NCBI GenBank assembly: GCA_900088475.1
Contig: FLMG01004710.1
Coordinates: 1-36,018, forward strand
DNA length: 36,018 bases
Source of the DNA: Hyphochytrium catenoides
Taxonomy: Eukaryota; Protista; Hyphochytriomycota
Reading direction: 5' to 3'
Below the pieces are notes generated by a model, which worked only from the letters and a program-made list of their open reading frames with translations, made no database searches and was not told the origin of the DNA. Position numbers and translations under genes: made by a program. Numbering within the stretch: the stretch's first letter is position 1; the number at the start of each line of letters is the position of its first letter. Positions 1-36,018 of the stretch are shown piece by piece.

Positions 1-175
1 AGAGAGAGAGAGAGAGAAAGAGACACCATGGTTTAGGGGAAAAGATCCTTGTGGGCACAATGATTTCTTCTTACTACTCTTCCTATCAATGCTTAGATAA
101 CCACTATTGGAAAGACATTGGCCGTACTATTATGACCACAGCATTTGGTGTCCAGTGCCCTCGAATATCATCACT

Positions 176-814
176 CTATTGTGAAACCGAGCCAAAATAA
201 TACGCCCGGATCTTCCATATCGTACGCCTTAATAGAGTACCGGTAAGTAGTAATATCACACTTCAAGGCTGAAAATAACCACCAAATTTCGTTCTACTCC
301 GTAAATACGCACTCGGTATCCTCAGGAAAAGGGATGCCGTTATGGGCCTCTTCGTTGTATCTAAGGGTAACAGAAAGCGATCGAATATCGGAGCTCTCCT
401 GACTTACAATGTAACAATGGTGTTTCAAGAACTACCTTACCGATAATAACGGCCAATGAAAGACGGCCAATCTATCCCACCTGAAGACCTATAAAATCTC
501 TTCACAAAGACAGACCGCCAGTTGATGGCCAACTACAATGTGAGACGATGAGTGCTTTTCTGCTGGTGTTTTAGCTGATTGCTTGGCTCTCTCTCTCCAA
601 AGAGTCCTCTGCCGTCCTGCTGCATGATGATGAAAGAACAGAAGAAGAGCCGTCTGGCGCCTCAGTCGTTCTCAATGACTTACAAGCCTCCATCATAAGG
701 CCAACTCTTTTCCCCGTCGGTTGTGATCTTCTTGTGTTCACCGATCGACGCGACAGCACTCAAAATGCCGCCCACAACGAACCACGTAGACCACGAAGCA
801 GCTAGACGCTGCAC
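176..814 (-). CDS. Tentative multi-exon hypothetical protein, 3' part (exons 814-684, 488-441, 360-313, 227-176; 5' end not found)
   Basis: Phase-compatible GT-AG junctions (donors GTAAGT, GTAAGG, GTGCGT) join into VQRLAASWSTWFVVGGILSAVASIGEHKKITTDGEKSWPYDGGLSSGGIDWPSFIGRYYRYNEEAHNGIPFPEDTERTIWKIRAYYFGSVSQ*. The last acceptor (AAG) is uncertain; no family recognised. Confidence 0.4.
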
Positions 815-981
815 CTAACCACAATATCCGCGCTTTCTTTTCTCCTCCAATGATATCTTTTCCTGCAAGTGTCATTAACCTTGCCACTTCTTACTACTAT
901 TGTCTACGCAAACTCAACAACAACGTCCTAGTTCCTTACGTCCTCACGTTGTGGAGTGAAAGAGAACCATTGACAGGCAAT

Positions 982-1059
982 CATCTAGACCTTCTGTTTA
1001 AAAAGGTTTCGAAAGGCGCGCATCTAGACCTTCTGTCAATAAAGGTTTCGAAAGGCGCG
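982..1059. repeat. 39-bp tandem duplication (2 near-identical copies)
   Basis: catctagaccttctgtttaaaaaggtttcgaaaggcgcg followed directly by catctagaccttctgtcaataaaggtttcgaaaggcgcg; each copy contains the palindrome TTTCGAAA. Confidence 0.9.
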
Positions 1060-1200
1060 ATTTCACGATAAGAGCTAAACATCTAGCTTGGTCCAGAAGA
1101 AAGAATATCTTTTGATGAGACTTATTGCCTTCTCCAGCACCGTTGTCCTTGAAATGCGACTTCTGCTTTATAAATTGCGAACGAGGAAGACCTACCATAT

Positions 1201-1470
1201 ACAAGAGTAGTTAAGAGAGTTACAAGCTATCATGATGTGTGTAAGGAGGAAGAAAGCCATTACCAGGAGAGCAATTAAGATAAACATAAGCAAAGTTAGA
1301 TAAGAGTGTACAAGCAAATATGATGGTGGGTCTAGAAGGAGGAAGAAAGGCATGACAGAGAGAGTAAACTAGATAAACATAGACAAAGTAGATAAGAGAG
1401 TAGAAGCTGTTCTGATATGTCTAAAGGAGGAAGAAAGGCATGAAGACTATAGTATTGAGACGAACAATAG
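1201..1470. repeat. Degenerate ~90-bp minisatellite, about 3 copies
   Basis: Blocks caaagtagataagagagtacaagc...tgat...aaggaggaagaaaggcat...agataaacata recur starting near 1201, 1291 and 1384, with substitutions and indels. Confidence 0.8.
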
Positions 1471-2492
1471 GAACTGTCCACCAGCTAAAGCCCTTCGTAA
1501 GCGTTCCCATCCTTTGGCTTGTAGACTCTAAGATGATGCTGAGAAGTGAAGGAAAAAGAATCTAAGCGAAACATGGAGAAGAAGGAAAAGAGGAGCAAGA
1601 CCACATTCTTTGGCTTAGCTCCCATTGCCGGAGGAAGGAAGCATCATAATGTGCTTCCTTAGAACTAACTTCCCGTCTATATAAAGGAACAAAAGAAGAA
1701 GACCTGCCTCTTTTTATGGATCTTCATCATCATTTGGAGAAGAAGAAACTTCCGCATACACACAACTTGGTAATTGTTTTCCATTATTTCACAACGATAC
1801 TTCCTTTCAAAAAAGGTTTCATTAATGTTATCACCCATTTTTAACGTAAACTTCCATACCTCCATAAATGAAAGCTTCGGTTAGGACTTTGGTGTCCGAC
1901 CGGTAACGACCAGTAACTTTCCTGAATTTCACGGACCAAGACAGAGAACGACTCGTCTGACAGCCAGAGCTTAACCCAAGATACCCAGCATATAGCGCTT
2001 TAGTATAGTAAGGCTAGTAATGCGAGCTACAATAGAGATGCGGCAGCTCGCCCTAAGAGATACAGCTTACACCTCTGTTCAGAAGCCATCCAAGGGACAA
2101 CGACAAGGCTTCAGGACCCAGAGGCGATTTCGCAAAGGAAGAGAACGATCGGGCGTGAATCTCCCAGATCAGCGCCGTCCAGACAGAGATTCTGGAGTTC
2201 TCTGTGGGTCCATCTGTAAGCCAGCAAGCCCGAGAGTGTGGGCTTTGGGCTACCGTTCACTGGATCTCATTGATTAAGAGTAGGCGGCAAGAGTGAGGGT
2301 AGAAGACGTGCCAAAAGTGGCTACATAGAGCAAGCACTGTCCTCTCATCTGCTTTCTGTCTTCGTTCTCCTGGAATACCATCTGAGCTGCCCTACCTGGC
2401 AGCTAGTAAAGCTCTGACAGAAACCTAGACCCCTAGACTTTGAGACGGAGAATTCGTGTGTCTTCTAGCAGCGATCTCTCTCACAGTTTGCC

Positions 2493-5400
2493 ATGAGCAA
2501 CGAGGAAAAAGGGCCAGACAAAGCGCGAGCTTTGAGTCAGTATGGCGGAATTTTCTCTTCCATCAAGGGACTCGATTTGGATGATAGTAAGGCTTTGATG
2601 CTGCTTGCAGAGCAGTTTCAAGCCAAGAAGGTACACTTCCATCTCTATTACTTACAACGCGCTGCCTGCATTGCTCGTAACTGTTGCTTTGCTTGTCCAG
2701 GTCTTCCGGTTCGCCTTGACGGCTGTCTCGCGTATCTTAGTTGCTCTTTCCCTATATGCCTGTACCATCGCCATGCCCTCTCCTCCGCACATTCCAGTTA
2801 ATTAGCTACATAATTTCTTACGTGCTCCAACTGGCTGTCAAACAGAGCAAAGTCCTTCGGCGTGGTCGGCACTGGCCCCACTTGTGGATCAAGGAATACT
2901 TAGTACTGGAGCAGGACGTCCTCATGACCTTTGGCTCAGAGGAGAGTCATGGCGATAGCAGAGAGCCACATATAAAAGTCCTTCTCTCCTCGTTATCGCG
3001 CGTAGTTCCTAGCAATCGGTACATCCTTACTTCCGTAGTGCATGACACTCTTTGGTTATGACCCTCAGCTCTCCTCTTCTTACAGTTGTGCTCGTCTCCT
3101 TTTGCGGATAGTTGACGGTCACTGGTCTTCTTTCTTCTGCTCTCTCTTCGACTGCCTTTGTCCTATCTTTCTCCCGCCTGTCAAGGCTCATCCTGCGTCT
3201 GCCTTCTCCCTTCCTGTTACTGCTACTCCTAATATGCGTATGCTGAATAGAGGAGCGCACACTTTTCAGCTCACAGCTGGCCTAGAGACTCTGCACATCA
3301 AATGCCCCTCTGCCTCTGAATGCTGGCTCTGGATGGAAGCGATTGCTAACAACATCAGGGTTATCCAATCCTTTGAGAAATATGCTAGAGAGAGCAGGGG
3401 AGAAGTACCCGGCGCAACGGTGATGCTGGATGACTCTCCCGCTATGAGAGATACGAAGTATGTGGGCGAAGATCTAAGAAAGGTAATCCACTATCCTTAT
3501 GACCTTTTATGGAACGTCATGGGTTCTTTCATAGTCCTGGGCTCCTTCTCCTATGAGACCATTTCGCTCTTTCGTCTCTCCGGCTGCCTCTTCATGAAGA
3601 TGGCTAGCTTCCTCCACGCAAAATCTCCCTACGTCGTCCTTGGGCTTAACTCCTCCGTTCAGGTTTATTCTTCGTCCAATACTTCATCTATGGTCATTGC
3701 TTTTCCCGTATTCTTCTTGGCGATTCGATTAAGTGAGAAGGACTTCTTCTGTATTCTCTTCTCTGCTTCTTGGGTCCTTAGCGTGGCTGGTGGCGCATCA
3801 ACCCTCCAGTGGCCACAACCATGGAGGCTGAGATTCAGAAAGGAGCGAATATTTTGGAGCAATTCCTCAACCCGGCGCTGGGACCCGAGAGAACGGTTCC
3901 AAGGAAGATCTTGCAAAATGCACAAGGTTCGACACGTTCATCCGAATGTCATGATGGAGTGAGAAAAGAGTGAGATGTGGAATGACAGTTTTACTCTTGG
4001 AGATCTCATTGTATCAAATTGAACTGAGTAGAAAAGAAGGAGCGGAACACGTTGATTGTCAGCCCAGGCGATAGCGATGCATGGAACGCATTGCATGACA
4101 AATTACGTCTCGCCCCTTGTGGTTCTCTAGGCTTGGTGCTATTGACAATTTTGAAAGCCGGCTTCATGATCGGCGGCTCCCTGGGCACTGGTCTGGTGTT
4201 AGCTCGCCTCGACAACGGCACGTGGTCTGCTCCTTCGGCTGTGGCAAGCACAAGCCTCAGCTTAGGCATACAGGTGGGCGGCTTTTTATCGCTTGCCACA
4301 GCTTTTCTCCCTCTCTCCCTATCTGTCGCTCTCTTTCTCTCCCTCTCTTCAGGACAAACGTTTCTGCCTTTCAACTTTCTCTCCCTTCTCTGGACCCTCT
4401 CCCTTTTGTCTGCCTCCTTTGTGCGGATCACTAGGCGAAAAATTTAGCTCCTCTCTCCTCTATCCTCCATTGATGGTCCTTCCATTGAACCCAACAAAGT
4501 TCACCTCTTGGCTTCCTTGCACAGGGTGGTGCAGAGATCTGCGAGTTCATGATCGTGCTTAACTCCAAGGTTGTCGGCTGGCCGTTTTCTTTGCCAAAGT
4601 TCCCTTACCTATGCAATCGCAGATCTACCTAGACCGAGTTATCGGCTCTCTTTGTGCTTCCTTCTTGGGTCTATCTTGATATTACCATTGCTCCTTCACT
4701 GAATACGCACGATTGTCACTTCGTGGCGGGTACTTCAAAGTGGGTTTTCCTCTATGCTTGTCACCGGTGAGCATCCGCCACCGATATAGCTTTCTTTCAT
4801 GAACTCAAAGCACCGCACTTATATGACGTCGATCGGATTGTTTCACTTATTGCTGCTTCAACGCTTCCTTAGTCTGCCATCAAGAATCTAACCAAGGGTG
4901 GAAGCCTTACACTCGGAGCGGGCTTGGATTTGGCAATGGGCCCTTTGGGATCTGGTACTGCAGTGGGCCTGACTGCTGGAGTGGGAGGAGTGGTACCGAA
5001 CTACGTTTATGCCCAAGGAAAGGGCCTGTACGGAGGGCTCTCTCTCCAAGGTAAGGATTATTAGTGGTTGCTCGAACCGAATAGGGAGGGATTAGGGAGG
5101 ATGTGCCGGGAGGATCAAGAAAGAGGACGGGAAAGAGACTTCGGCGGCAAGAATTTCCCTCCCTCAAATTCATCTTCTTTGGAAGGGGCCTTCTCAATTG
5201 GTGAATGACGCATTATCTCTCTATATTTTCTCTACTTTCCTCCCAGGCACTGTCATAGCGGCCCGGAATAGTATCAACGAACAGTTCTATGGGCAGCGAG
5301 TGCCTGTAGAAAAGTTGTTGGATGGAACGATGCCTCCTGCCCCGGCATGCAACCCACTTTATAGAATCATAAACGTAGCACTAGGTATCAGTGAGGAAGA

Positions 5401-8400
5401 ATTCTCTAGAAGGTGGGACGGCTAGCTCTGCCAGATTGACCTGCTTTCAGTGCTTTTCAGCGTCACGGACATGTTCGGGCTTCAATGCTCAAAGCTAGCT
5501 CTCACATGCTTGCCTTACCCTATCACTTCGCTTAATTTCCTCTTCTCGTTGGTTCACTTATCCTCTTCTCTCCCACAGCCTTCCAGTAGTCTCATGCATA
5601 TCGAAAAGATCTTCTAACTCCGACCTTTTCTTCGTCTCTCGGCAGGCTGTCGCTATCCAGCGGGCCCCCTAGAATTCCTCCTCCTACGGATATGGTCCCG
5701 CAAACCCCGCCGCTGGTGAGCGTTGCTTGCTCTATTTTTTCTCTTGCCCACTTGGGTGTGGTGATCTCTCTTACCTCAGTCAACTTTAATCCCCTCAGTC
5801 CCCTCGCTGCTGGTGATCTCTCTTACCTCAGTCAACTTTAATCCCCTCAGTCCCCTCGCTGCTGCTGCCGCTTTACTTTGCAGCGGGAAGATCGCGTTCA
5901 TATGTCCTCTGAGTAGCCTCCGTCTGCTATACCTTTCCTTCTTTGGTCCTTCTATGCTGTTTTTCCAAAGAGGTAGATTTGCGTGGTAACGTCTCATCGC
6001 TCCTAACTTTGGGGTCCATCCAGCCTTCCGACGGGATACTCGAGCAAGGAGTAACCGGAGATATCGAGCCTCCCTCGAAGCCTATGGAGCTGATCTCCAC
6101 GCAGGATTCAATCACTCTCTACTGGCGCTGGGCAGGGCGAACGCTCAATCTTGCTAACAACGAACAGGTTGGATGCTCACTGTTCGTGAATTGAAGTGCG
6201 AACTAGTACCACGCTTAGTGCTAATATGTTTGTGTTAGGTTCTGTTCATCGTGCAATGGAAGAAGGCTAACGGAAGCGAGTGGATTCATATGAGATTTCC
6301 TGTCTCCGCCACCTCTGTTAAAAAGACTATGCTTGCAGCTGGTAAGTTTAAAGAGAGGCAAAATTGCAGCCGCCTGAAGAGCAATAAAGGGAGTTCTCTT
6401 GCCAACTTGAGATAGTTGAGATGTCTAAACAGAGGTTTACGGTCTCATGAAATTAGTCTCAACGGCAAGCGGGAAGGGAAAGAGGGAAACATGGCTCTAG
6501 TTAGCCGTTGGACCATCTACACTCTAATAATGACTGTCTCCGCTCTGTCTTGCAGACACGGAGTACATGTTCCGCGTCCGGGCACAATTGGGAGACAAGG
6601 TCTCCACGTGGTCTCCTCCTAGCGACGTCATTAGGACAACATCTCCGCTGAACATGCACTGGACGGATGCAGCCTCAGCCAAATCCCCTAACCTACTTGC
6701 CGAAGGTACCGGGTGTTGCCCACCGTTAATCGTGGAGCTGCTCTAGCTTATTGCCCCTAATCCTACGTCTTGTCGCTTATCGATATTTAGCCGAGTCCAA
6801 CCCTCGCTTGCCGGGACCACCTGAGGACTTGGTGGTTAAAGATATTGGGTCCACCCAGTTCACTATTGAATGGAAGGAGCCCAGGCACAAGGGAAGGAAT
6901 TGTCTGAAGATTGACTTTTATAGAGTTCAGTGGAAGAAGATAAAGGAGCTGAAGTGGGACAGCGATATCTGTATAGAGCAAAGGTGAGCGTATCATAAGA
7001 GGCGGTGACAGGCAAGAATGACCAGAGATAGGGGTGGGAGTTAGAAGGGTGCGAAGTTTGTAGGAGACAAAAAAACTAAGTTCATCTGCCCTAAGCGTTA
7101 TAGACAGTAGCAGGTACAACGGAGGACAAAGGCCCTCAGGAGGTGGTGAGAGACTGATGAGTCAGAAAAAGCTTCCTAGGAAGATGGAAGAGAAAAGAGA
7201 AAAGATGGTATAGCAGGGAAGGCTAAGTTTAGAATTTGGAGATAAGAAAGCAGCGAGTCTTTTGGCCATCCAAGCATTGACGCATGCTCTATCTTACCAC
7301 TCCCTCTCCTCGTTCATCGCAGCTTCACTGTGTCAGAGTTGGAGCCAGGGGAGATTTACGAGGTCCTAGTTATGTGCAAGAATAAGCACGGTACGTCCAC
7401 GAGGTCAACAATTTTAATCGCCCTCCACATCCTTTAGTTCCTGCTACCATCTTTATACTGCACACGTCCCTCTCGAGCTCCCACCTCGACCTCCCCAAAA
7501 CTGATTGAAGATCAGTTGAGCTAAGGACTTCTGCTCTCTCTCTCTTTGTTCTACTCTTAGGTTGGGGCAACCCCATACGCTCAGATATCATACCTCTTAG
7601 AACAGAAGAAGGAGGAACTACTGGAGAACCCTCCGCTCCTCCTGCTTCCCTTTTAGAAGACCCCAATCAGTTCATCGACTGGCTTGACGTCGACATCAAG
7701 GATATCAAGTTCGATGATCCCAAGAAAGTGTTAGGAAAGGGTGGCTATGGCGTTGTCTATCGCACAGCAGAAAAGGGCTTCTTAGGTTTGAAATCTTCCT
7801 CTTCCTGCTTCGCAACGCCTTTAAGTCCTGACTTTTCCAGCCTTGAGTTCATATCCGTACACCTCGCTTTCCCCACCCAGCTTTGCCCATAAGAAGGGCT
7901 CAAGAGTCATGTCGCCTTCTATCCCTTGCCGACAACTTCCTTCCTTTACCTTTCCTTTAGCGATCTGTGAGTGTGCGGACCTCTCGTCTCCCTTCCTGCC
8001 GGAATTTGGCGAAGTAGCATCTATCAATAATGGTCTGGCTCTCATATAGGCAAAACGGCGGCCGTTAAGGTGCTTCACACGCAGTTACATGGGGACGCTG
8101 ATGCCATGAAGGATATGAGGACGGAAGTTGCTCTTCTCTCCTCACTTCAGCATCCCAACCTGATAGAGGTGAGTTCTCTGCCAGGGTAACTAAGAGTCCA
8201 CTGACATAGTAGACCGGTAAAGAAGTAAAGGGAGGATATCTCGTTTAAACAGCCATCAGCCACTTCCTAGTCTATCACGGTGCTCATTGATAGGATGTAC
8301 AAGCTCTGACATGAGTTCGTATGTTAGCTCTATGGCGCGCGTCTGCGTCCGGACGCTTTCTTCATAGTTACCGAATATTGCGACGCGGGTTCGCTGTACA

Positions 8401-9522
8401 GTGCTATCTATGAGGTAGATTAGATGCGATAGAGCTTCTCACACTCCAACTCTTCCTGGCCTTCCCTCTCTGCCTTTGTTAAGCAGGAATCTCGCTTGTA
8501 TGCCTGCCAAAAGCTCCTGAACCTTTTCTAGGAGCATGTCACTCCTCCATCTTCTTTAAAGTCTATATGCCACCCGAGAGCTCCCTCATTGATCTCTTTT
8601 ATTCTATCGACTGTGCTTTTTAGAAAAAGCCTCTGTTGACCTTCATGGAGAAGCTGATGGTCCTGTATGAGACAGCAGAGGCGCTGGCCTATCTTCATTC
8701 CCAGTCTCCTCCCATCATTCATAGAGATATTAAGCCTCAGGTAAGGCTTGATTTTGTTTTCTCCCTCGCCAGATGGACTTTCTCAGCTGGATTGGCTCCT
8801 CGGTCTCTCTCAGTCCGTTTGCGTTCTTAGCTGCTTGATCTCTTGCACCGTCGAGAGACTCTATCTAGTAGTAGTCACTTGGCCAGCGAGCACTCTTCCG
8901 TACTCCATATAGAAAGACTTTCTTATGACGTAACTCGTGCCCATGGTACTAGAACATCCTGCTCTCAACCATGGATCCTCCTGCCGGACCGCTACGCTAT
9001 CGCACCAAGCTAGCTGACTTTGGGTTGTCGCGGGCGAGAGAGTTTTCGTGCCTGTACACTACCGTCGGTGGAACCTATGCTTATCTCTCTCCGGAGTCAT
9101 TTAGGTAAGAAAACCGGCCCAAGAGGTAAAGGGGGGCGAGAGCTTTCTGAGGGATTGGACAGGGAGACAGTGGGTGAGGGCAAAATGATGGAAGGAGGAA
9201 GGTCCGCTGGGCATAACAGGTCTTCTGTCTTCATTGCCATTAGTTCTTTCATTAACCATAGGATTGCTCTATCTCTATCTCTGGCTTGTCTTACTCTTAT
9301 GTCGGCCTCTCCCCACTGCATTCGCGTGTCCAACAACCAAACAGAGTCAATGCGTCTATCACTGAAAAGACGGACGTATACTCGTTCGGTGTGATGATGC
9401 TGGAGACTCTTACAGCCGTCGCTCCATGGAAAAACTGCGCGCCGCATCAGATCACAATGCTCGTCGCTGTAAAGGTCAGCCATGACTCACCGCCTTATCT
9501 GTCTGTCTGATTCTGGGAGAAG

Positions 9523-9558
<36 letters not shown>

Positions 9559-9965
9559 AAACAGTTGTCCTCGAACTCGTATATCGCCACTATGCCCTCT
9601 CCCATCTCCTGGTCTCCCATCTCCTGGTGTCTTAAGTTACTTCTTCTCCCAGAGTGTTCTTGCTTGAATGTCCTGGTCAGGAGGTGCCGCCGCAATGGCT
9701 CTATCATTCTTGAGCTTCTGTCCAGTCCCTCCCGCGCCACCCTATACTCCTTTCGCCTGGGACTGGATCTATGTCTATCCCTTTCTTCTCTCATCACTTG
9801 CCTACTCTCCTCCAGAAAGAACGGCCTCCCATCTCTCCTGCCGTTCCCGAGAGGTTGGCGAAGATTATCCGTGAGTGTTGGCAGGATGACGCAAACTCTA
9901 GGCCGTCACTAGATGATGTGGCCTCTAGACTGCAGGACTTCCTAGCTGAGATCGCACTATCATAG
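2493..9965 (+). CDS. Multidomain Ser/Thr protein kinase, PH + SYLF (Ysc84/SH3YL1, DUF500) + 2x fibronectin type III + TKL-like kinase; ~975 aa, 21 exons: 2493-2630, 2846-3018, 3251-3482, 3782-3926, 4131-4273, 4525-4569, 4873-5050, 5247-5412, 5646-5715, 6024-6167, 6239-6341, 6556-6705, 6791-6983, 7323-7390, 7561-7785, 8050-8168, 8328-8414, 8624-8740, 8953-9104, 9345-9474, 9816-9965
   Basis: All introns are GT-AG with matching phases (2928 nt in total). PH: [16 protein letters not shown]...[32 protein letters not shown]: [18 protein letters not shown]...[29 protein letters not shown]...[10 protein letters not shown]...[12 protein letters not shown]3: SITLYW...TEYMFRVRA and [24 protein letters not shown]...[11 protein letters not shown]. 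Kinase: [50 protein letters not shown]. Confidence 0.88.
5759..5863. repeat. Perfect 52-bp tandem duplication in kinase intron 9
   Basis: tggtgatctctcttacctcagtcaactttaatcccctcagtcccctcgctgc occurs at 5759 and again at 5811. Confidence 0.93.
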
Positions 9966-10286
9966 CGAATCGCCCAAGCAGCAGAGAGACATAGAGCCCA
10001 CAGATGAAGAGACAGACAGAGATATAAGCAACAACGTAGCTCAGCTTCAAAGATTATAGAGCTAAGCCAGAGCATAACAACTCTGTGCTAAAGACAGGCA
10101 TACTCGTCCTTCAGCAACCATCTTGGCCTTCGCTATTGCTCTTAACGATAAATGCTTCTTTCGCTCTCTCTCCTCTCATTTGATCTCGCATGTTCTCTCT
10201 CTCTCTCTCTCTCTCTCCCTCTCTCTCTCTCTTTCTTTCTTCCTTTTTGGTTTTGGTGATAGCTCTTTCACTCTATTCTTCTGGGC

Positions 10287-10942
10287 TTAGGCTGCTCGGG
10301 TCTTGATCGTGAGGCCATGCATGTCCTTAATTTCATCCTTCAGGACCTGGCAAAGGGAAGAGAAGATGAGGTGGAGAAAGTAAGGTAGAAGAAAGAGAGA
10401 ACACATTTGCAAGAGAGAGAGAGAGAAGGCATAGAAAAGATCTGATCGTTGGACCATGAAGGGCCAATCTAAAAGAAGAGAGAAGCTCAGAGTGAATGGT
10501 AGAGTGCTTCTCAAGCCAGATGAGTGGGCGAAGGGGACATATAGCCGGTAGCACCGGACTGAGTGAGATGGATGCAGGAGCAGGCAAGAAGAGTAAATAG
10601 GCCACGTGGTCGCAGAGATAGAGAAGAGGCGTGAACGGTCAGAGAAGGAGGGACAGATGGAGAGACAGAAAGAGGCAGGAAACGAGAGTGCTAGCGCAAT
10701 TAGAGCGTTAGGATATAGAAGAGAAAGGACTTCCAGAACTGACGTCTTTGACCATCCTATGCTGATCCAATAGTCCTTTCCCTGAGAACTTCGGTGACTC
10801 CACCTCAATCTTAAACATCGCGCCACAACCGCCTGGGGCAAAAGAGACAAACAGGAGAGAGAGAGTGAGAGAGAGCGTGGAAAGAGAGAGAGAGAGCGAG
10901 AGAGAAGGAGATGGAAGCACAGAGAGAGAGAGAGACAGAGAC

Positions 10943-10973
<31 letters not shown>

Positions 10974-11287
10974 GAGAGAGGGAGAGAGCAGGAGAGAGAG
11001 AGAGAGAGAGAGAAAGAGACCGTAAAGCACACTCGAAGAACTAAGCTGAGGACGATCGAGCGCTAGGAAAGAGAAGAAAAGTTGGGAAGGAGCCGACAAG
11101 GTGATCAATGTGGACCTGAGATATCAGCCACAGAAACTCTAGTTGCTTCTAACTTCGTTTGCAGCAGATCTTTCAGCTCTGCCTCGCGTTCTGAGAGCTC
11201 TGTGCTAAAGAATCGAGAAAGAGGGGTCCGAGCCTGACCCTTGAAGCCTCTGATGCTATGGGAGAGAGCTCGAGAGAGAGGATTCAT
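10287..11287 (-). CDS. BOLA3: BolA-family protein, BolA3/Aim1-type, probably mitochondrial; 106 aa; exons 11287-11116, 10832-10744, 10346-10287
   Basis: Spliced product MNPLSRALSHSIRGFKGQARTPLSRFFSTELSEREAELKDLLQTKLEATRVSVADISGGCGAMFKIEVESPKFSGKGLLDQHRMVKDVLKDEIKDMHGLTIKTRAA has the DISGGCG, F.G...L.QHRMV and HGL motifs, plus an Arg/Ser-rich, acid-free N-terminus like a presequence. Confidence 0.93.
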
Positions 11288-12188
11288 CTTGACAAAGAGC
11301 AAAGACCTATCTTTTCCCGGTGACGAGAAGATACTACCGAGACGACAGAAGTCGGTAACACTAGTCCTTAGGAGCAGCTGCCGGTTCTCTCGGGCTCTGC
11401 ACGTCTGACTAACTGAGAGAGAGGCAGGAAGGAAGGAAAGGAGAGAATCTGAGCTCTGAGAAGCCTGGGGATCAAGAGAGAAAAGAGGAGAAAATTGTCT
11501 CTTTGGAGGTGCGTTCGTGTTCTCCCTTCACCATCAGAATCAGGACATCTCTGTACTTTTGTGAAAAAAGCTGTAAAGTGTACGTCAATTATGAGGTTTG
11601 ACGTTATTTGACGTTGACATTGCCTTCGCTTCCAGAGGCGCTCTGAGTGTGAATTAAGACATTCTTCACCGTTATTGACAAGGATTTGTGAAAAAAGATT
11701 CGCAGCTTTTTTGAAGAGCTTGAAATGGGGTTCTGAAGGGGGGGGAGAGAGAGAGACAGAGACAGAGGGAGAGAGAGAGAGAGAGAGNNNNNNNNNNNNN
11801 NNNNNNNNNNNNNNNNNNNNNNNNNNNNNNNNGAGAGAGAGAGAGAGAGAGTTGTTGAGGCAGATAGATGAAGGGTCAAAAGGATCGATGCCTTCCTCTA
11901 TCTCCCGTGTAGGCCTGCACTACGCTGGCTTGGTCTCTGTCGCTCTTGACACGCTTCCTCCTGTCAGCAGCCATTTCCTGATCTCTCAATCAGTCTGTGG
12001 GGCTTCTCTCGATAGAGGAGATCTCTCTCTTTCTTCGTCGAAGTAGGAAAGCACTAAGGAGAAACACATCTAGTGTCCCAAGGCCGAGGAAGACGGGAAG
12101 AAGAAGAAGATTTCTGGATAGGAGGCAAGCCCAGTCCAGAAGAGAAGCGGACGGCGGGCGAGCGCTGACTTGGACGCCAGAGAGGAGA
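11288..12188. promoter_or_regulatory. Probable divergent promoter region between BolA and the helicase
   Basis: Head-to-head start codons about 0.9 kb apart (includes a gap). An AT-richer core near 11550-11730 is flanked by GA tracts. Inferred from gene layout only. Confidence 0.4.
11788..11832. other. Assembly gap within a (GA)n microsatellite
   Basis: Run of N flanked by GA repeats. Confidence 0.97.
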
Positions 12189-12556
12189 ATGGCTCCAGGA
12201 GGGCGCAATCGTAGGGGCAGAGGAGGCCGACAAGAGGCCAGGGGAAGGGCCAACCGACAGAAGCCTCCGCCAAAGGGTGCACCTCCTCCTCCGGTGGGCT
12301 GCTATCCTTCTTGCTTCTCCCTGTGTCGTCTCTTGCTTGTCTCTTGTTTGTTATCTTCTTCCTCCTGCGCCTTGCGGACGATTGCATTTTGCAAGCTTAG
12401 CAGGCCACCTTCCCCTCCCTTTCTCTCTCCCTGTTCTCTTTCTATCCTCTACGTCTTTCTCTTTCTGGCCCTCTGTGTTCTCTGTCCTCCCCTGCTCTAG
12501 CTCTCTCACATTCTCTGCTCTCTCGTCCTCTTCCCCTCCTCTCTCATTCTCTGCTC

Positions 12557-12613
<57 letters not shown>

Positions 12614-13681
12614 TTTTTTTCTCCCTCTCTTTTTGTCTTTCTCTTGCCCTATTAAGCAAGAAGTCGCGTCTCCTCTCTCTCCTATATGTTTCCATTAGCC
12701 TTGACACACGTTGTATGCAACACTTTTTCTGTCTGCAGCAATACATTGTGCCCGAGTCTTTCCAGATTGAGACCACAAAGATGCTGATGTCCATCAGAGA
12801 AGAAGGATTGCAAGGTCAGCTTCGTTTTTCCTCTCTCCTTCTAGCCGCTGTCCTCGCGTCGATGGCCTTCACGTCTCTTAGGTTTGAGCTCTTTACTCAT
12901 TCTCCCCCGTGCTTCCTTGCACTCGTACTTCTTATGGGCTCCAGCCGTCAGTGCACGTGTCTCTCCTTCTCTTCGCGCGCATGTCTTCTAGAAATAAGTC
13001 TTCTCAATGACCCTGTTTTCTCTCTTTTTCGAGTGCTCACTAACATTGCACTGGGCCAATCTCTGTCTCTTTCTTTCATTCTTCTCCCTCCCTCTTTCTC
13101 TCTCTCTGTGTCTCTCTCTCTCTCCGTCAATACTCTTTGGTTTTATGTCTCCTCCTGTATCTGATATATTGGTCTAGCTGTAAGCTTTCCGCCGACTTTG
13201 GACAGCACTCAACGGCGGTTCATACACTCAATGTGCACCAGACTAGGACTTCATTCCAAGAGTCAAGGGTAAGAAGGGATCTACATGCATTTGTCCCTCC
13301 TCTCTCTCCTTCTTTTTCTCTCTCTCCCTCTTTACTATCTCTCCCCTCTCTCTTTCTCTCTCTCTCGCGCGCGCGCCCCCAGACTCTCTCTCCCCCAGGC
13401 TCTCTCTCTATCACTCTCTCTCTCTCTCTTCCCTGCTCTTTCTATCTTTTGCTTTGCTAATTCACGCGACTCTGTCCGCTCGGCGCAATTGTAACGTTCG
13501 AATCTTTACGCGACATCCTCCTTCTGCTCACCACTCAACGCCACCTTCCTACTACCACACTTCTACTCTACCCTTTATCTCTTTTTCGATGCTGTGGATC
13601 TAACCTGTTCCCGTCTTCCTTCTTTCCTCACCTCTTCTCTTTACCTGGTTTCCCCTTTTTCTCTCTCCTCTCACTCTTTCT

Positions 13682-13742
<61 letters not shown>

Positions 13743-16700
13743 TTTGTGTCTCTCTCTTCTCTCTTTATACGTCTTTCGCGCCGTGTGCAGCAAGGGTGAC
13801 AATCGCTATATCACTGTGTATCGGGATAAAGATACAGCGACTGGAGGTGCAGGCAAACAAGAGAGGCAAGGTCCTGCGCAGTACCTCTCCCTTCCCGAAG
13901 ATATGCTCTCAGCGATAGAGGAGTACTATCAAGCTCAGCCAATGACAAAGAGAGAGATAGAGGAGGTAGACAACAGACACCAAGACCTGCTGCAAGGTCA
14001 GACATACGAAAAGTAGCTTGTCAGCTCTCTCTATACTCTTTTTTACCGTTCTCTCTCATCGACTTTCCTCTACTCCTAATGGTAGTGTGGGAGAGTGGGC
14101 TGTGGATCTATGGCTTTCTGTCGTGTTCTCTCTCTCTTTCTCTCTTTCCCACTCCCTCTCGCCATACCACTTGTTTCATTCTCTCTCTCTCTATCGATTT
14201 CCTCTCTTTGACTGCTATATCGTGCTTGTTTGACCTATGTCCCACTCTATCTTCCTCTCCTCTCATCGAACTCCGGTCCTTTCTTCGCCCAGTGCCTGTG
14301 ATCCGAAGGCTTGGAGCCCCATCGTTCGCTCATCGTAAGGGCCATCAGAGTGAGCTAAGAGAGAGGAGGGCGCAGTATGAGAAGTGGAAGGAGAGGGTCG
14401 ACTCCTCCAAGGTGTTGAAGAACATAAATGAAGCAAGGGCTCGTCTTCCTACCACTAAGCACAAAGAGGAGATTATCAAGGTGAGAAAAGCACCCTTAGG
14501 CAAGAGAAAAGTCTCAAGCAAGAGGCGCCTGGCGGACTATCTGGACACTGCACGGTCCACAGGACCCTTTGTCTCATTCTCTATCCCTTTCCGCGTCCGT
14601 CTGTTCTCTCTTTTTGGCCTCGCTGGCTTGCTCTTGCTCTATCGTCTTCTTTATCTAAGTGCGTTCTCTGACTAGATGATCAAGACACATCAAGTCTCCA
14701 TAGTGAGCGGAGAGACAGGCTGTGGAAAGAGTACACAGGTATATTCCATGACGTATAGGGTAGCGTTGGCTCTGCAAAAGGGGATCAAGCGGATGGAGTC
14801 ACGTGGGAAGGATTGAGCCTGGCTTGCAAAGGGTGAAGCCTGTTCAGAAGGAGAAGTATGACGGCTTCCGTTTAATTTTATGAGAGAGATGTGTAGACAG
14901 CCTCAGCATTTGGTGTCGCCTTAGGGGCTTGATTGACCAGCTAAGCGGACAACGAAGAGAACCTAGCGAGACTGACGCAGATAGAAAGAGAAAGGGCCAC
15001 CATCTGAAGTGTGTTCTCTTATCTTACGTCTATACTGCTAGGTTCCTCAGTACATTTTAGAAGACGAGGAGCTTGGCCCAACATGCAAGATAGTCATTAC
15101 GCAGCCCAGAAGGATTTCCGCGATTGCCTTGGCTGGTAAGAAGGGGTTAGCTTCCTGCATCACTTTAGTTCCACTTTTCCAAGCAGAAGATTGCTCTTCT
15201 CTTCTTCTCTTTCTCCGCATGAGGGTCAGATATCTACTGATCTGGTGGAAAGCTAGAGAGCAGGTGTTGTTCCTTTTCTAGACTTAAGCCAACATGTTTC
15301 CTTCGCCCTCCACCGTCCCCAGTTTGTTCGCTTGTCAGTGATCTAAATCACCTTCCTTCATTCCTTTCACCTCGTTTCGTATGCCTGTGTAGAGCGTGTC
15401 TCCTATGAGCGAGGGGAGAATGTCGGCCAATCCGTGGGATACTCTATTCGTTTAGAGTCTTCTGTTTCCTCTGCCACCCAGCTCACCTTCATGACTGTGG
15501 GAGTCCTTCTACGCAAGATCTCCAATGACAGACTCCTCTCAGAGTTCACGCACATCATCCTTGATGAGGTGAGACATGGATGATTATCCTGCTCTACCTT
15601 CGTGTCTTTCCCTGCCCTGTGTCTTTTCTGCAGAATAGGAACTTAGTGATAAGCTAATGTCTAACAAAATGCACTGAAGACCTGTGTATCCTTCGACGCT
15701 TACACCCTGATTTGCTGGCTACATCGCTTCACCTGGTTCTCAGAGCAGCTCTCCTTCTCCTTCTCAATCAGGTCCACGAGCGGGACCGCTTGTGTGACTT
15801 TATGCTTATCCTGATTAGGGACATCTTACCACTTCGCCCAGACCTCAGAGTAGTGCTTATGAGTGCGACCATACAGGTATGAGAGAGAGATGCGGCATCC
15901 CATGTAGCACGCACCATTCTATCTCTGTGTATCTCATCAAGAGCAGGTCCATTACTTCTACGCGGCTTTAGGTTATACCTATTATCACCAAATGTCCTAT
16001 CTATAGCTCTTTTCACTGAACACTCTGTCTCCCCAACTCTGTCCTCATGTGCTCTGATTGCCTCCTGTTTTTGGAGCCCTTCCGTCCATTGTGCGCGACG
16101 GAGCTCTTCCCTTGTTCACTTCGCTGTACAGAACTACTGACCCTTTTTGGTGTGGCTCTTGCCGCGCTATTTCTCTCTCTTAGTTGGAAACGTTCAGAAG
16201 CTATTTCGCCTCCTGCCCAGTCATCCAAGTCCAAGGCCAGGCTTTTCCAGTCACAGAGTGCTTCTTGGAAGATATTCTTGCCCTTACGCACTTCGTGTCT
16301 CGTCCTTCGAGAAAGAAGAGAGGCAATGGAGGAGGAGACCAGATATATTCACTTCAAATGGACGAGGAAGAAAAGGAACAGCAAGTGGATGGGAGCCAGA
16401 CCGAACAGAGAGAGTATTGGTGTCCTCTATGCCAAACGGCCTTAGAGTCGGCTGAAGCGTTTGGCTCTCACATAACCGACTGCCTAGGAGCCGCACAGGC
16501 TCCTCAAAGTGTTGCCTCAGCGGTAAGATCACTGTTACTTTGGGAAGAAGAACATATTCTGTTAAGATCCCAAGAGAGGGACAAGCTGATACTTGAAGAA
16601 ATCAGGAGGAGATGAGAGATCTGCAGGAGAAGGTTAGAAGGGGTCGCGACCAGTACCAGAAAGCCTAGATAATTGCTCAACTTGATGCTTACGCCTTTGT

Positions 16701-19700
16701 GACCTCTACAATGCTTCAGGAAGGCGGAAGCGCTGGGGACCTTGTGCGCCAGGAGATAGAGAGGCAGAAACTCCTCAGCGTAAGTTCCAGATAGCAAAGA
16801 ATCAAGGATTACAGATGCACGTGTGCAAAACGATAAGAGGAAGCGAGAAAACAGAGACGCAGCCAGCATAAAGATAAGGAAGGGACATCCCGACACAGCT
16901 CATGAGCCGCACTCAGCGAACAGGAGGTTTCCATAATTTAGCCCCCTTTCTTGCCCTTGCCACAGTCCGAAGTAGAGGAGATGCTGTCGGTATATCAGGG
17001 CGAGTGGAACGACGAGGCAGTGGATCTAGACCTTATCGAGGCTCTTCTGACGCACTTGGACATGAAGAACTATGGAGAAGGAGCTGTTCTAGTCTTCCTG
17101 CCAGGTTTTAGATAACGAACCGCCCTCAAGCTCTTCCTCTCCCGCTGAGCTATTTAGGCTTCAGAGTGCGCTCTCTCAATCTCTCTCCGCTCTTCCTCTC
17201 ACCCTTGCTCATCAAATTATAATCTCTTCTTTGACCCTGTTCTTGTCACTGAAGGATGGGACGACATCTCGAGTCTAATGGCGAAGCTTCTCTCAAATCA
17301 CCGCTTCTGCAACCGATCGCGCTACTGGATCTTACCTCTGCACAGTGGAGTTAGGTACCACCCTCCGCCCTCGTGCTTTACTGACTTACTCTCGTCTTCC
17401 ATTCTGGGATCAGTTTTGCATTCATGTTTGGTTTCACCTGCGTGCATCTATTCTTGAGCCCTATGTGCTGCTAAAGGCTGATGGGTTCGAGCTGTTTTTT
17501 GGGCAGGGTAGCAATACAATGGCCAATCCCTTATCACTGCTGCTTGGCTCGCCCTATACTCTCTGCCGCCATCTTCTCTCACATAATGATGCGTTGGTTA
17601 TCAGCCCCTTCTCTTTTCTCTTTGGTTAGCCATCATCTTCCTCCCTATTGCGGTGCTCCATTCAAAAGTTTCCTGTGTGACTTTGGCTGTACATTTTAGT
17701 TACTCAGAAGCTAAAGATATGCTCTGCAGCACCGCCAAACAGAAGGAGGTCTTCCGCCACCCTCCTCCAGGATGCCGGAAAATCATCCTGGCAACCAACA
17801 TAGGTGCAGAATCGGCCCCTTCTCCCTCTTTTCTTCTTAAGATTTCCTCTTGCTCTATATAATCCAGAGTAGGTGGCATACGCTAACTCTCTTTCTTCCC
17901 TCTCTGGCTGTGTCCACTGTTTGCGGTAGCGGAGACAAGTATCACGATTGATGATGTGGTTTTCGTCGTCGATGGAGGAAAGATGAAGATGAAGAACTAT
18001 GACCCGCACCTTGCTATGGCGACATTCCAACCGCAGTGGGTGGCGAAGGCGAATGCTCAGCAGAGAAGAGGAAGAGCAGGTAGACTTCTACTCTGCTTGT
18101 AGCTCTTATACGAACGGTTCCAGCTCTAAGTATTATAAGGGACTACCACTACCTAGACCGCGGCCAACCTTCGCTTTATGACTGGCTCTTTCCTCGTTTT
18201 AGGCCGAACCCAGCCGGGCGTTTGTTTCCATACCTTCTCCCGGACGCGATTTGACGCTATGGATGACTTTCCAACGCCTGAACTTCTTCGTACTCCTCTA
18301 GAAGAGCTTGTGCTTCAGGTAAGGAAAGGGCGAGCGTTATGTACGGGACGAGATGTCTGTTATAAAGGTTGAAAAGTAGTTAGGCCATAAAAGGACTCAA
18401 AAGGCGGTTACGGCAGAGACTCTCGAGGCTCTGAAAGACAGAGGCTCCTACCGCTATTGTTGGCCAAGAGTGGAGAGGAAAGAGAGGGGGAGGAGAGAGA
18501 GAGGCAGAGACAGAGAGAGGGACAAGGAGAGGGAAAGAGAGGCCAATATGAGATAGACAGCAGATTGTGCTCGTGATGCTGTTCTCCTCTCGACAGTGTT
18601 TCCTACTGTTCTTTAGTTTGGGTTTCGCCCCATTCTTTTTGACGTCACATGGCTCCTTTCTCACGATGAACTTGCCGGCATTTTATTCAGGTTAAGCTGC
18701 TCGACTCCACCGGAGAGTTAGAGGGACCGGGAGGCGTAGAGGAGTTTCTCAGCAAGGCGCCGGAGCCGCCTCATCCGAAGGCAGTGCATAATGCTCTTAC
18801 TCTACTGAAAAACCTCGGTACGGGACGATAGTACCTAACTCTTACCGTTGTGTCTCCTGTCCCTTTGAGCTCTCGGCACTTTGCTGGCGGATGTCTCGAC
18901 TGTAGCTTTGCTGTACAAACAGCTCTCATCGTACCCGTCGAGTCTCTCTGGGTCCCAGCGATATTAGTCTTTAAATCCTCTTTCTCTCTGTTTCTCTCTT
19001 TTTTGGGGCTTGTCCCGACGCCTGTTGGCTGTACTTATTGTACTGCTTGTCGTTGGGTGGCGGCTCTGGTGCACCAGCTTTCTCTCTTCTTGTCTCTTAC
19101 CCGCCACCTTCCTCTTATCTCTGTCATTTTGTGTGGCTATTGCTCTTCACCGTGCTTAGGGGCACTGACCGAAGAAGAGAGTCTTACGGCGCTTGGCTTG
19201 CACCTGGCAAGTCTTCCGTTGGAGCCTCGACTGGGCAAGATGATCCTCCTTGGGCATCTCTTACGGTGTATAGACCCCGTAATAACCGTAGGGTGAGAAA
19301 ATGATTTGACGAGGAGGGAACCGTCCAGTCCTCTCTGACCTGTGCAGTCCTCTCTGACCCGCGCAGTCCTCTCTGCTATCATGAGACTTCTTTGGGCTGG
19401 AAGTAACAATTTCATGATGATAGCCTTATATTGTTTTTCTCAGATCTCTGATATGCCTGTCTCTTCTTTTCTCGAGTCGACTACTGTTTGCTCTCTCGAA
19501 GGTTTGGCCTTAGTCATTAATCTTTATGCTGAAGTATAAGTGCTCGCTCTCACTCCTCACTCTCACACGGCTTGCCTTCCCAAAAGTTGTGGAATCTCCT
19601 ACCGAGACCCATTCTTGTTACCGATGAACTTTGAGCAGAAATTAGAAGCTTCCAGGGTACGCCCAATACTGGCGCCCTCTCTCCGCTCTGCCTAGCTTCT

Positions 19701-21192
19701 GCAAGCTATCATCTCCTTGCTTCTGCACTTGCTTCTACTATAGCCTTAGCGCTAAGGCTTAGTCATCCTTCTAGGTGTTGTTTGCAGTCCGGTGACTATT
19801 CACACGTTGATTTCTGAGTTCTAGATGATATAGAGACACGTTACCCTTACGTAGTACTCTTTCCTCACTTCGTAACTGTTCTTCGCACTCTCTTCTCTCC
19901 TTTGTTGTCTCCTTTTTGTCCAGGTCAAAGTAGAGCTATCCCAGGGCCTTCGTAGCGATCATCTCACTGCGCTGCGTGCATTTTATTCTTGGGAGCTGAC
20001 TGAGGCAGAAGGAGGGACTGACGCGGGTTGGCGTTTCTGCAATGATCACTTCCTCTCTCTCCCAACACTCTCGATGGTCAAGCAAATGATCCCTCAGATG
20101 GCCAACGAGCTTGCTAAGGTAGGCACGCATTCCTAGGAACTTTGCCTAGCTCCTAACAGTGCCTTTGATACCTTAGTTCCAACTTTGTCTGGACTATATC
20201 CTTCTATTTCACCTCATAATGTGCAGGCTTCTCCCGTTTAACCACGTCCCATCGTTCTTTAACATTGTCTCTTTTTTTCCCAGTCATTCCTCATGGCTTG
20301 GTTTGGCTCACGTGGTTGGGGCTGCTTATGTCTCGTATGTCCTTGGCTAATCTTTATCCTCACTTTCTTCTTTTTGCTTCGCGTTGTATCTAGGTGGGCT
20401 TCGGCCGTCGCAGTCGTGAGGAATTTGAAGACCTCAACTCGCATTCTCGCAACTGGGGCGTCCTTAGGGTACGTATGCGCTGTGATGGATATTTTGCTCA
20501 TCGTGGTCCGCAGCTGCATGCTGCCGTGCTCACCTGAGATGCTCTGTCTCCCTAAACAGCCCTCACCAAGCTTGGCTCAGTTCCTAGAGAACCGCACTGA
20601 AAAACCTTAGATTCCTCTTTTAGACGTATCTGAGACGCTTTGACCTTCGGCATCTCACCATCTGTCTCCTGTTCGGCAGGCCGTTCTGAGCGCAGGACTA
20701 TATCCAAACGTTGTGAGGAGAGACAAGGGCCAAAAGAACTTCCGTACATTTGACGGGAAGTCCACCAAGTTCCACTTGTCATCTGTCTGCGCTCAAGACG
20801 GAGATAGTATGAAGAGGGAGAGAAAGAAGAAAGACAGAGATTGGATGGTCTTCACCGAGATAATTCAGACAAAAGACATCTTCACCGTCAGAGATAACAC
20901 TCCGGTATCAGAGCTCTCTTCCTCGCCCACCTTCTTTCTCAATAGAGTCTTTCCTTCGTCCCTGGGAATCCTTCCTAGATGAAGGTTATCTTCTTAAGGC
21001 GTGTTGCCTGTATCGTTTTGCGCTTAGCCTGGCTGGGTATGTTGCTAAGAAAATGCCATGATACAGATGTCTCTTCTGGCGCTGCTGCTGCTGTGCGGGA
21101 ATACTGAGCACACGGAGATAGTACGCAGAAGGAGACGACGCTGTGACATAGATTTTGAGGGTCAGTATCTCTTTGGCAGATTGTCCCTTCTT

Positions 21193-21224
<32 letters not shown>

Positions 21225-21350
21225 TCTTCGTTTGCCTCCCCTTCTCCCACTCTCGTGTCCTGTACATCTGCATCGTGTAGCCTAGCCAAATCCCTCTGAA
21301 GACTTCCATTTACATCGTAGAGCTTGTGCACTCTCTGGGTACTGTCAGCT

Positions 21351-21385
<35 letters not shown>

Positions 21386-21625
21386 GACGGTAGTTCCCTT
21401 CTGCGCAGATGATGATGAAATGGACGAGATTGATTTAGATGACCTAGAAGATGACGAAGATGAAGACGACGATGTGCTTTATATGGCCCAGTTCGCTGAC
21501 AGTAAAGGTCTCTTGGACGAGATAGACGAGGAAGAAGAAGAGAGAGAAAAGATCCTTGTGCTGGATGAGAAGATCCGGTTCAAGATGACACAAGGTATGT
21601 CGAGGAAGACTAGAGATCCGCCTCT

Positions 21626-21658
<33 letters not shown>

Positions 21659-22477
21659 TGCTTAAGCTTGCTCACAGCTCCATTTTATGTGTGCATAACT
21701 CCTTAGACGCACAGCTTTGTCTGCTCTCTTCAGAAGCCAGAACTCTCTGTTCCGCCTGGAGACGCTCTTCTCCATGCTCCATCCTGCATCCTAGCTTATC
21801 TTTCTTCTCTCCAAGTGAGGCACAAAAACCTCTCTTTTGCCTCTCTCTTTCTCTCTTGTCTGTTCCTTCTCCATGTGCTTCCAAATTCTGATCAAGCCTC
21901 TCGGTCTGCCTTCCTTTCTCTCTCTCTTTAACCCCTGGTTCATGCCTGTCTTTTAGAGCTATGTGACCAGCTCGTCACCCTCCGCCGTCGCTTTCAACAT
22001 GCATTTCTCTTCCACATCGACAACCCTCAGGAGGCTCTCCCTCCGCAGCACGAAGCTACCGTTTCTCTCATTTTAGAGCTGTTGGAGATGGAAGGCCCAG
22101 AGGAAATCAGACACGGGAAATTACGAGAGAGAGAGAGACCGAGATGGGGAAGAGGAGGAAGCAGACGAGGAGGCAGAGGAGGAGGAAGGAGAGAGAGAAG
22201 TGATGGTGGGTCCTCCCGTGGTGCAGAGAGAGAGGGCGGGCTCGTATGGCGCGGAGGGAGAGGAAGAGGTGGAAGAGGAGACAGAAGAGACAGAGGATCT
22301 ATTGCTGACGTGTACGCTGTAGAGACAATGACTCTCTCCTACCGTGAAGAGCAGGTGACCTACTTTGGCCACAGCGAAGGTGGATCGCGGGGAAGAGGAG
22401 GACAGGGAAGAGGAGGAAGAGGGAGAGGAAGGTCTTATGGTGGAGGGCGTGGAAGAGGAAGCCGGGGCAGATATTGA
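12189..22477 (+). CDS. DEAH/RHA-family ATP-dependent RNA helicase, YTHDC2-like (R3H, RecA1, CCHC zinc-finger insert, RecA2, HA2, OB-like, RGG tail); ~1215 aa, 24 exons: 12189-12293, 12739-12814, 13178-13268, 13791-13996, 14293-14480, 14676-14738, 15042-15135, 15393-15568, 15772-15876, 16184-16522, 16966-17104, 17255-17354, 17730-17803, 17930-18079, 18203-18318, 18691-18817, 19160-19292, 19587-19656, 19924-20118, 20394-20468, 20680-20904, 21067-21160, 21409-21594, 21957-22477
   Basis: Phase-consistent model (3648 nt). Motifs GETGCGKSTQ, TQPRRISA, DEVHER, MSAT, VFLPGW, PLHS, ATNIAETSITIDDV, QRRGRAGR, HA2 (LTALGLHLASLPLEPRLGKMIL), SDHL, AGLYPNV. R3H segment FPPTLDSTQRRFIHSMCTRLGLHSKSQGKGDNRYITV and DEAVDLDLI resemble YTHDC2 as I recall it. 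The first exon is less certain. Confidence 0.92.
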
Positions 22478-22814
22478 GAAGTTGAGAAAGTACAAGTCTT
22501 CCTCACTTTGCCTCTCTCTCTTCGCTTTTTTTCTACACTATGGTCAGAGAAAGCAGTCAATAAACTGGCCATTGTTGGCGTTTACTTTCTCTAAAGCTCG
22601 TAAAGCTTCAAGGATCTCCTAACAGCAAAAGATACGGCTAGAGAGAGAGAGAGAGTGTGAGTGAGAGGAAAGGAGGACCAGACTGAGCACCAGGTTCCGC
22701 TTTGTAAAGCTGAATACTTTTATCAAAAGCAAATAAATATGTTGGTTGTTAGTGCTATACTAGGGACAACCGCCCTGCCTATCTCTATGTCCCTCTCTCT
22801 CTCTCTCTTCTCTC

Positions 22815-23516
22815 TTACGTCATTAGTCCATCCAACATGCTAAACCTATCAAAGCTATCTCTGGAGCAAAGAGAAAGAAGCGACTCTCGCTCCGGTTCTT
22901 CATCTCTTCTTTCGTTCTTGTCTGTCACTAAGACTGCGCCTCGGGGAAGAGTCCACACAGCTTCCTGAGAGAATTGGTTCTGATAGTATGTCTCTCCTGT
23001 CTCCTTATCTATTCTCTCTTCCCAAAGGTTCTCTTCTTCTCTTTGTTCTCCCTGCATTCTCTCCCATAAGTTTTCCAGTTGAGCTCCAGCATCCGGGACA
23101 GTTTGGATAATAAAGGCGGCGACAGGGTTGAGACTAGAGTCAAAGAAGCTCTCTTCTTTGTCTTCTCTCTTCTCCTCTTGTCTCTCCTCAGCGTAGTAGA
23201 TTACTGAGGACGAGGAGAGAGAGAGAGTAGGAGAGAGATTATCTGTGCCCTTACTTTCGCAAGGCTGGGATGAGATAAAGCAGGAGAGAGAGATGCAAGA
23301 GCGCTTGAGAATGGGTTGAATGGTTTTGTCTTGTCTCTCTTTTCTCGCTCTCTCTTCTCTCTCTTGCTCTGAGAGACTGGCAATGTCTAACGTAGGAGAT
23401 TCTTGATGAAAAATCTTGATGTGGATGAGCTGTGAGCCTTCAGGCCATCGGACCGTTCTCTTCCGCTTATTATGAAGCGTCCGGGACTGTTCATCTCCGA
23501 TGTTGGCGGTAAGCAT
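22815..23516 (-). CDS. Putative PP1-interacting protein with an RVxF-type motif and C-terminal WW domain (233 aa; possible in-frame 51-nt intron at 23254-23204)
   Basis: KRKRTVRWPEGSQLIHIKIF fits [KR]xVx[FW] followed by hydrophobic residues. LWEERIDKETGETYYQNQFSQEAVWTLP fits the WW consensus (W...G..YY.N......W..P). An upstream exon cannot be excluded. Confidence 0.75.
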   Translation of the reverse strand: MLTANIGDEQSRTLHNKRKRTVRWPEGSQLIHIKIFHQESPTLDIASLSEQEREERARKERQDKTIQPILKRSCISLSCFISSQPCESKGTDNLSPTLSLSSSSVIYYAEERQEEKREDKEESFFDSSLNPVAAFIIQTVPDAGAQLENLWERMQGEQREEENLWEERIDKETGETYYQNQFSQEAVWTLPRGAVLVTDKNERRDEEPERESLLSLCSRDSFDRFSMLDGLMT

Positions 23517-23741
23517 GGTTCTTTCTCCTCTATTTCTCCTCTCTTTCTTTCCCCGTTGACGCGCTTTGCGATGGAGAGGCTGCGCCTAGTGTCTACTCTT
23601 CTCTTCTGGGCCTAGCGCCGCGGACAAGCAGAGAAATGCTTTACGAAGAAGGAAGGTTGCATAATGAAAAGTCGCCCTACGAGTACTGCTTGAAGAATAG
23701 TGAGGGCTATGTATTAGGGGAGAGAGAGAGAGAGAGAGAGA

Positions 23742-23791
23742 NNNNNNNNNNNNNNNNNNNNNNNNNNNNNNNNNNNNNNNNNNNNNNNNNN
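23742..23791. other. Assembly gap adjacent to (GA)n
   Basis: Run of N. Confidence 0.97.
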
Positions 23792-24333
23792 GAAAGAGGG
23801 CAAAAAGAGAACGACTGACGGTTCTATTAGAGTAGTGGTGGTGATCTTGATGATCGAGGCAAAGAGAGACGCACTGAAGGGGGAAGGATGAAGAGAGAGA
23901 GAGAAAGAGAGAACAGAAATGAGCAAGGCGGTGGAGATTATGCTTAAGGAACAGCTGAAAAGTGGGAAAGCGCTCTCTCTTGTTCTCTCCTTTGACGCCA
24001 ATCCTCTTCCCTGCTCGCTAACCGCGCCAGCAGAACGACGTGGCGATTGAACGACTTTGTCTAAGATTCTTATACACCGGCAGCGGGAAATCAAAAAAAG
24101 AGAGAAAGAGAGAGAGAGAGGGAGAGAGAGGCAGAGAGAGAGGGAGAGAGAGGCAGAGAGAGAGAGAGAGAGAGAGAGAGTTTCACCCTCAGAATCTCTT
24201 CAGGTTACGAAAGGTTTTTTCCTCTCTTTTGAAGGAAGTTCTACAGGATCTATGCTCTCTCCCTCTCCCGGGTCTGTATGTGTATGTCTTCTGCACCTTT
24301 AGCCGATGTCTCCCCTCTACTTTCTCTCTCTCT

Positions 24334-24380
<47 letters not shown>

Positions 24381-24540
24381 CTGCAGTGTTCTCTGGTGGA
24401 GACACTGCCTGGCTTGGCCAACGCCTCTCTCCGGCTCTCTTGCTACAGAACTGAAGCAGACAGAGCGGATGCTCTTCCTTTGGCGCCATGACCATCACTG
24501 AACGGCGTGCTGACTCCTGACCTTCTGCCCGCACTCCGGC

Positions 24541-24547
24541 TCTCTTA

Positions 24548-24591
<44 letters not shown>

Positions 24592-24718
24592 CTCTCTCAT
24601 TCTCTCTCTCTCTCTCTCTCCTTTCAATCTCTCTTCCTCTGTATTTCCATCTCTCTTACCCCTTGCCTCTTAGGGTTTCTTCCGCCTCCCTCTCTCTCTC
24701 TCTCATTTTCTCTCTCTT

Positions 24719-24762
<44 letters not shown>

Positions 24763-24900
24763 TCTTTCTCCCTCTCTGTCTCACTCTCTCTCTCCCTCTC
24801 TCTCTGTCTGTCTCTCTCTCTCTCTCCCTCTCACTCCCTCTCACACTCTCTCTCTGTTCCTCTTAACCTTCCCTCTTTTCCTTAGTTTCGGCTCTCTGTC
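24541..24900. repeat. Long compound (CT)n microsatellite including a 12-bp (ctctctctcttt)n array
   Basis: Nearly pure pyrimidine tract; the ctctctctcttt unit repeats about 5 times near 24710-24770. Confidence 0.9.
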
Positions 24901-26516
24901 TCTCTTGTCCAATTTTGCGTCTTTATTTCCTTCATGTGAAAAGCGCAACTAACCTTCTTCAAAAGGCTAAGATCCAAGTATTTACCCACTTGAAGGATTC
25001 AGGAAACCTTGAGGGACTGAAGGTTTCGGAACAAAGGATGAAACTGCCTATTCCCCGCCTCTCACAAGATACCAAACTGTGGGAAAGTGAGAGAAGACAC
25101 TTGGATTCACAAACAGAGAGAGCAAGAGATAGCAACCAACCGATAGAACTCTGACTAAAGGCCCTGATTGTGATGAAGGAGGTAAGACAGAGAGAGACGA
25201 AGATGTATTACAAGCAAATAAGAGGTAGAACGACGAACCCGTAAAATAAACAAACGAGAGAAATTGAAGCAGAGAAACTCAGAAAGAGTGAAGGGAACCT
25301 CCCGAATAGCAAGCCAAACTATAGCATAGAAGCAGTACAGGTAGAAACGACCGAACAAAAACTAATGGCGAGGAAAAGAACAACCCGAAATTGGAGAGTA
25401 GATGGTTCTCACAGACCATCTTATTCAGGTTTACCATAGAATTTTACAGAGAGACTAGGAGTGCGAGGATGAGGGAGAGAAAGAATGACTGGATATTTGG
25501 ACCAGGCAAATGCAGGTAGGACATACAATAGGGTGAGCTTTATCTAGAGAGTGACCTTTGGGTCCAAACGTTATGGATGTGGAGAATGCCTTCTGGCCGA
25601 AAGTAAGAGCCAGCATTTTATATATGGAGTTGTTTCTGCAAAACTAGTGCATATTAGGTATATTTGGTTAACCTTATTTCTGTAGAAGCCAATAATAAGA
25701 GATGAGGGCGACAGAGCTTGCTTACAAAGCTTGTTCTCGTTCTCTTTGTGTTATTCAGAGTAGCCACATCTATTTTGAGTACTAGAGATGTTCTATTTTG
25801 CGCTATTCTCGCTAAACACGTTACCACACATTGCTAAGAGCGTTTCAGGCATTCAGAGCGTCGTACCCAAGATGCAATGAATGTGAGAAGCTGAGGGCAG
25901 AAGTGATGGGCGCCGCCATCTTTTTAACACTGGCATGCTGCTCTTTTGGCATCCTGGCTTGCCTACACTGATCGTCAAAAGGGTTACTGAAAGCAAGTAC
26001 GTTGATTAAGTCTCTAGTCTTCCCTGAGTTTTGAATCAAAAAGAGACTTGACCTTTGTGATAACTAAACAGACATTGTGAGATTATCCTTTTCATTCAGT
26101 TATCGCTCTTACCATATTCTAGTTCTATGAGGACCTTCCTTTGTCGTATTCTTTGTCTCTTATATACAACTGACCGAAAGGAATCTCCATTATACCAAGG
26201 ACCTAGCAATAAAGTAATGGTTTGCTCCTAATTTGCCGCAGGATAGTCCCGTAATAGTCGCAGCCAATGGTTCTTGTCCTCAAACTCTTTTGCCATAGAT
26301 TCTCTATATCTGGGAGCTCCCACTTCGGAGCTCCATCAGAATCCGTTTCTAGGCTGTGCTGTTGAGGGCGAACCATTTGCAGCTTCCTTATTTCATCCTT
26401 CCCCCATAGCCAGGAGGAAGAGGAAGAAGTGTACAAAGGGCTGGTATAGAGATTAAGGCAAAGGCTGGGACCGTTCCTCTTACAATCCATATACGTTTGG
26501 GTAGATAACCAACAAG

Positions 26517-27163
26517 ATGGCTCAAGATAAAGGCGAAGGTCAGGACGCGCTAACTCGTCATGATGGCGAATCAGTCTGCCGTAACAATCGATAGTAGCTC
26601 CTGATCCTGTTCCCTTCTGTGCCTTCGTATCTCTGTAGTGCTTGCACAGTTCAAGGAGTTATTACGGGATCCGGATATGGCGGTGCCTGTTGCTGCTATC
26701 AAAGCTCTGACGGGCGTTATAAAACAGAGCAATTCAAGCACAATGATGGAGCTTGAAGTCCAGCTTCGAGCAGCCGCTGATGAACTGAAGCATATGGATC
26801 AGGCAGATCTAGGTAGCATCTTCAGATTTCTTTCTTCTGCAATCTCCCTTCCTTTCCATTGCTCTGCATCTTCCTACATGTGTTAAGCCACTATTTCCAA
26901 AAGCTGCTCATCAGGTCCTTCCTTTGCGTCCTTGCCTTGTTTGCCAACATCTCGTCCTCCCTCTTCTCTCTCACAGAGTCATGGACTTCAATATCTCTTC
27001 AGGCAGGCTGCGAAATATTTCTGCGTTATGTCACACGCTGCTTTCTAGATTTCCCTGTACGTACGACAGAGTTAGCTAAATCAAACTTCACGCCTGTCAC
27101 TCGAGCCACCAGTTGCCTTTCTTATTAACTTGCCAAAGCACATTGTTACCTTGTTCTTTCTCT

Positions 27164-27211
<48 letters not shown>

Positions 27212-28587
27212 CTCCCTCCCGCGCGCGCAAGCCTTCTGTCACAGCGCTCTCACTCTTACTCTCTGTGTTCTGTTTTCACCTCTATCGTTCCTTTCTCGTC
27301 CTTTCTCTCTCTCTCACCGCGTTTCTCTCTTCCATTTCCTCCTTGTCTTCTCCTTAGGACTTTGACGTTTGCAAGACCAAGCTTATAGAGCGAGGAGAGA
27401 AGTTCGCCTCTGCGTCCTTGAAAAGTAGACAGAAGATTGCCGAAGTGAGCCATAACTTTGTACGAGACGGGATGACGGTGCTCACTCATGGATACTCGAG
27501 GGTGGTCATAGCCATCCTTCTCCGGGCAGGGAAAAATAGGCACTTCTCCGTGGTCGTGACAGAAAGTAGACCCGATCAGTCCGGGTTAGTATTGACCCTT
27601 AAAAGTTTGTCCCTCTCTCTCTCTCTCCCTACTCTTTTCTTCTTCTTCTCCCTTTTTTTGCTTTATTTCTTTGTCCAGCTTACTTTCTTCCTTCTGTTGC
27701 TCGGTCGACTGCACTGTTTTGCCATCTATCGCTGGTATCCATCCTTGCTCCAAAGAGGCAAATGTAGCCAGCACACTAGAGAGATAGTCCTTTGCCCGTC
27801 CTCTTTCATTGGGCCTTTGTTCCGCTTATGCCCTACCTCGTTTCCAACTGAATCGTGACGGCCTTCGCAGCACAAAGACGGCGAAGATCTTAGCGCAAGC
27901 CGGTATTCCCGTCACAGTCATCCTAGATAGCGCTGTGGCTCATATTATGGAAAAGGTAGGGCATCTCTGTAAATGTGTTCCTTCTCATTGCAATTACTTG
28001 GCTGGCCTAGCAGCTTCTCCGGTCATTATTTGCTCAATTGCCACCCGCCGTGAGATAGATGGTACATCGGACTAACGACCTAGTCAATGGATGTAGGTTG
28101 ACCTTGTAGTCGTTGGAGCCGAGGGCATTGTGGAGAACGGAGGAGTAGTGAACAAGGTGCATTACGTTCATAAGTCTCTTATGCTTGCTCTTCATTGAGT
28201 TTCTCTTCCTTTATGACACATCTTCCTAAGTCAGGAGATGGCTAGCGCCTCCTCAGCCTCTTTCGTCGCTCTAGGTGACGCTTCTACCCTTCATTCTGTC
28301 CTTTGAGTTGCATGTCCTCCTGCTTATAGAAAACGTTCTCTCCTCCTTGTTTTTCCTTGCTCCAGATCGGCACGTTCCAGTCTGCAATCGCGGCAAAGGC
28401 GTTCAATAAGCCTGTGTATGTGGCTGCAGAGAGCTACAAGTTTGCTCGGTTCTATCCTCTGAACCAAAGTGACATCCCCACTATTATTGCTCAAAGGAAA
28501 GCAGCCTACGACGAGCAGCTAAAGAAGGAATTCAAAGACTTGTCCCATGTAACGGTAAGACAGCACCACGTCAAGGCAAGAAGAGCC

Positions 28588-28634
<47 letters not shown>

Positions 28635-29046
28635 AAAGAGAAACAGTAAGGACTTTGAGAGAGGAGAGAGATAGAGGGGCGACACAGAACAACGATAAGG
28701 AGGGATGGGAGAGAGAGAAAAGAGGAATAGTGAAGAGGTAGAGCGCGAGAGAGTGATCATTAGGTGACCCTATTTAGAGTGCTCATCCTCACTCTCCTCG
28801 TACCGTTCTCTCTTGGCCCTCTATCTTACTTTCTCTCTTCTCTCTCTCTCTCGTTCTCTCTCTCTCTCTCTCTTCTCTCTATTTCTTTTATACCCTGTCG
28901 CTATGTAAATTTCTGTTTCTCTCCCCCAGGTGGACAATCCCGTGTGTGACTATACTCCTCCGCAATACATCTCTCTGCTGTTCACAGATCTGGGCATTCT
29001 CACGCCGTCCGCGGTGTCGGACGAGCTCATCAAACTCTATCAATAA
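26517..29046 (+). CDS. EIF2B1: Translation initiation factor eIF2B subunit alpha; ~317 aa; exons 26517-26538, 26639-26812, 26977-27056, 27358-27584, 27871-27955, 28097-28156, 28366-28554, 28930-29046
   Basis: Motifs [82 protein letters not shown] and [31 protein letters not shown] are diagnostic of eIF2B-alpha/GCN3. Phases are consistent (954 nt). Confidence 0.96.
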
Positions 29047-29230
29047 ATATTTGCCAAACCTCCCTTTCATCTTCTGGGGCCTGAAATCTCATGGTTCGAC
29101 TCTCTCTTCTTTCTCTCTCTCTCCTCTCTCTCTCTCTCTCACGCTTCTCGCCTTTTCTTACTCAGAGTATGTATATGCTTTCTTCTCTTCTCTCTCTCTC
29201 TCTCTCTCTTTTTCTCTCTCTCTCTCTCTC

Positions 29231-29262
29231 NNNNNNNNNNNNNNNNNNNNNNNNNNNNNNNN
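29231..29262. other. Assembly gap within (CT)n
   Basis: Run of N. Confidence 0.97.
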
Positions 29263-29299
<37 letters not shown>

Positions 29300-29487
29300 T
29301 GATGTCCAGCTCCATTTGTAGCAACAGTTGCATTCCTGTAGCTTTTCCTGCCCAATCCTATTCCTCTAATACTACGGGCGATTGAGGCCGGTAACGCTCT
29401 TTTGAGCACAGGTTTGTCTGAAGTTATTCCTCCATGGTTCTGATGGTGAGAGGCCGAGATGTCGCTTCACTATTGCACGCTCGAAGG

Positions 29488-29522
<35 letters not shown>

Positions 29523-29691
29523 GGAGACTGGATAGCAAAAAGAAGAGGAGAAAGAGAATTGTAGCAAGGCGAGAAGAGAGGAGCTGATTGTGAGAAGGCA
29601 AGAGAAACAGGAGGAGCAGACTCCAGCAAACGAAGCCTCAAGGTCAGAACGACGCAGTCTCTCCATAGGAAGTCTCTCTCTCGGATCTTGC

Positions 29692-29914
29692 ATGAAGCGC
29701 GTTGCTGCGGCAGCTATGGACTATGAAGAGAAGGAGAGAGATGACGAGGAGGAGGAGGAAGGGAAGAGAAGGAATGAGTCAGTAGGAGAGAGAGGAGAGG
29801 GAGAGAGAGGAGTGGAAGAGAGAGAAGGAGAAGAGGATGCGCCACCAGAAAGGCTCCGAAGAGCGGAAACTATCCTCCAAAATAGGATTGGTCTGTACCA
29901 GCAAAATATGTCAA

Positions 29915-29971
<57 letters not shown>

Positions 29972-30823
29972 GTCCCTCGCTCTCTCTCTCTGTCTCTCGC
30001 TCTCGCTCTCTTACCCGGTCTCCATTCTCTCGCTGTTTCTTCTCTATCTTACGTTCCCCTCTGCCTCTCCCCCACCTTCTCTATCACACACACACACACA
30101 CACACACACTATCTCTATCTGTATGTGCCTCTTCTCCCTGTATGGCTGTCTCTCCCCTTTCCCTCGCCCGTATCTTCTTTCTCTCTTCTCATCCTTTGTC
30201 TATCGCCATCTCTCTGACTCTCTCTTTTCTGCTTCTGTCTCCCTCTGGGACGGACCGGATCGCTCTTCCCTCCTCTGCGCTCCTTCAGTGTCAAACGCTT
30301 TGGGACCCTGCCGTATCTCTCTCCTATCAATATCTTATCCCCCCCTCTCTCTCTCTCTCTCTTCCCTCCTCCCGCCTTCTTCTTCTTCTTCTTCTTCTCC
30401 CTCTCTCTCTCTCTTTCTTTCTCTCTCCCAAGCCCGCACTCTCTTTGGTTTTTTTTCTCTCACTCTGCCGCTCCTGCCCTTCCCTCAGGCAGTATCCTGC
30501 TGGTGCTCGAGCAGTGCATAGACTCTAGGAACCAACAAGCAGTCCTTCGAACTGCAGAAGGTGAGAGAAGAAAGGAGACAAAAAGAAAGAGGGAGAGAGA
30601 CAGAGACAGAGAGAGAGCGAAGGAGGGCGGAGAGAGAGAGAGAGAGAAAAGAGGACAGAGAGAGAGAGAGAGAGAAAGAAAAAGAAGAGAGAAAAGGACA
30701 GATAGAGAGAGAAGAGTACGTGGGGATATGCATGGTGTTGTGTGCGCGAGAGTTACAGATACGAATCTCCCTCCTCACGCTCAAGTTCTGTCCCCATCAC
30801 TTCTCTCTCTCCTCCTCTCTCCT

Positions 30824-30865
<42 letters not shown>

Positions 30866-32508
30866 TTATTTTTCAAAGCCATGGGTCTCCAGCATGTCTG
30901 GGTGATTGACTCGTCCTTTGTTAAGAACGGAGATAAGATCGCGAAGAGGATAACTAAGAATTGCACCATGTGGCTCTCTCTCCGACACTTTTCAAGCACT
31001 GCTGAGTGCATCGCTGCCATCAGAGAGGAGAAGAGAGAGATCTGGGTAACGGATCTCTCTCCAGAGGCCCAAAGGATGACCCTCAACGGTAGGCTCTCTC
31101 TCTCTCTCTTGCTGTTGTTTCTTTCCCTCACTTTCTCTCTTCTTCTCCCTCGCTTGCCCTAGTCCGCGCGCGTCACCGCTCTTTTGCTGCTACCACCATG
31201 CTCTCTCGCTCCTCTTGTCGTCTCTCCTTCTTGTTCGTATCTTTCTCTCTCTCCCTCCAGTGCGCAGCATGCCATCTCTCTCCGTATGGCTGCTTCTCTT
31301 ACTCTCTCCTTTCTTCTCTCACTTGTAGCCCTTGCCTCTCCCTTTCTCTCTCAACGTTCAACAGTGCTTTGGCTCCTCAACGCTTGATAGCCTTCTCTTT
31401 CGTTCTTGGCACCCTTCCGCTCTTTCGATCTACGTCTAAATCTCTCTCTCTCTCTCTCACTCTCTCTCTCTCTCTGTGCCTCTCTCTCTCTCTCTGTCGC
31501 TTTTACTCTCACTTCTTCTTCTCTCTCTTTTTCTCTCGCTCTTGCCCCCTTCCTCGTACCTCCAAGGCAAGCCTTCTCGCTCCCTCCCTCGCATCGCGCT
31601 GGTAATCGGGAGAGAAGCGGACGGAGTCTCTCCTGAGATGATTGCTGCATCTTCTCTCCGTCTATATCTCCCTCTCTTCGGGTTCACAGAGAGTCTGAAT
31701 CTCTCCGTGGCGACGGCGCTGGTTCTGCAGAGACTCTTGGATTGGTTTCCTGAGGCGAGAGGAGACTTAGAGGAGAGAGAAAAGGAGGAGATTAGAAGAG
31801 AGTGGTAGGTAGGGCTTCGGTCTCTGACGCAGGAAAAGGGAGAAAAGGATGAGGAGAGACAGTAGACGGATCAACGAAAAGAAAGCGACAATGAAAGAGA
31901 GAGAGAGAGAAAAGAGAGAGAGAGAGAGAGAACAGAGACGCAACCTCAGAGGGTCGAAAAGGAGCGGGCCAAAAATTCCAGGGCTTTTTCTTCCGGACTT
32001 TTCTCTTTTTTTATATCCTCATCTTGCTTTATGTGCTCTCTCTCTCTCTCTCTCTTTCCTCATCTTGCTTTATGTGCTCTCTCTCTCTCTCTTTCCTCTT
32101 CTCCCTTGTTTTTCTCTCACTCTCTCATTCAACCCCTCTCACTTCTCTCTTCTCTTCGTCTCTTATCCCCTCAAAATCTATCTCTCTGCCTCTCCTGCTC
32201 ACTCTCTCTCTCTCTCTCTCTCTCTCCTTCTCTCTCCCCTTCTCTCATGTCACTATGGTGTTTGTAGGTTCTCCCAGCTCTTCCAGAATCCTACCAGCCA
32301 ACTGAAGCACTCGAAGTGGCAGAAGAGAGCCATTCCGTTGCTCAATGACCTGAGAAGAGAGAAGGATGTCCCACGTGTGCCGCCGAAGATCAGGAAGAGA
32401 AGAGAAATAGAGGTAAAACAAACGATGAAAGAGAGAGATGCGCCTCTTCTTCATTTGGGACTTATCGGAAGAAGAGTGAGAAGGAACGAGAGAGGTGTCT
32501 GCATCTGA
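29692..32508 (+). CDS. SpoU/TrmH-family RNA 2'-O-methyltransferase (SPOUT), TrmH-like; ~319 aa; exons 29692-29890, 30489-30560, 30879-31088, 31567-31804, 32268-32508
   Basis: Motif 1 LLVLEQCIDSRNQQAVLRTAEAMG, motif 2 ALVIGREADGVS, motif 3 LPLFGFTESLNLSVATALVL; N-terminal helix ERLRRAETILQNR. The start (29692 or 29717) and the extreme C-terminus are less certain. Confidence 0.9.
32016..32098. repeat. ~41-bp tandem duplication in the last intron of the methyltransferase
   Basis: tcctcatcttgctttatgtg(ct)n ttt occurs at 32016 and 32057. Confidence 0.85.
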
Positions 32509-32723
32509 ACAGCCCGAGAGAGAGAGAGAGAAAGAGGGAGTGACGAAGAGGGAGGGACAGAGAGAGAGAGAGAGAGAGATTCCGATAAAGCCTTTGAAAG
32601 ATTAAGGAAGAGCTGGCCTTTTCACGAAAAAAGAAATTAGCCAGAAAGAGAGAGACGTGTGTTAAGGAGGGCAATACTTGGAAGTTACTTGGTAGATCCT
32701 GGCTCATGCACTCTGCTATTCAC

Positions 32724-35700
32724 TCAATGTCTCTTCTCTCTCTCTCTTTCTCTCTCTCTTTTGTCCCTCCTTTTCTCTGTCTCTCCTTCCCGCTTTGCTG
32801 CCTCCCGTATGGACGAAGTAGGAAGGAGTACGAGCTGAGATGACAGAGAACCGCATCTCCTGAAAGAGTCAAGCAATTGGGGATCAATGGCTTCCTGCAA
32901 CAAGCTTTTGACTCTCTTTCCTACTTTCTCTCTCGTCCCCTCTTCGTCCATATCGTTACACTATTGGACAGGAGGGAGAAGACGAGAAGCTACGCCTCTC
33001 TCTCCTCATTTTCACTAGGAGCTGCGCTGTGTTCTCCTCTGTGCACTGTCCCTCCTGCTTCTGCTCCTATTGATTCTTTCTCTCTTTTCATCTCTCTCTC
33101 TCTCTCTCTCTCTCTCTTATATTGCCTAGTCCACCTTAAGGTGATGGACTTTGGCCTTCCTTTTCCACTTCAGAACCTCGAGTACGACGGCTCCGACTCC
33201 GACGGCAGACGCAGCACCTACCCGCAAATAGCAATCCGGGATGTTTAGGGGAAAAGAGGGAGAAAGAGAGAGAAAGAAAGAGAGAGAGAGTTATTTCTGG
33301 AGAGATATTTCTGGAGAGAGGAGAGATAATACGCAAGAGAGAGAGATTCAGGAAAGAGAGAGAGAGAGAGAGAGACTCAACCATGATAGAGAGATAAGGA
33401 GATTGCAGCGGTTTGAGAACGTCTGAGAGAGATAACGAAAGGCAGTCTGTCCCTTCTAAACCACAAAGAAGACGAAAGGAGAGAGAAGTAATGAAGAGAG
33501 AAAGTTTACCAAAGAGATAACGGAGCCACGGGCTGCTCTCGACACAGAGAGTCACAATCTCTCTGACATTTTGATGAAGAACCTAAAGAGCGGAAGAGTA
33601 CAGGGCAGGAGTTTAAGAAATAACCAAAGAAGAAAAACAAGACAGAGAGAGAGACAAAGAGAGAGAGAGAGGGAGAAAGAGAGAGAAAAAAAAAGCTGGG
33701 AAGAGCAAAGTGCAATGTCAACAGATTTCAACTAAGAATATAAGCCTTGTCCTGCTCTGCAACGAGCTCAACGTACATACCAGATAGTTTTCTTGCAGGC
33801 TGGCAAAAAGAGGATTGTCTGCTTGACCTGCTGGCAGAACTGGAAAAATAACAGCGAGAGAGAGAGAAAGAGAGAGAGAGCCCAACGAAGAAGACAGGTG
33901 AACCCTTTGCAAGAATAAAGAGAGACTAAGGAAAGCCATGCTGCATAACAGAGAGGAAAGATTTGCCCCAGAAGAACGAGAGGAAAGCTGACGGAAGTCA
34001 TAAAGCAATAGCCCAACACCCATGGGACTAGGCATAGAGAGAGAGAGAAGAGAGAGAGACAGAAGAGAAGGGCCGACATGAGAAGAGAAGATAATGATCC
34101 GGAAGGGATAGATTTAGCGTGAAAAGAGAGATATAGTTTCCTACCGCGTGCGTGGCTCTCTGCCTGAAGGAACAGACAGAAGAAGAGCGCTGCCATGATT
34201 ATGTCCAGCCCTAGAACCAATGAACGCAAAGAGAAAAAGAAAGTGGAGAGAGTATCTTTCTTCTTCCTTTCCTTCCTCTCTCTCCTAGCATCCTCCAGAA
34301 CAGACTTGGGCAGTCTCCTTTGAAGCGGAGCCGTCTCTTCTGATGGCGCAAAGGAAGTTGAAGAAGGGAGCTGTCCCTCTCTCTCCTGAAGCGAGCTATC
34401 CAGAGAAGCTTTCCCTCCCACTTTGTTGCCTGTTTCTCTCTCTTTCTCATCTCTTTCTCTCTGCGTTATTGCTGCCACGTTAGCTTCAGTCAGCGGGGAA
34501 GAGGAGGCTGCCTGTTGCGTGCGGAGGGTTTCTTGTGCTTGGCGCCTTAGGTTCTTTACCGATGGGGGAGACATTCTTCCGCTCTCTCTTACTTCTCCCT
34601 CTCCTTCCCAGACGGAGCTCTCTGTCTCGGAGTATGTGCTGTCCATAAAAGAAGCCTCCGAATCGTAATGATTGACTAGAGAACGAGCGGTGGCAGAGAG
34701 AAAGGGAAAGAGAGAGACACAGAGAGAGAGAGGTGAGACAATAGATGGAGAAGAGAGAAAACGAGAGAGGGAGAGGCAGAGACAAGAAACCTTCACAACT
34801 AAGAAAGTAGTAAACGATGGGGAGCAAAGAGGAGAGAGAGAGAGAGAGAAAAAGAGAGAGAACAAAAAGAGAAAGAAAGAAACGAGAGACAAAGACAAGA
34901 GAGAGAGAGAAAAAGGTGACATAAGATGAAGGAGAGACTGCACAAGACCCAGGCTTCTCTTCAGAGACAGAAAAGACTCTTACTTCTGGCTCGCTTCTTA
35001 CTATCCCAGGGATTCCGGTTGCCATGAGGAAGAGAGAGAGGGTATCTATCTTCTTTCCTCTTCTCCCCTGACCTCTTCTCCTTCAGTCTCCCCAGTCTCT
35101 CCTGGATAGCGGACTCGAATGCCTTGATCTCTTGATCAGTTCCGGACTCTGGGGTTCGTCGGGGTCTATAGTGTTGGAGCTGCGTAGATAGCAGAAGAGA
35201 GAGAATATGTGATTGTGTGAGAGCGAGAGAGAAGGAGAAGAAAGAGAAGAGAAGAGAGAGAGAGAGGGGGAGACAGAGAGGGANNNNNNNNNNNNNNNNN
35301 NNNNNNNNNNNNNNNNNNNNNNNNNNNNNNNNNNNNNNNNNNNNNNNNNNNNNNNNNNNNNNNNNNNNNNNNNNNNNNNNNNNNNNNNNNNNNNNNNNNN
35401 NGAGTTAGACAACAATCATAAAAAAGTTGGAAGTCTGAGGAAGATAGATAACGTGACAAAGAAAGGAAGCTAAGTGGTGCTGACCCTTAAGGAGAGAAGA
35501 AGAGATAAAGAACGGCCAAAAGGAAAAGAGCGAAAGAGAGAGAAAGAGAGAGAGAGAGGATGAAGAGAGGCAGTAACAGACAGCATAGGGGCCAGAAGAG
35601 GTAAGAGTGAAAAAAGACCCTCTTGCGCAACGATTCTCTCTCTTTACCCTGAGGCACATCATCATCGCGCAGAAGGTGACTCCTTCTGTTTGAGGAGAGA

Positions 35701-35844
35701 GACGGATCTGCCTCCTGTCCGCTTCCTCCCCTTCTCCTGCCGTCTGGAGGATCATATCGAGGATCTGACTGACAGTGAAGAAGGTATCCGCGATAGGACC
35801 GGCCTTACGATCACTTGGCCAGAGCTTGATGGAGATCTTCGGCT
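32724..35844 (-). CDS. Hypothetical membrane protein, 5'-incomplete; exons 35844-35648, 35179-34984, 34675-34145, 33839-33781, 33582-33510, 33217-33135, 32960-32724
   Basis: Seven exons with GT-AG junctions, pyrimidine tracts and matching phases. Contains a beta-rich segment (KISIKLWPSDRKAGPIADTFFTVSQIL), a Ser/Glu-rich linker, and hydrophobic stretches FFFSLRSLVLGLDIIMAALFFCLFL and YLFGAASAVGVGAVVLEVL followed by KWKRK. A gap lies in one intron. Confidence 0.72.
35284..35401. other. Assembly gap inside an intron
   Basis: Run of N. Confidence 0.97.
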
Positions 35845-36018
35845 CTGGACGAGGAGAGAGAGAGGAGAGACAAGAAGAGAAAGAAAAAGGTAAAGAGAGA
35901 GACAAAAGGTGTGAGTGGTTTAGCCACGTTGGAGCCAATGGAAGGGGGAGGAGAGAGAGGAAGAGGCGGTTAGAGAGAAGAGAGAGACTAAGCGCTCAAT
36001 TCTGGCGGCGAGACAGGG

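What the first reader, a model, noticed from the sequence alone, without database searches (positions are those of the whole stretch)
2493..9965. PH-SYLF-FN3-FN3-kinase: an apparently undescribed lipid-sensing kinase architecture
Seen: one continuous 21-exon frame links a PH domain, a complete SYLF domain, a Pro-rich linker, two FN3 domains and a catalytically intact kinase (AVK, HRDIKPQN, DFG, SPE), with no signal peptide or transmembrane segment. Established: SYLF domains (Ysc84/Lsb3, SH3YL1) bind phosphoinositides and actin and are usually paired with SH3 or FYVE domains; PH domains bind phosphoinositides. Inference: a cytosolic kinase recruited by two lipid-binding modules to endocytic or actin-remodelling membranes. 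I do not know of a characterised SYLF-kinase fusion.
Basis: partly seen in the sequence, partly recalled or inferred. Interest (0 to 1): 0.85.

Follow-up and report, generated by a model that had tools for sequence, protein, structure and literature searches.

The report
Lipid-binding SYLF module fused to kinase
An intron-rich protist gene most likely encodes one 975-residue cytosolic protein that joins two membrane-lipid-binding modules (PH-like and SYLF) through two fibronectin-type domains to an intact signalling kinase, a combination I could not find elsewhere, but RNA proof that it is a single transcript is still missing.

Summary
I rebuilt it independently: the same junctions, all introns GT-AG, 2928 coding bases, 975 residues, no internal stop.

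Domain support:
- SYLF: firm. Pfam matches above threshold, and a 215-residue collinear alignment to SYLF proteins across five exons.
- Second FN3: firm.
- Kinase: firm and complete, TKL-like, with all catalytic motifs present.
- PH domain and first FN3: probable only.

No signal peptide or membrane segment was found. Strain differences show purifying selection in the chosen frames: 12 of 14 exonic changes are synonymous and all 12 listed indels are intronic.

RNA confirms only one junction (exon 19/20). The key SYLF-to-FN3 link (exons 8-9-10) has no transcript support. A two-gene reading stays possible, because a stop lies four codons past the exon 8 donor. Branch-point motifs, intron-like composition and lack of intergenic room favour one gene (about 0.75).

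No SYLF-kinase fusion appeared among 43 SYLF relatives, the best 120 of 1217 SYLF proteins, or 80 metagenomic SYLF loci. No paper searched describes one. An InterPro-type architecture query could not be run.

Verdict: a plausible new domain arrangement of a known kind, of moderate interest. The scan had not noted it before on other DNA.

The parts
2493..9965 (+). Whole predicted gene: 21 exons, 975-residue product. Exons: 2493-2630, 2846-3018, 3251-3482, 3782-3926, 4131-4273, 4525-4569, 4873-5050, 5247-5412, 5646-5715, 6024-6167, 6239-6341, 6556-6705, 6791-6983, 7323-7390, 7561-7785, 8050-8168, 8328-8414, 8624-8740, 8953-9104, 9345-9474, 9816-9965.
   Evidence: all introns GT-AG, phases consistent, one terminal stop; 12 of 14 exonic strain differences are synonymous; all 12 listed indels fall in predicted introns.
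2846..3359 (+). Probable PH domain (about residues 47-140), split over exons 2-3. It has a basic stretch at its start and the conserved Trp in the C-terminal helix.
   Evidence: Pfam PH E 0.029, 15.3 bits, profile positions 67-104, below the cut-off; most Atlas feature neighbours are PH clusters (score 0.87, a lead); no PDB sequence match.
3797..5398 (+). Complete SYLF (Ysc84/DUF500) domain, residues 187-402, over exons 4-8, including a 15-codon micro-exon (4525-4569).
   Evidence: Ysc84 hits above the cut-off on exons 7 and 8; collinear 208-218-residue alignments, 40-42% identity, E 1e-50 to 1e-56, to FYVE-SYLF, PX-SYLF and oomycete SYLF proteins; exon pieces align in register from the N-terminal helix to the C-terminal end.
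5413..5645 (+). Intron 8, the critical link. Donor AAG|GTGGGA. An in-frame stop lies at 5423-5425 if the intron is retained. The acceptor at 5645 has CTAAC 29 bases upstream and an 83% pyrimidine tract.
   Evidence: Two frame-shifting indels between strains lie at 5456 and 5476.
5646..5715 (+). Exon 9: a 70-base Pro-rich linker exon (residues 407-430). It contains the ATG at 5692 that a separate downstream gene would have to use.
   Evidence: The one strain difference (5655) is at a third codon position and synonymous.
5716..6023 (+). Intron 9, with CTAAC 18 bases before the acceptor and a perfect 52-base tandem duplication (5759-5864).
   Evidence: Contigs of runs X1 and X2 appear to carry one copy (loose end at 5812).
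6069..6641 (+). Probable first FN3 domain (about residues 446-541), exons 10-12.
   Evidence: fn3 E 0.1 on exon 12, profile positions 60-83. Atlas neighbours of exon 10 are fn3 clusters (0.84, a lead). The strand-B Trp and a Tyr-x-Phe-x-Val-x-Ala strand-F pattern are read directly.
6802..7601 (+). Second FN3 domain (about residues 567-663), exons 13-15. Its last strand shares exon 15 with the start of the kinase.
   Evidence: fn3 27.1 bits, E 4.9e-6, on exon 13. Exon 15 reading.
7710..9947 (+). Protein kinase domain (about residues 700-970), exons 15-21, TKL-like, with all catalytic motifs intact.
   Evidence: collinear Pfam Pkinase / PK_Tyr_Ser-Thr pieces; the best solved-structure matches of exon 20 are CTR1, MLKL, Pto, RIPK1, DLK and IRAK4; 245-residue collinear alignment to a metagenomic kinase; an RNA contig skips exactly intron 19 (240 bases).

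Best explanation
One gene encodes a soluble 975-residue Ser/Thr (TKL-type) kinase. Its N-terminal half is a PH-like domain followed by a full SYLF domain. This head is joined by a Pro-rich linker and two FN3 domains to the catalytic domain.

Proposed mechanism (inferred): the PH-SYLF head binds acidic phosphoinositides, and possibly F-actin, at endocytic, endosomal or actin-remodelling membranes. This concentrates the kinase there. The FN3 pair acts as a rigid spacer or a docking surface. In effect, the effector-recruiting SH3 of Ysc84/SH3YL1 is replaced by a built-in enzyme.

Shown: the exon chain, the domain content, intact catalytic residues, purifying selection, and transcription and splicing of the kinase end.

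Inferred: a single transcript across exons 8-10, lipid binding, localisation and substrates.
For: - Gene model: the consistent 21-exon GT-AG model is.
- SYLF: the domain is collinear across five exons.
- Kinase: the domain is collinear across six exons, and the motifs are intact.
- FN3-kinase join: FN3-2 and the kinase start share exon 15, so that join needs no splicing.
- Selection: 12 of 14 exonic differences are synonymous and all listed indels are intronic.
- Branch points: the acceptors at 5645 and 6023 are the only AGs in 5426-6085 with a CTAAC branch-point motif. Only 0.065% of AGs in the window combine CTAAC with at least 70% pyrimidines. So exon 9 looks like an internal exon that needs an upstream partner, and exon 8 is 233 bases away.
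- Composition: introns 8 and 9 are 65-66% pyrimidine, like most introns here, while the flanks are 35-52%.
- Reading frame: the in-frame part of exon 10 upstream of its only Met has no ATG, yet it carries the start of FN3-1.
- Spacing: only 266 bases separate the alternative stop (5425) from the ATG at 5692, whereas more than 2 kb on either side of the gene shows no coding.
- Relatives: SYLF relatives pair SYLF with FYVE or PX lipid binders.
- Precedent: SYLF lipid binding is documented for SH3YL1 (PMC3105542).
Against: - No RNA covers exons 1-18.
- An in-frame TAG lies four codons after the exon 8 donor. Reading through would give a PH-SYLF protein of about 411 residues, whose layout resembles the common lipid-binder-plus-SYLF proteins in which SYLF lies near the C terminus.
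- Several other in-frame GT-AG paths between exons 8 and 10 exist, so an open path alone proves little.
- No relative with this architecture was found.
- The PH and FN3-1 calls are below Pfam thresholds.
- The near-invariant Arg of the SYLF GPxGR motif is Ser319 here.
Confidence: 0.6

Rival explanations
1. Two adjacent same-strand genes were chained by the reader. The first is a PH-SYLF gene of about 411 residues ending at the TAG at 5423-5425. The second is an FN3-FN3-kinase gene of about 550 residues starting at the ATG at 5692 (or using another 5' exon).
For: A stop lies four codons past the exon 8 donor. The ATG at 5692 has purine at -3 and G at +4. Relatives often end shortly after SYLF. 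No homologue with the fused layout was found. No RNA crosses this region.
Against: Only about 175-266 bases are available for a 3' UTR, an intergenic promoter and a 5' UTR. Upstream ATGs at 5471, 5485, 5506 and 5594 would burden such a leader. The acceptor at 5645 has a textbook CTAAC branch point plus a pyrimidine tract, which implies that exon 9 is internal. The interval has intron-like composition.
Confidence: 0.22
2. It is a single gene, but the PH-SYLF head is mainly a regulatory or actin-binding module, for example auto-inhibitory or F-actin bundling as in yeast Ysc84, rather than a phosphoinositide-targeting device.
For: Yeast SYLF domains bind F-actin whereas human SH3YL1 does not (PMC3105542). 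Here the basic pair in the N-terminal helix is Gln-Lys rather than Lys-Lys or Arg-Lys, and the GPxGR Arg is Ser. The PH signal is weak.
Against: The stretch at the start of the PH-like domain is strongly basic. The closest SYLF relatives all carry dedicated PI3P binders (FYVE, PX), which suggests a membrane context.
Confidence: 0.12
3. It is a decaying or non-functional locus, with exon-like remnants that are not expressed as protein.
For: RNA coverage is very low: one 232-base contig at depth 2.4.
Against: There is no frame break in 2928 coding bases. 12 of 14 exonic differences are synonymous and indels are confined to introns. The RNA contig is correctly spliced.
Confidence: 0.03

Closest known systems
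SH3YL1 / yeast Ysc84-Lsb3 (SYLF-SH3 adaptors)
   Same: Both have a full-length SYLF domain of about 215 residues, including the N-terminal helix region, and both are cytosolic. In both, SYLF is coupled to a C-terminal effector module.
   Different: There is no SH3 domain. The effector is a built-in kinase reached through two FN3 domains. A PH-like domain precedes SYLF. The Arg of the GPxGR motif is Ser.
FYVE-SYLF proteins (plant CFS1; oomycete FYVE-SYLF-PAH) and diatom PX-SYLF proteins
   Same: These are the closest SYLF sequences found (40-50% identity). They share the logic of a dedicated phosphoinositide binder placed N-terminal to SYLF.
   Different: The partner here is PH-like rather than FYVE or PX. 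None of the relatives examined carries FN3 or a kinase.
PH-domain protein kinases (Akt/PKB, PDK1; Phytophthora PITG_12903 as listed in PMC3019232)
   Same: Both work on the principle of a soluble kinase recruited by a lipid-binding domain.
   Different: The kinase here is TKL-like, not AGC. It has a second lipid-binding module (SYLF) and an FN3 pair. The canonical phosphoinositide-binding signature of the PH domain was not tested.
Expanded TKL kinases of oomycetes and related stramenopiles with unusual accessory domains
   Same: The kinase C-lobe is closest to the TKL members CTR1, MLKL, RIPK1 and IRAK4. The genome is reported in earlier notes to hold many kinase fusions. The SYLF part is nearest to oomycete proteins.
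   Different: The Phytophthora infestans kinome paper mentions neither fibronectin/FN3 nor Ysc84/DUF500 anywhere in its main text.
Kinases with FN3 domains (receptor tyrosine kinases; titin/twitchin-type cytoskeletal kinases)
   Same: FN3 modules sit directly N-terminal to a kinase.
   Different: There is no signal peptide or membrane segment, so the FN3 pair is cytosolic. The kinase is not of tyrosine-kinase or CAMK type by its nearest matches.

Membership tests
SYLF / Ysc84 domain (PF04366) | Pfam match above the gathering score | tested here: met
   exon 7 scores 36.2 bits and exon 8 scores 33.1 bits against a cut-off of 25.1, covering profile positions 25-82 and 83-125.
SYLF / Ysc84 domain (PF04366) | Full domain of about 220 residues, collinear with known members, including the N-terminal extension | tested here: met
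   model residues 187-402 align end to end with 14 SYLF proteins.
SYLF / Ysc84 domain (PF04366) | Basic amphipathic N-terminal helix needed for lipid binding in SH3YL1 (PMC3105542) | tested here: inconclusive
   the helix region is present and aligned. At the Lys-Lys/Arg-Lys position of relatives it reads Gln-Lys, and basic residues lie just upstream.
SYLF / Ysc84 domain (PF04366) | Near-invariant Arg in the GPxGR motif | tested here: not met
   this protein has Gly-Pro-Leu-Gly-Ser (Ser319). One fungal relative (P0032) shares this. The significance is unknown.
PH domain (PF00169) | Pfam match above the gathering score | tested here: inconclusive
   15.3 bits against 25.1, on exon 3 only. The domain is split over exons and could not be submitted whole. 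Atlas neighbours are PH clusters. There was no PDB sequence match.
Fibronectin type III (PF00041), second copy | Pfam match above the gathering score | tested here: met
   exon 13 scores 27.1 bits against 25, covering profile positions 2-41.
Fibronectin type III (PF00041), first copy | Pfam match above the gathering score | tested here: inconclusive
   13.3 bits on exon 12. Atlas neighbours of exon 10 are fn3 clusters; only weak similarity to the second copy.
Eukaryotic protein kinase, active | Gly loop, VAIK Lys, alpha-C Glu, HRD...N, DFG, APE-like motif and subdomain XI Arg all present | tested here: met
   read directly as G708-G713, K731, E750, H826-N833, D854-G856, S878-E880 and R955.
TKL group | Closest to TKL kinases in a kinase-wide comparison or phylogeny | tested here: inconclusive
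   exon 20 is best matched by CTR1, MLKL, Pto, RIPK1, DLK and IRAK4. C-lobe pieces score better with PK_Tyr_Ser-Thr; exon 19 gives mixed CAMK/ULK/IRAK hits. No phylogeny was run.
SH3YL1/Ysc84-type adaptor | C-terminal SH3 domain | tested here: not met
   no SH3 match on any exon piece. The C terminus is the kinase.
FYVE-SYLF (CFS1-type) | FYVE zinc finger N-terminal to SYLF | tested here: not met
   no FYVE match. The N-terminal region has no Cys-rich finger.
Receptor kinase with an extracellular FN3 domain | Signal peptide, and a transmembrane helix between FN3 and the kinase | tested here: not met
   no hydrophobic N terminus. The only window above 1.6 lies in the conserved SYLF core. The FN3-kinase linker is acidic and polar.

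The most novel reading that the evidence does not exclude
This is the first kinase with a built-in SYLF domain. It would be a single polypeptide that reads membrane phosphoinositide state, and possibly actin, through a PH-SYLF tandem and answers directly by phosphorylation. It would have arisen in one stramenopile lineage by fusion of a PH-SYLF gene of the lipid-binder-plus-SYLF type with an FN3-TKL kinase gene.
Probability: 0.55. Interest if true: 0.5.

Novelty: new variant of a known kind. Interest (0 to 1): 0.42.

Why it matters
SYLF proteins link phosphoinositides and actin to endocytosis, membrane ruffling and autophagosome sorting. All studied examples act as adaptors that recruit other enzymes. 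A SYLF domain wired directly to an active kinase would give a compact, testable case of lipid-gated phosphorylation. It would also add to the evidence that stramenopile protists diversify signalling by attaching unusual sensor modules to TKL kinases.

The significance is moderate for three reasons. It is a new arrangement of familiar domains. It sits in a genome said to hold many kinase fusions. Its key junction is unproven.

Tried and rejected
- RNA evidence: the search for RNA runs over the whole gene listed none. A second search found one RNA run with 5% of the words. Laying it gave a single 232-base contig over exons 19-20 only. Both tools were then at their caps.
- Own or orthologous protein: exon 7 against 1.84 billion representatives gave no hit above 50% identity and no kinase-bearing hit. 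The genome's proteins are therefore apparently not in the collection.
- Long SYLF proteins: a search with P0003's SYLF region returned only 7 hits. A SYLF profile search returned 1217 hits, of which only 120 could be inspected, none with a kinase.
- Metagenome scans: exon 15 found nothing. A SYLF profile gave 80 loci, and only L021 had a kinase, as a separate gene 7 kb away with genes on the opposite strand between.
- Solved-structure sequence search: the PH exons gave nothing.
- Atlas search with exon 15: only kinase fragments.
- Literature: no paper joins SYLF or Ysc84 with a kinase. The Phytophthora and Saprolegnia kinome texts and the Hyphochytrium supplements mention no FN3 or Ysc84 kinase.
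- Not done: whole-protein Pfam scan, structure prediction and full-length homology search. The spliced protein has no reference and I did not type it in.
- Open reading path: I considered treating the open path between exons 8 and 10 as evidence and rejected that, because many alternative in-frame paths exist.
Full report
**The sequence**

The window is eukaryotic and intron-rich. It has about 49% G+C and many (CT)n tracts.

I translated 2400-10100 in three frames, enumerated frame-compatible GT-AG pairs, and read the DNA itself. This gave a 21-exon model on the + strand from the ATG at 2493 to the TAG ending at 9965.

- All 20 introns are GT-AG and 71-341 bases long.
- Phases are consistent throughout.
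- The coding sequence is 2928 bases and encodes 975 residues without an internal stop.

**Domain content**

The spliced protein has no reference, so I did not type it in. I tested exon pieces by reference instead.

- **SYLF.** Pfam gives Ysc84 on exon 7 (36.2 bits) and exon 8 (33.1 bits), both above the 25.1 cut-off. The alignments are 40-42% identical over 208-218 residues, with E values of 1e-50 to 1e-56. A multiple alignment places exons 4, 5, 7 and 8 in register from the N-terminal helix to the C-terminal end. This validates junctions 4 to 8, including a 15-codon micro-exon.
- **Second FN3.** Pfam gives fn3 on exon 13 at 27.1 bits against a cut-off of 25.
- **Kinase.** Kinase profiles match exons 16-21 in strict order, at profile positions 26-62, 66-92, 98-128, 128-168, 173-216 and 221-258. 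The kinase part aligns collinearly over 245 residues to an unrelated metagenomic kinase.
- **PH domain.** This is only probable. Pfam gives E 0.029 on exon 3. Language-model neighbours are nearly all PH clusters. There was no solved-structure sequence match.
- **First FN3.** This is also only probable. Pfam gives E 0.1 on exon 12, and exon 10's neighbours are fn3 clusters.

The catalytic motifs are all present: G708-G713, K731, E750, HRDIKPQN at 826-833, DFG at 854-856, SPE at 878-880 and R955. The C-lobe is closest to the TKL kinases CTR1, MLKL, Pto, RIPK1, DLK and IRAK4.

Hydropathy shows no signal peptide or membrane helix. The only window above 1.6 is the conserved SYLF core strand.

**Expression and selection**

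Two DNA runs of the same species label cover the region and differ from the window by about 1-1.5%.

- Of the 40 differences listed, 14 are exonic and 12 of those are synonymous in my frames. They fall in exons 3, 7, 9, 10, 15 and 16.
- All 12 listed indels lie in predicted introns, although exons make up 39% of the stretch.

One RNA-library contig of 232 bases lies on 8998-9101 and continues exactly at 9342. It skips 240 bases, which equals the length of intron 19. The simplest reading is canonical splicing at 9104|9345 plus a synonymous T-to-C change at 9102.

The locus is therefore a maintained, transcribed coding gene, at least at its kinase end.

**One gene or two?**

The FN3-to-kinase join lies inside exon 15 and needs no splicing. 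The PH-to-SYLF join (3482|3782) and the SYLF-to-FN3 join (5412|5646 and 5715|6024) rest on prediction.

Points in favour of two genes:
- The exon 8 donor is followed four codons later by a TAG. Read-through would give a PH-SYLF protein of about 411 residues.
- The nearest SYLF relatives are FYVE-SYLF, PX-SYLF or SYLF-only proteins, and many end soon after SYLF.
- Exon 9 holds an ATG (5692) that could start a downstream FN3-FN3-kinase gene.
- Many alternative in-frame GT-AG paths exist between exons 8 and 10, so an open path alone is not evidence.

Points in favour of one gene:
- The acceptors at 5645 and 6023 are the only AGs between 5426 and 6085 preceded by a CTAAC branch-point motif, at 29 and 18 bases.
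- The 5645 acceptor also has an 83% pyrimidine tract. Only 0.065% of all AGs in the window combine these two features.
- Exon 9 therefore looks like an internal exon that needs an upstream partner, and exon 8 is 233 bases away.
- Both intervals are 65-66% pyrimidine, like most introns of this gene, while the flanks are 35-52%.
- A separate downstream gene would have to fit the upstream gene's 3' end, a promoter and a leader free of the ATGs at 5471-5594 into under 270 bases. In contrast, more than 2 kb on each side of the locus shows no coding.
- The beginning of FN3-1 lies upstream of the only Met in exon 10, in a frame with no ATG.

I put a single transcript at about 0.75. No RNA was available to settle it.

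**Novelty**

- Exon 7 searched against 1.84 billion representative proteins found 36 relatives, the best at 50% identity. The top ones are oomycete proteins.
- None of the 43 SYLF relatives scanned has a kinase, FN3 or PH domain. Their partners are FYVE, PX, SH3 and a PAH domain.
- A SYLF profile search returned 1217 proteins. The best 120 have no kinase.
- Of 80 metagenomic SYLF loci with flanks, only one had a kinase nearby, as a separate gene.
- Papers on SYLF, on the Phytophthora and Saprolegnia kinomes and on the Hyphochytrium genome mention no such fusion.
- These searches are incomplete. I could not run a domain-architecture query, nor search with the FN3-kinase half at full length.

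**Organism**

Earlier notes of this scan call the genome an intron-rich stramenopile. My own hits agree, since the nearest SYLF sequences are oomycete. The intron size here (mean about 220 bases) resembles the 208 bases reported for Hyphochytrium catenoides (PMC5795050). I did not confirm the species.

**Mechanism and verdict**

The best reading is a soluble TKL kinase targeted by a PH-SYLF head to phosphoinositide-rich, perhaps actin-associated, membranes. The FN3 pair would act as a spacer or docking module. It works like a lipid-recruited kinase such as Akt, and like SYLF adaptors in which the SH3 effector arm has been replaced by an enzyme.

Lipid binding is inferred from SH3YL1 (PMC3105542). 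Two SYLF features differ here: Ser319 replaces the near-invariant Arg of GPxGR, and the helix has Gln-Lys at the basic pair.

This is a new variant of a known kind, of moderate interest. The decisive experiment is cDNA across 5412-6024.

Noticed in passing
window 5759-5864: A perfect 52-base tandem duplication (2.0 copies, 100% identity) lies inside intron 9. Contigs of DNA runs X1 and X2 have a loose end at 5812 that continues with the sequence after the second copy. Those strains probably carry one copy, making this a copy-number polymorphism.
   Followed up: partly
window 4939-4953 (residues 315-319): The near-invariant Arg of the SYLF Gly-Pro-x-Gly-Arg motif is Ser here (Gly-Pro-Leu-Gly-Ser). 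Among the relatives aligned, only a Halteromyces protein (P0032) shares this. The functional meaning is unknown.
   Followed up: partly
window 2465-2493: A pyrimidine tract ending in CAG at 2485 sits 7 bases before the start ATG. It could be the acceptor of a 5' UTR intron or of an unseen upstream exon, so the N terminus may be longer than modelled.
   Followed up: no
window 5413-5645: Intron 8 holds a second, very strong acceptor-like site at 5578 (89% pyrimidine) that is out of frame. Intron retention gives a stop after four codons. Either event would yield a PH-SYLF-only protein, a possible short isoform.
   Followed up: no
window 3240-9239: DNA runs X1 and X2 (same species label) differ from the window and from each other by about 1-1.5%. 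There are also many contigs at 90-95% likeness, which suggests divergent strains or haplotypes, or repeat-derived matches.
   Followed up: partly
window 10100-13000, 24000-25000, 29500-32500 and elsewhere: (CT)n/(GA)n microsatellites are extremely abundant, giving long artificial Ser-Leu or Arg-Glu open frames. Several runs of N mark assembly gaps (for example near 11.78 kb, 23.7 kb, 29.2 kb and 35.3 kb).
   Followed up: no
L021 9779-10921 and 17274-19763: A metagenomic contig carries a 380-residue SYLF gene and an 829-residue protein kinase gene on the same strand 7 kb apart, with three opposite-strand genes between them. They are neighbours, not a fusion.
   Followed up: partly
window 27418-27600 and 31560-31808: The + strand shows exon-like pieces that resemble an eIF2B-type subunit and a SpoU-type RNA methyltransferase. 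These are ordinary housekeeping neighbours, judged by eye only.
   Followed up: no
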